A DNA stretch of 64,000 bases from the NCBI GenBank assembly GCA_965250285.1, contig OZ252299.1:672001-736000 (forward strand), given 5' to 3'. Of the stretch, positions 1-64,000 are shown one piece after another. The translations under genes and the position numbers were made by a program. Position 1 is the stretch's first letter. The number at the start of each line of letters is the position of its first letter. The notes beneath the pieces are model-generated. The model did not search any database. It saw only the letters and a program-made list of their open reading frames with translations, and was not told where the DNA came from. Origin of the DNA: Myxococcota bacterium. GTDB taxonomy: Bacteria > Myxococcota_A > UBA9160 > UBA4427.

Positions 1-281
1 ATCGCGTGCTGCTGCGGGCGCTCTTCGAGACCGAGGCGCCCTACATCGGGCTGCTCGGCTCGCGCCGACGTACGCGCGAGCTGCTCGCCGGGCTCGTCGC
101 CGATGGGCTGGCGCTCACCGAGGAGCGGCTTGCTCGACTCTTCAGCCCGGCCGGCCTCGATCTCGGCGGCGAGGGGCCCGATGCGATCGCGCTGTCGATC
201 GTGGCCGAGATCCTCGCGCGCTCCGAAGGCCGCATCGAACCCCGGCGCCCGCGTCTCGAGATCGACGAGCCGAACCCCTGA
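1..281 (+). CDS. xdhC: XdhC/CoxI family molybdoenzyme maturation factor, C-terminal part (5' truncated by window edge)
   Basis: YIGLLGSRRR and SPAGLDLGGEGPDAIALSIVAEI are typical XdhC C-terminal motifs; adjacent to a MocA-like gene. Confidence 0.85.
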   Translation, partial: RVLLRALFETEAPYIGLLGSRRRTRELLAGLVADGLALTEERLARLFSPAGLDLGGEGPDAIALSIVAEILARSEGRIEPRRPRLEIDEPNP

Positions 282-283
282 CC

Positions 284-856
284 ATGGTCTGGGATGCGGT
301 GCTGCTCGCCGCCGGCGAGTCGAGGCGCCTCGGACGTCCCAAGCAGCTGCTCGAATGGCGGGGCGTCCCGCTCGTGCGCCGCGCGGCCGAGGCCGCCATC
401 GAAGCGGGTGCGCGCCGGATCGTCGTCGTCGTCGGAGCGGTCGCCGATCGTGTCCGCGAAGCGCTCGCGGGGCTCGACGTCGAGATCGTCGACAACCCGC
501 AATGGCATGCGGGGATCGGCAGCTCGATCGCGGCAGGCGTGGCCGCCTGCACGCGGGACGCGCCCGTCGTCATGCTGCTCAGCGATCAGCCGGATGTCGA
601 CGCGACGTTGCTCGGCGAGCTCGTCGGCGCTGCAGCCGAAGGGGCACACACCGTGGCGTGTCGATACGGGGGGTCGCTGGGGGTGCCTGCGCTCTTCTCG
701 CGGCAAGCCGACCTCGAAGCGCTGCAGTCACTCGCCGGTGACCGGGGCGCCAAGGCACTCCTCCAGCAGGCGGGCGTGGTCGCGATCGAGAACGACGCGC
801 CCGTTCACGACATCGACGTCGAGGCCGACTGGGTGCGCTGGACCGCCGAGCGCTAG
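284..856 (+). CDS. mocA: Molybdenum cofactor cytidylyltransferase-like nucleotidyltransferase (MocA/YgfJ, NTP_transf_3)
   Basis: LLAAGESRRLGRPKQLL, LSDQP, GDRGAK and DIDVEAD motifs; 2 nt after the xdhC stop. Confidence 0.8.
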   Translation: MVWDAVLLAAGESRRLGRPKQLLEWRGVPLVRRAAEAAIEAGARRIVVVVGAVADRVREALAGLDVEIVDNPQWHAGIGSSIAAGVAACTRDAPVVMLLSDQPDVDATLLGELVGAAAEGAHTVACRYGGSLGVPALFSRQADLEALQSLAGDRGAKALLQQAGVVAIENDAPVHDIDVEADWVRWTAER

Positions 857-915
857 GCGCCGATCGGGTCCCGGGTCGACGTCATGCGGCTGCGATCGGC
901 TCGACGTCGGGCCCC

Positions 916-3261
916 CTAGCCGTCGCTCTGCTCGCGCTCGGCGCGCAGCGCCTCGACCCGGGTGCGCAGCGCTTCGAGGCTCTCGAGGGGGTCGCCACGG
1001 GCCGCTTCGATGCCTGCGAGGATCGACTTGCGTGTGCGCACCCCGTCGAGCGTCAGCTGTGCATCGTCGAAGAGCGGCTCGAGTGAGGCAAAGAGCGTGT
1101 CGGGTAGCACCTGCTCGAGGTATTCGAGCCCGGTCCCGCGCTGGGCCGGCGAGCCGCTCCCGAGCGCGCGAATCGCGAGCACGAGGCCGTCACGATCGAG
1201 CACGCATAGCAACAGGGTCCAGACGCAGACGACGCCTTCGACGACCCGGCGGCCCTCGGGTGAGTCGACCGGGTCGCCTCGCCGAATGCGCGCGTCGAGC
1301 GCCGCCCGCGCACGCCAGCGCCGCAGCGCTGCCGCGGCCTCGTGCTCGGCGACGGCGAAGACCGTGGGTGTCTCGATGATCAGGTCGTCGTTCGCGCGAC
1401 GGATCCGTAGCAGGCTCGAGGCGGCGCGAAAACGAAGCTCGAAGTCGTGGTCGCCGAGCATCTCGATCAGGCCCGTTGCGCAGCGCTGTGTGGGAACACG
1501 GCCGAGCAGGTCGCAGAGCCGACGGCGCACGCCGATGGGATGTCTGAGATCGAGGGCCGCGTCGATCAGTGTGCCGACGCAGATCGGTGCGATGCGTCGC
1601 AGCGACTCGAGCGCGAGATCGCCGACGCCGGGTGTGTCGACCAGAGGCACGACGATCGGCGCCAGCTCGGTGGGGAGGCGCGGCATGGCGGTCAGCACCG
1701 CTGCAGCGCGCGCCGGGTCTCCCGACCGGAGCCGAGCGGCTGCGACGGTGAGCGGATCGAGGTCGTCCGCATCGATGGGGGGCAGCGGATCGGGTCGAAA
1801 GGGCGTCTGATGGGCCGGCGGGGCCGGGGGCTGTCCTTCCGCGGGCGCGCTCGACTCGCCTGGCTGAGCAGAGAGGCGGTCGATGAAGGCCGTGCGTCCC
1901 AGGGCCGGCCCCGCGTCGCTCGTGGCCGCGAACGTCGCCCGAGCGACGGCCCCGGTGCGGGTCGTCCCGAGCGCCTGGACGAGGGTGAGCTCGGTCGTCG
2001 CGTCGACCGTCTCGACCTGGGTCGGATCGATCTCGCCCGCGCGCAGGCGCTCGGCGAGAGATGCGATGTAGCCGTGATGCAGCCGGCGCGTGACCCACAC
2101 GCCCGCCGCGCTCGCCGCGATGCCCGCGACCAGCACGGCCTCGGTCGCGATCGCCGGGATCGCCGCCAGCACCGCCATCGTCACGCCGGCTCCGAGTGCG
2201 GTGCCCAGCTTGTCGCCGCCGACGTCGATCAGCGCCTTCGTCGGCCGCTTGCGTTCGGGGAGCACCGGCGTGTAGAGCAGCTCGTAGCCCGAACGGAAGA
2301 GCGAGTTCTCCATCACGCCGACGCCGCCCCGGGCCGCTGCGGCCGAGGTGAGGCCAGGGAAGACCAGCCCCACGAGGCCGAGCACGACGCCCGACGTCGG
2401 CAGTGCGCCGGTGGTCGCGCTCAGTCCGAGTCGCCGGAGCACGAAGCCCGCCGCACCGTTCTGCACGACGAAGGTGACCAGGTTCAGCGCCATGTAGAAG
2501 AGCGCGAAGAACGACACGAGCTCGGCGCTCGAAGCGAATCGCTCGGCGGCCGACGCCTTGAATGCGTAGTCGTACGCCGCCTGGGCCAGCGAGACGAGCA
2601 GCATCAGGGCGAGCAGGTGCTGCAGATAGGGCGTCGCGCGAATGATCGACATCGCCCCGCCCGCTTCGCGGTCGGGTGCCGTCACCTCGTGGTGGCCTTG
2701 CCCGATCGCGACCACGCCGACCGCGCACAGTCCGTTGAGCGCACCGATCACCGCGATCATCGTGGGGATGTCGATGAGCGACGCGCCCCACCATGCTGCG
2801 ACCCCGCCGAGCACGCCGCCCAGGGTGGCCCCGCCGGTGATCCGCGGCATGAGCCGCTTGGCCTCGTACGGATCGAAGCGTTCGTTGACGACCGACCAGA
2901 ACGACGAGAACGCGACCGCCGACAGGCTCATGATGTGCAGGTAGACGGTCACGGCGGCGACCCTCGGGAGCGCCCGCGCCAGCAGCCACTCGGCCCCGAA
3001 GAGGGCTGCGCTCATGGCGAGGATGACCGGCAGGCTTCGAGCCGGCGCGATGCGGCGCAGGAGTCGCGCGCTGCCCAACACCACGGTGACGCTCAGCGCC
3101 GAGGCCGCGAGCATCACATAGGGCAGGGCGGTCGCGTCGTAGTACGTGAGAAAGAAGCCATCGCGTAGGGCTCGGCTCGCGACGAGCTGGGCGACCATCG
3201 CGATCGCCACCGCGACCGAGGCGGCGAAAGCGCGGCGCGAGTTGTCGCTGGCTCGGCTCAA
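916..3261 (-). CDS. Npt1/Npt2 (TLC ATP/ADP translocase-like) MFS membrane protein with C-terminal HEAT-like helical repeats
   Basis: About 12 hydrophobic segments; FWSVVNERFDPYEAKRL and ELLYTPV..ERKRPTKALID match the TLC-like family; C-terminal helical repeats (DHDFELRFRAASSL). TTG start. Confidence 0.7.
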   Translation of the reverse strand: MSRASDNSRRAFAASVAVAIAMVAQLVASRALRDGFFLTYYDATALPYVMLAASALSVTVVLGSARLLRRIAPARSLPVILAMSAALFGAEWLLARALPRVAAVTVYLHIMSLSAVAFSSFWSVVNERFDPYEAKRLMPRITGGATLGGVLGGVAAWWGASLIDIPTMIAVIGALNGLCAVGVVAIGQGHHEVTAPDREAGGAMSIIRATPYLQHLLALMLLVSLAQAAYDYAFKASAAERFASSAELVSFFALFYMALNLVTFVVQNGAAGFVLRRLGLSATTGALPTSGVVLGLVGLVFPGLTSAAAARGGVGVMENSLFRSGYELLYTPVLPERKRPTKALIDVGGDKLGTALGAGVTMAVLAAIPAIATEAVLVAGIAASAAGVWVTRRLHHGYIASLAERLRAGEIDPTQVETVDATTELTLVQALGTTRTGAVARATFAATSDAGPALGRTAFIDRLSAQPGESSAPAEGQPPAPPAHQTPFRPDPLPPIDADDLDPLTVAAARLRSGDPARAAAVLTAMPRLPTELAPIVVPLVDTPGVGDLALESLRRIAPICVGTLIDAALDLRHPIGVRRRLCDLLGRVPTQRCATGLIEMLGDHDFELRFRAASSLLRIRRANDDLIIETPTVFAVAEHEAAAALRRWRARAALDARIRRGDPVDSPEGRRVVEGVVCVWTLLLCVLDRDGLVLAIRALGSGSPAQRGTGLEYLEQVLPDTLFASLEPLFDDAQLTLDGVRTRKSILAGIEAARGDPLESLEALRTRVEALRAEREQSDG

Positions 3262-3276
3262 GCGGCGCTCCTGCGA

Positions 3277-5334
3277 TCAGCTGCGTGACTCGGCGACGAC
3301 CACTTCGACGCCCGACGCCATCGAGCTGCCGGCGCTGACGGTGCCGTCGGTGAGCAGCGCCTCGGCGTATCCGCTCCACCACGCGACGGCGTCGTCGTCC
3401 GCCCATGGCTCCACCTCGCAGGCCCGCAGAAGCTCGGCCAGTTTGGCGGCGCTCGCGGGTCGATCCGCCGGATCTTTCGCGAGGCACGACATGACGACGT
3501 ACTCGAGGTCTTCGGGCAGGGCTGCGCCGAGTCGCTGCGAAGGGAAGGGCGGCATCTCGCGCAGCTGTTGGTGCAGGATCTCGCGCACGTCGTTCGTCTC
3601 GAACACGGCGTGGCCACAGAGCATGTAGTAGGCGACGGCGGCCAGGGCGTAGAGATCCGACTGCGGGCTGCTGCTGCTCGACGAGAGGATCGTCTCGGGG
3701 GCGAGATACATCGGCGTGCCTGCGATGACGTCTTCTTCGTCGTCGATTGCCTCGTTGCCGCTGAGATCCTTGACGAGGCCGAAGTCGAGGATCTTGACCG
3801 TGTCGCACACGCCGCCGCGGCGCGTCAGCATGATGTTCGACGGCTTGATGTCGCGGTGCAGAAGCCCCTGATCATGGGCCTCCTGCAGCGAGCCGCACGC
3901 CTGGGCCAGTGCGTGGACCACGCGACCCGGCGGCACGGGCCCGGTCGATTGCACCAGGGACTCGATGGTGAAGCCCTGCACGTACTCCATGGCGTAGTAG
4001 AAGATGCCCTGGGGCGTACGGCCGTAGTCGAAGATCTCGATCGTGTTCGGGTGCGTCAGCTGCGAGGTCAGCTGCACCTCGCGCTGGAATCGCTGCTGGG
4101 CGCGAAGGTCCTGTGCGCTCTCGGCGCGCAGCAGCTTGATGGCCGTGGGGCGGCGCAGCATGGCGTGATGGGCCAGGTACACCTCGCCCATGCCGCCCTT
4201 GCCGATGCGCTTCTCGATCTCGTACTGCCCGAGCGTCTTGGCGCGCTCGAGCACGTTGCGGATCTGCCGCTGCAGTCGAAACGACACGAACAGTGAGCCC
4301 GCCGACAGTGCGCCCATGAGCGTTGCGAGCGCCATGACGAGCACGCTGGCCCGAGTCAGATCATGCGATCGCTCGGCGGTCGCTTCGGCCTGGCTCGCCG
4401 CGAGCAACGAGGCAGTGGCGCGGGCCTCCTGGACCAGCGGCTGGCCTTCTTCGACGTAGAGCAGCTGGGCGACGCTCAGCTCGGAGGCGCGCCGCATGGC
4501 GACGACCTCCTGGGCCTGAAGCTCGTACGCGACGAACTCGTCGAGTGCGAAGAGCAGCAGCGCTTCGAGGTCGCCGTCGGTCGTCGGCTGGACGTCGACC
4601 GCGAGCTTCGCCGCCAGCGAGCGGGCGAGCTCGAGCTCGCCGAGCGTCGCGCGCTCGCGCACCTCGCTGTAGTCGTCGAGGTAGGCCGACAAGGCGAGGT
4701 CGGTGCGCGAGATCGACGAGCGAAAGCGGGCGAGGTTGGCAACGAAGTCGATCGATCGCTCGCCGCTGTTCGTCATGCTGTACTGGTCGATCGACTCGCG
4801 CAGGCTGCGGAGGAGGCTGGTGCGCAGCGGCCGAAGTCGCATCTCGTAGGCGACCGCAGCGGGCTCGTTGCCGGGGGTGTGCGCGACGTCTTCGATCGAC
4901 CACTGCACGATCTTGAGCGCGCGCAGCACCTCGCCCAGGTGGGCGATCTGCTCGGCGACGGCCGGGTCGCGCGATCGCTTCGCCAGTCGTTCGAGCTCTG
5001 CCTGGGTCGGCTCGATCTCTTCGGCCCAGATCGCTCGCCGCTGCGCCCGCGCCTCGGGACGACCGTAGGCGACCCATCCGCGCAGGGCCGCGAGCGATCG
5101 GTTGAGCTCGGCGTTCATCACGGCGGCCTGGCGCGCGAGCGGCGCCGCGGTCTGGCTCTGGTAGCGCAGTTCGAGGCCGAACCAGATCGCGAAGACGAGC
5201 GTCACGATCGCCGAGAGGAGGCCCACGGTCGCAACCGTGCCATTCGAGGAGAGGAGCCCCTCGGTCAACCGGCCGCTTGCGCTGGCGCCGCGGCGCCAGA
5301 TCGAAGAGCCCGCGCGTGAGCCGGGGTCGGCCAC
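3277..5334 (-). CDS. Membrane-anchored Hanks-type Ser/Thr protein kinase with N-terminal periplasmic helical sensor domain
   Basis: GKGGMGEVY, AIKLL, HRDIKPSN, DFG and GTPMYLAPE all intact; two TM helices flank a roughly 280-aa helical region. Confidence 0.92.
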   Translation of the reverse strand: MADPGSRAGSSIWRRGASASGRLTEGLLSSNGTVATVGLLSAIVTLVFAIWFGLELRYQSQTAAPLARQAAVMNAELNRSLAALRGWVAYGRPEARAQRRAIWAEEIEPTQAELERLAKRSRDPAVAEQIAHLGEVLRALKIVQWSIEDVAHTPGNEPAAVAYEMRLRPLRTSLLRSLRESIDQYSMTNSGERSIDFVANLARFRSSISRTDLALSAYLDDYSEVRERATLGELELARSLAAKLAVDVQPTTDGDLEALLLFALDEFVAYELQAQEVVAMRRASELSVAQLLYVEEGQPLVQEARATASLLAASQAEATAERSHDLTRASVLVMALATLMGALSAGSLFVSFRLQRQIRNVLERAKTLGQYEIEKRIGKGGMGEVYLAHHAMLRRPTAIKLLRAESAQDLRAQQRFQREVQLTSQLTHPNTIEIFDYGRTPQGIFYYAMEYVQGFTIESLVQSTGPVPPGRVVHALAQACGSLQEAHDQGLLHRDIKPSNIMLTRRGGVCDTVKILDFGLVKDLSGNEAIDDEEDVIAGTPMYLAPETILSSSSSSPQSDLYALAAVAYYMLCGHAVFETNDVREILHQQLREMPPFPSQRLGAALPEDLEYVVMSCLAKDPADRPASAAKLAELLRACEVEPWADDDAVAWWSGYAEALLTDGTVSAGSSMASGVEVVVAESRS

Positions 5335-5340
5335 GACGCG

Positions 5341-6393
5341 TCAGGAGCCTTCGCTCTGGGCGGCGTCTTCGACGAGCGTCGCGGCCACGAGATCGTCGAG
5401 GATCGCCTCGAGCAGACCCGCGCGCTGGTACGCGTGGGCGGGAAAGCGGCGGCCGGGGTAGTACGCGCGCGCCGGCGGCCGCGCCCCGGGAACGCGGCGG
5501 TGTACGTCCGACAGCTTCTCGACGATCAGCGCGGCGAGATCGCTCACGTCATTGGGCGACACGCGGGCGGCGTCCTCTTCGACCGGCTCGAGCATCAGCA
5601 CCTGAATGCCCTTGTCGTTCGCGAGCAGGGTGATGAGCTCGAAGCAGCGACGCAGGCGCATGAAGACGTCGGCCGGCATCCGGTCGGGTTCGAAAGGGGG
5701 CTCCTCGGGCATGTTCCGCCCGTCTGGAATCGTCGCGTGCAGCACCGCGGCCGCGTGCACGGCCGCGGTCACGAGCTGGAACACGTCGCTCGGCGACGTC
5801 TGCTGGTCGAGCAGGTGATTGACCTCGGCGCCGGCGTGCGTCGCCGCGTTGAAGACCTCGCTCGGCGTCGTCGTCTCGGGCTCGGCGACCTCGGCGACGA
5901 CCTCTTCGATGCCGAGCTCGCGCTTGACCAGCAAGACAGAGGCCAGGGCCGAGTCGACCACGCCGAACACGTCAGCGGGCCGCACCGTGCCCGAGATCGG
6001 CATGATGTCGTTTCGCACGACCCGCACCTGCTCGAAGGCGAGTCGACTCGCCCGGGTGTGCAGGTTCAGCGCTTGCGAATACACCTCGCCCGGGTGGGCC
6101 TTCATGGCGCCGAGGAGCGGTTCGGGCGCGGGCGGCTTGCCCATGTAGCGGCGCAGCAGCTCGGTGTTCGCGCGCAGCAGCTCGACGCGGGCGAGCACGT
6201 CGGCCGGCACGATGCTGTCGGGCATCGAGAGGCGTCGACCGCTCACCGGCGGCGGCGTCTCGTCTTCGAGCGTGGCTCGGGCAGCGACCGGGCTGCCGAG
6301 CCCGGTCACAGCGAGGCCGACGAGCACGAGGGCGAGCCGGCGCGGGCTGCGGTGCCAGCGGTCGACGAGACGGGCCAGACGGGCAGCGTTCAA
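5341..6393 (-). CDS. Secreted hypothetical protein with repeated P[AS][DE]V[FY] helical motifs
   Basis: TTG at 6393 preceded by GAAGGA; signal peptide ending AARA; repeats VPADVL, HPGEVY, RPADVF, TPSEVF, SPSDVF, MPADVF, SPNDVS; stop 6 nt before the kinase start. Confidence 0.7.
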   Translation of the reverse strand: MNAARLARLVDRWHRSPRRLALVLVGLAVTGLGSPVAARATLEDETPPPVSGRRLSMPDSIVPADVLARVELLRANTELLRRYMGKPPAPEPLLGAMKAHPGEVYSQALNLHTRASRLAFEQVRVVRNDIMPISGTVRPADVFGVVDSALASVLLVKRELGIEEVVAEVAEPETTTPSEVFNAATHAGAEVNHLLDQQTSPSDVFQLVTAAVHAAAVLHATIPDGRNMPEEPPFEPDRMPADVFMRLRRCFELITLLANDKGIQVLMLEPVEEDAARVSPNDVSDLAALIVEKLSDVHRRVPGARPPARAYYPGRRFPAHAYQRAGLLEAILDDLVAATLVEDAAQSEGS

Positions 6394-6640
6394 CGGGCTT
6401 CCTTCGCGGTGAGCGCGGTCGGGTGCGGCAGCGGCGCCGCAGGGGGCGGCCCTCGCGCGTGTGCCGCGCGAAGCGCACGGCGCCGAGAGAGTAGGCGCCG
6501 GATGCGCCGGGCTCCACAGGCCCGGGCGGGGTGTCCGATTGCGCCTCGCGCGGCGCGTTCTTCCGATTGCGTCGCCTCGCCCCACAATTATCCTTGCACG
6601 CTTCGGGCTCGGAGCGTGCCGCGAAGCAGGGAGCATCCGG

Positions 6641-8134
6641 ATGGGAAGCGAGTCGACGGCCGACGTCACGTTGATCGGCGCAGGCATCATGAGCGCGACG
6701 CTCGCGGCGTTCTTGCGTGAGCTCGAGCCCGAGATGCGGATCGAGATCTTCGAGGCGCGCCACGCGCCTGCGGAAGAGAGCTCGGACGCCTGGAACAATG
6801 CGGGCACGGGGCACGCTGCGCTGTGCGAGGTGAACTACACGCCCGAGCGCGAAGACGGCTCGATCGACATCTCGAAGGCGCTCGAGATCAACACCGAGTT
6901 CGATATCTCGAGACAGTTCTGGTCGTACCTCGTCCGCGAAGGGGCGATCGATTCGCCGGGGCGGTTCATTCACCCGGTGCCTCATATGACCTTCGTCTGC
7001 GTGGACGAGCAGATCGAGTTCCTGCGTCGGCGTCACGCCGCGCTGACCGAGCACTTCTGCTACCGCGGCATGGCGTTCTCGGACGATCCGAAACAGATCA
7101 GTGACTGGGTTCCGCTCGTGATGGAGGGGCGCGATTCGGCACAACGCGTCGCTGCGACACACATGCCCACTGGTTCTGACGTCGACTTCGGTGCGCTGAC
7201 GCGTGCACTGCTCGATTACGTCACCCGCGACGACGCCTGCCGCGTGCACTACGACGCCACCGTGACCGATCTGACGCGGTCGCCCGACGGCGGCTGGACG
7301 CTTCGCGTGCACGACGAAGCGCACAGTGAGTACGCCGAGCATCAGACGCGTTTCGTGTACATCGCAGCCGGGGGTGGCGCCTTGCCCCTCCTCCAGAAGT
7401 CGGGGATCCCCGAGAGCCATGGCTATGCGGGCTTCCCCGTAAGCGGCATCTGGCTGCGCTGCGAGAACGAGGCGCTCGCTGAGCGACATCACGCCAAGGT
7501 CTACGGCAAGGCCTCGGTTGGGGCGCCGCCGATGTCGGTGCCGCACCTCGACCATCGGGTCATCGATGGTCGCCATGCGCTGCTCTTCGGCCCGTTCGCG
7601 GGCGCGTCGACGAAGTTTCTCAAGCACGGCTCGCGCCTCGACCTGCTGAGCTCGGTCCGCTGGGAGAACATCGGGCCGATGATGAGTGTCGCGATCGACA
7701 ACGTGCAGCTGCTCGAGTACCTGGCAGGCCAAGTGGTGCAGTCGGAGCACCACCGCTTCGAGACGCTGCGCGGCTTCTACCCCGATGCGCACCCCGAAGA
7801 CTGGGTGCTCCAGGTCGCGGGCCAGCGGGTCCAGATCATCGAGCGCGCACCGGGGCACAAGGAGAAGGGCATCCTCAAGCTCGGCACCGAGCTCGTCGGG
7901 GCGGCCGACCACTCCTTGATCGCCTTGCTGGGCGCATCCCCGGGCGCATCGACGGCGGCGTACCTTGCGCTCGAAGTGCTGTCGAACTGCTTCGCCGAGC
8001 AGGTCGAGGGGCGCTGGTCGAAGAAGCTCGCCGAGATGATCCCGTCGTTCGGCCAGTCGATCGCCGACGACGAGGCGTTGTGTCGACGCGTCCGTTCGTC
8101 GACGGCCGAGGTGCTCGGTCTCGTCGACCTCTAG
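6641..8134 (+). CDS. mqo: Malate:quinone oxidoreductase
   Basis: LIGAGIMSATL, ESSDAWNNAGTGHAALCEVNYTP, GAPPMSVPHLD, AGQRVQII and LLGASPGAST are Mqo signatures. Confidence 0.96.
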   Translation: MGSESTADVTLIGAGIMSATLAAFLRELEPEMRIEIFEARHAPAEESSDAWNNAGTGHAALCEVNYTPEREDGSIDISKALEINTEFDISRQFWSYLVREGAIDSPGRFIHPVPHMTFVCVDEQIEFLRRRHAALTEHFCYRGMAFSDDPKQISDWVPLVMEGRDSAQRVAATHMPTGSDVDFGALTRALLDYVTRDDACRVHYDATVTDLTRSPDGGWTLRVHDEAHSEYAEHQTRFVYIAAGGGALPLLQKSGIPESHGYAGFPVSGIWLRCENEALAERHHAKVYGKASVGAPPMSVPHLDHRVIDGRHALLFGPFAGASTKFLKHGSRLDLLSSVRWENIGPMMSVAIDNVQLLEYLAGQVVQSEHHRFETLRGFYPDAHPEDWVLQVAGQRVQIIERAPGHKEKGILKLGTELVGAADHSLIALLGASPGASTAAYLALEVLSNCFAEQVEGRWSKKLAEMIPSFGQSIADDEALCRRVRSSTAEVLGLVDL

Positions 8135-8208
8135 GCTCGACGCAGCCTGCTTTCCTGTGCTCGGCAGGTGCCCCTGTGCCCGCCGCACGATTCAACGGAG
8201 TGACACCG

Positions 8209-8820
8209 ATGATCACGCTCTATCACCTGCGACCCTCTCGTGCCGAGCGCATCGCCTGGCTGCTCGAGGAGGCCGGTCTCGAGTACGAGGTCGAGGCCTT
8301 CGATCGCGACGCGACGTTCCGAGCCCCGGATAGCCTCCGCGCGGTGCATCCCCTCGGCAAGTCGCCCTTGCTGCGCGATGGCGACCGGGTGATCGCCGAG
8401 TCGGGCGCGATCGTCGAGCATCTCGTCGAGACGCACGCACCGCAGCTGGCCCCCGAAGTCGGCAGCGAGGATCGCGTGCGCTACCTCGAGTGGCTTCACT
8501 GGAGCGAAGGGTCACTCGCCGCGAGCGTGGTGATGGATTTCATCGTGTGCGGTGGGATGGTGCCCGGGGTCGAGCCCGGTGCCATGCCCGAGATGCTGGC
8601 GACCGAGCTCGGCCGTGCGCTCGACTGGGTCGAGACCGAGCTCGGGGGACATGATTTCGCCGTGCGGAACGGCTTCACGGCGGCCGATCCGATGCTCGTC
8701 TGGGTGCTCGACTTCGCTGCGATGCGCGGCCACGTGGGCGAGCGCGCTGCGATCACCGGCTACCTCGAGCGCATGCATGCCCGGCCGGCTTATCAGCGCG
8801 CCAAGCAGCGCGTCGAGTGA
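8209..8820 (+). CDS. Glutathione S-transferase family protein
   Basis: SRAERIAWLLEE, HPLGKSP, IAESGAIVEHL, FTAAD and ARPAYQRA; GGAG upstream of ATG 8209. Confidence 0.92.
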   Translation: MITLYHLRPSRAERIAWLLEEAGLEYEVEAFDRDATFRAPDSLRAVHPLGKSPLLRDGDRVIAESGAIVEHLVETHAPQLAPEVGSEDRVRYLEWLHWSEGSLAASVVMDFIVCGGMVPGVEPGAMPEMLATELGRALDWVETELGGHDFAVRNGFTAADPMLVWVLDFAAMRGHVGERAAITGYLERMHARPAYQRAKQRVE

Positions 8821-8833
8821 CCTTCGACCGGCG

Positions 8834-9847
8834 CTAGTCGGAGGAGCCCGGCTCCCGCGGATGCCCGACCCGGTCGAGGCTCTGGCTGAGCGCCTTGTGA
8901 TAGATGATGCTTCCGTCGGGCTCGCGGATCTCGGGCCGATCGAATCGCGTCATTTGCGCGTCGAGCCCGGGCTCTTCGGCAGGCCAGAGCCGCGCGTTCC
9001 AGTTCGGTAGGAAGAAGTGCACGATGCTCGTGCGGGCGCTGCCTTCGGCCTGGCCGTCGGGTGCGGCGACGACGCGATGGCGCGTGGCGCGGACGCGTCC
9101 ACCGCTGATGAACGTCAGCGCTTCTCCGACGTTGACGACGAAGTACTCGTCGGTTGGCTCGACGGGCACCCAGGTGTCGTCACCGGGCAGCATCACCTCG
9201 AGCGCGGCGAAGCCGTTCTCGGGGACACTCTGGTGAAGCACGGTGATCAGCGTGTCGTCGTAGTGCGCGCCCATCCGAAGGCCGCCCGACTCTTCGGGGT
9301 AGGCGAGCATGCGCATGACACTGACTGGATGCGACGCGAGCGCGGCCCAGGCGTCGCGACCCAGACCGAGCTCTTCGCGCACACGATCGAGGAGCCGCAA
9401 GCAGATCGCGTCCATCCGCGCGTAGTAGTCCTGCCAGAGCCGCGCCATCTCGGGGTCGGGGAACACGTTGGGCTCGAAGTAGACCTCGGCTTCGGGGGCG
9501 CCAAAGTAGTCGGGGTACTCGGCCCGCTCCGATTCGGTGACCGTCCTGCCCATCGAGTACTTCTGACATAGATCCATCTGATCGGAGTCTTCGCCGTAGC
9601 CGGCCGCGCCCGACTCCGAGCCGTACGGCGACCAGCCCCGCAGAAAGCCTCGGTACGATGCCTTCTCTTCGATCGGGCGAGCCATGAATTCGAGGGTGGT
9701 CCGCCGTACCCCGTCGAGCAGATCGCGCGGGACCACGTGGTCGCGCAGCAGAAGGAAGCCGGTCTCGAAGAGCCCGCGCGAGAGCTCGTCGCGTGAGTTC
9801 GGGTCGTCGAGATCAACGATCGGCAGGTCGGCGTAGGCGGGGGGCAT
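8834..9847 (-). CDS. Isopenicillin N synthase-like 2OG-Fe(II) oxygenase
   Basis: N-terminal LPIVDL; facial triad HYD...H (GAHYDDTLITVL, ATRHRV); RTS 2OG-binding motif. Start uncertain (9847 or 9937). Confidence 0.88.
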   Translation of the reverse strand: MPPAYADLPIVDLDDPNSRDELSRGLFETGFLLLRDHVVPRDLLDGVRRTTLEFMARPIEEKASYRGFLRGWSPYGSESGAAGYGEDSDQMDLCQKYSMGRTVTESERAEYPDYFGAPEAEVYFEPNVFPDPEMARLWQDYYARMDAICLRLLDRVREELGLGRDAWAALASHPVSVMRMLAYPEESGGLRMGAHYDDTLITVLHQSVPENGFAALEVMLPGDDTWVPVEPTDEYFVVNVGEALTFISGGRVRATRHRVVAAPDGQAEGSARTSIVHFFLPNWNARLWPAEEPGLDAQMTRFDRPEIREPDGSIIYHKALSQSLDRVGHPREPGSSD

Positions 9848-10172
9848 TCGAACAGTCTCGGTGGCTGGATCCGGCGGCGTCGCGCTCGCATCGGGAGAGA
9901 CGATACTGCGTGACCGGGGCAGGGGACGTCCAGACATGGGTCGAAACCGACGCGAACGGTGCCAGGGGCGGGCCCCTCGGGATGCTGCGTGGAGTCGCGG
10001 TGTCGGTGCCGGCACAGGTCGACCCGCGCCCTTCCGTCCCGCAACGCGGCCCGGGTCGTGGCCCTGAAAACGATCGGCCGCGTTTCCGCTTCGGCCACGC
10101 CTTTCGCACGCCGATACACACGGTTGCGCCGGATCTGCGGGCCGTGCCACGCCCCGGGGCGAGGAGTGTGGG

Positions 10173-12062
10173 ATGTCGGGCCAGAAGCCGAGCGATTCTG
10201 GGGCGGGTCGCGAGCCGCGGCCGGGTCGTGACGCACACCGGGCCGAGCCGCGCACGACGTCGCGCGCATCGACGCGAGTCACGTGGCGAACGATCCTGAA
10301 TCTCGGCATCCACCCGCGCGAGATCTCCGTCGGCATCCGGCGCCAGATCAACGTCATCACCGCGACGACCCTTCTCTTCCTGGGTGTGTCCTGTGTGGTC
10401 GGCATCCAGGCCTACGCGATGGGCTTCACCGACGAGCTCGCCCTGCTCGTCGGGTCGTCGCTCGTCGGCGTTGCCAATCTCGAGCTGCTGCGACGCCTGC
10501 GACGCCCGATCCTCGCCGGGCACGTCGCGATCTCGATCCTCTTCGTCCTGATCGGTGTCGCCGCGTACACCGCCGGCGGCTTCTATCACCCGAGCTTCGC
10601 CTGGACGTACATCGTGCCGCTCGCCGCCGCGATGGTCGTCAACATGCGGGGTGCGCTGCTCTGGATGCTCGCCACGATGCTGCTGAGTGCCGGCTACTGG
10701 TCGGCGACCGAATTCGGCCTCGATCTCTCGCTGCCGCTCGAAGAACCCGCGCAGCGAGTCAGCGCCCTCGTCGACCGAATCATGACCATCAGCGCGGTCA
10801 CGATCCTCGGTCTCTGCTTTGGCGTCACGTATCGCCGCGCCCAGGCGCAGCTCGCCGAGGACACCCGCTTTCTGCAGCTCATGGTGTCGGGCGCCATCGC
10901 CGCGAACCAGTCCCCGTCGCTGTCCGACGCGATGGCCGAGGCGGCGGATCGAATTCGCGAGGTGCTCAACTGGCAGCGCAGCGAGGTGATCGAGATCGAG
11001 CAGGGCGCCGTCGCACCGCTGGTGCATTGGCGCTCGGCCGAGGATGACTTCGAGCTGCCGCCCACCGTCGCCGAGGCCAGCGACCGCGCGCTCGCGCTCG
11101 CCATGTCGACGGCACAGACCCAGATCGAGACGGTCGAGGTCGGCGAGCGGCCGAGCGCCTGGTCGCTCTCGACGGTGCCGACCTATCTGGCCGTCGTCGT
11201 GCCGGTGAGGTCTGGCGGACGCGTCTGGGGGGCGATCCGCTTCGTCGGCGCGCAGCGTGCGCTCGAGGTCGAGAACGACGTGCTGGTCAACATCTTCGCG
11301 CACGTGTCGGCCCAGCTCGCTCAAGTCGCGCGGCGCACCGAGCTCGAGTCCCGCATTCGACAGGAACAGAAGATGGCCGCGGTCGGCAACCTCGCGGCCG
11401 GCATGGCGCACGAGATCAACAACCCGATGGCGTTCGTGCGCAGCAACCTTCATGTGCTGCGCGAGGATCTCAACTCGGCGAAGTCGGTGCACGACCTCGA
11501 TCTCGCCGAGTGCCAGGCGGTCGTCGAGGAGTCGCTCGAGGGCGTCGAGCGTGCCGTCGGGATCGTGCGCGACGTCGTCGCTTTCTCTCGCGAGGGCGGC
11601 GTCGACCCGACATCGTGGGTCGAGACCTCGCTGGATGCGCTCGTCGCCGACTCGGTGCGCGTGGCCACCGCCGACGCGCGCAGTCGCGCGAACGTCGACG
11701 TCGACTGCCGCTCTGAGGCGATGCTCGTTTGCGCGCCGAACGCCGTGCGCCAGGTTTGCGTCAATCTGATCATCAACGCGCTGCACTCGGCGGGACCGGA
11801 CGGCGAGGTGCGCGTCGCCACCCGCGCCGAGGCCGAGGCGCTCGTGATCAGCGTCGACGACGACGGCCCGGGCGTGCCCGACGCCGATCGCGAACGCATC
11901 TTCGAGCCGTTCTTCACCACGAAGGACGTCGGCAGCGGCACGGGTCTGGGCCTCAGCATCTCGTTCGAGATCGTGGCCAGCCACGGCGGCGACCTGAGCG
12001 TGAGCGATTCGCGCCTCGGTGGGGCGCGCTTCGAGGTGCGGCTGCCGACCGAAGCCGCGTAG
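10173..12062 (+). CDS. Membrane sensor histidine kinase (multi-TM + GAF-like + HisKA + HATPase)
   Basis: H-box AHEINNP; N-box NLIINA; DDGPG, FFTTK and GTGLGL; about 6 TM segments. Confidence 0.92.
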   Translation: MSGQKPSDSGAGREPRPGRDAHRAEPRTTSRASTRVTWRTILNLGIHPREISVGIRRQINVITATTLLFLGVSCVVGIQAYAMGFTDELALLVGSSLVGVANLELLRRLRRPILAGHVAISILFVLIGVAAYTAGGFYHPSFAWTYIVPLAAAMVVNMRGALLWMLATMLLSAGYWSATEFGLDLSLPLEEPAQRVSALVDRIMTISAVTILGLCFGVTYRRAQAQLAEDTRFLQLMVSGAIAANQSPSLSDAMAEAADRIREVLNWQRSEVIEIEQGAVAPLVHWRSAEDDFELPPTVAEASDRALALAMSTAQTQIETVEVGERPSAWSLSTVPTYLAVVVPVRSGGRVWGAIRFVGAQRALEVENDVLVNIFAHVSAQLAQVARRTELESRIRQEQKMAAVGNLAAGMAHEINNPMAFVRSNLHVLREDLNSAKSVHDLDLAECQAVVEESLEGVERAVGIVRDVVAFSREGGVDPTSWVETSLDALVADSVRVATADARSRANVDVDCRSEAMLVCAPNAVRQVCVNLIINALHSAGPDGEVRVATRAEAEALVISVDDDGPGVPDADRERIFEPFFTTKDVGSGTGLGLSISFEIVASHGGDLSVSDSRLGGARFEVRLPTEAA

Positions 12063-12084
12063 CCCGCGCCCGAGTCGCTCGACC

Positions 12085-12990
12085 TCAGTAGCGACGTCTC
12101 AGCTCGGCCAGAGAGTCGACGCCCGGCAGGATGAACGTCACGACGACGCCCACGTTGTAGAAGTTGGTCTGGTCGATGGTGTCGGGTCCGAGGATGGGGT
12201 CGTTGTCGAAGCGCGTGCGCTCGCGGGCGTAGCCAAGCCAGGCGGACAGCGCGACGTGCCGCTTCTCGCCCAGCGGCGGCAGCACGCTCGTCGACAAGAG
12301 AACCTGGCCTGCGTCGAGCTTCGACGTGAAGAACCGACTCGCGATCGCATCGTCACCGGTCGAGCTGCGGTGCCCATAGCGGCCCGACAGCCCGATTGAG
12401 AGCCCATCCCGGGCATACCACGTGCTCGACGCGCTCAGCTGCACGCCGTTCGAGTGCCAGTCGAACGCGAGCGGGTTGCTTAGTGAGGTATTGCGGGTCT
12501 GCGTATCCGACCGGAGATAGGCCACGCCCGCATCGACGTCGAAGGCGCCGAGGAAGAGCGCCCCGAAGAGGGCGATCTCCTGCCGGACGTCCACGTCCGT
12601 ATCCGGGGCGAGTCCGAAGGACACGCCATAGCCGAGGCCGAACGAGGATCGCTCTGAATCGCGTTGAAACGCCGAGATCGACGTGCCGACGCGACCCGTG
12701 TACGGCCCGTCGATCGTCGGAGCGAAAGCCGTGTCGAGCTTCGATCGCGTCGCCGTCCCCCCGACCGCGAGCCGCACACCCAGAGACGAGGCGACGGGAA
12801 AGACGAGCGATGCATTCCCTCCGACGCTTTGGTCGACGATGCGGGGCTGCGACCGCCAGCCGCCTCGCGAGGTGGTGGCGAACTCGTAGAACGGCGCAGC
12901 GAGCCTGAAGCCGGTCGATTCGACGGCCTCGTTCGCGCTCGAAGCGTGTGCGATCGCCAGCAGCAGGGTGGCCACGATCGTGGCTCTCAA
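12085..12990 (-). CDS. Secreted hypothetical protein, probable outer-membrane beta-barrel
   Basis: Signal peptide (MRATIVATLLLAIAHASSA); many alternating-hydrophobic strands with terminal aromatics. Confidence 0.55.
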   Translation of the reverse strand: MRATIVATLLLAIAHASSANEAVESTGFRLAAPFYEFATTSRGGWRSQPRIVDQSVGGNASLVFPVASSLGVRLAVGGTATRSKLDTAFAPTIDGPYTGRVGTSISAFQRDSERSSFGLGYGVSFGLAPDTDVDVRQEIALFGALFLGAFDVDAGVAYLRSDTQTRNTSLSNPLAFDWHSNGVQLSASSTWYARDGLSIGLSGRYGHRSSTGDDAIASRFFTSKLDAGQVLLSTSVLPPLGEKRHVALSAWLGYARERTRFDNDPILGPDTIDQTNFYNVGVVVTFILPGVDSLAELRRRY

Positions 12991-13228
12991 GGTCGACTCC
13001 TACGGCGCTCGAGGGCGACGGCGCAGGGCGAAGGCGCGGGTGCCGCGGCTCGAAGCCTAGCGCGCCGATCGCAGGAAACCGGACGCCGATCATACACCCC
13101 GGACAGGGCACTCGGACCGCTTCATCGCGGGGCTCGCATGCGTCTGGTTCGACCTATCAGACGATGGCGTGGCGTCGATGTTCGACAGGCGGATCGCCGC
13201 GCCCAGGGGCCCGCGCGGGCGTCAGGCT

Positions 13229-14779
13229 CTACGGCAGCGCGTCGAAGAATCGGTCGAGCTGCGCACGTCGGCCGGGTTCGAGGTAGGAGAAGTTCACGCC
13301 CCGATCGGTGAACTCGCGGTACTGCGAGTGGGTCTCGTGCATCAGCTCGTCGCGAATCGCGCGCAGGCGCTCGGGTGCATCGCTCGCCACGGTGTCGGCG
13401 ATACGACGCGCACGCGCCTCGTCGCCGCGCTCGAGAAAGAAAGTCGCGATGCGAATCTGAGCGCGACGTACGCCGACCGTCGGTGCGGCGGGCCCGGCGC
13501 CTCCGTCGCGTTCTTCGATCTCGAGTAGCAGCGCGAGCAGGCCATCGAGCTCGTCGCGCCCTTCGCTCGCGGCCCGCTCGATCAAGAGGCCGAGGTCGTA
13601 GGCGACGACCTCGAGCAGGAAGGGCTGGCCCGTCTCGTGCCCGAGGCGACCGTAGAAGCGCAGATGCCCGCCGATCGCGAGCACGTCGTCGCCTGCGCCG
13701 GCCTCCATGCGCGTCTCCCCCAGCATCCGGTAGTGATTCAGCACGTAGTAGGCCGTACGCAGATCGCGCTCGTTGATGGCGGCGCGCATGAAGCTGTTGA
13801 AGAACTGCAGCGTCAAGGGCAGCGGCAGCGCGCCCACCGCGCCGAGCCTGCGCGTATGGATCGCGATCAGGCTGGCGACGTCGCGCGCGCGGCCGAGGCT
13901 CTCCGTGTAGATCGCGTGGTACTGACGCATCACCTTGGCTTCGAGCCACGATCGGTTCGACTCGATCGTACGCAGCGCCGACTCGTCCATCGCCACGAAA
14001 TCGGGGTCGTGGGCGAGGCTCTGCGAGATCGAGAACCAGGCATCGGGCAGGTCGCGCTTCACCTGCGCATAGTGCTCGACGAACTCGGAGAGCGCGTCCA
14101 CGGCGGCCATCGCGATGCCGCGATCGGTACCGTCGCGCCCTCCACGCGCGATGTCCTCGAGCTCTTCGGTCGCTTCGATGATCTCGGCCCGGGCGCGGTC
14201 GATGTCGTGGCTGCGGGGCGGCACCAACGCCGCCTCGGCTTGCTGGCGAATCCGATCGATGACCCGCAGCGGCGAGATGAAGCGAAAGAGAAAGCTCAGA
14301 TAAGGCAGCAGCGAGAGCAGACAGAGCGTGATGAGCGCCATGCAGACGACGAGTCCGCCGCTCGGCAGGGGCGCCAGATCGGGCGAAGCCGGCGCCGGCA
14401 GGGTCGACAGCCAGAGGCAGAGGATCGTCGTCACCACGAAGAGCCCGACGATGGCCGCGTTGAGCGGCTCGCGCACGAAGAGCTGTGTGATGCGGTGGGT
14501 GTACCGGTTGGCTGCGAGCTCGACGACGATGGCGACGACGGTGATGAGAATCGCGAGCACGCCGGCGACCACCTCGGCCGCTCCCGCGAGCCGGTCGGCG
14601 GCGATGTCGTGGTCGACGGTCAGCAGATAACTGCGCGGCGCCCAGAGCAGGTCGGCTGAGCCGCCTTCGAGCAGACGTACCAGCACCAGCACCAGCAGCG
14701 AGACGCCGAGCAGCCCGACGACGGCGAGGGCCGCCCGCGAAGCGCTGGGGGCATCGACGGATCGAGCGGGCTGGCTCAC
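13229..14779 (-). CDS. DUF2254-like membrane protein
   Basis: 4 TM with VELAANRYTHRITQLF (DUF2254-type motif), followed by a long helical soluble domain. Confidence 0.65.
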   Translation of the reverse strand: MSQPARSVDAPSASRAALAVVGLLGVSLLVLVLVRLLEGGSADLLWAPRSYLLTVDHDIAADRLAGAAEVVAGVLAILITVVAIVVELAANRYTHRITQLFVREPLNAAIVGLFVVTTILCLWLSTLPAPASPDLAPLPSGGLVVCMALITLCLLSLLPYLSFLFRFISPLRVIDRIRQQAEAALVPPRSHDIDRARAEIIEATEELEDIARGGRDGTDRGIAMAAVDALSEFVEHYAQVKRDLPDAWFSISQSLAHDPDFVAMDESALRTIESNRSWLEAKVMRQYHAIYTESLGRARDVASLIAIHTRRLGAVGALPLPLTLQFFNSFMRAAINERDLRTAYYVLNHYRMLGETRMEAGAGDDVLAIGGHLRFYGRLGHETGQPFLLEVVAYDLGLLIERAASEGRDELDGLLALLLEIEERDGGAGPAAPTVGVRRAQIRIATFFLERGDEARARRIADTVASDAPERLRAIRDELMHETHSQYREFTDRGVNFSYLEPGRRAQLDRFFDALP

Positions 14780-14827
14780 GCGAGGTCACTCCTGTGCGGG
14801 AGCGATCGCGCGCGAGCTCCCCGCCGA

Positions 14828-15724
14828 CTACGGATGATCGAGTGGATCCTCGATCGCGAAGACCAGACGGTAGGCGAAATCCTCTGTGTGCGGTGTCGCC
14901 GCATCGCCGTCTTCGTCGTACCCATCGACACTCAGGACCGCGGCCCCTTCGGTCGCGCCGGTCGCGTACGTGATGCGGGGGAGTCGCCCCGGTCCAGCGT
15001 CGTCATCGCTGGCGAGCTTCTTGTCGGTGTCGTCACGCAGCGTCAGCAGTGCGTCGTTGAACTCGCCGTTCGCATCGTCGTAGAGGCTCGCCGTGACGAC
15101 CGCGCCTTTGATCAGCGGCACCCAGTAGTGGTCGACGTCGCCGGGCGTGAGTGTGCCCGACACCACGACAGCGCCTCGCGGTAGCAGCTGCTTCGGGCGG
15201 ATCAGCTCGTCGCCCGGGTGCGCCCGGTCGTCGTTCTGGCCCGTGTCGTCGCGTTCGGCGAACTCGGGCGCGCGCGTCACGGTGAGGCGGTATTCGAACG
15301 CTTCGCGGTGGCTGCCGTCTCGCTTCTCATCGCCAAAGCCCGTCACGGCGATCGTATGTGTGCCCGTCGTGTCGATCGGCAGTGCGACGCGCGGAGCGAG
15401 GCTGCTTCCGACGTCATCGATCTCGGCGATCGGTTTCTTGTCGTCGTCGGGGCCAAACACGGCGAGGAGCGCGTCGGCGACCTCGCCGCCCGTCTCGTCG
15501 CGCAGGGCCACGGTCACGACGTCGCCGGCGTGCGCCTCGAAGGCGAAATGGTCGACGTCGCTTCGGTCGAGCCACCCCGCGGCGAGCACGGCTTGGTCGA
15601 AGATCGGATGCACCTCGAGGCTCGTGGCCTCGGCGAGCGTATCGTTGGGCTCGCGTTCGCAGACCTGGAAGAGCGCTGTCAGGAGCGTGCCCGAGAGGAT
15701 CAGGAGGAGGGCCGAGAACTTCAT
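14828..15724 (-). CDS. Secreted protein with two PPC-like (pre-peptidase C-terminal) domains
   Basis: Signal peptide; duplicated E.EPND / DVDH[FY] / D.LL.. / DD.G domain; the ATG overlaps the cyclase stop (ATGA). Confidence 0.72.
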   Translation of the reverse strand: MKFSALLLILSGTLLTALFQVCEREPNDTLAEATSLEVHPIFDQAVLAAGWLDRSDVDHFAFEAHAGDVVTVALRDETGGEVADALLAVFGPDDDKKPIAEIDDVGSSLAPRVALPIDTTGTHTIAVTGFGDEKRDGSHREAFEYRLTVTRAPEFAERDDTGQNDDRAHPGDELIRPKQLLPRGAVVVSGTLTPGDVDHYWVPLIKGAVVTASLYDDANGEFNDALLTLRDDTDKKLASDDDAGPGRLPRITYATGATEGAAVLSVDGYDEDGDAATPHTEDFAYRLVFAIEDPLDHP

Positions 15725-18141
15725 ACCGATGTCTCCCTTGAGGCCTGAGCGGCCGGGGTCGCGCGCGGCCGAGCATGGACGTCGATGTCTCCATGCCGTC
15801 CACGGATGGGGACGTCCGAATGGAGCTCGAAGTCGGACATCCATTCGTGAGCGCGTGCATGCGTGGCTTCGTCGACGACGATCGTGGCTTCGAGATCACG
15901 AGACAGGGCCTGCAGGCGGGCGGCCAGGTTCGTCGTGTCGCCGAGCACACCCCAGATCGTGCGGTCGATCGAGCGGATGGGCCCGGCATACGCGCGACCC
16001 GTCGCGATGCCGATCCCCAGATCGACGGGTTCGCTGCCGGGGTCGCCCTCGTCGATGGGCAAGCCGCGCACGTGCGACACGATGTCGTGCGCCGCCTCGA
16101 CGGCCGCGCGTTCCTTGTGCGGGAGCGCGTCGGGCGCGCCGAACACCGCCATCAGACCGTCGCCCTGGAAGTCGACGACCGTCCCCCCGCGTGCGTCGAC
16201 GAGCGCAGAGACGCGCTCGGTGTACCGGCTCACGAGGGTGAAGGTTCGCTCGGGCCCATATCGTTGCGACAGGCGCGTGTAGCCTCGAAGGTCGACGAAG
16301 AGCACGCTCACATCGCATTCACCGGCCGGGATGTCGGCGCGCCGAGCGAGCCGGTCGGCCACGGCCGACGGGACGTAGCCGCGAAGCAGGCGCACCATCT
16401 CGCGCTCTTCGCGGTGTACCTCTTCGAGGTCGAAGCGGCGTAGCTCGTCCGTCACCTTGTCGGCGATGCTCTGCAGCAGCGCGAGCTCGGTCGCGCCGTA
16501 CCGTGCGCCCGACGCCTTCTCCCCCAGACACAGCACGCCTTCGACGAAGTCTTCGCCGAGGATCGGCAGCAGCAGCTCGGCCCCCATCGATTCGAGCGCA
16601 GCCCGGTCGCCCTCGGCGCCGAGCTCGTCGGCCAGCCGCGCCTCGACCGTGCTCATGTCGATCACACGGGGGTCCTCGGTGAGAATGTGAGCGAGGGCGC
16701 CCTCGACCGCGAAGGTCGGTGCGATCGCGTGCCCCCGGTCGTAGAGGGGCGCGAAGACTTCGTTGGCCCGGCCGTACACGACGACGCTCGAGAGCTTCAG
16801 CCGACGCGAGAGGCCGCGCCCGAGGGCTTCGAACAGCTCGCTGGGCTTCTCGCAGTGGGCGAGGTCACGACGCAGGTCGTCGGCGCCGGCTTCGAGGGCT
16901 GCCTGGTCGGGAAACAGTCGCTGTTCGACCCACGGTCGGACGCGACGATGCAGCGCGACGAGCGCGCCCGCGGCCGCGAGGCTGAGCCCCGGGGCGCTCA
17001 CGTCGGGATCGATCCAGGCCGAGCCCGCCTCGGCCAGAGGCGGCACCGCGAGCATCACGCCCGCGAGCAGCACGGCGCCCAGTCCCGAGAGCATCATGGT
17101 CGTCGTGAGCAGGCGGTCGACGTCGAGCAGATGGTCGAGTTCGATCGCCATGAAGACGCCGACGGGGAGCAGCGCGAGCGAGACGAGCGAAATCTCGTAG
17201 AGGCCCGCCCAGTCGGGGCGAGCGAAGGCCGTGGCACCGGCGAAGACGGGCGGGAGCATCGCGAGCAACGCGCCGAGCACGATCCACTTGATCTGGCGTC
17301 GGCCGATGGGGCCGGTCCTGCGCCAGCGGTCGATCAGCACCAGGGAGAGGGTGAGCAGGAATGCCACCGAGGCTCCGACCGCGACCGGCTGGCCGAAGCG
17401 CGCGGGCAGGGGTCCACCGAACGCCCAGGTCATGGCGCCGAGGCCCATCAATGCGAACACCCATGGCAGGCCGCGCGTGCGTCGGGTCGCCCTTCCGATG
17501 TCTTCCGGGAGCGCGAGCACCGCGCGCAGCGACAACGGACCGGCGAGGCCGACGCCGAGGCCGAACGCCACGATCGCGAACGCGTTTCGCACCGGTGCGT
17601 CGCCGCCGAAGAAGTACGACCAGTGCAGGGCATAGGCACCGGCGGTGAGGAAGAAGAGGCGGGCGGCCGGATGCCGCGCGGCCCGGCGATACGCGAGGGC
17701 GCCGGTCGCCAGAAAGGAGAGGGCCAGCAGCGAGCCCCGCCACGCGTGCGGCACCGGCACGGGCGAGATCTCGACCGATGTCGCCGTGCCCGACGCGCCG
17801 CGCATCCGCTCGACCGACACCCGATCGCCATCGGCGTGCGCTGCCGCCGCGTAGAAGTCGAGCGCCGCCGCGAGTCCGCCGCCGCCCGACTGCGACCGGT
17901 CACCGATCCGGACGATGCGATCCCCGCGCCCGATCGCGCGCCGATCGGCCTCGGCCGCATCGGGCCGGACGAACGCCACGCTCGGGTCGCTGCCCTCACT
18001 GGCGTGCGAGAGCGTGAACGGCAGCCAGGCGAGCTGCCCCGTGGCGATGGCATTCAGATGCAGCACGTAGGCGATCGCGCACACGAGGAGCACGCTCCAG
18101 AAGAGCCAGGCGTCGCGCGATGTCCAGCGGGTGCGGCTCAA
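15721..18141 (-). CDS. Membrane class III nucleotidyl cyclase (PDZ-like + multi-TM + GAF + cyclase)
   Basis: VLFVDLRGYT, FQGDGLMAVFG, GIGIATG and GDTTNLAARLQ; PDZ-like GDRIVRIG; GAF LLLPI...GVLCLGEK. TTG start is inferred. Confidence 0.88.
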   Translation of the reverse strand: MSRTRWTSRDAWLFWSVLLVCAIAYVLHLNAIATGQLAWLPFTLSHASEGSDPSVAFVRPDAAEADRRAIGRGDRIVRIGDRSQSGGGGLAAALDFYAAAAHADGDRVSVERMRGASGTATSVEISPVPVPHAWRGSLLALSFLATGALAYRRAARHPAARLFFLTAGAYALHWSYFFGGDAPVRNAFAIVAFGLGVGLAGPLSLRAVLALPEDIGRATRRTRGLPWVFALMGLGAMTWAFGGPLPARFGQPVAVGASVAFLLTLSLVLIDRWRRTGPIGRRQIKWIVLGALLAMLPPVFAGATAFARPDWAGLYEISLVSLALLPVGVFMAIELDHLLDVDRLLTTTMMLSGLGAVLLAGVMLAVPPLAEAGSAWIDPDVSAPGLSLAAAGALVALHRRVRPWVEQRLFPDQAALEAGADDLRRDLAHCEKPSELFEALGRGLSRRLKLSSVVVYGRANEVFAPLYDRGHAIAPTFAVEGALAHILTEDPRVIDMSTVEARLADELGAEGDRAALESMGAELLLPILGEDFVEGVLCLGEKASGARYGATELALLQSIADKVTDELRRFDLEEVHREEREMVRLLRGYVPSAVADRLARRADIPAGECDVSVLFVDLRGYTRLSQRYGPERTFTLVSRYTERVSALVDARGGTVVDFQGDGLMAVFGAPDALPHKERAAVEAAHDIVSHVRGLPIDEGDPGSEPVDLGIGIATGRAYAGPIRSIDRTIWGVLGDTTNLAARLQALSRDLEATIVVDEATHARAHEWMSDFELHSDVPIRGRHGDIDVHARPRATPAAQASRETSV

Positions 18142-18152
18142 ACGGGTTCGCC

Positions 18153-19133
18153 TCAGGGCGCGTCCGCTGACGAGACGATGCGCAGGGTCACCTTCTGTTT
18201 GCGCACGGTGGCCAACGGATCGTCTTCGTCGCTGCGGTCGACGATGTCGACGGTGTCGACGTACTCGAGGAAGGGCACGGCGCCCGCTTCGAGCCCCAGA
18301 TCTTCGATCAGCGCCTCGGTGACCGCGGGTGGCAGCTGCGCCCACTGGATGCGGATGCCTTCGCCTCCGGCACGGCCGCCGCCGCCCCCACCGGTGCCGC
18401 CGCCCCCGCCACCGCCCCCACCGCCGCCCGAGCCTCCGCCCCCGCCTGCGTCGGGGTTCGCGATGCGCGGCTCGACCGCGGGCTCGCGCCAGCCGACGCT
18501 GCCGGGGAGGCCCGTTGGCACGCAGAAGTCGCGACAGTCGATGACCCGCGATGCGTCGATGTAGTCGCCGAGATCCTTGTACGTCTCGGCGTACGTGTAG
18601 CTCTTGCCGTCGACGGTGAACTCGAGGATCAGCGTGAGCGTCGACTTCGAGAAGTCGGCCGGAAGCAGCTCGAGCACGCAGACGCCGTCGGTCTCATCGG
18701 GCGTCTGGCATTCGGCGTCGCTATTGCACGGCTCGCCACGGAACGGTCCGTCGCTGCACTCGTTGTTCTCGACGTGCGGCACGGTCTCGGTGCTGTCGAA
18801 GCCGCCCGAATCTTTGTCGGAGATGATCGTCAGGAAGCCCCGGATCTCGCGCTCGACGAGCTCGGTCGAGCAGGTCGCCGCGGCGCCCGCGGCGCTGCCG
18901 TCGTTGCAGTCGCCATCGTCGACGCAGGTTCGGCCGTCGAGATCCCCGCCCACGCAGAGGCCGAGGCCGATCGCGGCTTGTCGGGCGTTTGGCCCCGGGG
19001 AGGCCGCGTCGGCCATACCCGCGAGGGCGAAGGCGAACGCGACGACCCCGATCGCCGTGAGCTGTGCGTGGATCAGTCGGGTCGTCGGGGGTGAGAAGCG
19101 AGTCGGAGAGAGATGCCATGCGAGCGTTCTCAT
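18153..19133 (-). CDS. Secreted protein with two Cys-rich modules and a poly-Gly tract
   Basis: Signal peptide ending ADA; CVGGDLDGRTCVDDGDC and CSDGPFRGEPCNSDAEC; ATG overlaps the lnt stop; GAAAGGA upstream. Confidence 0.75.
   Translation of the reverse strand: MRTLAWHLSPTRFSPPTTRLIHAQLTAIGVVAFAFALAGMADAASPGPNARQAAIGLGLCVGGDLDGRTCVDDGDCNDGSAAGAAATCSTELVEREIRGFLTIISDKDSGGFDSTETVPHVENNECSDGPFRGEPCNSDAECQTPDETDGVCVLELLPADFSKSTLTLILEFTVDGKSYTYAETYKDLGDYIDASRVIDCRDFCVPTGLPGSVGWREPAVEPRIANPDAGGGGGSGGGGGGGGGGGTGGGGGGRAGGEGIRIQWAQLPPAVTEALIEDLGLEAGAVPFLEYVDTVDIVDRSDEDDPLATVRKQKVTLRIVSSADAP
18375..18446 (-). repeat. Coding GGN low-complexity tract (about 22 Gly)
   Basis: Encodes GGGGGSGGGGGGGGGGGTGGGGGG. 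Confidence 0.85.
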
Positions 19134-20755
19134 GAGGAGCGTCCTTTCTCGGTGTCTCGATGGGTCGGGATGCGGCGCGCGCCCGGCCGATCGCCCCGTC
19201 GGGCGGCGCGCCAGGTCGAGCCCACGACGGCCAACGCCGCGGCGTAGCCGAGCGCGTGGGGATGCTGCTGGTAGGCCGTCACGATCCGTGACGGATGGAC
19301 GTCGGCGACGACGACCTCGGCGACGCCGCGTCCACTCACCGCGACCACATCGCCTCGCGCATCGATGAGGGCCGAGTAGCCGTTGGTCGCGGCCCGAACG
19401 ACGGGGCGTCGATTCTCGATGGCGCGCAGGCGCGCGGAGAGCATCTGATGCCGCGCCGCCCGCTCTGCGGTGAACCAGCCGTCGTTCGACGGGTTGGCGA
19501 GCAGCGTCGCCCCGGCGCGGCTGAGCTCGCGGGCTACGTGCGGGAACAGCACTTCGCCGCAGATGAAACCGCCGACGTGCGCTCCCCGAGCCACCAGAGG
19601 ATGAAACGACGCGCCCGGTGCATAGCCGGCCGTTTCGACCGGCAGCAGGCCGTCGAGCGGGTCGTACTCGGCGAAGGGCACCAGCGCGCGCTTGTCGGTG
19701 CGGCCCGCTAGCTCGCCATCGCGCACAAGAAAGAGCGATGCGAAGTACGCCGGGCGGGGATGGTCGTTGCGGTAATGAGGTGCGCCGAAGACGAGATCGG
19801 TGCCGAGCGATCGCACCTGCCGAACGAACGCTGCACGCAGCTCGGTCGCTTCGCGCGGATAGAAGCCGACCGCATGCTCGGGCCACACGAGGAGATCGGG
19901 CGCGTCGGCCATCGCGGCTCGGCTGAGCGCGATCTGATGATCGACCCGCCGTGCGTCCGGCTCCTCCCGGTGGCTCGGTGCGTAGCCTGGCTGAATCACC
20001 GCAACGCGCATCGAGGCGGTCGCCGCGTCGCCTTCCTCGACTTGCGCTGCACCGAGGCATCCCAGGACGACGAAGCCGAACACGACGGCGAGGGCGAGCG
20101 GTGCATCGCGGCGGGGGACGCGTCCGCGAAGCTCGGGCCGGAACACCGACGCGACGAGGGCCGCTGTCGTGGCCGCGAGACCCGTGACGCCGAATCCGCC
20201 AATCCACTCGGCTGCTTGAGCCGTCGGTGCGCCGACCTGGCTGAGGCCCAGCATCGCATACGGATTCGGCACGACGCCCGCCGCCCGGGCCAGCTCGGCC
20301 AGCATGAACGCGCCCCCGACGACGAGAGGAGAGACGGGTCCACGTCGTGTCCGCCAGCTGAGCCACGCGCCGAGCACCACGTACGGCGGCGCGTTGACAC
20401 CGAGCGCGAGCAGGACGAAACCGATCGCCGACGCCAGCTTCGATACCCCGAAGTAGCCTTCGAGCGTCGACGGGAACCACGATGCCACGACGGCCGTGGC
20501 CGCGACCGTCCACAGCGCCGACACGAGCGCCGCCGTCGAGGGGCGGATCGATGGGCCCACCAGGCCCGTGAACAGCGGCGCAAGAGCGACGAGGCCGAGC
20601 GGAGCACGCATCGAGGGCGAGGCGACGGTGAGCGAAAGCCCGTAGAGCAACCCGCTGACCATGGCGAGTACGGGCGCTGAGCTCAGGACCGTCGTTGCGT
20701 CCCACTCTGCGTCGGCGCCGAAGGCCGACGATCTGGTCGTGCGAACCGTATCCAT
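19130..20755 (-). CDS. lnt: Apolipoprotein N-acyltransferase (likely accessory paralogue)
   Basis: Multi-TM N-terminus; nitrilase triad intact: VWPE, DKRALVPFAEY, ICGE; also SNDGWF, RAIENRR and RAATNGYS. Start uncertain. Confidence 0.9.
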   Translation of the reverse strand: MDTVRTTRSSAFGADAEWDATTVLSSAPVLAMVSGLLYGLSLTVASPSMRAPLGLVALAPLFTGLVGPSIRPSTAALVSALWTVAATAVVASWFPSTLEGYFGVSKLASAIGFVLLALGVNAPPYVVLGAWLSWRTRRGPVSPLVVGGAFMLAELARAAGVVPNPYAMLGLSQVGAPTAQAAEWIGGFGVTGLAATTAALVASVFRPELRGRVPRRDAPLALAVVFGFVVLGCLGAAQVEEGDAATASMRVAVIQPGYAPSHREEPDARRVDHQIALSRAAMADAPDLLVWPEHAVGFYPREATELRAAFVRQVRSLGTDLVFGAPHYRNDHPRPAYFASLFLVRDGELAGRTDKRALVPFAEYDPLDGLLPVETAGYAPGASFHPLVARGAHVGGFICGEVLFPHVARELSRAGATLLANPSNDGWFTAERAARHQMLSARLRAIENRRPVVRAATNGYSALIDARGDVVAVSGRGVAEVVVADVHPSRIVTAYQQHPHALGYAAALAVVGSTWRAARRGDRPGARRIPTHRDTEKGRSS

Positions 20756-20868
20756 CCAGCCTCGTCCGCGTGCGACATGGCAGAACGCCAAGGGAAGCGT
20801 CGAGCATACATTCCCGTGTGTGTGTATGGGAGAATCATGTGCGCGTGACAAGGCGTGTGGCACCGATC

Positions 20869-20884
20869 TGTCACTCAGATCACA
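20869..20884. promoter_or_regulatory. CRP/FNR-family-like binding site
   Basis: TGTCA-CTCAGA-TCACA is a 9/10 match to TGTGA-N6-TCACA, in the divergent intergenic region upstream of the lnt-cyclase operon. Confidence 0.45.
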
Positions 20885-21209
20885 CGATTGTCCGATTGCA
20901 CCCGCGAGGAGGCCTCAGATTCGCGCGAGGCGAGTCGGGGCACATCGCGTGTCTCGAAAAGCGGGGTTGCCCGGGTTGTGCGTCTCGTCACCGGTGTGTG
21001 TCGCGCGATTCAACGGTCGAGATGGCGTCGGTCTGGTCTCATTGGGATCGATCGGCGCGACGAGGGCGTGCGAAAAGCATCTCGCTGTCCGGTTCGCAAT
21101 CATGTTCGGGCCGATCATGTGGAGAATGAGCTGCGCCGTGCGCACGCGCACACACGAATGTGCGCACGACCCACTTGTCCGTACGTCCAAGAACCGAAGG
21201 AGGAATGCC

Positions 21210-21617
21210 ATGCTCGACACGATCTTGAAGGAACACGGGCCCGAGCTGCTCGCGGCCCTGACGGGCGGGGGCGGCCTCGATGGGGACCAGGCCGACCGCC
21301 TCTTGCAGCCCGCGCTGAGCGGGATCGGCGAGGCGCTCACCGGGGGCCGTCTCGATCTCGGGCAGCTGCTCGGCGGCGGTGACGCCGCCGCCTCGTCACT
21401 CCTGGGGCAGCTCGATGTCGGCGCCATCGCGTCCGCGGCCGGACTGACCGAAGGGCAGGCGGGCGGCGGCCTCGCCAGCCTCGTCCCGATCGTGCTCTCG
21501 CTGCTCGCGCAGCAGGGCGGCGGCGCCGATGGCTTGCTGTCGATGCTCGGCGGAAGCGGAGGGGCCGCCGAGAAGCTGGGAGGCCTCGCCGGGAAGCTCT
21601 TCGGCGGTGATGGCTGA
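21210..21617 (+). CDS. Small Gly/Leu-rich protein, DUF937/YidB-like
   Basis: Strong RBS AAGGAGG; IASAAGL..GQAGGGLASLVPIVLSLL and C-terminal GGLAGKLFG. Confidence 0.7.
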   Translation: MLDTILKEHGPELLAALTGGGGLDGDQADRLLQPALSGIGEALTGGRLDLGQLLGGGDAAASSLLGQLDVGAIASAAGLTEGQAGGGLASLVPIVLSLLAQQGGGADGLLSMLGGSGGAAEKLGGLAGKLFGGDG

Positions 21618-21633
21618 AGACCGTCGTTCGATC

Positions 21634-21675
21634 GCGCGCCCGACGCAGCCGATGGCGTCGGGCGCGCTTCGTTTC
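21634..21675 (+). terminator. Intrinsic terminator-like hairpin between convergent genes
   Basis: Perfect 13-bp stem GCGCGCCCGACGC/GCGTCGGGCGCGC, 8-nt loop, followed by TTCGTTTC. Confidence 0.7.
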
Positions 21676-21694
21676 GACCGCCGATCGCCAGCGC

Positions 21695-22795
21695 TCAGGT
21701 TTCGAACAGCTTCGAGAGCTTCGCGGTGTTGCTGCCGTGCTGCGCGATCCCGAGCATCAGCAGCAGCCGCGCCTTCGGGCCGTCGAGGTTGCCGCCCAGG
21801 ATGCAGCCGCGCTTCAGCAGGTCGGCCCCGCCGCCGACGTCGCCATACGATGGCTCGACCGCGCCCCAGTCAACCCGGCTCGTGATCACGACGACGATGC
21901 CCTTCGCGATGGCCTCGCTGATTGCTTTGGCCAAAGCCGGGTTCACGTTGCCCGCACCCACGGCGTCGATGACGAGCCCTTGCACGCCGCTCGCGATGGC
22001 CTGACGCACGTAGCGACCATCATCGCCGGCGAAGGTGGCGAGATAGGCGATCTCGGGCAGCGCGTCGGGGATGGGCAGCCGTTTCGTCTCGGGACCCTCG
22101 TGAAAGCGCTGGACCTCCCCGTCGTAGACGTAGCCGAGGTAGCCCTGCTCGCCCGACTCGAAGGTCTGCACGTTGGTCGTGTGTGTCTTGCGCACCCAGC
22201 GCGCCGCGTTCACGTATCGATTGAGCGTGACGGTCACGGGCCAGTCGCGCGCAGCCGGCGAGAGCACCTGCGTCACCGCGTTGAGCAGGTTGTTCGGCCC
22301 ATCCGGATCGCGACTCGATGCGGCGTTCATCGCTCCGGTGAATACGACGGGCTTGTCCTTTCGGCGAGTCATCTCGAGGAACCAGGCGCCCTCGGCCATC
22401 GTGTCGGTGCCATGCGTGACGACGACCCCCGCGACGTCGCGGCGGGCGAGGACGTCGTTGACCGTTCGACCGAGGCCGGCCCACATCTCGGGGGTCATGT
22501 GCGAGCTGTCGATGTTCGAGTACTCGAGCACGCCAATGTTCGCGAGCGTCTTCAGCTCGGGGACGGCCGCGACGAGATCGGCGCCAGAGAGGGCGGGCTT
22601 CGCGCCGCCGCTCACACCGGCCTTCTCGGCGATCGTCCCACCCGTCGCCACGATCGCGACGTTCGGCAGGTTGCGGTCCCGGTCGCCGAAGTCGAGCTGG
22701 CTCGCATCGACGCCGGGGGCGGAGGTGTCGGCGATGCCGCCGTTGGGCGCGAAAAGGAAGAGCGCGGTGATCGAGATCAGGGCGAGCCTGAGCAT
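21695..22795 (-). CDS. Secreted (type II-like) L-asparaginase
   Basis: ATGGTIA and HGTDTM catalytic motifs; GAGN; KARLLLML; signal peptide; GGAGG RBS. Confidence 0.92.
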   Translation of the reverse strand: MLRLALISITALFLFAPNGGIADTSAPGVDASQLDFGDRDRNLPNVAIVATGGTIAEKAGVSGGAKPALSGADLVAAVPELKTLANIGVLEYSNIDSSHMTPEMWAGLGRTVNDVLARRDVAGVVVTHGTDTMAEGAWFLEMTRRKDKPVVFTGAMNAASSRDPDGPNNLLNAVTQVLSPAARDWPVTVTLNRYVNAARWVRKTHTTNVQTFESGEQGYLGYVYDGEVQRFHEGPETKRLPIPDALPEIAYLATFAGDDGRYVRQAIASGVQGLVIDAVGAGNVNPALAKAISEAIAKGIVVVITSRVDWGAVEPSYGDVGGGADLLKRGCILGGNLDGPKARLLLMLGIAQHGSNTAKLSKLFET

Positions 22796-22868
22796 GGTGC
22801 CTCCAGGGCGGGTTCGAGTCGGCGCGCAGTGGGTGGTGCGCGCATCGAATGCACGAGGTGGGAGCGGC

Positions 22869-23717
22869 TCAGCGGGCGTCGTATTCGGGCGCGCCCGGAG
22901 CGCGGTAGCGATCCATCGGGCTGCGCAGTCCGTCGCTCCCGAAATACCACCCCCCGCCACGTGGCGCATCGAAGAGCAGCTGAATGATGACGCGCGCGCC
23001 GTCGGCTGGCTGCTTCATTCCGGCCTCTTCGGGCGTGCGCCCGCTCAGCGTCTCGCGACCGAGGTCGGTGTCGATGTAGCCCGGTGTGCAGGCGTTGACG
23101 AGCAGGTCGGGATGGCGCCGAGTCAGAATCAACGTGAGCAGGTTCGCGCAGGCCTTCGAGAAGCCATAGGCCGCGCCGCCGCCCATGCCCGCCTGGCCGA
23201 GGTCGCGCTCATCGACGCAGCTCTCCATGAGCGCGCTCAGGGCCTCCCACCTCGCGTGGGGATCGGTGAAGAATGCCTGGCGTTCGGGCCAGCAGCGCGC
23301 GACGAAGTTCGGGCCGGCGGCCGAGGTCACGTTGATGATCCGCCCTCCGGCCGCGACGAGAGGCGCGAAGGCATCGCACATGCGGCGGATGCCGTAGACG
23401 TTCACGTCGCACACCTCGGCGATCGTGCCGGTGATGGCGCCGGCGTTGTTCACCACAGCGTGGAGGGCATCGCCACCCGCTTCGACCCGTCTGGCCGCAG
23501 CGCGCACCGACGCATCGGAGCCCACGTCGAGCTCGAGTACGTCGACGCGTTCGGCGATTTCGGGGTGGGCGGCGATGAGGGCTTGCCGCGCCGACTCGCC
23601 TCGCTCGAGGTCGCGTGCGCCGAGCCAGACGCGGACGTCGGCGTGCTCGCGCAGGGCCGCCTCGCAGACCGCGAGGCCGATGCCCTTGTTCGCTCCTGTA
23701 ACGACGATGTGCTTCAT
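22869..23717 (-). CDS. SDR family oxidoreductase (carbonyl reductase-like)
   Basis: TGANKGIG, NNAG, YGFSK and PGYIDTDL. Confidence 0.92.
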   Translation of the reverse strand: MKHIVVTGANKGIGLAVCEAALREHADVRVWLGARDLERGESARQALIAAHPEIAERVDVLELDVGSDASVRAAARRVEAGGDALHAVVNNAGAITGTIAEVCDVNVYGIRRMCDAFAPLVAAGGRIINVTSAAGPNFVARCWPERQAFFTDPHARWEALSALMESCVDERDLGQAGMGGGAAYGFSKACANLLTLILTRRHPDLLVNACTPGYIDTDLGRETLSGRTPEEAGMKQPADGARVIIQLLFDAPRGGGWYFGSDGLRSPMDRYRAPGAPEYDAR

Positions 23718-23834
23718 CGCGGGCCGAGACCTCCGGGTCGCCGAGGCCCGACGTCGAACCGACCGAAGTGTGGGTCTCGCGGATGATCCGACCCGTGGCT
23801 GCGGGTCGAGTTTCGTTCTAGATGCATGCGTTCC

Positions 23835-24668
23835 TCATCTGATGTCGCCTCGGTCGCCGACCGGAGGCACGTCCGGGCAGCTTGCCGGCGGATCGCGCCG
23901 GGCGGGTGCGTTCGTTTGGTATGGATCAGGAAACCATGGGTCGGGACACCCCGCGCACAGCCCCTCGTCGCACTCCGTGCGGTCCCGGTCGCACGCCGAG
24001 CATGGGCTCCCCTCGACGTACGGCGCAGCGGCATTGAAGTTGCCGACCGGGTGATAGTCGCAGACGAACGAAAAGCCGCCCTCGCATCCCGTCACGAGAG
24101 CGCAGCCGACGTAGCGGGTCGCCGCCCAGATCATCTGCGTGAAGTGACGGCAGCTCGGACCCGAGCAGTGGGCGTCGTGAGGCCCGAACTGCCATGTCAG
24201 GGCCTCGTCGGCCCACTCGGTCTGCATTCGCGCGGGCAGTGCCGAAGGCTCGACCTCGCCCGTCCCCGTCAGCATGTTCTCACCGGTGAAGATGCCGTCG
24301 CGCCTGCCGCCCGACCAGAGCTTCTGGATCCACGGGGCGCGGTAGCGGGTCTCGCCCGCTCGGTGGGCCGCGAGATGCTTCTGCTCGAGATCTGGATTGT
24401 GCGCGATGCCCGGGCACGTCGCGGCATGATCGGCTGCGACCTTCGCGAGGCCCTCGTCCCAGAGCAGCCGGTTCATGTTGGCTGCGGGGGGCAGCTTGCC
24501 GGTGGCTCCGGGCTGCTCGCCGCTGGCGACGGTCGACCGGACCGCGTTGTGAAAGTCGAGGATGAGCTGCTTGTCGGCCGTGCTGAGCTGCACGACTTCG
24601 CCGGCACCGCTCTCGATCGGCAGCAGCAGCCACGGCAGCACCAGAACGACTTGCACGCGTCGGGACAT
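23835..24668 (-). CDS. Secreted CAP (SCP/antigen 5/PR-1) domain protein with Cys-rich hinge
   Basis: HNAVR, AANMNRLLWD, GEN, HFTQMIWA, VGCA and VCDYHPVGN, then PYVEGSPCSAC..C..GLC; signal peptide. Confidence 0.9.
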   Translation of the reverse strand: MSRRVQVVLVLPWLLLPIESGAGEVVQLSTADKQLILDFHNAVRSTVASGEQPGATGKLPPAANMNRLLWDEGLAKVAADHAATCPGIAHNPDLEQKHLAAHRAGETRYRAPWIQKLWSGGRRDGIFTGENMLTGTGEVEPSALPARMQTEWADEALTWQFGPHDAHCSGPSCRHFTQMIWAATRYVGCALVTGCEGGFSFVCDYHPVGNFNAAAPYVEGSPCSACDRDRTECDEGLCAGCPDPWFPDPYQTNAPARRDPPASCPDVPPVGDRGDIR

Positions 24669-24822
24669 CCGCGTTTCTCCGTCGAGAACGATCTCGGGCA
24701 GGGTAGGGGAGATCGGCGAGGATCTGGTCTCGGGCGCAGCCGGCTGCTCGATTGACTCGATTCGCCCCGTCAGTAGGATGGCCAGGCCGGGCGCTTTCAG
24801 GCCGCCCAGGAGGAGAGCCGCC

Positions 24823-25977
24823 ATGCCCGACGATCTCTCGACAATGCCCGTCATCGATGTCGACACGCACTGGACGGAGCCGCGGGATCTCTGGACCTCT
24901 CGGGCGCCGGCGAAGTTCAGGGACAAGACGCTTCGCGTCGTCGAGAAGGAGCCCGGGGTCGAGCGATGGATCATCGGCGACGACATGGAGATCGGGCAGG
25001 TGGGCTACTGCTCGATCCGGCCCGACGGCAGCAAGAGCTCGGGGCAGATCGCGTTCGACACGTACGACGAAGTCCATCCGGGTGCGATCGATGTCGCGCC
25101 CCGTTTGGCGTACATGGACGAGCACGGTCTCACCGTGCAGATCGTTTACCCCAACGTCCTCGGTTTTGCCGGGCATCTCGTCATGCGCATCGACGATCCA
25201 GCGCATCGCTCCTTCTGCGTGACCGCCTACAACGATGCCGCAGCCGAGATGCAGGCCGAGAGTCGTGGACGCCTCTACCCCCAGGCGATGCTCCCGTTCT
25301 GGGATATCGACGCGTCGGTACGCGAGATCGAGCGATGCCGCGAATCGCTGGGCCTGCGCGGCCTGATCCTCAGCGATGCGATGGATCGGTGGAAGCTGCC
25401 GCCGCTCTCCGATCCGCACTGGGATCCGATCTGGGCAGCGGCCCAGGATCGCGATATGCCCATCAATTTTCATATCGGTGCGGGCATGATCACGCCGCGT
25501 GTCTGGGCGGCCTATCCGCCCGAGCGGATGTTCGCCGCGCTCTCGACCATGTCGCAGATGGGCAACATGGCCTGCATCACGAATCTCATCTACAGCGGGC
25601 TGCTCGACCGATTCCCCCGACTCAACTTCGTCAGCGTCGAGAGCGGCGTCGGCTGGTTGCCCTTCCTGCTCGAGAGCCTCGACTATCAGTACGTCGAGAA
25701 CCGCGTGACCGATCTCGAGCTGAAGCCCACCGAGTACTTCCAGCGACAGATCTACGGCTCGTACTGGTTCGAGTCGGACATCGCCGACTCGGTGCGACGG
25801 CTCGGTGAAGACCACATCATGTTCGAGACCGACTTCCCTCACGCGACGTGCCTGTACCCGAACGTCCGCGCCCAGGTGCAGGCGACCCACAAGGAACTCG
25901 AACCGCGCGTGCAGCGGAAGCTGCTGTATCAGAACGCGGCGCGGCTCTACGACATCGATCCGCACGTCGTGGGGTAG
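24823..25977 (+). CDS. Amidohydrolase family protein (Amidohydro_2)
   Basis: IDVDTH, PINFHIG, VESGVGW and MFETDFPH; RBS AGGAGGAG. Confidence 0.9.
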   Translation: MPDDLSTMPVIDVDTHWTEPRDLWTSRAPAKFRDKTLRVVEKEPGVERWIIGDDMEIGQVGYCSIRPDGSKSSGQIAFDTYDEVHPGAIDVAPRLAYMDEHGLTVQIVYPNVLGFAGHLVMRIDDPAHRSFCVTAYNDAAAEMQAESRGRLYPQAMLPFWDIDASVREIERCRESLGLRGLILSDAMDRWKLPPLSDPHWDPIWAAAQDRDMPINFHIGAGMITPRVWAAYPPERMFAALSTMSQMGNMACITNLIYSGLLDRFPRLNFVSVESGVGWLPFLLESLDYQYVENRVTDLELKPTEYFQRQIYGSYWFESDIADSVRRLGEDHIMFETDFPHATCLYPNVRAQVQATHKELEPRVQRKLLYQNAARLYDIDPHVVG

Positions 25978-26231
25978 TGGGCAGCCCCGGATCGCGTTCG
26001 GCACACGAGGGCGCGGGCCCTTCATGCGGGCGCAGCCCATGTGCAAGCGGTCCGCGGCGCGACCGGCTCGGCCGCGCGTTTTCGCGCCACGCGGGTCCGA
26101 GAGCGACGGTCGCCGCGGCGAGGGGATCGGGCCCCGCTGGCCGCTCGTATGTGACGATCGATACCATGCCAGGCCGGCGGGGTGCCGACGAGAGGAGGGC
26201 GTGAGCCGCTCTCCGGCTCGGGAGCCCCGTC

Positions 26232-26603
26232 ATGCTCGAGTTCGAATCGATGCCTCCGATTCATCCCGCGCGCGCTTCGCGAGCGACTCTGGTTCGCCTC
26301 GTCGCGCTGGTCTCGTTCGCGCTGGCCCTGGGCGCATGCAGCTCGAAGACGCACACGATCTGGAAGCACGACGAGCTGAGCAGCACCGCAGATCTGAACC
26401 GGGATCACTTCGAGTGCCGCATGCAGTTGAAGGAAGACATCCCGGAGTCGACGGGCCCGCAGGCCGACCCCGAGGCCGCTGCCTGGAACTTCATGAAGGA
26501 CGTTCAGTTCAGGCAGTCGCGTACGTCGCACTACGAAGCGTGCATGGTCGAACGCGGCTGGTACCAGGTCGAGGTGCCAGTCGGGGAGCTCGCCGCGAAG
26601 TAG
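26232..26603 (+). CDS. Small putative lipoprotein
   Basis: Lipobox LGAC after a hydrophobic run; D.FEC and ACM..RGW Cys pair. Start uncertain. Confidence 0.65.
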   Translation: MLEFESMPPIHPARASRATLVRLVALVSFALALGACSSKTHTIWKHDELSSTADLNRDHFECRMQLKEDIPESTGPQADPEAAAWNFMKDVQFRQSRTSHYEACMVERGWYQVEVPVGELAAK

Positions 26604-26893
26604 CACGCACCGTTCGCGAGCTGAACGGCCGCGGGCCGCCCGGCGCGCGCGGCGCGACCCCGATCTGGACAGAGACGATCCTGCGTCCATCGCGTCCCGG
26701 CAGCCCGGGCTCGCGCGTGAAACTGCGCCGCTGACCGCGCAGCTTTGCCCCGCTGACCGAGCGCCCGCCCGCATCCACGACGTCGGGTGGTAGTGCCGTC
26801 GCGCAGGCCGACTTAGAATCGAGCGCGCGCGAGCGGAGACCATTTCGCCCGCGCGTCGCCGCGCCCCTGCCAGCCACCCGCCACAGGACCGAG

Positions 26894-28519
26894 ATGTCGA
26901 CCCAGATCGCCGGTGAAGAGAGCCCGACCCTCCAGCGGTCGATCGGATTCATCGGCCTCACGTTCGTCGCAGTGGGGGGCATCGTCGGTTCGGGCTGGCT
27001 CTTTGCACCGCTGCTCACCAGCCAGCTCGCTGGCCCTGCTGCGATCGTCTCATGGGTGCTCGGTGGCACGGCGATGCTCGTGCTCGCGCTCTGCTTCGCC
27101 GAGGTCGCGGGGGTGCTCCCGGTCGCGGGCGGCATCGCACGAATCCCGCACATGACGCACGGCGATGTCACGAGTGCCGTGCTCGGGTGGTCGGCTTGGG
27201 TGGGGTACAACACGGCCGCGCCGATCGAGACGATCGCCATGCTCCGCTACCTGGCCGTCGACTGGCCGTGGCTGGTCGTCGGTGACACCAACCAGGGGGC
27301 ACTGACCCCGGCCGGGATGGCGGTGGCCATTGCGTTGCTCGTGACGTTCGTCGTGATCAACGCATTCGGCGTGGCGATCTTCGCGCGCGCGAATGCGGTG
27401 ATCACGGTGATCAAGATCGGCATCCCCGTGGCCGTCGCCGCGGCGATCCTCTGGGCTCGCTTCGAACCGTCGAACTTCACGGCGGGCGACGGCTTCGCGC
27501 CCTATGGCGCCGAGGGGATCTTTGCGGCCATCTCGAGCGGTGGGGTCATCTTCAGCCTGATCGGCTTTCGCCACGCGATCGACATGGCTGGCGAGGTGCG
27601 CCACCCGCGCGTCGTGATCCCCGCGGCGCTCGCGTTCTCACTGATCATCTGCGTTGCGATCTACGTCCTGCTCGACATCGCCTTCGTCGCATCTCTCGAT
27701 CCGTCCCTCCTCGGTCAAGGCTGGTCGAGCCTCCACTTCGACCACGACCTGGGGCCTTTTGCCGCTGTGGCCGTCGCGCTCGGCATCGGTTGGATCGGGG
27801 TCACGCTCAGCGCGGGCGCCGTGATCAGCCCATTCGGTGGCGGGCTCGTCTCGACCGGCTCGATGGCGAGACTCAGCTACGCGCTCAGTCAGAACCGCAT
27901 CTTCCCCGGCTACTTCGAAGCGCTCTCGGCGCGCGGTGTCCCGTTGCGCTGCTTGCTGCTCAACCTCGCATTCGGCGCGGCCGTCGTGCTCTTCGTGCCC
28001 TTCAACGAAGCGGTCGCGTTGAATGGTGCCGCCATCACGCTCTCGTTCTGTGCGGGTCCGCTCGCGGTCTACGCGTTGCGTTCGCAGTATCCCGACGCCG
28101 AGCGTCGGTTCAGCCTGCCCTTTGCGGGGGTCATGGCGCCGATCAGCTTCGTGGTCGCGACGTTGATCATCTATTGGAGCGGTTGGGACACGACCTGGCG
28201 ACTCGCGGCGAGCGTGATCGTCGGTCTCGCGCTCTTCGCGGCGCGGATGCGTGCCGAGAAGGTCACGCTCGAAGAGATCGATCTCCGGTCGGCCGGGTGG
28301 CTGCCGCCGTATCTGCTCGGGCTCGTCGTCGTGAGCTACATCGGCCACTACGGCGGCGGCGCCGGGATGCTGCGCTTTCCATGGGACGCCGGCGTCGTGA
28401 CCGTCTTCGCCCTGATCGTGTTTGCGCTGGCCCATCGCCTTCGACTCGACAATGAGAAGGCCGCGCTCTACCGCGAGCGCTACCAGACCGATCCGCCGCC
28501 CGACATGACGCCGATCTGA
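26894..28519 (+). CDS. APC family amino acid permease
   Basis: GGIVGSGWLF, AGPAAI, FAEVAG..PVAGG; about 14 TM. Confidence 0.92.
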   Translation: MSTQIAGEESPTLQRSIGFIGLTFVAVGGIVGSGWLFAPLLTSQLAGPAAIVSWVLGGTAMLVLALCFAEVAGVLPVAGGIARIPHMTHGDVTSAVLGWSAWVGYNTAAPIETIAMLRYLAVDWPWLVVGDTNQGALTPAGMAVAIALLVTFVVINAFGVAIFARANAVITVIKIGIPVAVAAAILWARFEPSNFTAGDGFAPYGAEGIFAAISSGGVIFSLIGFRHAIDMAGEVRHPRVVIPAALAFSLIICVAIYVLLDIAFVASLDPSLLGQGWSSLHFDHDLGPFAAVAVALGIGWIGVTLSAGAVISPFGGGLVSTGSMARLSYALSQNRIFPGYFEALSARGVPLRCLLLNLAFGAAVVLFVPFNEAVALNGAAITLSFCAGPLAVYALRSQYPDAERRFSLPFAGVMAPISFVVATLIIYWSGWDTTWRLAASVIVGLALFAARMRAEKVTLEEIDLRSAGWLPPYLLGLVVVSYIGHYGGGAGMLRFPWDAGVVTVFALIVFALAHRLRLDNEKAALYRERYQTDPPPDMTPI

Positions 28520-28580
28520 CGTCGACTCGCGATCGGCTGTCATCGACCTCGGGATCTCGGCCGAAGCCCGAGCGGCGGCG

Positions 28581-29675
28581 TCAGAAACGGATCGGCACGA
28601 AGATGCTCGTCGCCGCGACGGCGATGAGAACGACCGCCGTCGTTGCAATGATCCACGTGATCTGCGTCCCGAGCGGCAGGGTCGTCATCTGACCGTGGTG
28701 CGAGTGCTGGATACCGGCCATCTCGCCTTCGCCGTGGTGAGCGTGGTCCATGCCGGTGTCGTCACCTTCGCCGTGGTGAGCGTGGTCCATGCCGGTGTCG
28801 TCGCCTTCGCCGTGGTGAGCGTGGTCCATGCCGGTGTCGTCGCCTTCGCCGTGGGGAGCGTGGTCCATGCCGGTGTCGTCGCCTTCGCCGTGGTGAGCGT
28901 GGCCCATGCCCGACATGCGCTCCGCCCCGGCGCCGCCATGCGCGTGCTCGCTCGATTCCGAGTGTGCGGCCTCGGGCGGGCGATGTCCGAGATGGGGGTC
29001 GGGGTCAGCGCCGGGGAGCGTCATGCACCCGTGCTTCAGGTGGCGCGAGACCAGCCAGTAGTTGACCGGATAGCCCAACAGCCCGCCCGCCAGGCTGGCG
29101 AGGCTCATGCGAAACCAGAACGACGGCTGCGCGGGCGATTCGCTGCCTGGCCAGGCATGCGCGAGTAGCACCATCGCCGGGATCATGCCGGCCATGACCA
29201 GGTTCATCGATACGGTCTCGGAGAAGAACGTCTTTCGGACGGCCATCCAGTAGTTGCCGTCGAACATCCCGATCATCATCAGCGCTTGAAAGATGAACAA
29301 GCCGCATGCGAAGCCCGCGGCATACTCGATGACCGCGTCCCAGCCGTTGGGCAGGCCGAAGACAGGCACGATCGATGCGGCGATCAAGATGCCCGTTGCG
29401 TCACCGGCCAGGCAGTGCACCTCGCTGTTGACTGCCTGCTTCCAGACGGGCCGGGTGAACGCATCGTGACCGCCCGGGAACGGTCGCCGACATGCGAGCA
29501 GAAAGAGAACGAACCCGACGGGCCCGGTGTAGACGACGACGAGGGCCCAGCCGAGCTTCTGGACCCAGCTGACCGGCGAGTTGGTCGTCAGGTCATAGGC
29601 CAGAATGGCGAGCGACAGGGCCGTCAGCGTGAACCAGACGATCATCGCGCCGTCGAGCATGGGGCCGCTCCTCAT
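28581..29675 (-). CDS. DUF4396 family membrane protein with His/Met-rich repeat insert
   Basis: HCLAGDATG, SETVSMN and FWFRMSL..GYPVNYWLV..LKHG are typical of DUF4396; repeats GDDTGMDHAHHGE. Confidence 0.8.
   Translation of the reverse strand: MRSGPMLDGAMIVWFTLTALSLAILAYDLTTNSPVSWVQKLGWALVVVYTGPVGFVLFLLACRRPFPGGHDAFTRPVWKQAVNSEVHCLAGDATGILIAASIVPVFGLPNGWDAVIEYAAGFACGLFIFQALMMIGMFDGNYWMAVRKTFFSETVSMNLVMAGMIPAMVLLAHAWPGSESPAQPSFWFRMSLASLAGGLLGYPVNYWLVSRHLKHGCMTLPGADPDPHLGHRPPEAAHSESSEHAHGGAGAERMSGMGHAHHGEGDDTGMDHAPHGEGDDTGMDHAHHGEGDDTGMDHAHHGEGDDTGMDHAHHGEGEMAGIQHSHHGQMTTLPLGTQITWIIATTAVVLIAVAATSIFVPIRF
28723..28910. repeat. 39-bp coding tandem repeat, about 4.8 copies
   Basis: Unit TCGCCTTCGCCGTGGTGAGCGTGGTCCATGCCGGTGTCG starting at 28723, 28762, 28801, 28840 and 28879, with only 1-2 substitutions. 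Confidence 0.95.
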
Positions 29676-29774
29676 CGTCGCTCTTGCCCACTCGAAGTCT
29701 CGTGGGTTGCGCGCCCGGCATCAAGGGGCGCTCGTGGCGCGTGTCTGGCCGACCGAGTCGATCACGTGCGCCGA

Positions 29775-31064
29775 TCAGAATGCGTGATCGAGCGAGAGTC
29801 GCAGTGCGTGGTAGTCCTGCGCCCCGGTGTACTTCAGCCCCAGCGACGTCCGATCGCGCACGGCACCGCTGCCGAACGAACGCGTCGTTCCAACCGCGAG
29901 GCCGACCTCGTTGTAGTGGTCGACGAAGACGTCCGAGCCGAGCACCCAGCTGTCGGTGAAGTCGAGTCGGGCGAAGAGCGGGTGGCCGAGAAAACGCTTC
30001 GAGAGCGCGCGCTCGAGCTCGACTCCATTGCGAATGAGATAGTTCGTGATGTCGTAGGTGATCTCGTACCCGAACCACTCCATGCCGTCGACGCTCGAAG
30101 AAGCGCTGAAGGCGTTGCCGAGTCGGAACGTGTTCTGGCCGAGCTTCCATTGCATATGGCTCGTCACGCCCGCCGAGTAGAGCACCGCGAGGCCGCCGAG
30201 CTCGACCGAGCCCGCGATGCCGCCGCGCCCTTGTACGAGGATGTTCCACCAGGGCAACGCGCGATAGAGAAAGCCCAAGCCGCCGTGCGCCGTCGCCGTG
30301 TGCGCGTCGCCCTCGGTCTGGGTGTAGGCCAGGGGCAGGTCGAAGGTGACGGCGAACCGCGGGTCTTCGAAGTTGAGCGTGTACTCGAGGGCGAGGTCGG
30401 CCATGAAGCCGTTCCAGCGCCCGCCCCAGAAGGGTGTGTAGTCGGTGCGCACTGCGAACTCGTCGCGGCCGCGCCAGATCTCTCCGTCCGCATCCGGTTC
30501 GTGCGGATCCTTTGGCCGAAAGAGCGCGCGGGCTCCCAGGTCGTAGGGCGCCTGCATCATGCGCGTCTGCAGGCTGAAGGGGGTGCCGGCGATCGGGTCG
30601 ACGGCCGACTCGGCCACGAAGGCCTGCAGCAGGCTCGTCAGTGCCGAGGCCTTCGAATCGGGGAGGGGGAGACCGTTCTCGATCCAGTCTTCGAAGAGCT
30701 CGATCGACTCGTCGCGGTTGCTGCCATTGAACGCGATGTCGAGCCCGATCGAGGGCACCTGAAAGAAGAAGGTGGCGTCGTCGAGATCGAACCCGGCCCG
30801 CGACTGAACGCCCCTCAAGTCGAGCCGCGCGTAGACGGGGTCGCGCAACGGGTCGTAGCGGCTGTTGGTGAGGTCCTCGAGGACACGGCTGTCGAACAGG
30901 TCGTCGATCGATTCGAGCGCGTTGACGCCGCGGATGAGGTTCTTCGTCTCGCCGATCTCGAAGCGCGCCCGAAAGAGCCTGTCGTTCTCGCTGGCCTCGG
31001 CGTCGATGGCCGCGAGGGCGAGCTGCATCGTTGCGATCGCGAGCACGACCGTCGAAGCACGCAT
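29775..31064 (-). CDS. Outer-membrane beta-barrel protein (possibly solitary autotransporter-barrel-like)
   Basis: Signal peptide; amphipathic strands in the C-terminal half; BAM-type C-terminus LRLSLDHAF. Confidence 0.65.
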   Translation of the reverse strand: MRASTVVLAIATMQLALAAIDAEASENDRLFRARFEIGETKNLIRGVNALESIDDLFDSRVLEDLTNSRYDPLRDPVYARLDLRGVQSRAGFDLDDATFFFQVPSIGLDIAFNGSNRDESIELFEDWIENGLPLPDSKASALTSLLQAFVAESAVDPIAGTPFSLQTRMMQAPYDLGARALFRPKDPHEPDADGEIWRGRDEFAVRTDYTPFWGGRWNGFMADLALEYTLNFEDPRFAVTFDLPLAYTQTEGDAHTATAHGGLGFLYRALPWWNILVQGRGGIAGSVELGGLAVLYSAGVTSHMQWKLGQNTFRLGNAFSASSSVDGMEWFGYEITYDITNYLIRNGVELERALSKRFLGHPLFARLDFTDSWVLGSDVFVDHYNEVGLAVGTTRSFGSGAVRDRTSLGLKYTGAQDYHALRLSLDHAF

Positions 31065-31564
31065 CGACTGATGGCGTCGGGTGGAATTCAAGACGTCTCT
31101 CAGGGTGCGTTCGCCGCCCGGTGGCGCCCGCGCCGATCAGGGTGCCCGAACCCGTCTGGACGGGCAATCGATTCCCCCGGACTTCGCGCGCCCCACGGCC
31201 GCGGCGGGGCACCGCTGCAGTCGACTCGACGAGCGCCGAGCGACCTTCCGTCGCCGAGGCGGGCGAGCGCGATCCGCGTCGCGCGCCTCGCGCCGGGCCG
31301 TGTGTTCGAGAGATGCAGCCGGTCGGGGCTCTGCCGATCGGGCTAGGCCGGGGCGGCCCGGGTCGCCCGTCGGAGCGTCCTCGTTGCCTTCAGTCGAGTC
31401 TCACGCCGATTCGGGGGCGTGCGCCGGCGCTCGGCGCGCTGCGCGCGGCGTGGCGTAGGCCGGTCGGGCGATGATGCGCGGGGGCGTCGCTCCATAGATT
31501 CGAGCCACTGGACGCCGTCGGCCCCGCGAGATCCATCGCGGAGCGTCGGCAGGAGGCTCGAATC

Positions 31565-34500
31565 ATGGATCCCACTCGCCCCCTCTCGCATGCGATGCGG
31601 TCGACGCGCAAGCCTGTTGCATCGCTCCTGCTGCTGCTTTCGGTTGCCGTCGCTTGCGGAACCGACGCGCCCAACGAAGAAGAGCAGCAGGTGGTCGAGC
31701 CGATGCCGGCTCAGACGATGGACATCCGCGGTCAGGTCACCGGGCTCGACGCCAGCAGCGTGTCGGTGTCGAATCGGGGGCGGCCCGCGATCACACTCGC
31801 GGCAAACGGCCCGTTCACGCTGACCGATGAGGCCCGGGGCGACTTCGATGTCCGTGTCGTCGCGAACCCCCGCGACCAGCAGTGCCGCGTCACGGGGGGC
31901 GCCGGCTACGAAGACGAGCACGACGTCGACGGCGTGCAGGTGGTGTGCACGGCCGTGACCGCCTTGGGGTGCACGGGCTCGGTGGATAGCGACGGCGACA
32001 CGCTGACCGACTGCCAGGAGCTCGAGGTCTGGGGGACGAACCCGTGGATCGCAGATACCGATGGCGACGGCTTCGACGACGGCCGAGAGGCGCGTGACTT
32101 CAATCCCGGCAGCGACCGCTACCTCTTCAACCCCCGCATCGCCGACCTCGCCACCGTCGCGCTCGATCTCGAGTCGCTGCCCGAGATCGTGCTCGACTTC
32201 GAGACGTCGACTCAGCAGGCCGTGCAGGTGAGCGCCGAGCGAAGCAGCAGCTCCACGAGCAGCATCGCGCGCAGCCGAGGCGGGGCGCAGACCCGCCAGC
32301 TCGAGACCGGACACACCCTGAGCGCCAGCGTTTCGCGCACCGTGGGGACGGAGGTGGAGATCAGCGCGACCAACGTCGGGGGCAAGTCGACGTTCGAGAC
32401 CAGCCTGACGGCTGGCTTCGAGCTGTCGCAGACGCAGTCGAGGGGGTCGGAAGTCAACTGGAGCGCCACCGAACTCAGTGAGAACTCGGCCGCCTATGCC
32501 GAGTCGGTGGAGCAGAGCCAGATCGAGGGCTCGACCTACACGGGCGGCGAGCTGAGCGTGCTCGTCCGCCTCCGCAACGATGGCAACCTCGCCTACGACC
32601 TCGAGAATCTGAAGCTCACCGCCTATCTCTTCGACCCGGCCAAGCCGTTCGCCAAGCGTCCGGTCGGTACGCTCGAGCTCGGGTCGGGTGACTTCCCGAC
32701 GACGTCGATCGGCGTCGACTCGATCTCGGCGCCACTCACGTTCGCGACCGACCTGCCCCTGCAGACCGCGCAAGCCCTGCTGCGCGACGCACGCAACCTC
32801 GTCATCGAGCCCGCGACGTACCGCCTGCTCGACATCTCGAACGGCTCGATCCTGCTGCGTGACCAGGATGTGTCGTTGCGGACGGCCACCGTCACGATCG
32901 ACTACGGCACGCTCGCGGGGCGCGTCGAGAGCCATCGCGTCGCGGTCAACCGCGGTGGGACGGTCAAGTTCATCACCGCCGCCCAGGCGCTGGGCGACAT
33001 CATGGGGCTCGACTACGAAGAGGGCGTGCAGCCGTGGTACTACGGCGAAGATGCGCAGGCGACCGGCAGCTACGAAGGCCTCGTGCGGATTCGCGACTTT
33101 GCCATGGACGAGGTTGCGAATCGCTACTGGCTGGTCGCGCACAATCACAAGACCGAAGGCGGAGCGGGCCCGCCGGTCACCGACTCGTACCACCTGCTCC
33201 TCGAAGACTACGATCTCGACTCGATCGTGCTGCAGGCCGGCGATCACCTGTCGATGGTGTACGTCGGCGACGCGGACCGGGACGTGCTCTCGGATCGCCT
33301 CGAGGCCGAGGTCGGGACCGACCCCGACGAAGGGGATACCGACGGCGACGGCATCGGTGACGCCGAGGAGCTCTACGGTTGGCTCACCAATCTCGCGTCG
33401 CCGCCCTGCGACGAGGGGCCCCTCACGCGCGTGCGATCGAATCCCCTCGTCGTCGATACGGACGACGACGGCATCGAGGACGGCATCGAGCAGGCCGGTT
33501 GCCAGAACCCCGGCTTCGACTTCGTGGCCGTCGCGGGCGCGGACCAGTGGATCGATGCGGGGCGGCCCGTGCGCCTGCAGGGTGGATACGAAGGCACCGG
33601 GGTCGTCGCGCCGACGTACCGGTGGACGCTGCTCGCCGGCCCCGACGTGCGGGGGCCCGATGGGCCGACGCGCGAGCTGCTGGGCGCGGCGCCCGAGTTC
33701 GAGGCGCCCGACGAGGTGACGACGCTGGTGTGGGAGCTCGAGGTCACGAGTGACGGTCGGTCGCAGACCGACGAGGTGACGGTGCAGGTGCTCGCGGACG
33801 TGTCGCGCGCGGTCTTCGTCGGCTCGAACGATCTAGGCGGGAGCGCCGACGGCAGCCCCGACCGACCGTACACGTCGCTGCCCGTCGCCCTCGCGCTCAT
33901 CGCGCCCGGGGACGATCTCTACGTGATGACGCGTGAGGCGCCGTACGAAGAGGTAAACACGCTCGAGGTGCCCGCCGGGACGAGTCTCTACGGTGGATAT
34001 GACGAAGCGTGGGTGCGCGACGTCGACGCGAACCGAACGCTGGTGCGACTGTCGGCGCGAAACGACGCGCAACCCGTGCTCCGCTACATCGACGTCGGCA
34101 CGGACGACGTCGTCTCGGGCTTCGCGCTCGTGACCGAGCGCGACCACGAAGATCCGTCGGCCAACGTCGTGGGCGTCGAGGTGACCGCCCGGCCGGGCAG
34201 CTCGGGGAAGCTGTCGCTGCTCGACAATCGCATCGTGGCCGACGCGACCTCGACCACGGCGACGACGGACATGCCGGGTTCGAGCTATGGCCTGTGGGTG
34301 GCCGACTTGCGCACGCTCGTGATGCAGCGCAACACCATCTCGTCGGGCGCCGGCGCTCGCGGTCGAGCCGGGAGCCGAGGCGACCCGGGAGAGACCGGCG
34401 ATCGCGGCAACGCCGGCAAGACCAGTGGCGGCCGGTCGACGGGCGGAAGCGGCCGTCATGGCCTCGACGGAGGGTACGGCGGCGCGGCCGGAACCGGCGC

Positions 34501-35371
34501 CAACGCGAGCGGCGAGGGGGGTAACTCTGGCGATGGACGCGTCGCCGACGACAGCTGCGGCGCGGGCGGTCGCTCGGGGACGAAGGATCGCGGCGCGGGG
34601 CACGGCAACCCTGGATGCCGCGGTGCCGGCGGCGCTCATGGCGAAGGGGGCAGCGGAGCGGGTGACGCCGACGATCGAACGAGCGGCTACGTGCCGGCCC
34701 TGGCGAAGACCGGGAAGAGGGGAGATGGCGGCGGCGGTGGTGGTGGCGGCGGCGGCGGTGCCGCCAACAACGTCGGCGTCGACGGCGGCAGCGGGGGCGG
34801 TGGCGGCGAGGGCGGCGGCGGTGGGTACCCGGGCTCACCCGGTGTCGGTGGCGGCGCGAGCATCGCGGTGTGGCTGACGGGAACGACGACGGCGCTCGTC
34901 TATGACAACGAGATCGCCGCGGGCTCGGGCGGCGCCGGTGGCTACGGGGGGCCGGGCGGCGCGGGGGGCTCGGGCGGCGCCGGTGGAAACGGCGGGGCCG
35001 GCAACACGGGCGCGTTCGGAGGCAACGGCGGATCCGGCGGCAACGGTGGGCGGGGCGGCATCGGCGGCGTCGGCGGCTACGGCGGGGGAGGCGGCGGGGG
35101 CGCATCGATCGGGATCTTCGTCGATGCCGGTCAGGCCCCCTTCATCGAGCGCAACCGCATCACGACCGCGGGCGGGGGCCCGGGCGGCTACAGCCCCTCG
35201 GCGAACGCAGCGGGACACGGCGGCGACAGCTACGCGATCTACGATGCACAGGTCGCCGGCGACCTGACGCCGCGCCTCGCCGACAACGTGATGACGCCTG
35301 GCCAGGGCGGCGTCGCTGGCAAGAGCGACGGCGTCGCGGGCACGCGCGCCGAGACCAACTTTGCGCCCTGA
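31565..35371 (+). CDS. Large surface lipoprotein: Ig-like + Ca-binding DxDGD motifs + binary toxin B/protective antigen-like core + PKD + DUF1565/beta-helix with Gly-rich inserts
   Basis: AGGAGG RBS; lipobox VAC; DSDGDTLTD and DTDGDGFDD; Ser/Thr-rich hairpin; AGADQ..YRWT PKD; DGSPDRPYTSL DUF1565-type motif; PGRS-like Gly tracts. Confidence 0.8.
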   Translation: MDPTRPLSHAMRSTRKPVASLLLLLSVAVACGTDAPNEEEQQVVEPMPAQTMDIRGQVTGLDASSVSVSNRGRPAITLAANGPFTLTDEARGDFDVRVVANPRDQQCRVTGGAGYEDEHDVDGVQVVCTAVTALGCTGSVDSDGDTLTDCQELEVWGTNPWIADTDGDGFDDGREARDFNPGSDRYLFNPRIADLATVALDLESLPEIVLDFETSTQQAVQVSAERSSSSTSSIARSRGGAQTRQLETGHTLSASVSRTVGTEVEISATNVGGKSTFETSLTAGFELSQTQSRGSEVNWSATELSENSAAYAESVEQSQIEGSTYTGGELSVLVRLRNDGNLAYDLENLKLTAYLFDPAKPFAKRPVGTLELGSGDFPTTSIGVDSISAPLTFATDLPLQTAQALLRDARNLVIEPATYRLLDISNGSILLRDQDVSLRTATVTIDYGTLAGRVESHRVAVNRGGTVKFITAAQALGDIMGLDYEEGVQPWYYGEDAQATGSYEGLVRIRDFAMDEVANRYWLVAHNHKTEGGAGPPVTDSYHLLLEDYDLDSIVLQAGDHLSMVYVGDADRDVLSDRLEAEVGTDPDEGDTDGDGIGDAEELYGWLTNLASPPCDEGPLTRVRSNPLVVDTDDDGIEDGIEQAGCQNPGFDFVAVAGADQWIDAGRPVRLQGGYEGTGVVAPTYRWTLLAGPDVRGPDGPTRELLGAAPEFEAPDEVTTLVWELEVTSDGRSQTDEVTVQVLADVSRAVFVGSNDLGGSADGSPDRPYTSLPVALALIAPGDDLYVMTREAPYEEVNTLEVPAGTSLYGGYDEAWVRDVDANRTLVRLSARNDAQPVLRYIDVGTDDVVSGFALVTERDHEDPSANVVGVEVTARPGSSGKLSLLDNRIVADATSTTATTDMPGSSYGLWVADLRTLVMQRNTISSGAGARGRAGSRGDPGETGDRGNAGKTSGGRSTGGSGRHGLDGGYGGAAGTGANASGEGGNSGDGRVADDSCGAGGRSGTKDRGAGHGNPGCRGAGGAHGEGGSGAGDADDRTSGYVPALAKTGKRGDGGGGGGGGGGGAANNVGVDGGSGGGGGEGGGGGYPGSPGVGGGASIAVWLTGTTTALVYDNEIAAGSGGAGGYGGPGGAGGSGGAGGNGGAGNTGAFGGNGGSGGNGGRGGIGGVGGYGGGGGGGASIGIFVDAGQAPFIERNRITTAGGGPGGYSPSANAAGHGGDSYAIYDAQVAGDLTPRLADNVMTPGQGGVAGKSDGVAGTRAETNFAP

Positions 35372-35485
35372 GCGATCGACCACGGGCGGGTGCGTGGCCC
35401 ACACGCCGAGAGTTCACGAGGCCGCTCGCGCGACGCCCGAGGCGCGCGTCGGTCGTCGCAGGGCAACCGAGGTAGTGTCGTGACC

Positions 35486-38359
35486 ATGCGTGCCCGCAAG
35501 CTCCAGACCGACTGGATCCTCGCGATCAGCCTCTCGGCTCTCTTTCTGATGTCGGCGACGCTGCACATCCGCGAGATCGGTCGGACTCGACTGGCGCTGC
35601 CGCCGGTCTTCGCGGTGCTCGAGTTCGGTGGCGATGGCGTGCCCATCGTCGGGGGCCTGCGGCTCGAGCGCAGCGCCGACTGGAACGGGCTGGAGTACGG
35701 CGATCGCCTGATCCGCGTGGGCGAGACCTCGCTCGAGGGCGTCTCGTACGCCGCGTTCGATGCCATCGTCATGGCCGAGGCGGGTTCGGCTTCGAGCGTA
35801 CCGCTCGTGTACGAGCGCGACGGCCAGCGCTTCGTAGTCGATCTGCAGATGCAGGCCTATGCGCAGCCGTGGAGTCGGCTCCCGCTGATGGCGGCGCTCG
35901 CGCTCGTCGCGACCTTCGTCCTGCTGCGTGCGCCCGGCACGCGTCACGCGCGGCTCTTCTTTGCGAGCATCATGCTGATCGCGGCGGCCGAGCTTCCGTT
36001 CTACGGCGGGCCGCGGATCCAGTCCTACGCGTACGTCGCGCTCTTCAATGTTGCCCTGCCGATCGGTCTGTTCCTCTGGTTCCGCTGGATCATCGGCTTT
36101 CCCGAGGGCGTGCGGCCCGACAAGCGACTCTCCCCTGCGCTCGCCTGGATCGTCTTGCTGTTTCCCCTGGCGCGCATCCCGTACCACCTGGGTGGATTGA
36201 TCCCCGCACCCGTCGTCCCGAGTGTCGTCCTGACGACCGATGCCATCTTCGCCGCATCGTCGGTCGCGATCCTGACGTGGAACTACGCGCACGCCGACCC
36301 GATCGGTCGACGCCAGGTGAAGTGGATCGTGTTCGGTGCCTACGTCGGCTGCCTGCCGCTCCTGATCGCCTCGGCAATGACCATCGTGACCCCGGGCCGG
36401 GGCACCGCGCTCGAGTTTCACGATCTGCTGCCGCTCGTGATGATCGCGCCCCTCGCGATCGTGGCCGGTACGCTGATCGGGATCCTGCGCCACAACCTCT
36501 TCGACATCGATCGCCTGATGACGCGCGCCGCGGCCTACTCGGCGAGCGGCGCGCTCGCGCTCGGCGCGGCGCTCGCCCTCGTGCAGCTGCTGGCGTCGGT
36601 CATCTCCGACGGGCTGAGCATCGACGAGGCGCATGCGCGGCTCGTGCTCACGATCCTGCTCGGGGCCGTGGCGATCCCGGTCACGATTCGAATGCGGCGG
36701 CCCATCGAGCACTTCTTCTTCCCGAGACGACGCGATCAGCAACAGGGGGTTCAGCAGCTCCTGGTCGACATCGACGACTGCGACCGGCCGCCCCTGGTCG
36801 CCGATCTCGTCGCGACCCGAGTCGGGGGACTCTTCGAGCCCGAGTACGTCACGACGGTCGACGCCCGTTTGCGGCGACCCCGCACCGTCGACGGGCCCGA
36901 GGCGCGTGGTCTCGAAACGGATGGCGCGTTCGTGCGAGCCCTGGCGAGTCATCCGTGGCCGGCCTTCATCGATCGGGATCGGTTCGATGCAGTGAGGGTG
37001 GGCGTGCCCGCGATCGCCTCGCCGGGCGAGCCCTCCGCGCCGGCGATCGTCGTGCCCCTGCGTGACGGCAAGGATCTCGCCTTCATCCTGCTCGTGGGCC
37101 CGCCCCGGTCGGGTGATGAGTTCACGTCGACGGATCTGTCGCTGCTGACCACCGTCGCCGAGCGAGCGTCTTCGCAGCTGCGCGCGCTGCGTGACCACGA
37201 CGCCCTCGAGACCGAACGAATTCGGGTCGATGAGCTCCGCGAGCTCAAGGAGGCGGCGGAACGAGCGCATCAGAGCCGATCGCGGTTCCTCGCCGCGGCC
37301 AGCCACGATCTGCGTCAGCCCCTGCACGCGCTCGGCCTCTTCGTCGAATCCCTGTCCGAATCAGTGGAGCGGGGACCGACCGACCCCGAGCTCGTGCGGC
37401 GGATCCAGGGATCGGCGCGGTCGGTCGAAGCCATGTTCGATTCGCTGCTCGACATCTCGCGGCTCGACGTCGGCGCGGTCGAGGCCAGGCTCTCACGATT
37501 CGAGGTCGAGCCCGTGCTGAGCCAGATCGCTGATGAGCTCGGGCCGGATGCCGAGCGAAAGGGGCTCGCCCTGCGCGTCGACTCGAAGAACGAATGGGTC
37601 AAGAGCGACCCTGTTCTGCTCGCGCGCATCGTCCGCAACCTGGCCGTCAACGCCGTCCGCTACACGGCCGAGGGCAGCGTCACGCTCGCGACCCGCCAGG
37701 CCGGGGACGACGTCTGGATCGAGGTGCGTGATACCGGGCCGGGCATTCCCGACCATCGGCGAGCGGAGATCTTCGACGAGTTCACGCAGCTCGAGCCCGA
37801 GGGAGGCGAAGGGCTCGGCTTGGGTCTCTCGATCGTCTCCCGCCTCAGCGCGCTGCTCGGGCACGAGATCGTCGTCGAGTCGTCGACGCGCGGTGGCTCG
37901 ACCTTCAGCTGTCGCGTGCCGCTCTCGGCGGCCCCGACCGCTCAGGATCGAGAGCCCGAGGGCGCGCGCGCCACCGATCTGAGCGGGCACCGGGTGCTCG
38001 TCGTCGACGATGACTTGAGCATCCTCGAGGCGATGGCGCGTCAGCTTCGAGGTTGGGGATGTGAAGTGACGCTCGCGCGCAACCTCGATGACGTCGAGGA
38101 GAGCCTGGCGCACGGCCCGGCGCCCGACGCATTGCTGAGCGACCTGAGGCTCCTCGACGGCGAGAGCGGGCTCCAGGTCATCGATGTCGTGCGACGCACG
38201 ACCGGCGCCGACACACCCGCCGCGCTGATCAGCGGTGAGTCGGCGACGTCGATCCCGGATGGGGTCCGCTGGCTTCGCAAGCCGGTCGCACCGATGCGGC
38301 TGCGCGCCCTGCTGACCGAGTTGCTCTCGGAGGGACGGTCCGAGACGCACGAGATCTGA
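35486..38359 (+). CDS. Hybrid sensor histidine kinase (PDZ-like + multi-TM + GAF-like + HisKA + HATPase + REC)
   Basis: SHDLRQPL, NAVRYT, DTGPGI and GLGLGL; receiver VLVVDDD..LSD..RKP; PDZ-like GLEYGDRLIRVG. Confidence 0.92.
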   Translation: MRARKLQTDWILAISLSALFLMSATLHIREIGRTRLALPPVFAVLEFGGDGVPIVGGLRLERSADWNGLEYGDRLIRVGETSLEGVSYAAFDAIVMAEAGSASSVPLVYERDGQRFVVDLQMQAYAQPWSRLPLMAALALVATFVLLRAPGTRHARLFFASIMLIAAAELPFYGGPRIQSYAYVALFNVALPIGLFLWFRWIIGFPEGVRPDKRLSPALAWIVLLFPLARIPYHLGGLIPAPVVPSVVLTTDAIFAASSVAILTWNYAHADPIGRRQVKWIVFGAYVGCLPLLIASAMTIVTPGRGTALEFHDLLPLVMIAPLAIVAGTLIGILRHNLFDIDRLMTRAAAYSASGALALGAALALVQLLASVISDGLSIDEAHARLVLTILLGAVAIPVTIRMRRPIEHFFFPRRRDQQQGVQQLLVDIDDCDRPPLVADLVATRVGGLFEPEYVTTVDARLRRPRTVDGPEARGLETDGAFVRALASHPWPAFIDRDRFDAVRVGVPAIASPGEPSAPAIVVPLRDGKDLAFILLVGPPRSGDEFTSTDLSLLTTVAERASSQLRALRDHDALETERIRVDELRELKEAAERAHQSRSRFLAAASHDLRQPLHALGLFVESLSESVERGPTDPELVRRIQGSARSVEAMFDSLLDISRLDVGAVEARLSRFEVEPVLSQIADELGPDAERKGLALRVDSKNEWVKSDPVLLARIVRNLAVNAVRYTAEGSVTLATRQAGDDVWIEVRDTGPGIPDHRRAEIFDEFTQLEPEGGEGLGLGLSIVSRLSALLGHEIVVESSTRGGSTFSCRVPLSAAPTAQDREPEGARATDLSGHRVLVVDDDLSILEAMARQLRGWGCEVTLARNLDDVEESLAHGPAPDALLSDLRLLDGESGLQVIDVVRRTTGADTPAALISGESATSIPDGVRWLRKPVAPMRLRALLTELLSEGRSETHEI

Positions 38360-38394
38360 GCCGTGCTCGGCGGCGCCGATGGCGCGCGGTCACG

Positions 38395-39048
38395 CTACGC
38401 CTCGTCGAGGTTCAGCTCTTTCATCATCAGCGTCGCCTCGGTTCGATTCGTGACGTCCAGCGCTTCGAGGACCGCCGCCACGTGCGTCTTGACCGTGCCG
38501 GGTGCGATGTCGAGCACCTCTCCGATCTCTCGGTTCGTGAGTCCCTTCGAGATCAGCTTCAGCACTTCGAGCTGCCGCTCCGTCAATCGGGGGACGCGCT
38601 CGCCTGCGGCGACGTGCGGTGGATCGGCGGCGTCTCGCCGCGATGCGGCCACGTCAGCCTGCGCGAGCAGCACGGGCGGCACGTACACGCTGCCTTCGAA
38701 GACGAGCCCGAGCGCCGCCCGCAGGACAGCGGGCGAAGACGACTTGGGGATGAAGCCGCTCGCTCCGCCGTCGAGTGCGAGACGGACGTCTTCGGGCTCT
38801 TCGCTCGCCGAGACGATCACGACCGAGACGTCCGGGTGATCGCTGCGGAGACGCCGCAGGCCGGTCCAGCCGTCGATCCCCGGCATGTTCAGGTCGAGGA
38901 GGACGAGCGCGATCTCGGGGTCGTCGGCGACGAGGGCGAGCGCGTCTTCGCCGGTCGACGCATCGATGAGCTCGTGCCCGAGCTCGTCGAGCGCGCGGCG
39001 AAGCCCATCTCTGAACATCTCGTGGTCGTCACAGATGACGATCTTCAT
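38395..39048 (-). CDS. NarL/LuxR family response regulator
   Basis: ICDDH, LLDLNMPG and FIPK; HTH LTERQLEVL..GLTNREI..TVKTH; convergent with the hybrid kinase. Confidence 0.95.
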   Translation of the reverse strand: MKIVICDDHEMFRDGLRRALDELGHELIDASTGEDALALVADDPEIALVLLDLNMPGIDGWTGLRRLRSDHPDVSVVIVSASEEPEDVRLALDGGASGFIPKSSSPAVLRAALGLVFEGSVYVPPVLLAQADVAASRRDAADPPHVAAGERVPRLTERQLEVLKLISKGLTNREIGEVLDIAPGTVKTHVAAVLEALDVTNRTEATLMMKELNLDEA

Positions 39049-39157
39049 GCCGGGTGGCTCCCGCGTCCTCGACACGGAAACAGCCGCGGTCGAGCGTGGC
39101 ACCGCTGCCTACGATACCCGACCGCGCGACGTCTGGGCCGATCCGCTCAGCACCCGG

Positions 39158-39197
39158 AGCGGATCCCACGCCGACGTGTTTCGGCGTGGGATCCGCT
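39158..39197. repeat. Perfect 17-bp inverted repeat (hairpin) downstream of surE
   Basis: AGCGGATCCCACGCCGA-CGTGTT-TCGGCGTGGGATCCGCT; no clear U-tract. Confidence 0.85.
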
Positions 39198-39214
39198 GGA
39201 TCGCGAAGGGCGCG

Positions 39215-40165
39215 CTAGTGGAGCCCGGCCTTCGAGAGCAGCCGGAAGGTGTCGAGGTAGCCGCGGAAGCCACCGGTCATGTCGCCGTCCATCGGGGTGA
39301 CCGAGATCTTGTTCGCGTTGAACGCATCGGTATCGGCGCCCTTCAGCGGATCGGCCTCGTCATCGAAGACGACGCCGATGCTGGCCAGACAGGCGCCGCC
39401 CACCGGTACCTCAGAGCAGGGCGGCGCGGCCGGAATCGACGGGAAGAACGGTGGGAAGCCCTGGGTGATGTCGAAGAAGGGCAGCTCGAGGTCACTCTCG
39501 GCTGCGAGTCGCGTGATCGCCGTACCGTCCCAGGCCTCGAACGGGACGGGGAAGTTCACGTTGAGCACCTTGGTGCCGCGCGGGAAGCCCCTGGCCTCGA
39601 TGGCGTTGACGAGGTCGACGATGACCGCGGCCGAGGGGCCGTAGGCCGCCGTCGTGCTCGGAAACTCGGGCTCGAGCTGTGCTTCTTCGAAGAGGATGCC
39701 GACGCTCCCGGCGATCGCCGGCACACCGAAGCCCAGCGAAGCGCGGAGCGCGGCGCCGATCGTGCCCGAGGTGTTGCCCGTGAGCTGACCCAGGTTCTGG
39801 CCTTCGTTCAGGCCCGAGACGACGAGGTCGGGCTCGTTCTCGAGCAGAATGTTGAAGGCCACGTTCACGGCGTCGCTCGGCGTGCCCGAGACGGCCCACT
39901 GGTTTTCGGCCACGCGCGCGATCGGGATGAAATCTTGCGTGAAGGCCGAGGTGTTGATCGAGCCGCCCTTGCCGCTCTGCTGCTCGGCGGGCGCCACGAC
40001 GGTGACGTTGTGACCGGCGGCGGTCAGCGCGGCGGCGAGCGTCTGCAGGCCTTCCGAGCCGATGCCGTCGTCGTTGGTGACGAGGATGTCGAGTCCCGCC
40101 CAGGCGTGCGATGCCAGGCCGATGAGGGCCAGGACGGTCAGGATGGTCGTACGAGCCAGTCTCAT
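39215..40165 (-). CDS. surE: SurE family 5'/3'-nucleotidase/acid phosphatase with signal peptide
   Basis: ILVTNDDGI, VAP..QQSG, GTPSDAV, VVSGLNEGQN, SGT and LNVNFP; N-terminal signal ending AWA. Confidence 0.88.
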   Translation of the reverse strand: MRLARTTILTVLALIGLASHAWAGLDILVTNDDGIGSEGLQTLAAALTAAGHNVTVVAPAEQQSGKGGSINTSAFTQDFIPIARVAENQWAVSGTPSDAVNVAFNILLENEPDLVVSGLNEGQNLGQLTGNTSGTIGAALRASLGFGVPAIAGSVGILFEEAQLEPEFPSTTAAYGPSAAVIVDLVNAIEARGFPRGTKVLNVNFPVPFEAWDGTAITRLAAESDLELPFFDITQGFPPFFPSIPAAPPCSEVPVGGACLASIGVVFDDEADPLKGADTDAFNANKISVTPMDGDMTGGFRGYLDTFRLLSKAGLH

Positions 40166-40387
40166 GTCAGTTCTCCGTTGGCTGGTGCGCCCGAGGGATG
40201 GGCGTCATTCGATTTCACCTGGCCGCGTCGAGCTCGTCTACTCGCCGTTCTCGCGTAGGGGGGCATGATTCAAGTGGCCGAAATGTCTGGCGTTTTTGAA
40301 CGGGTGTAGAATGCGTGCAGCAGCCCGCTCACGTTTGCGCGGCGGGCCGGCCGTCCCGTCCGGCACACCGCGCGAAACGGAGGTTCC

Positions 40388-41017
40388 GTGTCCGAGCCGC
40401 CCGCAGCCCCGAGCCGCCGCCGTCGCGCTCCGAAGCAGCAGCGATCGCAGGAGATCGTGCGAGCGATTCTCGAGGCCGGACGAGATTTGCTCGAGCGCGA
40501 CGGCGCCGACGTGCTGACGACCAATCGCATCGCCGAGCGCGCGGGGGTCAGCATCGGCTCGCTCTATCGGTACTTCCCGAACAAGGAGGCGGTGATCGGC
40601 GCCCTCTACGACAGCGAGCTCGGGCGCGAGGTGCGCGATCTCGAGCCGCAGGTCGAGCATCCCTTCGAGGACACGCCGCTTCGAGAGAGCCTCGTGGCCC
40701 TGGTCGACTTTCAACTCGATCGCCACCGACGTCTGCTCGACATCGAGGACGACTACTATCGCGATCACCATCGCGACTTCTCGTTGGCGCGAAGCATGGG
40801 ACCCAGCGAAGTCGAGAGCGGGATCCGCTCGTTTCTCGAGCAGCATGCGGACGAGGTTCGGGTGCGAAACCTCGACCAGGCTGCCTACCTGGTCGCCCGG
40901 GGTGTCTCGGCCATTCTCCACGCCACGCTCGACGAGAGCGCCGAGCGGCTCTCCGAGCCGGCCTTTCGCGAAGAGCTGATCGATCTGCTCGTCGCGTACG
41001 TCACGGCTCCGCGCTGA
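40388..41017 (+). CDS. TetR/AcrR family transcriptional regulator
   Basis: PKQQRS..ILEA..TTNRIAERAGVSIGSLYRYFPNK HTH; GGAGG RBS before GTG. Confidence 0.93.
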   Translation: MSEPPAAPSRRRRAPKQQRSQEIVRAILEAGRDLLERDGADVLTTNRIAERAGVSIGSLYRYFPNKEAVIGALYDSELGREVRDLEPQVEHPFEDTPLRESLVALVDFQLDRHRRLLDIEDDYYRDHHRDFSLARSMGPSEVESGIRSFLEQHADEVRVRNLDQAAYLVARGVSAILHATLDESAERLSEPAFREELIDLLVAYVTAPR

Positions 41018-41062
41018 TGCCGCCGCGCCGCGTTCGCGGCCATGCTTTGGTGAAAGCGTCGT

Positions 41063-41662
41063 TCAGAGTCGCGCGCTGTCTCGAGACGTCGCCGGGGCTG
41101 TGGCCGCACGCTGCTCGGCCTCCTCGATGCAGGCATCGAGGTGGCGTCGGAGCAGATACATCTCGTCGGCGGCGAGGCCCTGGCCGACCAGGGTCGACGT
41201 GTAGAGCAGGGCGGCGAACAGAGCCGCGACGAGCGTGACGACGAGCGCCCAGGGCGACGCGCCGAGGCTGATCTGCACGACCGAGTAGAGCAGAGCCACG
41301 CTCGCGAACAGCGCGAGCATCCCCATCGCGAAGACGTACGCAGTCCAGACCGCCGGGTGGGGCGAGAAGATGCCGAGCACGCGCGCGTGGTCGCCTCGGG
41401 CCTCGATGGTCAGCCCGAGGTGCGTCGACCAGAACTGCTGCGCGTGGTCGGGGAGGTCGATCACCCCGTGTCGCTCGCTGAAGCGGCCCTCGACGGCGCC
41501 CCCCGAGCGTTCGCTCGTCTCGCGCAACGCGGTCATCAGCCGATCGGGGCGGCAGGCGACCTCTTCGATGAAGCGCGGCCGCATGCGCGGCCAGCGAAAC
41601 GTGCGGCCCCGCCCGAGAGGGAGGTTTCGCTCGCGTTCGTCGAGGCTCGCCGTGTCGGGCAT
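41063..41662 (-). CDS. Hypothetical membrane protein (2 TM)
   Basis: Soluble N-terminal domain (MRPRF..FWS..L) then two hydrophobic helices; GGGAG upstream. Confidence 0.65.
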   Translation of the reverse strand: MPDTASLDERERNLPLGRGRTFRWPRMRPRFIEEVACRPDRLMTALRETSERSGGAVEGRFSERHGVIDLPDHAQQFWSTHLGLTIEARGDHARVLGIFSPHPAVWTAYVFAMGMLALFASVALLYSVVQISLGASPWALVVTLVAALFAALLYTSTLVGQGLAADEMYLLRRHLDACIEEAEQRAATAPATSRDSARL

Positions 41663-41739
41663 CTTCGGGCTCCCGCAGGCTCGGTGCCGCCGCTTCTATG
41701 CAACCTCGCGCAGCGCAGCTCGTCAATGATCCGGATGTG

Positions 41740-42996
41740 TCAGTCGCGCTCGATGCCGTATCGCGACGCGTAGTCGTCGAACTCTTGCGCGAGCCCGGCG
41801 TAGGTCCACCCGAAGTCGGCTGGATCGTACGCGTGCAGCCCGGCCGCGCTCGGGCTCGGGCGATTCATCCACGCCTGCATGCGACGTTCGTGAAGCGGCG
41901 AGATCGCCTGGCCGAAGTGGTCGTGAATTCGCCGCACGGTGCCGATCGGGTCGGCGACGAGATCCTTGTAGTGCATGTGAAAGCACCAGCCGTCGCGCGC
42001 GTCGTCGTCGAACGTCATGCCCGTCGCCAGCGCGCTGCCGAGCTTGGTCTTCCAGTCTTCGGCGACGGGACGCGGATCCGATCGTGTCGTGAACATGCGC
42101 TGCAGCGTGTTGACGAGGCTCGCGAGCGAAGTCACGACCGGGCCCGGATCACGGTGCGTCCAGATGATGCGCGCGTCGGGATACGTGTCGAGCAGCGTCG
42201 ACAGGCTCCACAGGTGGTTCGGCGTCTTGAGGATCCAGCGCTCGGTCGGTTGCGCGGCCTGCAGCGCCTGCAGGGCCAGCTTGTGCTGCGCATAGGCCGG
42301 TGCCATGTCGCACCGCGCCAGCCAGCGACCGTAGCTGGGCACGAAGGCCTGGGTTTCGACACCGAGTGTCCGAACGTCGTACATGAAGAAGGCGACGCAT
42401 TCCTGTGCCAGCATCGCCCCGGTCGGATGCATGAACGCGAAGGGCGGATTGAGCGCGTGCAGCTGATCGACCTCGCGCTGATTCTCGGCAATGCGGGGAT
42501 CGGTCGCGGCGGTCTCGAGGTCGGCGGGTGGAATCAGATCGGCGGCCTCCCAGTGCAGCGGTGCGCGGGCGAGCGGGTCGAGCCCCAGCAGATTCGAGAG
42601 CAGGCTCGATCCGGTGCGCGGGAGCCCCACGATCACCCAGGGCCGCTCGATGCGTTCGTCGCGAATCTCGGGGTGCGCCTTCGCCCAGGCGCTCAGCTTG
42701 ATGCGGTTCGTGAGCGCGCGCTCGAGCATGCCGCGTACGCCGAGCCGACCGAAGGTGTTGAGCTGGGCCTCGTCGCGCGCCGCGGCGAGGTAGCGCTCGA
42801 GCGGCTCGCGATAGCTGTCGCTTCCGAGGTCGTCCGAGCCGGCGGCCTTGACGGCTGCGCTCACGATCACGTCGGGTTCGAGCGAGGGCAGCGGGCGCCC
42901 CAGTCGTTCCAGGGCGCCGCCCACGCGATTGAGCACTCGCAGCGGCACCGACTCGAGCGTGGCGTCGCGAAACGTGTAGGCGCGGGGCTCGGTCAT
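41740..42996 (-). CDS. Sulfotransferase family protein (Sulfotransfer_3)
   Basis: 5'-PSB loop IVGLPRTGSS, WILKTPNH and IIWTHRDP...S. Confidence 0.92.
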   Translation of the reverse strand: MTEPRAYTFRDATLESVPLRVLNRVGGALERLGRPLPSLEPDVIVSAAVKAAGSDDLGSDSYREPLERYLAAARDEAQLNTFGRLGVRGMLERALTNRIKLSAWAKAHPEIRDERIERPWVIVGLPRTGSSLLSNLLGLDPLARAPLHWEAADLIPPADLETAATDPRIAENQREVDQLHALNPPFAFMHPTGAMLAQECVAFFMYDVRTLGVETQAFVPSYGRWLARCDMAPAYAQHKLALQALQAAQPTERWILKTPNHLWSLSTLLDTYPDARIIWTHRDPGPVVTSLASLVNTLQRMFTTRSDPRPVAEDWKTKLGSALATGMTFDDDARDGWCFHMHYKDLVADPIGTVRRIHDHFGQAISPLHERRMQAWMNRPSPSAAGLHAYDPADFGWTYAGLAQEFDDYASRYGIERD

Positions 42997-43074
42997 CTTC
43001 CTTCTCTCTCCATGCCTGGATGCTTCCTCGATCGTGCGATGGCGCGATCTGCTCAGGGACGATTCGGCCCGTCA

Positions 43075-43680
43075 TCAGCGCGTTGCGTCGAGACGACGCA
43101 TCGTCGCCTCGATCGTGGGCGCGAGCATCGTTCGCAGGAATCGCCGGGTGTCGTCGGCATCGCTCGCCGAGCGCTCGCTCGGCCACGCCACGAAGGAGAG
43201 CAGCAAGCGCAGGATCCACTCGGTCAGGTCGTCGACGGCGCGCGCGGCGTCGTCGTCGCCTGCGTGCGTCGGCGACGCGTCTGCTGCATGCGGGCTCAGC
43301 GAATGAACCACGAGCGCGCGGGCCATGCGCCGAAGGGCGTCCGACCCGAGGAGCTGGTCGGCCGACCACAGCGCCGTCTCGCCCGAGAAGAAGTGTCGGT
43401 GCAGCGGCCGCAGCGGCACCTGCTCGAGACAGAAGAGGACGCCCTCGACCACGCGGTCGACCGGGTCGCTCACGCGCGCCAGCTGGATGGCGGCGTCCGC
43501 GGCCATCTCCTGCGATTCGATCTCGAGGACGGCGAGGAAGACCTGCTCGTGCGTCGCGTAGCGCCGGTAGAGCGTGGCGCGCGAAAGCCCCGCTTCGGCG
43601 GCGATGTCGGCCATCGTGGTCTTGCGGACCCCGAGGCGCAGATACAGCGACCGGGCGGCTTCGAGAATCTCCTGAGACAT
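43075..43680 (-). CDS. TetR/AcrR family transcriptional regulator
   Basis: ILEAA..GVRKTTMADIAAEAGLSRATLYRRY HTH. Confidence 0.92.
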   Translation of the reverse strand: MSQEILEAARSLYLRLGVRKTTMADIAAEAGLSRATLYRRYATHEQVFLAVLEIESQEMAADAAIQLARVSDPVDRVVEGVLFCLEQVPLRPLHRHFFSGETALWSADQLLGSDALRRMARALVVHSLSPHAADASPTHAGDDDAARAVDDLTEWILRLLLSFVAWPSERSASDADDTRRFLRTMLAPTIEATMRRLDATR

Positions 43681-43707
43681 GACACGTAGTTTGTATCACG
43701 TCTCAGG
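43671..43707. promoter_or_regulatory. Palindromic operator overlapping the TetR start codon
   Basis: CCTGAGACATGACAC-N7-GTATCACGTCTCAGG; arms match at 13/15 positions. Confidence 0.7.
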
Positions 43708-43819
43708 GGCGTTGGGCCAGGGGAATCCCGTTGCGTCGAACGCACGGAGGCGACTGCGCGATCGTGCGCAGGCAGGGCTTGTTCGAGGCGGGGCGTGCGT
43801 AGGGTGGGGCGGGCTCTCG

Positions 43820-43848
43820 GCGCGGCGGCGGTCGACCCGCCGCCGCGC
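43820..43848 (-). terminator. GC-rich 3' hairpin after the PEP-CTERM gene
   Basis: 12-bp perfect stem GCGCGGCGGCGG/CCGCCGCCGCGC, 11 nt after the stop; no U-tract. Confidence 0.5.
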
Positions 43849-43859
43849 GGAGCCGAAGC

Positions 43860-44540
43860 TCAGCGCCGGCGGGACGCCAGCAGCGCCAGGCCTGCCCCGA
43901 CGAGCAGCGCGGTCGAGGGCTCGGGGATGATCCCGACCTTGAAGCCGTACTGCGACGACGAGCCTCGACCGTCCGTGAGCTGGCCGGTCGAGGTGAGCGT
44001 GAAGCCGTCGGCGATCCGTGCATCGGTGATCACGATGTACTCGGCGTTCTGATCGCCGATCAGGTCGCCGAGCAGGATCGGCGCGCCCGAGCTGAACGTG
44101 ATGGTGATCCCGCCGACGAGGTTCGCGGCGTCGCCATCGTTGGCGCGCGCGCGGATCGCGAGCGCGTTGAGACCCGTGCCCGGAAAGCCCGAGGCCGTCG
44201 AGGCACCGGCGGCCAGCGAGGGATCGAGCGTCACCGCGTCGACGCCGTCGAACGAGAACGTCACAGCGTGATCGTTCGTCGACGGGCCGGGCAGCCAGGC
44301 GTTCTGTCGGGGGTTGCCGGGACCGACGGGGATGTCGGATGCATCGACGACCGAGTACTCCCAGTCGCCCGAAGCGCCGCCGTTGCCCCAGCGGACGTTG
44401 CCGCCGAACGACTTCACGAAGTCGGCGTTGGCCAGAAAGTCGGCGTCGCTGTCGTAGTTCGTCACGATCGGCACCGCGGAGGCGGTGCTGGTCGCGAGCC
44501 CAATCGTCAGCAGCAGGAACAGGGGTGTCGCAAGTCGCAT
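43860..44540 (-). CDS. PEP-CTERM sorting domain protein
   Basis: Signal peptide; C-terminal IPEPSTALLVGAGLALLASRRR; GGGAGGAG RBS. Confidence 0.93.
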   Translation of the reverse strand: MRLATPLFLLLTIGLATSTASAVPIVTNYDSDADFLANADFVKSFGGNVRWGNGGASGDWEYSVVDASDIPVGPGNPRQNAWLPGPSTNDHAVTFSFDGVDAVTLDPSLAAGASTASGFPGTGLNALAIRARANDGDAANLVGGITITFSSGAPILLGDLIGDQNAEYIVITDARIADGFTLTSTGQLTDGRGSSSQYGFKVGIIPEPSTALLVGAGLALLASRRR

Positions 44541-44571
44541 CAGGTTCTCCTCCCAGAGGCCCTGTGTGGTG

Positions 44572-44587
44572 TGCAAGCCCCGTTCCA
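44572..44587 (-). promoter_or_regulatory. Sigma-54 (-24/-12) promoter of the PEP-CTERM gene
   Basis: Minus strand TGGAACGGGGCTTGCA versus consensus TGGCACG-N4-TTGCW; 31 nt upstream of the ATG. Confidence 0.75.
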
Positions 44588-44601
44588 TCCGAAACATTGA
44601 C

Positions 44602-44626
44602 AAAAAATAATGATTTCAGGTACTTG
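44602..44626. promoter_or_regulatory. Putative IHF site
   Basis: A-tract followed by TTTCAGGTACTTG (WATCAA-N4-TTR with 2 mismatches), next to the sigma-54 promoter. Confidence 0.5.
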
Positions 44627-44771
44627 AGATCGATTGGGTTCCGAAGTGGAAACCCCGCGACGCGAATGTTTTTCCACAGATGGAACCCCTTTTCCTTCGT
44701 TCCGCCCGTCTCGTCTCGGTTCTGGCCCTCTCGAGGGAACGGCCGGGCGCGCTCGGTATGCTCCGCGCCCC

Positions 44772-46715
44772 ATGCCGCTGGTGAACTTCGAGCAGCTCAC
44801 GGTTTCGTTTGGTCAGGCGCCCCTCCTCGACGAGGCGAGCTTCCAGATCGACGCGGGCGAGCGCGTTTGCCTGATCGGGCGCAACGGCGCCGGCAAGTCG
44901 ACACTGCTCAAGATCGTCGAGGGCAGCCTGGCCCCCGATGCGGGTGGGGTGTGGCGCGAGCCCGGGCTCGAGATCGCGCGACTCGCTCAAGAGCTGCCAG
45001 GCGATCTCGAAGCCAGCGTCTATGACGTCGTCGCCGAGGGGCTCGCCGAGTCCGGTCGGCTGCTCGCGCAGTACCACGCGGCGTCGCTTGCCGTCGCCGA
45101 AGACCCGACTCGACTGGGTCAGCTCGAGAAGCTGCAGCACCGCGTCGATGCGGTCGATGGGTGGCGGCTCGGTGAACGCATCGATCAGATGCTCGCGCGG
45201 CTCGAGCTCTCTCCTGACGCGCGCATCGCCACGCTCTCGGGTGGGTGGCGACGGCGCGTCGCGCTCGCGCAGGCACTGGTGGGTGAGCCCGACCTGCTGC
45301 TGCTCGACGAGCCGACGAATCACCTCGACCTCGAGCTGATCGATTGGCTCGAAGCGCAGCTGCTCGATCTGCGGTGTGGCGTGCTCTTCGTCACGCACGA
45401 CCGCACGCTGCTCACGCGCCTCGCGACGCGGATCGTCGAGCTCGACCGGGGGCAGTTGACGTCATGGCCGGGCGACTACGCCCGCTTCGTCGAGAAGAAG
45501 TCGGCCGCGCTCGAAGAGGAGGCTCGCCACGCGGCCCTCTTCGACAAGAAGCTCGCGCAAGAAGAAGCGTGGATCCGCCAGGGGATCAAGGCGCGTCGTA
45601 CCCGCAACGAAGGGCGCGTGCGCGCGCTCGAGCGCATGCGCGAAGCGCGTGCGGCGCGTCGCGAAGTCGAGGGCAAGGCGAAGCTGTCCCTCGACGAGGC
45701 AGAGGCGTCCGGCAAGCTCGTCGTCGAGGCCGAGCACGCGTCGTTCACCTGGCAACCCGGGGATGCGCCGGTGATCGACGACCTCTCTGTGCGCATCATG
45801 CGCGGGGACCGCATCGGGCTGGTCGGCCCGAACGGCGTCGGCAAGACCACGCTCCTGCAGCTGCTGCTCGGCGAGCTCGCGCCGACGGCAGGCGACGTGC
45901 GACTCGGGACCAAGCTCGAGATCGCCTACTTCGATCAGCTTCGGGCCGAGCTCGACCTCGACCAGACCGTCGTCGAGGCCGTCGCCGACGGTCACGATTT
46001 CGTCGACATCGGTGGGCAGCAGCGCCACGTGATCGGCTATCTGCAGGATTTCCTGTTCGAGCCGGCCCGTTCGCGCACCCCGATTCGCGCGCTCTCGGGG
46101 GGCGAACGCAACCGCCTGCTCCTGGCGAAGCTCTTTGCGCGCCCGGCGAACCTGCTCGTGCTCGACGAGCCGACGAACGATCTCGACATCGAGACGCTCG
46201 AGCTGCTCGAAGCGCTGCTCGTCGACTTCAACGGAACGATCCTGGTCGTCTCACACGACCGAGCCTTCCTCGACAACGTCGTGACGTCGACGCTCGCGTT
46301 CGAAGGCGCGGGTCGCGTGCGCGAGCACGTCGGCGGCTACAGCGATCTGCTCGCGTTTCGGGCCAGAGCGGCGAAGCGCGCCTCGGCCGACGACGGAGCG
46401 CAGAAGAAGGCGCAGAAGACGAGGAAGTCTGCGCACGCAGATGCCAGCGCTTCGAAACGCCCCCGCAAGCTCAGCTTCAAGGATGCGCGGGCCCTCGAAG
46501 CGCTGCCGAGCGAGATCGAAGACCTCGAGGCCGAGCAGGCCGAGCTCGTCGAACGCATGAGCGACCCGGCCTTCTACGCAACCGATGGCGACGAGCAGGC
46601 GGCGGCGCACGATCGCGTCGCCGCGCTGACCACCCAGCTCGAAGCGGCGTACGAGCGGTGGACCGAGCTCGAGGCGTTGCGCGAAGAGATCGAGGCCGGC
46701 GCGAAACCGGGGTAG
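44772..46715 (+). CDS. uup: ABC-F family ATPase Uup
   Basis: Two ABC domains (GRNGAGKS, LSGG, DEPTNHLD; GPNGVGKT, LSGGE, DEPTNDLD); EEAWIRQGIKARRTRNEGRVRAL linker; C-terminal coiled coil. Confidence 0.92.
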   Translation: MPLVNFEQLTVSFGQAPLLDEASFQIDAGERVCLIGRNGAGKSTLLKIVEGSLAPDAGGVWREPGLEIARLAQELPGDLEASVYDVVAEGLAESGRLLAQYHAASLAVAEDPTRLGQLEKLQHRVDAVDGWRLGERIDQMLARLELSPDARIATLSGGWRRRVALAQALVGEPDLLLLDEPTNHLDLELIDWLEAQLLDLRCGVLFVTHDRTLLTRLATRIVELDRGQLTSWPGDYARFVEKKSAALEEEARHAALFDKKLAQEEAWIRQGIKARRTRNEGRVRALERMREARAARREVEGKAKLSLDEAEASGKLVVEAEHASFTWQPGDAPVIDDLSVRIMRGDRIGLVGPNGVGKTTLLQLLLGELAPTAGDVRLGTKLEIAYFDQLRAELDLDQTVVEAVADGHDFVDIGGQQRHVIGYLQDFLFEPARSRTPIRALSGGERNRLLLAKLFARPANLLVLDEPTNDLDIETLELLEALLVDFNGTILVVSHDRAFLDNVVTSTLAFEGAGRVREHVGGYSDLLAFRARAAKRASADDGAQKKAQKTRKSAHADASASKRPRKLSFKDARALEALPSEIEDLEAEQAELVERMSDPAFYATDGDEQAAAHDRVAALTTQLEAAYERWTELEALREEIEAGAKPG

Positions 46716-46816
46716 GCTGCGGCACGCGACCAGAGTGGGGATCGCAATAGCCGGCTGCCGTCCGCTCGACGCGCCCCCGGCGCAGACCTCGAACTGGCTC
46801 GCCGATCGGAGACCGA

Positions 46817-48286
46817 TTGCCCGACGTCCGCGAACCCGTCACGTACCGCGAGGCCGACGTCGGCTACTTCGAGGCGCGCCGGCTGCGGCGCTTCGCCGGC
46901 GTCTGGTCGCTCTGGGCGCTCGGCGTCGGGGCGGTGATCTCGGGTGACTTCTTCGGGTGGAACTTCGGGCTGCTGGCCGGCGGCTTCGGCGGTCTGCTCG
47001 TCGCGACCGCGATCGCCGCGATCATGTACGTCGGCCTCTGCTTCTCGATCGCCGAGATGAGCCCGGCGCTGCCCCATACCGGCGGCGCCTACTCGTTCGG
47101 TCGCACCGCGATGGGACCGTGGGGCGGGTTCATCACCGGCCTGGCCGAGTGCATCGAGTACGTGTTGACGCCGGCGGTCATCGTCGTCGGCATCGGCGGC
47201 TACGTCGGCTCGCTCGCCGACCAGACCCTCGGCCTCGCGCTGCCTTCGCCCGTCTGGTGGGCGCTCTTCTATGCGCTCTTCGTCGGGATCAACATCGCGG
47301 GCGTCGAGCTGACTTTTCGCGTCACGATCGCAGTGACGGCGCTCGCGCTCATGGTCCTCGTCGTCTTCTGGATCGGCGCGTGGCCGCACTTCTCGTGGGC
47401 GCATGCGCTCGACGTTCCGCCCGAGCCCGGGCACGGCGTCTGGTTCCCCCGCGGCGCGGCGGGCGTCGCTTCGTCGCTGCCCTTCGCCATCTGGTTCTAC
47501 CTCGCGATCGAGCAGCTACCGCTGGCGGCCGAAGAGAGCCACGACCCGAAACGCGACATGCCGAAGGGCCTGATCTACGGGCTCGCGACGCTGGTCGTCG
47601 CGTCGATGCTGACGCTCTTCTTGAATGCAGGGATCGCGCCGGGGGCCGCCACCGTGGGTGCGTCCGAAGAACCGCTCATTCTGGCGCTGCGAACGATCTT
47701 CGGCGACGGGCTGTCGAGCGCGATGCTCGGGCTCGCCGCCTTGACGGGCCTCGTCGCGAGCTTCCACGCGATCATCTACGCCTACGGACGAAACATCTAC
47801 TCGCTGAGCCGCGCCGGGTACTTTCCGACGTGGATGTCTCGTACCCACGCCACCCGCCATACGCCCCATGTGGCACTCGGCGTCGGGGCTGCGATCGGCT
47901 ACGGCGTCGCCCTCGCGATCGAATACGGCGGGGCGGTCTTCGGCGACGTTCCGGTCGGAGCCGTTCTGCTGAACATGGCCGTCTTCGGGGCCGTGATCGC
48001 GTATGTGATGCAGATGCTCGCGTACGTCCGACTCAAGCGACTGACGCACCTCGAACGGCCCTACGAAAGCCCGCTCGGTGTCGCGGGTGCGTGGATCTCG
48101 CTTGCGATCGCAGCCGCGACGCTCGTGGCCCTGTTCGTGAATCCCGACTACCGCCCCGGCGTGTACGGCGTCGCGATCTGGTTCGCCGTCGGGCTCGGCT
48201 ACTTCTACTTTCGCGCCCGCCACCGGATGATCCTGTCGCCCGAAGAAGAGTTCGCGCGAGATCAACGGCGCGATCCGCCGACCTAG
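46817..48286 (+). CDS. Amino acid/amine permease (ethanolamine permease-like APC)
   Basis: LGVGAVISGDFFGWNFGL, PFAIWFYLAIE, AAEE..DPKR and C-terminal SPEEEFA; TTG start. Confidence 0.88.
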   Translation: MPDVREPVTYREADVGYFEARRLRRFAGVWSLWALGVGAVISGDFFGWNFGLLAGGFGGLLVATAIAAIMYVGLCFSIAEMSPALPHTGGAYSFGRTAMGPWGGFITGLAECIEYVLTPAVIVVGIGGYVGSLADQTLGLALPSPVWWALFYALFVGINIAGVELTFRVTIAVTALALMVLVVFWIGAWPHFSWAHALDVPPEPGHGVWFPRGAAGVASSLPFAIWFYLAIEQLPLAAEESHDPKRDMPKGLIYGLATLVVASMLTLFLNAGIAPGAATVGASEEPLILALRTIFGDGLSSAMLGLAALTGLVASFHAIIYAYGRNIYSLSRAGYFPTWMSRTHATRHTPHVALGVGAAIGYGVALAIEYGGAVFGDVPVGAVLLNMAVFGAVIAYVMQMLAYVRLKRLTHLERPYESPLGVAGAWISLAIAAATLVALFVNPDYRPGVYGVAIWFAVGLGYFYFRARHRMILSPEEEFARDQRRDPPT

Positions 48287-48365
48287 GCCTTCACAGCGGG
48301 TCGCGGAACGAGGCGGTGCGCGACAGCGACGGACGTGGGGGGGAGGGCGAGGCGCGGCCCTCGAC

Positions 48366-50570
48366 CTACTTCGGCTCGAGCGCGTCGATGGCCGCGCCGA
48401 CCGGACGCTTGCCCAGCCAGGTGAGCAGCGATTCGACGGCCTGTACGTTCGAGAGTCGACGGCGGGCCTTCGTCGCCTGATCGGCGGCGCCGACGCGGAA
48501 GGTCGCCCCGAGGCCACTCAAGGCGTTGAACGCGTCTTCGTCGGTTTCGTCGTCACCGACGTAGATCGTCCGAAGCTGCTCCGACCACCCGGGCCCGTAG
48601 CACTCGCGCAGCACGTGCAGCACCGCGTGCCCCTTGTCCCACCCGATCGGCGGGCGCGCCTCGACGGCGCAGAGTGCATCTCGGGCCTGGAACCCGGCCG
48701 CACGGATCATCTCGCGCGCCCGCGCGGCCGTGTCTTCTTGCGCCGACGCGTCGGCTTGGCGGAAGTGCAGGGTGAGCGATGCCCCCTTCGCTTCGACCCA
48801 GGCGCCCTGGACGCCGAGCGCATCGAGCTTGTTGGCCAGCTCTCGCGCCCGCTGCGTGTAGTGCTCGATGTCGGGGTGGCGGTAAGGGGGGAGCCCCGGC
48901 CCCTCGATCTCGAGCCCGTGATTGCCTGCGAAGACGAGTCCGTCGATGTCGACGAGGCCGCGCACATCGGAGAGGCCTCGGCCCGAAATGATCGCGACCC
49001 GCGTGTCGGCCCGATCGGCACACGTCTGCAGCGCCGCCTTCATGTGCGATTCGAGCCGGGCCTTCGAGGGATGGCTGGCGATCTCGGCGAGGGTGCCGTC
49101 GTAGTCGAGGAAGAGGAAGAGCGGGCGGGTCTTCAGGAATTCGCCGAGCCATGATTCGAAGTCGGTCGCGCCCACAGGGGCGATGTGCCCGCGCGGCGTC
49201 TGGGCCTTGGCGAGGAACGAGGTCAGCCAGGCGCCCAGATCGTTGCGGCGCTCGCGACGCTGCAGGGCCCGCATCCGCGCCTCGCGCTGATCGGCGGGCA
49301 TCGTGAGCGCCTGGTGCAGCACCTCGGCCACGCTGTCGATGTTGTACGGGTTCACGAGCAGCGACTCGAGCATCGTCTCGGCAGCGCCCGCGAGCCGCGA
49401 GAGCACGAGCACGCCCGGATCGTCGACCTGGCTCGCGACGAACTCTTTCGCCACGAGGTTCATTCCGTCGCGCAGTGGCGTCACGACCGCGACGTCGGCG
49501 TCTCGGTACAGCGCCGAGAGGCGCGCCGCGGGCACCGAACGGTGGAGATAGCGAATCGGGGTCCAGTCGCTCGCGCCGAAGCGTCCGTTCACGCGCCCGA
49601 CCAGCTCGTCGAGCTGTCGCTTGAGGCTCCGATACTCGGAGACCTGCTCTCGAGACGGCACGGCGACCTGGATGAGCTCGACCTGCCCGCGGTGCTCAGG
49701 GTGCAGCTCGAGGAGCCGCTCATAGGCAAGGACCCGTTCGGGAATGCCCTTCGTGTAGTCGAGCCGGTCGACCCCGAGCAGGGTCTGCACGGGGCCTGCG
49801 CCTTTGCGCGTCGCCTCGCGTGCCTGCTCGTCGTAGTGGTCGTAGTCGATGCCGAGCGGAAAGGCCTGCACCGAGACCGTGCGCTCTCCGTGCTCGATCT
49901 GGCCCATCTCGCGGTCGATTCGCTCGCCCAGGAGCCGTTCGACACAATCCATGAAATTCGACACGTAGCCGGGATGGTGGAAGCCGATCAGGTCGCAGGC
50001 CAACATGCCGCGCAGCACCTCGCGACTCCACGGCAGCACGCGAAACAGGTCGAAGGGCGGGAAGGGGATGTGCAGGAAGAAGGCGAGGCGCGCGTTGCGT
50101 CGAAGGGCGCGCAAGTGCTCGGGACAGCGCGTCAGGTGGTAGTCGTGGATCCAGACGAGGTCGTCTTCTTTCATGAGCTCGTGCGCGCGCTGCGCGAAAA
50201 GTGCGTTCACGCGCTCGTAGACGTGCCAGTCCTTGCGGTCGAGCGACGTGCGCTCGAGCAGGGAGTGGAACAGGGGCCACAGCGTCGCATTCGAGAAGCC
50301 GTGGTAGTAGCGCTTGATGTCGACATTCTGCAGCGGAATCGGCTCGAGCGCGTACTCACCGCCCGGCACGGCGAGCTGCTCACCCGGGCGAATCGGGCCG
50401 CCAGGCCAGCCGATCCAGGTGCCTCGGCGACTCTTCATCGCTGGGTCGAGCGCCGCCACGAGTCCCCCACTCGAGCGCTCGACGCGCAGCTCGCCGCGGT
50501 TGCGTTTCAGGGTCACAGGGAGTCGATTCGAGAGGACGAGCAATCGCTGGTCTGTCGCCGCGGCAGCCAT
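48366..50570 (-). CDS. Bifunctional trehalose-6-phosphate synthase/phosphatase (OtsA-OtsB fusion)
   Basis: GT20 motifs SNRLP, WIHDYHL, FFLHIPFP, GVDRLDYTKG and RDGMNLVAKE; HAD motifs FLDYDGTL and GDDETDED. Confidence 0.95.
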   Translation of the reverse strand: MAAAATDQRLLVLSNRLPVTLKRNRGELRVERSSGGLVAALDPAMKSRRGTWIGWPGGPIRPGEQLAVPGGEYALEPIPLQNVDIKRYYHGFSNATLWPLFHSLLERTSLDRKDWHVYERVNALFAQRAHELMKEDDLVWIHDYHLTRCPEHLRALRRNARLAFFLHIPFPPFDLFRVLPWSREVLRGMLACDLIGFHHPGYVSNFMDCVERLLGERIDREMGQIEHGERTVSVQAFPLGIDYDHYDEQAREATRKGAGPVQTLLGVDRLDYTKGIPERVLAYERLLELHPEHRGQVELIQVAVPSREQVSEYRSLKRQLDELVGRVNGRFGASDWTPIRYLHRSVPAARLSALYRDADVAVVTPLRDGMNLVAKEFVASQVDDPGVLVLSRLAGAAETMLESLLVNPYNIDSVAEVLHQALTMPADQREARMRALQRRERRNDLGAWLTSFLAKAQTPRGHIAPVGATDFESWLGEFLKTRPLFLFLDYDGTLAEIASHPSKARLESHMKAALQTCADRADTRVAIISGRGLSDVRGLVDIDGLVFAGNHGLEIEGPGLPPYRHPDIEHYTQRARELANKLDALGVQGAWVEAKGASLTLHFRQADASAQEDTAARAREMIRAAGFQARDALCAVEARPPIGWDKGHAVLHVLRECYGPGWSEQLRTIYVGDDETDEDAFNALSGLGATFRVGAADQATKARRRLSNVQAVESLLTWLGKRPVGAAIDALEPK

Positions 50571-50665
50571 TGCGCGAGCATACCGCGTCGGCGCTGCGTC
50601 GTGGAGCAGGCAGCGAAGCCGCTGCCCACACGATGGGATTGTTTCGAACGGGAGACGAAGTGACG

Positions 50666-52450
50666 ATGAGTGCGCGACCGAATCTCGAGCTGGCCGTGGT
50701 CGGCAACTGCACCTGGGCCGGCCTCGTCGACGAGCGAGCGCGTCTCGTCTGGGGCTGTCTGCCGAGGTTCGATTCCGACCCCGTGTTCTGCTCGCTGCTG
50801 TCGGGCGATGAACCCGACCGCGGCGTGTTCGCCGTCGAGATCGAAGACTTCGAGCGCAGTGAGCAGCGCTACGACGGCAACACCGCGATCGTCGTGACGA
50901 CGCTCTACGACAGTCGAGGCAGCGCCGTCCGCATCACCGACTTCGCGCCCCGCTTCGCGAATCTGGGGCGCATGTACCGGCCGACGATGATGATGCGCCG
51001 GGTCGAGCCGATCGCGGGCGATCCGAAGGTGAGGGTCGTGCTCACGCCGTGTTCGGGGTACGGCGGCGGCGAGCCTGAGACGACCATCGGCTCGAACCAT
51101 ATGCGGTTCATCGGGCCCGATATCACGCTGCGTCTCACGACGGACGCACCTCTTTCGTACGTCATCGACTCGACGCCGTTCCTACTCACGGGCCCCCTGC
51201 ACATGGTGCTCGGCCCGGACGAGACCTTCCCCGGCGACGTCGAGCGCATCGTGCGCGAGTTCGAAGACAAGACCCGCGAGCACTGGACCGAATGGGTGCG
51301 CACGCTCTCGATCCCGTTCGAATGGCAGCGCGAGGTCATTCGAGCCGCGATCACGCTGCAGCTCTGCTTCTTCGAAGACACCGGTGCGATCGTCGCGGCG
51401 CTCACGACGTCGATCCCCGAGGCGCCCGGCAGCGAACGAAACTGGGACTACCGGTTCTGCTGGATCCGCGATGCCTACTTCGTGATCCACGCCCTGAATC
51501 GACTCGGCGCCACGAAGACGATGGAGAGCTACCTCGGCTATCTCTCGAACCTCGTGGCGAGCGTCGACGGCCGATTGCAGCCGGTCTACGGGATCGGTCG
51601 CGAGGCCGAGTTGGTCGAGCGCTTCGCCGAGGGTCTCCCCGGCTATCGGGGCATGGGGCCCGTGCGCGTCGGCAACCAGGCCTACACGCACATCCAGAAC
51701 GACGTGTATGGCTCGGCGGTCCTGGCCGCGACGCAGATCTTCTTCGATGAGCGGCTGCTGAGGAGCGGGGGCGACCGCCTCTTCGAGCTGCTCGAAGCGC
51801 TCGGTTCACACGCCGTCGCCCTTGCGGCCGAGCCGGATGCCGGCCTGTGGGAGCTTCGGAACCGAGCGAGCGTGCATACGTTCTCGGCCGTGATGTGCTG
51901 GGCTGCGTGCGACCGACTGTCTCGGATCGCCGTGCGGCTCGGCCGCAGTGATCGCGGCCGGCACTGGCGCGAAGAGGCCGATCGGATCCGCGCTGTCATC
52001 GACGAGAAGGCGATGACGAAGGAGGGGGCGTACGCAGCGACGTTCGGAGGCGACGAGACGGATGCTTCGCTTCTGCTGCTCGAGTCGCTCGGGTTCGTCG
52101 ACGCGGCGGACTCTCGATTTCGCGAAACGCTCGCCCAGGTCGAACGAGATCTGCGGCGTGGTTCGTACCTGTACCGGTACGCCGTGGCGGACGACTTCGG
52201 CGTGCCGGAGGTCGCCTTCAACGTCTGCACGTTCTGGTACGTCGATGCCCTGGCCGCGAGTGGTCGCGTGGACGAAGCGCGCGAGCTCTTCGAGAACATG
52301 CTCTCGAAATGCAACTCGGTGGGGCTGCTGTCGGAAGACCTCCAGGTCGAATCGGGGGAGCTCTGGGGGAACTTTCCACAGACCTACTCGATGGTCGGGC
52401 TCATCAACTCGGCGATGCGCCTATCGCGGAGTTGGGAGGAGGCGTTCTGA
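50666..52450 (+). CDS. Glycoside hydrolase family 15 (trehalase/glucoamylase-like)
   Basis: AALTTSIPE, RNWDYRFCWIRD, PVRVGN, GLWELR, GLLSE and GNFPQ..S. Confidence 0.93.
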   Translation: MSARPNLELAVVGNCTWAGLVDERARLVWGCLPRFDSDPVFCSLLSGDEPDRGVFAVEIEDFERSEQRYDGNTAIVVTTLYDSRGSAVRITDFAPRFANLGRMYRPTMMMRRVEPIAGDPKVRVVLTPCSGYGGGEPETTIGSNHMRFIGPDITLRLTTDAPLSYVIDSTPFLLTGPLHMVLGPDETFPGDVERIVREFEDKTREHWTEWVRTLSIPFEWQREVIRAAITLQLCFFEDTGAIVAALTTSIPEAPGSERNWDYRFCWIRDAYFVIHALNRLGATKTMESYLGYLSNLVASVDGRLQPVYGIGREAELVERFAEGLPGYRGMGPVRVGNQAYTHIQNDVYGSAVLAATQIFFDERLLRSGGDRLFELLEALGSHAVALAAEPDAGLWELRNRASVHTFSAVMCWAACDRLSRIAVRLGRSDRGRHWREEADRIRAVIDEKAMTKEGAYAATFGGDETDASLLLLESLGFVDAADSRFRETLAQVERDLRRGSYLYRYAVADDFGVPEVAFNVCTFWYVDALAASGRVDEARELFENMLSKCNSVGLLSEDLQVESGELWGNFPQTYSMVGLINSAMRLSRSWEEAF

Positions 52451-52548
52451 CGGGATGGCGCAGACACACGTCGGCGCGTGGGGCCTTCGCGCGTCGCCGA
52501 TGAAGTGGGCCCCGTCATGAATCTGAGACTCACTCGGACACCGCGGGC

Positions 52549-53502
52549 GTGAGCGAGCGCGATGGGTCGGATCGGCCGGCGCGCGATCCTGATTCGTCGC
52601 GGCCCCCGACCGACGTGCGTTCCGACTCGAGCTTCGCCGGCGCCGGACTCGCACTCGTCGGCGGCCTGCTCATGGGCGGCGTCGGTGTGGCCGGCAAGTT
52701 CGGCGCCCAGGCCGGTCTTTCCCCGTTCCAGCTTCTCGCAGCCCAGGTCGCTCTGCTCGCGCCGCTCGCGGGTGTTGTGCTCGCGCGCCGTTCGGGCGCC
52801 GCGGGCTTCGTTCCGGTTCGGCCTTCGATGCTCGTCGTTCGAACCGTGTCGGGCTTCACGTACTTCGTGAGCTTCTACTGGGCGCTCCAGGGCATCCCCG
52901 TGGCCGACGCGCTGGTGCTCGAGAGCACCAACCCGTTCTTCTCGATGTGCATCGCTCGCGTGCTGCTCGGTCAGCGGGTGGATCGAGGCTCGATCGCCAT
53001 GGCCGTGATCGCGTTCGCCGGGGTCTGTCTGATCCTGATCCACCACGACGTTCAGGGGCTGTTCAATCCGTACTCGCTGCTCGCCCTCTTCGCGGGCTTC
53101 GCGCGGGCAGCCGGGAGCGTGTCGACCGGGCTGGCGGGAGAGACCGAGCCGCCCGAGCGCATCATGTTCTTCTATGCAGCGGGCATGTTCTTGCTGTGTG
53201 TCGCCGTACTGCCGTGGCAGTGGACGCCCATTTCAGGAACGCACACGTGGTTGATCCTGGCCGCCCCGGCGCTGCTCTTCGTGCCGCAGAATCTCGCCTA
53301 CACCATCGCCAATCGGCGGGCTCCGGCCTATCTCGTCGGCGCGCTCTTCTACAGCGCCATCCTCGTGGGCGTCGCCGCCGATCGACTGCTGTGGCACTCG
53401 ACGATTGGCCCGCGCGGACTGATCGGCATGGCTCTCACGGTCGGTGCCGGCCTCGGCCTCGCCTGGCTCCGCGCGCGGCGCAGCGGATCGTTCCCAGGCT
53501 GA
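52549..53502 (+). CDS. DMT (EamA) family transporter
   Basis: About 10 TM in two EamA-like halves. Start uncertain. Confidence 0.82.
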   Translation: MSERDGSDRPARDPDSSRPPTDVRSDSSFAGAGLALVGGLLMGGVGVAGKFGAQAGLSPFQLLAAQVALLAPLAGVVLARRSGAAGFVPVRPSMLVVRTVSGFTYFVSFYWALQGIPVADALVLESTNPFFSMCIARVLLGQRVDRGSIAMAVIAFAGVCLILIHHDVQGLFNPYSLLALFAGFARAAGSVSTGLAGETEPPERIMFFYAAGMFLLCVAVLPWQWTPISGTHTWLILAAPALLFVPQNLAYTIANRRAPAYLVGALFYSAILVGVAADRLLWHSTIGPRGLIGMALTVGAGLGLAWLRARRSGSFPG

Positions 53503-53574
53503 GCGATGTCCTCCGTGTCGACGTGACGGTCAGGCGAGTGTCTTTGCCCTCGTTTGAGTGACACATCCGCGCGA

Positions 53575-53586
53575 CCCCCCCCCCCC
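53575..53586. repeat. C12 homopolymer, intergenic
   Basis: 12 consecutive C about 105 nt upstream of the amine oxidase ATG. Confidence 0.9.
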
Positions 53587-53691
53587 GAGTCAACTGACGG
53601 TGCTGCGAGCGATTCGCGTCGAGTGTTCAACTTGCTTGCGATCTTCTTCGCGATCGGATCATGATGAGCGCCGACACGGGAGGGCGTCGCA

Positions 53692-55284
53692 ATGACCATC
53701 GAACAGTCGAAACAAGATGCTTCGAAGCCGAAGAAGGTGGGTGATCTCGACGTGACGGGCGTGCGCCCGGGCGGGGTGACTCGACGTTCGCTGCTGACCG
53801 GGGTGGGTGCGCTGGGCGCGCTCGGTGCCACCGCGGCGCTGGCCGGACCGGCACGCGCGACCGAAACGGCGCTGTGTCGGCCAGCCGACGAATCGGTCGA
53901 CGTCTGTGTCATCGGTGGCGGGTTCGCTGGGTTGACCGCAGCCCGCGATGCCGTCGCGCGAGGGGCGTCGGCGCTGGTGCTCGAAGCGCGCGATCGCGTC
54001 GGCGGCCGCACGCTGAACGGCTCGCTCAGCACCGGCGAAGACATCGAAGAGGGTGGTCAATGGGTCGGGCCCGGGCAGGATGCGGTGCTCGAGCTCGCAC
54101 GCGAGGTCGGTGTTTCGACCTTCGACACGTACAACACCGGCGACAACCTGCTCGAGTACAAGGGCTCGATCTCGACGTATCCCGCACAGCCCGGCATTCC
54201 CCCTGTCGGCATCCGTGACTTCATCGAGTTCTATGTCGCGCTTCAGAAGCTCAACGCGCTCGCGGCTCGAGTCGGTTCCGAGGCACCGTGGGATTCGCGT
54301 CTCGGACGTCGCTTCGACCGCATGACGGTGCGTGAATGGGAAGACGAAGCCATGACGACCGACGGGGCCCGCTTCTTGTTCGACGTCACGTTTCGGACCG
54401 TCTTGACGGTCGAGCCGTGGGAAGTCTCGTTCCTGTTCTTCCTGGCCTTCGTCGAGGCGGGGGGCGGCTATGGCAACCACATCACGATCACCGGAGGAGC
54501 TCAGGAGTCGCGATTCGTCGGGGGCTCGCAGCTGATTCCGATCAGAGTGGCCGAAGAGCTGCCAGAGGGCACCGTCCGCCTCAACGAGACCGTCACACGA
54601 CTCGAACAATGCGAGGGCGGTGTTCGCGTGCACTCGGGTGGGCGAACCGTGCTCGCCGAGCATGTCGTCTGCGCGCTGCCACCGACGTTGGCCGGTCGGA
54701 TCCAATACGATCCGATCCTGCCGGCTCGGCGTGATCAGCTCACGCAACGGATGCCCCAGGGCAGCGTGGTCAAGGTCAACGTCGAATACGAAACGCCCTT
54801 CTGGCGCGCGGCTGGCCTATCGGGGCAGTTCATCCGCGACCGTGGGTTCGCGACGGCTTGCTTCGACAACTCACCGCCGTCGGCCGATGTCGGGGTTCTC
54901 GTCGTCTTCGTCGCAGGGGACGCAGCGCGCCAGTTCCAGCAGCTGCCCGCGGCGGTCCGGCGGCGAAGGATCTTGCGGACGCTTGCACGGTTCTTCGGTG
55001 GACAGGCCGAACGGCCCACTTCCTACATCGAGAAGAACTGGTCGGACGAGGAGTTCACCCGCGGCTGCTACACGGCGATCGTTCCGCCGGGCGGCGTGGT
55101 GCCTTTCGGTCCCGCGCTGCGCGAACCGATCGACCGCATTCACTGGGCGGGGACCGAGACGGCCGACAAATGGTTCGGCTACATGGATGGCGCCGTGCGG
55201 TCGGGTCGCCGCGCGATCGCCGAGATCGTCGGCGACGACCGCGCCTACGCGGTGAAGTCGCAGGCCAAGCAGTCCCTCGTCTGA
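53692..55284 (+). CDS. Flavin monoamine oxidase family protein with Tat signal
   Basis: TRRSLL..PARA Tat peptide; IGGGFAGL, LEARDRVGGR, GGQWVG, IHWAGTETA and GYMDGAVRSG. Confidence 0.93.
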   Translation: MTIEQSKQDASKPKKVGDLDVTGVRPGGVTRRSLLTGVGALGALGATAALAGPARATETALCRPADESVDVCVIGGGFAGLTAARDAVARGASALVLEARDRVGGRTLNGSLSTGEDIEEGGQWVGPGQDAVLELAREVGVSTFDTYNTGDNLLEYKGSISTYPAQPGIPPVGIRDFIEFYVALQKLNALAARVGSEAPWDSRLGRRFDRMTVREWEDEAMTTDGARFLFDVTFRTVLTVEPWEVSFLFFLAFVEAGGGYGNHITITGGAQESRFVGGSQLIPIRVAEELPEGTVRLNETVTRLEQCEGGVRVHSGGRTVLAEHVVCALPPTLAGRIQYDPILPARRDQLTQRMPQGSVVKVNVEYETPFWRAAGLSGQFIRDRGFATACFDNSPPSADVGVLVVFVAGDAARQFQQLPAAVRRRRILRTLARFFGGQAERPTSYIEKNWSDEEFTRGCYTAIVPPGGVVPFGPALREPIDRIHWAGTETADKWFGYMDGAVRSGRRAIAEIVGDDRAYAVKSQAKQSLV

Positions 55285-55434
55285 GAGCTCGAGCCGCGAG
55301 TCGGAACCGCGCTTCTCCGAGCCGTGAGCAGCGTCGCTTGAGGTGCACTCTCGGCCCTCGAACGTCGCTACCGGGGTCGATGTGCCGGCATCCGAGATCA
55401 GCGGCTGCATCGAGACCGCTCGAGAGGGTGAGGC

Positions 55435-56514
55435 ATGTTCGGGGCGCCGCGCGCGTCAGCTCGGATCGCGTTGATCGTGGCGTTGTCGTTCTCCGTGGGC
55501 TGCGGCGCGAACAGCCTGGCCGATCGAGGTGACGCCTACGTCGAGGCGGTCGCGAACGCGATCGGAGTGGCGCCGCCGACGATCGCGCCGCCGAAGCGCT
55601 CGACCGCGCTGCCCCGCCGGCGGGTGCGCCGCCTCGAGCCAACGGATCATCGCATCGGCATCCTCGATTTTCTCTCGATTCAGGGCTGTGAGCTCGGCGT
55701 GCTCGCGGCCGTGAAGACCAGCGCCATGGGTCGTCAGATGCCGTACTCGATGCGCCTCACCCACGAACTTGCCGTGCTCGAAGTGAGCGACGCGTGCATC
55801 GCCGAGCTCGACGACGAGGAGCTGCAGCTCGAACTCGAATCGATCGTGGCGTCGAAGCGCGCCGAACGCGGCGTGCACGTCTGGAACGCGCTCTGGGCGG
55901 GCGACGAGATCGAGGCGTATCTGACCCCGACGCCGAGAGTCGCGCTGGAGTCGTCGTCGGGCGACGGCGCGATGTCGGCGCTCGATCGGCTACGGATCGG
56001 TGTCGAAGGGATGCGCGAGCGCGAGGCCGATGGACGAGCCGTCGAAGACGCACTGACTCGACTCATGCGCGCGCGCTCGTTGGGGCGTGCGCTTCGCGAT
56101 CTCGACGTCGCCTCTGCCCGGCTCGATGCCGCGAGTGAGATGGTGTCGTCGGTCGACAGCGAAGCGTGCGGTCCCGTGCAGGCTCGACTCGTGGATGCAT
56201 TCAAGAGCACGTACCTCCAGTTCGTGCAGCAGCCGCTCGGCTTCGCCCACCGTCGCGTCGCCGACGAGCTGCCCGGCCTTCACGCGCTCGTGCTCATGTC
56301 GATGGACGCGCTCGACGCGGCGGGTCGACCCACGCCCGCCCCGATGCGCGTGTGGTTCGAGACCGTGCTCGACCCCGATGCGCCCGACGCGGTCTGGCCG
56401 ACCTACCAGGGCGCGCTTCGACGCCATGTCGCGGCCTGGGCGCCGGTGCTGAGCGTGTGTGGTGAGCTTGCGACGTCGAGCGCGGCCGATTCCGCCGATC
56501 GGGAGCCTCGGTGA
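55435..56514 (+). CDS. DUF3080-like lipoprotein
   Basis: Lipobox SVGC; IGILDFL...CELGVLAA..TSAMGR resembles DUF3080. Confidence 0.65.
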   Translation: MFGAPRASARIALIVALSFSVGCGANSLADRGDAYVEAVANAIGVAPPTIAPPKRSTALPRRRVRRLEPTDHRIGILDFLSIQGCELGVLAAVKTSAMGRQMPYSMRLTHELAVLEVSDACIAELDDEELQLELESIVASKRAERGVHVWNALWAGDEIEAYLTPTPRVALESSSGDGAMSALDRLRIGVEGMREREADGRAVEDALTRLMRARSLGRALRDLDVASARLDAASEMVSSVDSEACGPVQARLVDAFKSTYLQFVQQPLGFAHRRVADELPGLHALVLMSMDALDAAGRPTPAPMRVWFETVLDPDAPDAVWPTYQGALRRHVAAWAPVLSVCGELATSSAADSADREPR

Positions 56515-56693
56515 ATCGGAGCGCGATCGTTCGGTGAACCGGGCATCTCCGACACCGCGGTACCAACGGCCATGACGAATCGTATGCAGGCGCCGCGCAG
56601 GCGGCGCCGCGTGTCTGGATGCCGACGATCACGCCGTCAAGTGTCGTCTGGTTATCACCCGGTGCGACGACGAATCGAGTAGAATCGGGGATC

Positions 56694-59600
56694 GTGGAGA
56701 GCACGAACGCCCCGCTGCGAGTCCGGAGCACGGCCCCCCTCGTCAATCGACAGCGCGAGTTCGCCTGGCTGACGGCGCACTGCGATGCCGCGGAGCGGGG
56801 TGTGCCCGGCGTGTGCCTGCTGCATGGGGACGCGGGGATCGGCAAGTCGCGTCTCGTTCGTGAGTTGGCCGCGCGTTCGCACGGGCGGTCGGCGCACGTC
56901 GGCATCGGTCGGGGGCACGAGTATCTCTCCGCACCCTATCTGCCGCTCGCCGAAGCCCTTCGCGAAGGGCCGGCCGCGGCCGCCGGGGCGCTGCTTCGGC
57001 CCGACCGGGTGTCTGCACCGAATCGCGCGGAGCGCGATGGCGAAGAAGAGCACGCGCGGGTGCAGCTCTTCACCTCGGTGGCCGCTGCGCTGATCGATGC
57101 CGCGGCCGAGCAACCGCTCGTGATCGTGCTCGAAGATCTGCACTGGGCCGACCCCTCGACGCTCGACCTGCTCGGGCATCTCGTGTTCGCTGCGGCCGAT
57201 GCGTCGGGCCTGCGCCCGGTCCATCTGCTCCTCGTGCTCACGTACCGCAGCAGCGAGCTGAGTGAGCGCTTGCGTCCCGGTCTGTCTCGAATCGCGCGCG
57301 AAGCCGTGAGCGAGAGCCTCGAGCTCGAAGGGCTCGACCAGGGGGACACCTCGCGACTGGTGGAGGCCCACGGCGTCGGGGTCGCTTCTCACCAGCTGGT
57401 CTCGGCCATTCAACGCGCGACCGAGGGCAATCCACTCTTCGTGGGCGAAGTGCTGCGCGAACTGGTGGCGGACGGTGGGGTGCAGCAGGTCGAGCGGTAT
57501 GCCGCGGTCACGCGCGAGCCCCAACTCCAGCTTCCCGCAGACGTGTCGAGCGCGATCTCGCGGCGGCTCACGACGCAGTCGTCCGAAGTGCGGCGAATGC
57601 TCGAACGCGCCGCCGTGATCGGCGAGTTGGTCGACGAGGCGTTGCTGCGGGCCACGGCGTCCGAAGAAGAGGGGGTGCTCGAGTCGGCGCTGCGCGAGGC
57701 GATCGACACGGGTTTTCTCGAGCGCGACGGGCGCACCTTGCGGTTCCAGCACGGGTTGCAGCGACGCGTCGTGCTCGAAGAGGCGGCCGCCGATCGCGTC
57801 GAGAAGCTGCATCGTCTGGTGGCCGAAGAGCTCGAATCTCGTCCGGTCGGCCACGATGATCCAGGGTTGGGCGTGGCGATCGCCGAGCATCTGTTTCGGG
57901 CGGGCACGCTGGCCCCTGTCGAGCAGCGCGTGCGTGCAGCGCGCCGCGCCGCCGACGACGCGGCGCGTGTCTTCGCGTGGGGCGAATCGGGTCGCTGGTA
58001 CGCCGCGGCCGCCGATGCGGCGCGCGGGATCCTCTCCGAGACCGAGGTGGCCGATCTCGACTACTCGGCGGGCCTCTCCTTCAACCACGACTGGGATGCC
58101 GGCCCGTGCCTCGCGCACTACGACCGTGCGCACGAGGCGTACGCACGGCGCCAGGATGCGCCCGGCATTGCACGCACGTTGAATCATCGTCTTCGCGCCA
58201 CGTTCACGTTCGGCGGGGCGTCCTACGGTGAGTCACTCGACCTCGAGCCGCTTCGCGAGGCCGTGGCTTCGCTCGGCGAGGGGGCGCCGGTCTTGCGAGG
58301 GATGGCCATGGCCACTCTCGCCGAGGCGCACTGGACGGCCCGCGAGACCGAAGCGTCGGTTCGGATGGCCGAGGCGGCGCTCGAGCTCGGCCGGCGTGAA
58401 GGCGACGCGCACTTGTCGCGCAATGCCAGCGTCGCGCTCGGTCTCGCTCGCGTGCAGCAGATGGACCTCGCGGGGGCCGTGCAGGCCTTTCTGGCCTCGC
58501 GCAGTCACGCCCGAACCGCGCGGGACCCCTGGCTGGCCATCGCGCCGATGGTGCGTGCGACGACGGCGCAGATTCAGCTGGGTCGGATCGCCGAGGCCGT
58601 CGCGGTCGGCGCCGAAGCACTCGCTGAAGGGCGTCGTATGCACGACGTGGCCGAGACCTCGATGTCGCTGTGCGATCACGCTCTACTCGCCGTGCTGCGG
58701 GGTCGCTTCAGTGAGGCCGAAGCCGTGGTGCGCGAGGCGATGATGCTGTCGTATCGCGCGCAGTACCCGTGGAGCGGCGTGCTCGGCCTCGCGACGCTCG
58801 CGGCTGCGCGGTGGCTGCGCGGGGAGACACTCGAGGCGGAGGACGCGCTGTCGGCGCTCGCCGAGCCCGGAGGCGCCTTCGAGGATCCGAGCCCGGCGAT
58901 CCTGATTCTGGTCGAGGTCTATCGCACGCTGCTGCGTCTCGGGCACAGGAGCATCGACGATGACGAGCGGGCTCGTCTCGGCGGACTGGCTCGCGCACTC
59001 GGCCTCGTCGGCCCCGACGCGAACGCGATCGGACCCCACTGCGCGATGGTCGAGATCGCCGCGTACTACCGGCTGCCGGAGCTCGTCGAGGTCGCGCGCC
59101 CGTTCCTCGAGCTGGCGGTCGAGCGCGGCGTCGTCTTCAGCAGCGGCTGGCCTTTCAGCGTCGAGCGTTCTCTGGCGCTCGCCGAGCGCCTCGTCGGGGA
59201 CGACGCGGGGGCCGAGCGTCATCTACGCCACGCCGCTTCGGAGATGGATCGCCTCGATGCGCGCCCCGAGCTCGGACGCAGTCTGGTCTCGCTGGCCGGT
59301 CTGTTGCTCGACCGTGGCGATGACGCGGGTCGGGCCGAGGCGCAGGTTCTGTGCGATCGCGCGCTCGCGCTGTTCGAATCGCTCGCGATGCCGACGCTCG
59401 CTGAAGAGGTGCTCGTGCTCGCGAAGGACGCCGAGCTCGACGTCTCGCCCGCTCCGTCGGCGCCGCGCTCGCCCGCGATCGATGCCGGGGACGTCGCGCG
59501 TCGAATGGCTCGCGGCGAAGACTTGAGCCGCATTGCCGGCAGCCTCATCCTGAGCCCGCGCTCGGCCAACGAGCATCTGCTTCGGGCGTTCACACCGCGG

Positions 59601-60179
59601 CCCGAGTCGGCGCGTGGCTTCACGCCGGCGGGGGTGCTCGCGAAGCTCGACGACACCGCGGCGGTCTCGCCCCGGGTGCTGACGATTCTGATCACCGACA
59701 TCGTCGGCTTTACTCCCCTGATCCACGGCCTGGGCGACGAGGTTGGGCACGCCGTCATCAAGGCGCACAACCGCATCGTGCGGGAGTGCTTGACGCGCCG
59801 AGACGGCGTCGAAGTGGCCCACACGGGCGATGGCTTGATGGTGTCGTTCGAGGCGCCTTCGAACGCGCTGCGCTGTGCGACCGAGATCCACCGCGCGTTC
59901 GCGGCGTATACCGCCGAGCACCCGGAGGCGCCCGTGCGCGTGCGCATTGGCATCCACCTGGGAGAAACGCGATCCGAAGAGCATCGTCTCTTCGGCACCG
60001 CGGTGAACATGGCCGCCCGCGTCTGCGCCTGCGCCGAAGCAGAAGAGATCATCGTGTCGAAGGCCGTGCGTGACGTCAACGAAGAACGCACTCGACGATT
60101 CGAGTCACGCGGAGAGGTCGAGCTGAAGGGCCTGCCCGGCCGCTACGAGCTCTTCGAGATGAAGTGGCGCAGCGATTGA
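56694..60179 (+). CDS. STAND-type AAA ATPase + TPR + degenerate LuxR-like HTH + C-terminal class III cyclase
   Basis: Walker A GDAGIGKS; Walker B VLEDLHWAD; TEGNPLFV; long helical repeats; cyclase ITDIVGFT, TGDG, RIGIHLG and VNMAARV. Start uncertain (56619-56694). Confidence 0.9.
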   Translation: MESTNAPLRVRSTAPLVNRQREFAWLTAHCDAAERGVPGVCLLHGDAGIGKSRLVRELAARSHGRSAHVGIGRGHEYLSAPYLPLAEALREGPAAAAGALLRPDRVSAPNRAERDGEEEHARVQLFTSVAAALIDAAAEQPLVIVLEDLHWADPSTLDLLGHLVFAAADASGLRPVHLLLVLTYRSSELSERLRPGLSRIAREAVSESLELEGLDQGDTSRLVEAHGVGVASHQLVSAIQRATEGNPLFVGEVLRELVADGGVQQVERYAAVTREPQLQLPADVSSAISRRLTTQSSEVRRMLERAAVIGELVDEALLRATASEEEGVLESALREAIDTGFLERDGRTLRFQHGLQRRVVLEEAAADRVEKLHRLVAEELESRPVGHDDPGLGVAIAEHLFRAGTLAPVEQRVRAARRAADDAARVFAWGESGRWYAAAADAARGILSETEVADLDYSAGLSFNHDWDAGPCLAHYDRAHEAYARRQDAPGIARTLNHRLRATFTFGGASYGESLDLEPLREAVASLGEGAPVLRGMAMATLAEAHWTARETEASVRMAEAALELGRREGDAHLSRNASVALGLARVQQMDLAGAVQAFLASRSHARTARDPWLAIAPMVRATTAQIQLGRIAEAVAVGAEALAEGRRMHDVAETSMSLCDHALLAVLRGRFSEAEAVVREAMMLSYRAQYPWSGVLGLATLAAARWLRGETLEAEDALSALAEPGGAFEDPSPAILILVEVYRTLLRLGHRSIDDDERARLGGLARALGLVGPDANAIGPHCAMVEIAAYYRLPELVEVARPFLELAVERGVVFSSGWPFSVERSLALAERLVGDDAGAERHLRHAASEMDRLDARPELGRSLVSLAGLLLDRGDDAGRAEAQVLCDRALALFESLAMPTLAEEVLVLAKDAELDVSPAPSAPRSPAIDAGDVARRMARGEDLSRIAGSLILSPRSANEHLLRAFTPRPESARGFTPAGVLAKLDDTAAVSPRVLTILITDIVGFTPLIHGLGDEVGHAVIKAHNRIVRECLTRRDGVEVAHTGDGLMVSFEAPSNALRCATEIHRAFAAYTAEHPEAPVRVRIGIHLGETRSEEHRLFGTAVNMAARVCACAEAEEIIVSKAVRDVNEERTRRFESRGEVELKGLPGRYELFEMKWRSD

Positions 60180-60209
60180 TGCAGCGAGAAACGATGCAGA
60201 GGAGAGTTC

Positions 60210-61007
60210 ATGCCGACCGGAATGCCTGGCAACACCATGCGCGGACACGTGATCAAGCAGATCGAGCGGGTGATCAACAACTGTGGCGAAGACGCGCTCA
60301 AGATCCTGATCGAGGATTTGAGCACGCAGAAACAACCGATGGTCAAGATCCTGACCAACACGTACGGGGGGCAACGCGCTCTCGATCCGAGTAAGGAGAT
60401 CGACAAGTTCAACAAGCGGCACCTGCGAGTCGACTGGTTCGGTCGCCACCGAAAGCGCGACCCGAAAGACAAGGACAAGAAGATACCGGTGCCTCCCCAG
60501 GACTGGCGGGGGCGCTGGTGGCGAGGCACGACGCGGCGCACGGGGTATCAGCCGATCGATCCGATCGTCCGATTGGGGCTATGGACGACCTGCAAGCTCA
60601 AGCTGAAGCTCCAGGGTGAGAGCGAAGACGCGGTGCCCATTCATATGGTCTGGATATGCGCCGGCCACCACTTCGAGGTCCACTCGCTGCCGCAGTACCT
60701 GGTGGACTCTGACGGCAAGCGAGGGGCTGCTCACGGCATCTCCGTCCTCATCGTGACGCCGCATGAGGGTCTACCCCTCGAAGACGCCGGGATGTCCGAG
60801 GTCGGTTCCGACGTCAGTGCCGACATCGACGACGAGATCTACATCGTCCGCGGAACCCTCGTCGAGGACGACGAATCGAGAGCGGGATACGCGAGAATCG
60901 AGAAGTGGGAGGGGAGCGACGCAGTCCCCACCTACTACGACGATGCGGTTACGAAGCTTCCCCCCGCAGCGCTCTACAACCCGTTGAAGCAGCAGGATCC
61001 GTTCTAG
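60210..61007 (+). CDS. Hypothetical cytoplasmic protein, paralogue A
   Basis: GAGGAG RBS; 30 nt after the STAND-cyclase stop; coding status supported by protein-level conservation with the convergent paralogue. Confidence 0.85.
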   Translation: MPTGMPGNTMRGHVIKQIERVINNCGEDALKILIEDLSTQKQPMVKILTNTYGGQRALDPSKEIDKFNKRHLRVDWFGRHRKRDPKDKDKKIPVPPQDWRGRWWRGTTRRTGYQPIDPIVRLGLWTTCKLKLKLQGESEDAVPIHMVWICAGHHFEVHSLPQYLVDSDGKRGAAHGISVLIVTPHEGLPLEDAGMSEVGSDVSADIDDEIYIVRGTLVEDDESRAGYARIEKWEGSDAVPTYYDDAVTKLPPAALYNPLKQQDPF

Positions 61008-61011
61008 TCGG

Positions 61012-61758
61012 TCAGTCGATGGGGTCCGAGACCAGCGGGTTGTAGATTTCCGCGTCGTAGGCGGGCACGTTCACGCCTTCGACGTGTGGGGCGGCCTTGT
61101 ACCCGACGGCCTCAGGATCGGCGAGCTTCTGGCGGACGATCCAGATCGATTCGTCGACGTCGGGCCCGACCTCGACACCCGTCTCGGACATGCCCGCATC
61201 TTCGACGGGCATGCCTTCGTGGGGCGTGACGATGATCGTCGTGAGCGAGTGGACGACCTCCTTCTCACCCCCACTGCCGTCGTCGACCATCGTCTTCTGA
61301 CGGACGATGTGCGTTTCGAAGTGGTGGCCGGCACAGATCCACAACACTTGCACCGGCACCTTCTCGCTCTGCAGGCTCTCGTAGTGCCTTTTCAGGACGC
61401 ACGTCGTCCAGAAGCCCATCCGGACGACGGGATCGATGGGCTGATAGCCCGGTCGGCGGGTCGTGCCGCGCCACCAGCGTCCGCGCCAGTCCTTCGGGTC
61501 GATCGCGTCCCCGTTCGACCTCTTGTGCCGGCCGAACCAGTCGATGCGGAGGTGGCGAATGTTCCACTTGTCGGGGTCCTTGGTCTTGTCCAAGGCTCGC
61601 TGCCCGCCGTACAGATCCCTGAGGATGCGGATCATCGGCTTGCTCTGGTTGGACAGGTCGCCGATGAGCCCATCGATGTCGGTGGTCTTGTTGATCACGC
61701 GCTCGATCTGCTGGATCGCAAACCCGCGCATCGTGTTGCCAGGCATTCCGGTGGGCAT
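61012..61758 (-). CDS. Hypothetical cytoplasmic protein, paralogue B
   Basis: AAGGAG RBS; same N-terminus (MPTGMPGNTMRG) and shared motifs with 60210-61007. Confidence 0.85.
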   Translation of the reverse strand: MPTGMPGNTMRGFAIQQIERVINKTTDIDGLIGDLSNQSKPMIRILRDLYGGQRALDKTKDPDKWNIRHLRIDWFGRHKRSNGDAIDPKDWRGRWWRGTTRRPGYQPIDPVVRMGFWTTCVLKRHYESLQSEKVPVQVLWICAGHHFETHIVRQKTMVDDGSGGEKEVVHSLTTIIVTPHEGMPVEDAGMSETGVEVGPDVDESIWIVRQKLADPEAVGYKAAPHVEGVNVPAYDAEIYNPLVSDPID

Positions 61759-62071
61759 GAGAACTCCTTCGTCTGCTTCAGCGCGGGCATCCGGACTCAG
61801 CGTCGGAGACCCGTTCGAGTGCATGGCGTAGCAATCGCGACACCGAGGCGATGTCACACCCGATACATATCATGTGAGTGCGCACGGGCTGATGAAATCT
61901 GCTGTGCGTAGGCAAGTGAGAACGCGCGCGAGCCGATGGCGTCGGGGGTTTCCGCCACACCCGCCCGCGAGTCTGCCGTGCTCGCGAATGCGAGTCGGGT
62001 GCGCAGGGTTGGGTCGCGAGTTGCCGGTCGCGTCGAGGCGAGCCGAGCCCGCGCGTCGGGTCGAACCCCGC

Positions 62072-63652
62072 TCAGCTCCGCGTCGAGGCCGCGCGCGCCC
62101 TGCGCCAACCGAGGGCGCCGAGGGACGCGGCGACGATGGCACCCGCGGCGGGCACCAGCATGGGCACGCTCGGCGTCGACGTGATGCTCGTGATGAAGAT
62201 GTCGTTCTGACCGTTCGATGTGAACAATGCGGTGCCGTCGCCCGGGTCGAAGTCGACATTGGCCCCCGAGAAGTCGCCCACCAGGTGAGGTCGATCGCTC
62301 GGGTCGACCGTGATCGAGTAGCCGAACGAGTCGGCGGTCGAAGGCGCCTCGTAGATGTCGAGCGATTCGAAGACGCCCGTGTTGGAGTAGCGCGCAATGA
62401 AGGCGTCGAAGGGGAAGGGCGGCATCTCGGCCGCGCCCGGGCCGGGGTCGAGGTCGACCGTGCCGAAGGTCTGGCCCGTCAGCAGCAGGGCCCCCGTGCT
62501 GTCGACGACCAGATCGGTACCGGTGTCGTCACCGGTGTCGCCTGCGGCGAACGCGAATCGAACGCCGCCAACGGAGTCGTAGCTTGCGACGAAGAGGTCG
62601 CGGTTGGCCACGGCCGTGAGCTCGAGCAGACCGACCGCCGGATCGAAGTCGGCAGTGCCGAGAAAGAAGCCCGTGATGAAGGCCTGACCAGCGTCATCGA
62701 CGTCGACGCTGCGGGCCTCGTCGCGTTGGGTTCCGCCCATGCGGACGGCGTACCGATACGCCCCCGAGCTCGTGTAGCTCGCCAGGAACGCGTCCTCCTG
62801 TCCGGCCGACGTCAGAGTTGCCACCAAAGGACCTGGATCGAAGTCGGCGCTCTCTCGGAAGAAGCCCGTCACGTATACGTTGTCCGCGTCGTCCAGGGCA
62901 ACGCCCCAGGCGTTGTCACCTGCGGTGCCACCGAGGGCGAAGGCGAAACGCACCTCACCGTCGTTCGAGTAGCTCGCCAGGAACGCGTCCGTGTTGCCTT
63001 CGCTCTCGACGATCAGCTCGTCGACTTCGTCCGGGTCGAAGTCGGCTTCGCCCGGGAAGAGGCCGGCGACATAGACGTTGCCGATGCTGTCGACCGCGAT
63101 GTCGCGGCCGGCCTCGAGCACACTCAGCTCGTCGCCCCCGATCTGAAACGCGAAGCGGTATGCGCCGGTTGGGCCGTAGCTCGCCACGAAGGTGTTGCCA
63201 TCGGTGCCGACCAGAGAGACGAGATCGGGGCCGGGGTCGAAGTCGCCGACGCCGGTGAACCAACCGGTCACGAACACGTTGCCGGCCGCATCGAACGCGA
63301 CGCCGCGCTCATTCACGAGACCGCCGCCGGGTCCGAGCGGCACGACGAAGCGCAGCGCGCCGGCCGGGGTGTAGCTCGCGACGTAGTTCGTGAAGCTCGA
63401 GACCGACGTCAGCTCGGTCACGCCGGGGCCGGGATCGAAGTCGACGGTACCCCGAAACTGACCGGCGATGGCGACGTTGCCCGCCGCATCGATGGCGATC
63501 GCGCGCCCTGTGTCTGACTGAGTCCCGCCGATCTGATACGCGAGCTGGGCGCGCGCCGGCGCGGCGTCCAGGAGGAACGCAAGCGCGGCCACGACGAAGA
63601 TCAAGTGCGCGCGGGGCAGGGTGAATCCGGCAGAAGGCGAGCGAAAGGGCAT
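62072..63652 (-). CDS. Secreted seven-bladed beta-propeller (SBBP-like) protein with IPTL-CTERM-like anchor
   Basis: Signal peptide ending ARA; seven repeats with D..GN.Y..G.F and D[FL]DP; C-terminal VPML + TM + WRRAR. Confidence 0.82.
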   Translation of the reverse strand: MPFRSPSAGFTLPRAHLIFVVAALAFLLDAAPARAQLAYQIGGTQSDTGRAIAIDAAGNVAIAGQFRGTVDFDPGPGVTELTSVSSFTNYVASYTPAGALRFVVPLGPGGGLVNERGVAFDAAGNVFVTGWFTGVGDFDPGPDLVSLVGTDGNTFVASYGPTGAYRFAFQIGGDELSVLEAGRDIAVDSIGNVYVAGLFPGEADFDPDEVDELIVESEGNTDAFLASYSNDGEVRFAFALGGTAGDNAWGVALDDADNVYVTGFFRESADFDPGPLVATLTSAGQEDAFLASYTSSGAYRYAVRMGGTQRDEARSVDVDDAGQAFITGFFLGTADFDPAVGLLELTAVANRDLFVASYDSVGGVRFAFAAGDTGDDTGTDLVVDSTGALLLTGQTFGTVDLDPGPGAAEMPPFPFDAFIARYSNTGVFESLDIYEAPSTADSFGYSITVDPSDRPHLVGDFSGANVDFDPGDGTALFTSNGQNDIFITSITSTPSVPMLVPAAGAIVAASLGALGWRRARAASTRS

Positions 63653-64000
63653 GGGACGCGAGCTCCGTTCGAGAATGAGTGCTTCGAGCCAGCCTACGCG
63701 AGCAGGCTGGGCCTGTACAGCATTCGGTGTCGGCCGACGCGAAGCGCGCCGGAGCGCGCGAGCCCGTGTGGCGGGCTCGCTTCTTCTAGACACCACGCGC
63801 TCGGTCAGCGTGTCTCGGCCTCGAGTCGAGGCGTCGGCGGTCCGCTTTCGGCCGACCGCTCGATCCCTCCGAGCGGATGCGCGGCCAGGGCGGTTCGCGT
63901 TCGATCGTTGGGAGCGTGCGTTTCGCCGGTGCCGCCGTTTGATCGGGGCTGCGGCGGTCTTGCTCGTCGTCGAAGGCGCCCGACGAACGGGCACGACCCG

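Follow-up and report, generated by a model that had tools for sequence, protein, structure and literature searches.

A STAND-TPR protein with a C-terminal class IIIc cyclase and a small conserved neighbor as a putative two-gene signaling module, possibly producing cGMP, in a Myxococcota bacterium

A 64-kb stretch of Myxococcota DNA (the window) contains a gene for a STAND ATPase which ends in a nucleotidyl cyclase with unusual residues at the positions that read the base, raising the question of which cyclic nucleotide this protein makes and what switches it on. To our knowledge, few bacterial guanylyl cyclases have been described, and we know of no trigger for most non-immune bacterial STANDs. 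Prediction of guanylyl versus adenylyl cyclases leans on a rule opposing Lys/Asp to Glu/Cys. As judged from sequence comparison, the STAND-cyclase and its neighbor gene appear to be an uncharacterized two-gene signaling module of the MalT/SWACOS kind. We propose, with slightly less than even confidence, that a STAND-TPR switch carries an intact class III cyclase likely yielding cGMP upon oligomerization and that the small neighbor protein probably controls this switch.

The gene (P0001; 56619..60179, + strand; 1186 amino acids) encodes a STAND-TPR part, a relic LuxR HTH and a class IIIc cyclase according to Pfam, an AlphaFold model, and Foldseek. The first-pass annotation had placed the start at 56694; this is an in-frame GTG 25 codons inside the open reading frame and a possible alternative start. 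The order AAA-TPR-HTH-like-cyclase given there was borne out by the three methods and by a LuxR profile match. Pfam matched AAA_16 to residues 41-189 (E 7e-25), Guanylate_cyc to residues 1021-1177 (E 6e-16) and, weakly, TPR_12. The AlphaFold model (mean pLDDT 91.8) comprises an NBD-helical-WHD part, a helical solenoid at about residues 391-937, three short helices at 956-990, and the cyclase; top Foldseek matches of the protein were the STAND-TPR structure 6mfv and Ma1120 (TM 0.94 to target). The NOD (residues 41-390; 56739..57788, +) contains GDAGIGKS (56826-56849), E172/D173, R210, residues 270-272, and F376/H378, which apart from R210 we take to be the Walker A, Walker B, GxP, and winged-helix (F/His) motifs of the STAND literature. 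It is followed by an arm and TPR-like solenoid (residues 391-937; 57789..59429, +; AlphaFold model, family alignment) with residues conserved family-wide, e.g., W454, D493, R646, R713, Y716, W718, E812, R850, and E884. Hence, a P-loop NBD, Walker A/B, GxP, and winged-helix His precede a repeat sensor, as in STAND NTPases of the MalT/SWACOS type.

Behind the solenoid lies a truncated LuxR/GerE HTH remnant (residues 956-990; 59484..59588, +). It corresponds to positions 10-38 of the 58 in a LuxR profile made from relatives and scored 15.2 bits against a shuffle maximum of 7.9 (n = 1000); neither the first and last profile parts nor Pfam GerE matched at the remnant. The complete C-terminal LuxR HTH that defines LAL/MalT activators is absent, the cyclase standing after the remnant. 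Of the 28 nearest relatives with a cyclase that were scanned, 24 had a GerE match, and STAND-TPR-LuxR relatives without a cyclase exist; the earlier suggestion that the protein descends from a regulator of the MalT/LuxR type and that its HTH decayed is therefore supported. SWACOS are STAND proteins with an adenylyl cyclase or a Ser/Thr kinase. MalT/LAL-type regulators, PH0952 (PDB 6mfv), and SWACOS have in common with our protein and its family the AAA_16 NOD, arm, and TPR sensor, a LuxR HTH behind the sensor, and the existence of kinase, wHTH, and cyclase variants; here the HTH is truncated and a cyclase comes next. The mycobacterial cyclase-NTPase-TPR-LuxR proteins Rv0386, Rv2488c, and Rv1358 combine the same four domain types, including a class IIIc cyclase whose specificity residues deviate from the canonical ones. 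However, their cyclase is N-terminal and carries Gln/Asn; here, it is C-terminal, carries Ala/Arg, and is accompanied by a partner gene.

The cyclase domain (residues 1018-1183; 59670..60167, +) was assigned by Pfam, Foldseek, and an alignment with Ma1120. It has the class III fold, and its key residues on the + strand are D1027 (59697), D1071 (59829), R1109 (59943), N1130 (60006), R1134 (60018), and K1170 (60126); both metal-binding Asp and the transition-state Asn/Arg pair are thus present, as had been noted before. The catalytic domains of Ma1120 and LipJ/Rv1900c (4wp9, 5d0g, 1ybt) have the same catalytic core at about 40% identity (TM 0.91-0.95 to target). In the alignment with Ma1120 (4wp9), EVAHTGDG falls over VVKSQGDG and EHRLFG over GDDLFG, so that Ala1067 (site 1; 59817..59819, +) corresponds to K101 and Arg1123 (site 2; 59985..59987, +) to D157, in the numbering of PMC4215837. 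This confirms the reported exchange of Lys and Asp for Ala and Arg, which together with the STAND fusion sets the protein apart from Ma1120 and inverts the charge of the pocket that reads the base. Between 56500 and 62100, contigs of three runs from one study, possibly the source of the same DNA, contained no variant letters and no indels, and a 79%-identical orthologue fragment retains Ala at site 1; a sequencing error as the origin of Ala1067 and Arg1123 is thereby ruled out.

The exchange had been treated as a one-off. Comparison of domain architectures instead revealed a large family: 96 of the 150 closest representatives, which as kin are not independent of one another, carry a C-terminal cyclase, 51 of them with Arg at site 2. 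(Genome G1046 was excluded from every count and claim.) D1027 is present in 95, D1071 in 96, and R1134 in 94 of these 96 cyclases. In a set of 229 distinct class IIIc domains, site 2 is basic in 76; 74 of these keep both Asp and the Arg at a mutual identity of only about 35-50%, which supports the earlier reading of a catalytically active domain. A cyclase that is dead or decaying together with the HTH, merely binding nucleotide or dimerizing, would agree with the truncated HTH and with frameshifted or remnant STAND or partner copies in three genomes (G282, G080, G333); given the full set of catalytic residues, the retention of both Asp and the Arg among distant basic-site-2 domains, and the Ala kept in the orthologue fragment, we regard it as very improbable. 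By the same comparison, Arg at site 2 with a varying site 1 (X/Arg) is a recurrent state in the family, and the Ala/Arg pair is no product of decay.

The two sites vary in a concerted manner. Among 95 rows covering both, a basic residue stands at site 1 only in 31, at site 2 only in 55, at both in none, and at neither in nine; wherever site 2 is acidic, site 1 is basic (25/25). A tree built from the STAND portion yields eight to nine independent pairs, 5.5-5.7 of them pointing in the same direction and 0 in the opposite one (median p 0.03). Within the 229 domains, the specificity sites changed state at least 19 times, and none of the 76 with a basic site 2 has a basic site 1. Site 2 Lys is always accompanied by Asp/Glu at site 1 (15/15), and site 2 Arg by Gln (28), Thr (16), Ala (6), Asp (5), Glu (3), Ser (2), or Val (1). 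Co-varying with Arg1123 are R1055 (51/51), E1065 (50/51), and E1121 (39/51).

Which base do Ala and Arg select? Lys at site 1 with Asp or Thr at site 2, the canonical adenylyl cyclase residues, are missing, as are those of guanylyl cyclases, Glu (in most of them) at site 1 and Cys/Ser/Gly at site 2 (PMC4215837, PMC7384201). An analogy is offered by PucC of the Pucsar system, in which the two sites are occupied by E118 (four residues before the second Asp) and K195 and the product is cGMP (preprint 10.64898/2026.08.12.744502); the contacts of PucC with the base were modeled, and the enzyme belongs to another clade. The basic site 2 is common to both proteins (K195 versus Arg1123), and GTP is for this reason our best guess and cGMP the likely product. 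In contrast to our protein, PucC is a stand-alone, Pycsar-related enzyme with Glu at site 1, encoded beside a CNBD-TIR or TM (3TM) effector. For RhGC, the contact of Glu with N1/N2 was argued to be the chief GTP determinant (PMC7384201); the residue here is Ala. In Ma1120, the closest solved relative, changes at site 2 lowered adenylyl cyclase activity three- to sixfold with no guanylyl cyclase activity gained, and the KDA-to-EGY mutant used ATP and GTP at most equally (PMC4215837). The two-residue rule is therefore weak in class IIIc. Our search of the literature returned no measured activity for any X/Arg cyclase.

Persistent ATP use by the Ma1120 mutants also fits a reading in which Arg1123 replaces the lost Lys and extends to adenine N1 into room created by the K-to-A and F-to-I/V exchanges, and the enzyme is an adenylyl or dual ATP/GTP cyclase like other odd class IIIc enzymes. 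The pattern of exactly one basic residue (86/95 rows) fits such a plain Lys-to-Arg compensation equally well. The position two before the first Asp, Phe or Tyr in 19 of 25, is mostly Val in the Arg group, and the best partial NCBIfam match was the LipJ adenylate cyclase, far under cut-off. A mycobacterial Gln/Asn enzyme shows both activities (bioRxiv 2024.03.06.583649). Against this reading, site 1 is Asp or Glu in 23 of the 76 basic-site-2 domains, including all 15 with Lys, and a carboxylate opposite adenine N1 is unfavorable; moreover, PucC with its E/K pair makes cGMP. We consider an adenylyl or dual cyclase doubtful, though a serious candidate.

The first-pass annotation had proposed cGMP or a cyclic pyrimidine; the first part is favored by the PucC analogy, the second lost ground. 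A long Arg might narrow the pocket for a pyrimidine, giving cUMP or cCMP as in Pycsar cyclases. The uracil N3-H/O4 and guanine N1-H/O6 edges present the same donor-acceptor order, weak PADLOC PycC matches fell on the cyclase domain (E 1e-7), and the residue sets differ between PycC clades. Pycsar PycC enzymes (Bc, Ea, An) share with our domain the class III fold and the pair of catalytic Asp. However, their pyrimidine determinants are absent: EaPycC F100/R142/Q144, mapped by offset from the catalytic Asp, correspond to I1025/A1067/T1069, and, for BcPycC, Y50/D94/R97 are probably lacking as well. The structure resembles Ma1120 and LipJ, with no PycC among the Foldseek matches listed, and an adjacent cNMP receptor is missing; of six cNMP-binding genes in the genome none lies in the window, nor did any come to notice at the partner loci inspected. 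A pyrimidine product is thus quite improbable.

The partner gene (P0245; 60210..61007, +; 265 amino acids) begins 30 nt past the STAND stop codon, with AGGAGAG upstream, and its product has near-invariant His71, Trp148, and Thr183-Pro. A second, convergent copy (P0244; 61012..61758, -; 248 amino acids) is 52% identical to the first. A promoter and terminator scan gave a signal no better than chance. This conserved gene, absent from the first-pass annotation, is the strongest contextual feature of the locus. The partner family (about 200 amino acids, median identity 23%) had no match in Pfam, NCBIfam, PADLOC, PHROGs (0 for 28 partner proteins), PDB sequences, or Atlas, and one query of plasmids returned no homologues. 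Foldseek gave no match at E ≤ 0.001 for its model, in which residues 188-265 are of low confidence, a weak or missing match being compatible with a known fold; the best VIA structural match was weak (Z 4.9, rmsd 3.9, 113 aligned). A complex prediction of the partner with STAND residues 305-945, run without controls, scored 0.00 and speaks neither for nor against binding.

In Myxococcota, Dehalococcoidia, and Acidimicrobiia alike, the partner adjoins genes of this STAND-TPR family irrespective of the output domain, its subfamilies being joined by a profile match (probability 96.2, E 2e-9). Adjacency to a family STAND was found for 13 of 17 non-seed partner matches in the window's class and for three of four new matches in Dehalococcoidia; in Acidimicrobiia, a family TPR gene precedes 17 of 24 matches, which lie downstream of it, and five more are arranged tail-to-tail with weaker TPR genes. 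The partner is present at 22 of 30 family STANDs and at 0 of 14 more distant ones, the former count being partly circular because some loci were reached through the partner and a blind search starting from the STAND turned up only three (G324, G465, G442). The outputs of partnered STANDs are wHTH, kinase, or LuxR domains or cyclases of the K/D, Q/R, A/R, E/K, A/D, and E/G types. Since the partner follows the STAND-TPR part whatever the output, its target is probably the switch or the sensor rather than the cyclic nucleotide. A role of the partner as cNMP receptor was discarded, as many partnered STANDs carry no cyclase. Distances of STAND and partner correlated (r 0.45, n 23; r about 0.29, n 18, after one genus was thinned); this was set aside because the value is equal for the NTPase and TPR parts and confounded by kinship.

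In the mechanism that we envisage, the resting protein would be an ADP-bound monomer. A trigger at the TPR sensor would open the NOD and lead to multimerization as in MalT and PH0952; by inference from PMC6468293, an inducer would trigger ADP/ATP exchange and multimerization. Multimerization would pair the cyclase domains, whose shared active sites need a dimer. Arg1123 may face purine position 6, donating to guanine O6 and disfavoring adenine N6; as Ala1067 would leave N1/N2 unread, the GTP preference may be loose. The HTH would have lost DNA binding and serve as a linker. The partner, tracking the STAND-TPR part rather than the output, may influence the input, be it as an inhibitor, a chaperone, or a source of the inducer. 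MalY is a known enzyme, whereas for the dedicated neighbor here neither a Pfam family nor a solved fold gave a match. MalT is kept inactive by this separate protein MalY (PMC10427625).

A bolder extension, which we hold to be speculative and rather unlikely, is that X/Arg, with Gln, Thr, Ala, Ser, Asp, or Glu as X, would be a third, repeatedly evolved class III code marking a large unrecognized set of bacterial guanylyl cyclases. The partner would then adopt a novel fold, and its near-invariant His would produce or present the inducer of a whole STAND-TPR family coupling one input to transcription, phosphorylation, and cAMP versus cGMP. If X/Arg does mean GTP, many annotated adenylate cyclases actually make cGMP; since a single scaffold occurs naturally with K/D, Q/R, T/R, A/R, E/K, and E/R, the specificity rule becomes directly testable. 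Likewise, a small gene that accompanies one sensor family in three phyla offers a handle on how STANDs are switched on and off.

The locus might also be an NLR-like anti-phage or conflict module, its TPR part sensing an invader protein and the partner being guardee, decoy, or effector. The spread is patchy (partner in 22/225, 5/301, and 23/400 genomes), the partner is divergent with a GC content of 61-64% versus 70%, and a predicted immune clade of STAND-fused cNMP cyclases exists. No orthologue was found among 40 relatives; the word-based searches were insensitive, recovering one true orthologue and few partner genes, and among the matches listed in pattern scans of genome and metagenome contigs generic AAA_16 proteins swamped the rest. 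However, the outputs observed are regulatory, none of those inspected being a nuclease, TIR, or Sir2 domain, neighboring genes are metabolic or transport genes, and neither a PADLOC STAND-system nor, for the partner proteins, a PHROGs match was obtained. A role in defense is improbable, and signaling remains our preferred reading.

The linkage has exceptions on both sides. Three family STANDs with intact flanks lack a partner, two partner matches lie tail-to-tail with membrane-type cyclases without a STAND, and one partner stands alone. Two weak partner matches (L314, L315) have no TPR neighbor; by eye, L314 resembles an unrelated HIT-type protein.

The STAND-TPR-HTH-cyclase gene (56619-60179, +) encodes a protein of 1186 aa, in which a Pfam scan placed AAA_16 at residues 41-189 and Guanylate_cyc at 1021-1177. 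In the AlphaFold model, computed from a 96-row alignment (pLDDT 91.8), the NOD leads into an extended helical solenoid, after which come three short helices (956-990) and finally the cyclase; the domain order AAA-TPR-HTH-like-cyclase proposed in the first-pass annotation was borne out. The top Foldseek match was the STAND-TPR structure 6mfv, followed by Ma1120 and Rv1900c. Residues D1027, D1071, R1109, N1130, R1134 and K1170 are intact, including the metal-binding Asp residues and the N..R pair noted before. Sequence alignment with Ma1120 pairs K101 with A1067 (site 1) and D157 with R1123 (site 2), confirming Ala and Arg at the specificity positions usually held by Lys and Asp. Public contigs (three runs of one study, possibly of the same source material) showed no differences, and the motif EVAHTGDG is identical in an orthologue fragment with 79% identity to the window protein. 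A search of 40 related genomes, among them one of the same genus at 83% completeness, revealed no orthologue; the best match reached 41%.

An HMMER search against 1.84 billion representatives recovered numerous full-length relatives. Among the best 150, the cyclase is C-terminal in 96, N-terminal in 1 and absent in 53. Of the 28 nearest cyclase-bearing relatives that were scanned, 24 matched GerE; STAND-TPR-LuxR proteins lacking a cyclase gave even higher GerE scores. A LuxR profile derived from 11 relatives, six of them within the 96 C-terminal-cyclase proteins, scored strongly in 47 of these, weakly in 11 and not at all in 38. The window protein covers only profile positions 10-38, at 15.2 bits, whereas none of 1000 shuffled sequences exceeded 7.9. 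The HTH relic supposed before is real, though truncated.

Of the 96 aligned rows, 95 retain D1027, 96 D1071, 94 R1134 and 46 N1130. In the 95 rows that span both specificity sites, 31 have a basic residue at site 1 alone, 55 at site 2 alone, none at both and 9 at neither; whenever site 2 is acidic, site 1 is basic (25/25). The most frequent pairs (site 1/site 2) are Q/R (25), K/D (20), T/R (15) and A/R (5). On a FastTree tree of the STAND part each specificity trait changed 13 times, and of 8-9 independent pairs 5.5-5.7 went in the same direction and none in the opposite one (median p 0.03). Among 229 distinct class IIIc domains, a few of them low-scoring and possibly misaligned, 76 carry a basic site 2 and none of these a basic site 1; Lys at site 2 is accompanied by Asp/Glu at site 1 in 15/15, and at least 19 site-state changes are required. 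Arg1123 is accompanied by E1065, R1055 and E1121, and position 1025 loses its aromatic residue along with it. The Ala/Arg site is a maintained alternative pocket and not decay. Inactivity of the enzyme appears very improbable, as the catalytic D/D/R residues are retained in 74 of the 76 basic-site-2 domains. At L096:5770-6600 and L097:5767-6609 a Q/R cyclase that retains D/D/R is joined to a stand-alone SCO4226-like (nickel-binding) domain; hence, the X/Arg pocket occurs outside STANDs too.

In our judgement the chance that the window cyclase prefers GTP is about even. The guanidinium of Arg1123 would lie opposite purine position 6, where it would suit guanine O6, not adenine N6. In PucC, the cGMP-making Pucsar enzyme, the specificity sites are E118 (four residues before the second Asp) and K195, with modelled base contacts, according to the accessible text (10.64898/2026.08.12.744502). 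The single-basic-residue pattern is equally compatible with Arg substituting for Lys in an enzyme using ATP; the cGMP product of the basic-site-2 enzyme PucC argues against ATP, and we hold ATP or mixed use to be less probable than a GTP preference. Two points speak against a GTP preference: GTP selection has been ascribed mainly to a Glu contacting N1/N2 (PMC7384201, in part), and this Glu is missing in the window cyclase; specificity of Ma1120 is described as resisting conversion (PMC4215837, in part). A pyrimidine product is improbable: the determinants given for the pyrimidine cyclase EaPycC in the available portion of PMC11224242 (F100, R142 and Q144, around D102/D146) correspond to I1025, A1067 and T1069. 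In related genomes, long proteins with a cyclase, mostly STAND fusions of ~1500 aa (L002, L003, L004, L005, L006, L187, L272, L273), form a clade of their own in which E/K, E/R or D/K pairs lie within a K/D background; this swap resembles that of PucC and arose independently. The partner gene was absent from the loci of this clade that were checked. Membrane-type class III cyclases of ~800-990 aa (window 15724-18693, -; G000:C1:743680-746055; L237:8811-11219; L238:8972-11398) carry Asp/Glu at site 1 (VVDFQGDG, VVEFQGDG) and are candidate guanylyl cyclases by sequence.

The partner, an orphan of 265 aa (60210-61007, +), lies 30 bases downstream of the STAND-cyclase gene and is followed by a convergent paralogue of 248 aa (61012-61758, -; 52% identical). 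Neither matched Pfam, NCBIfam or PADLOC. Distant homologues occupy the same position beside family STANDs of other genomes, and two subgroups match each other in a profile comparison (probability 96.2). His71 is conserved in 47 of 48 covering rows and Trp148 in 53 of 55; the structure model is confident for a helical-plus-sheet core at about 6-187.

A partner profile gave 24 matches in 22 of 225 genomes of the window's class. After removal of the window's two copies and of the five genomes used as seeds, 17 matches remained for the linkage count: 12 immediately downstream of a family STAND-TPR gene, one tail-to-tail with such a gene, two tail-to-tail with membrane-type cyclases without a STAND, one alone and one at a contig end. 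In G343 and G031 the partner gene is tail-to-tail with a membrane-type cyclase gene with Asp/Glu at site 1. Dehalococcoidia (301 genomes) yielded five matches, the four new ones lying beside a family STAND (3) or at a contig end (1). Acidimicrobiia (400 genomes; one unpublished genome omitted) yielded 24, of which 17 are downstream of a family TPR gene, five tail-to-tail with weaker TPR genes and two neither. The partner is present for 22/30 STANDs with a family TPR score >200 as compared to 0/14 scoring <170, a count that is partly circular, with G324, G465 and G442 found blind. The other eight comprise two at contig ends, one with a remnant, two paralogues adjoining a partnered STAND and three without partner. 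Acidimicrobiia also have divergent partner-like genes, three seemingly without the His, placed tail-to-tail with TPR genes that are more distant (L302, L305, L306, L307, L309). Divergent family STAND-TPR gene pairs have a partner after one gene only (L206:9484-16035, L207:8397-14934); in genus g50, these STANDs adjoin small genes in which a QYCLRLP motif recurs. The gene after the partner in G239 is a TPR-only family ORF (L209:6008-7354). A frameshifted STAND in G282 (L210:8114-11488), a frameshifted partner in G080 (L205:10772-11329) and a partner remnant in G333 (L257:3880-4107) are assembly errors or ongoing loss.

The partner follows the NOD-TPR part of the STAND. Partnered STANDs start or end in varied outputs (OmpR-type wHTH, Ser/Thr kinase, LuxR alone, several cyclase specificity types); therefore, the partner cannot in general be a cNMP receptor. 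MalY prevents MalT from oligomerising (PMC10427625, in part), and the partner may analogously be an inhibitor; given the near-invariant His, it could also be an inducer-making enzyme. STAND-cyclase-LuxR combinations are already known from the Rv0386 group (bioRxiv 2024.03.06.583649, in part), and SWACOS are named in the accessible text of PMC7159879, PMC13581612 and PMC13236601. Full-text searches, covering the main texts of largely open-access literature, found neither the C-terminal HTH-cyclase family nor the X/Arg pocket nor the partner described. The STAND-HTH-cyclase with its partner is a real, uncharacterised form of a known kind of system.

The genome holds six class III cyclases, four of them at 687-763 kb, and six cNMP-binding genes, none of these within the window. 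Genes adjoining the module concern trehalose, an amine oxidase, EamA and DUF3080. We favour a role of the module in signalling over one in defence. By eye, adjacent genes at 48366-52450 (-) encode a putative trehalose-6-phosphate synthase/phosphatase and a glycoside hydrolase 15. An SBBP beta-propeller protein (62072-63994, -) has a signal-like N-terminus and, by eye, a sorting-signal-like C-terminal tail, hydrophobic plus basic.
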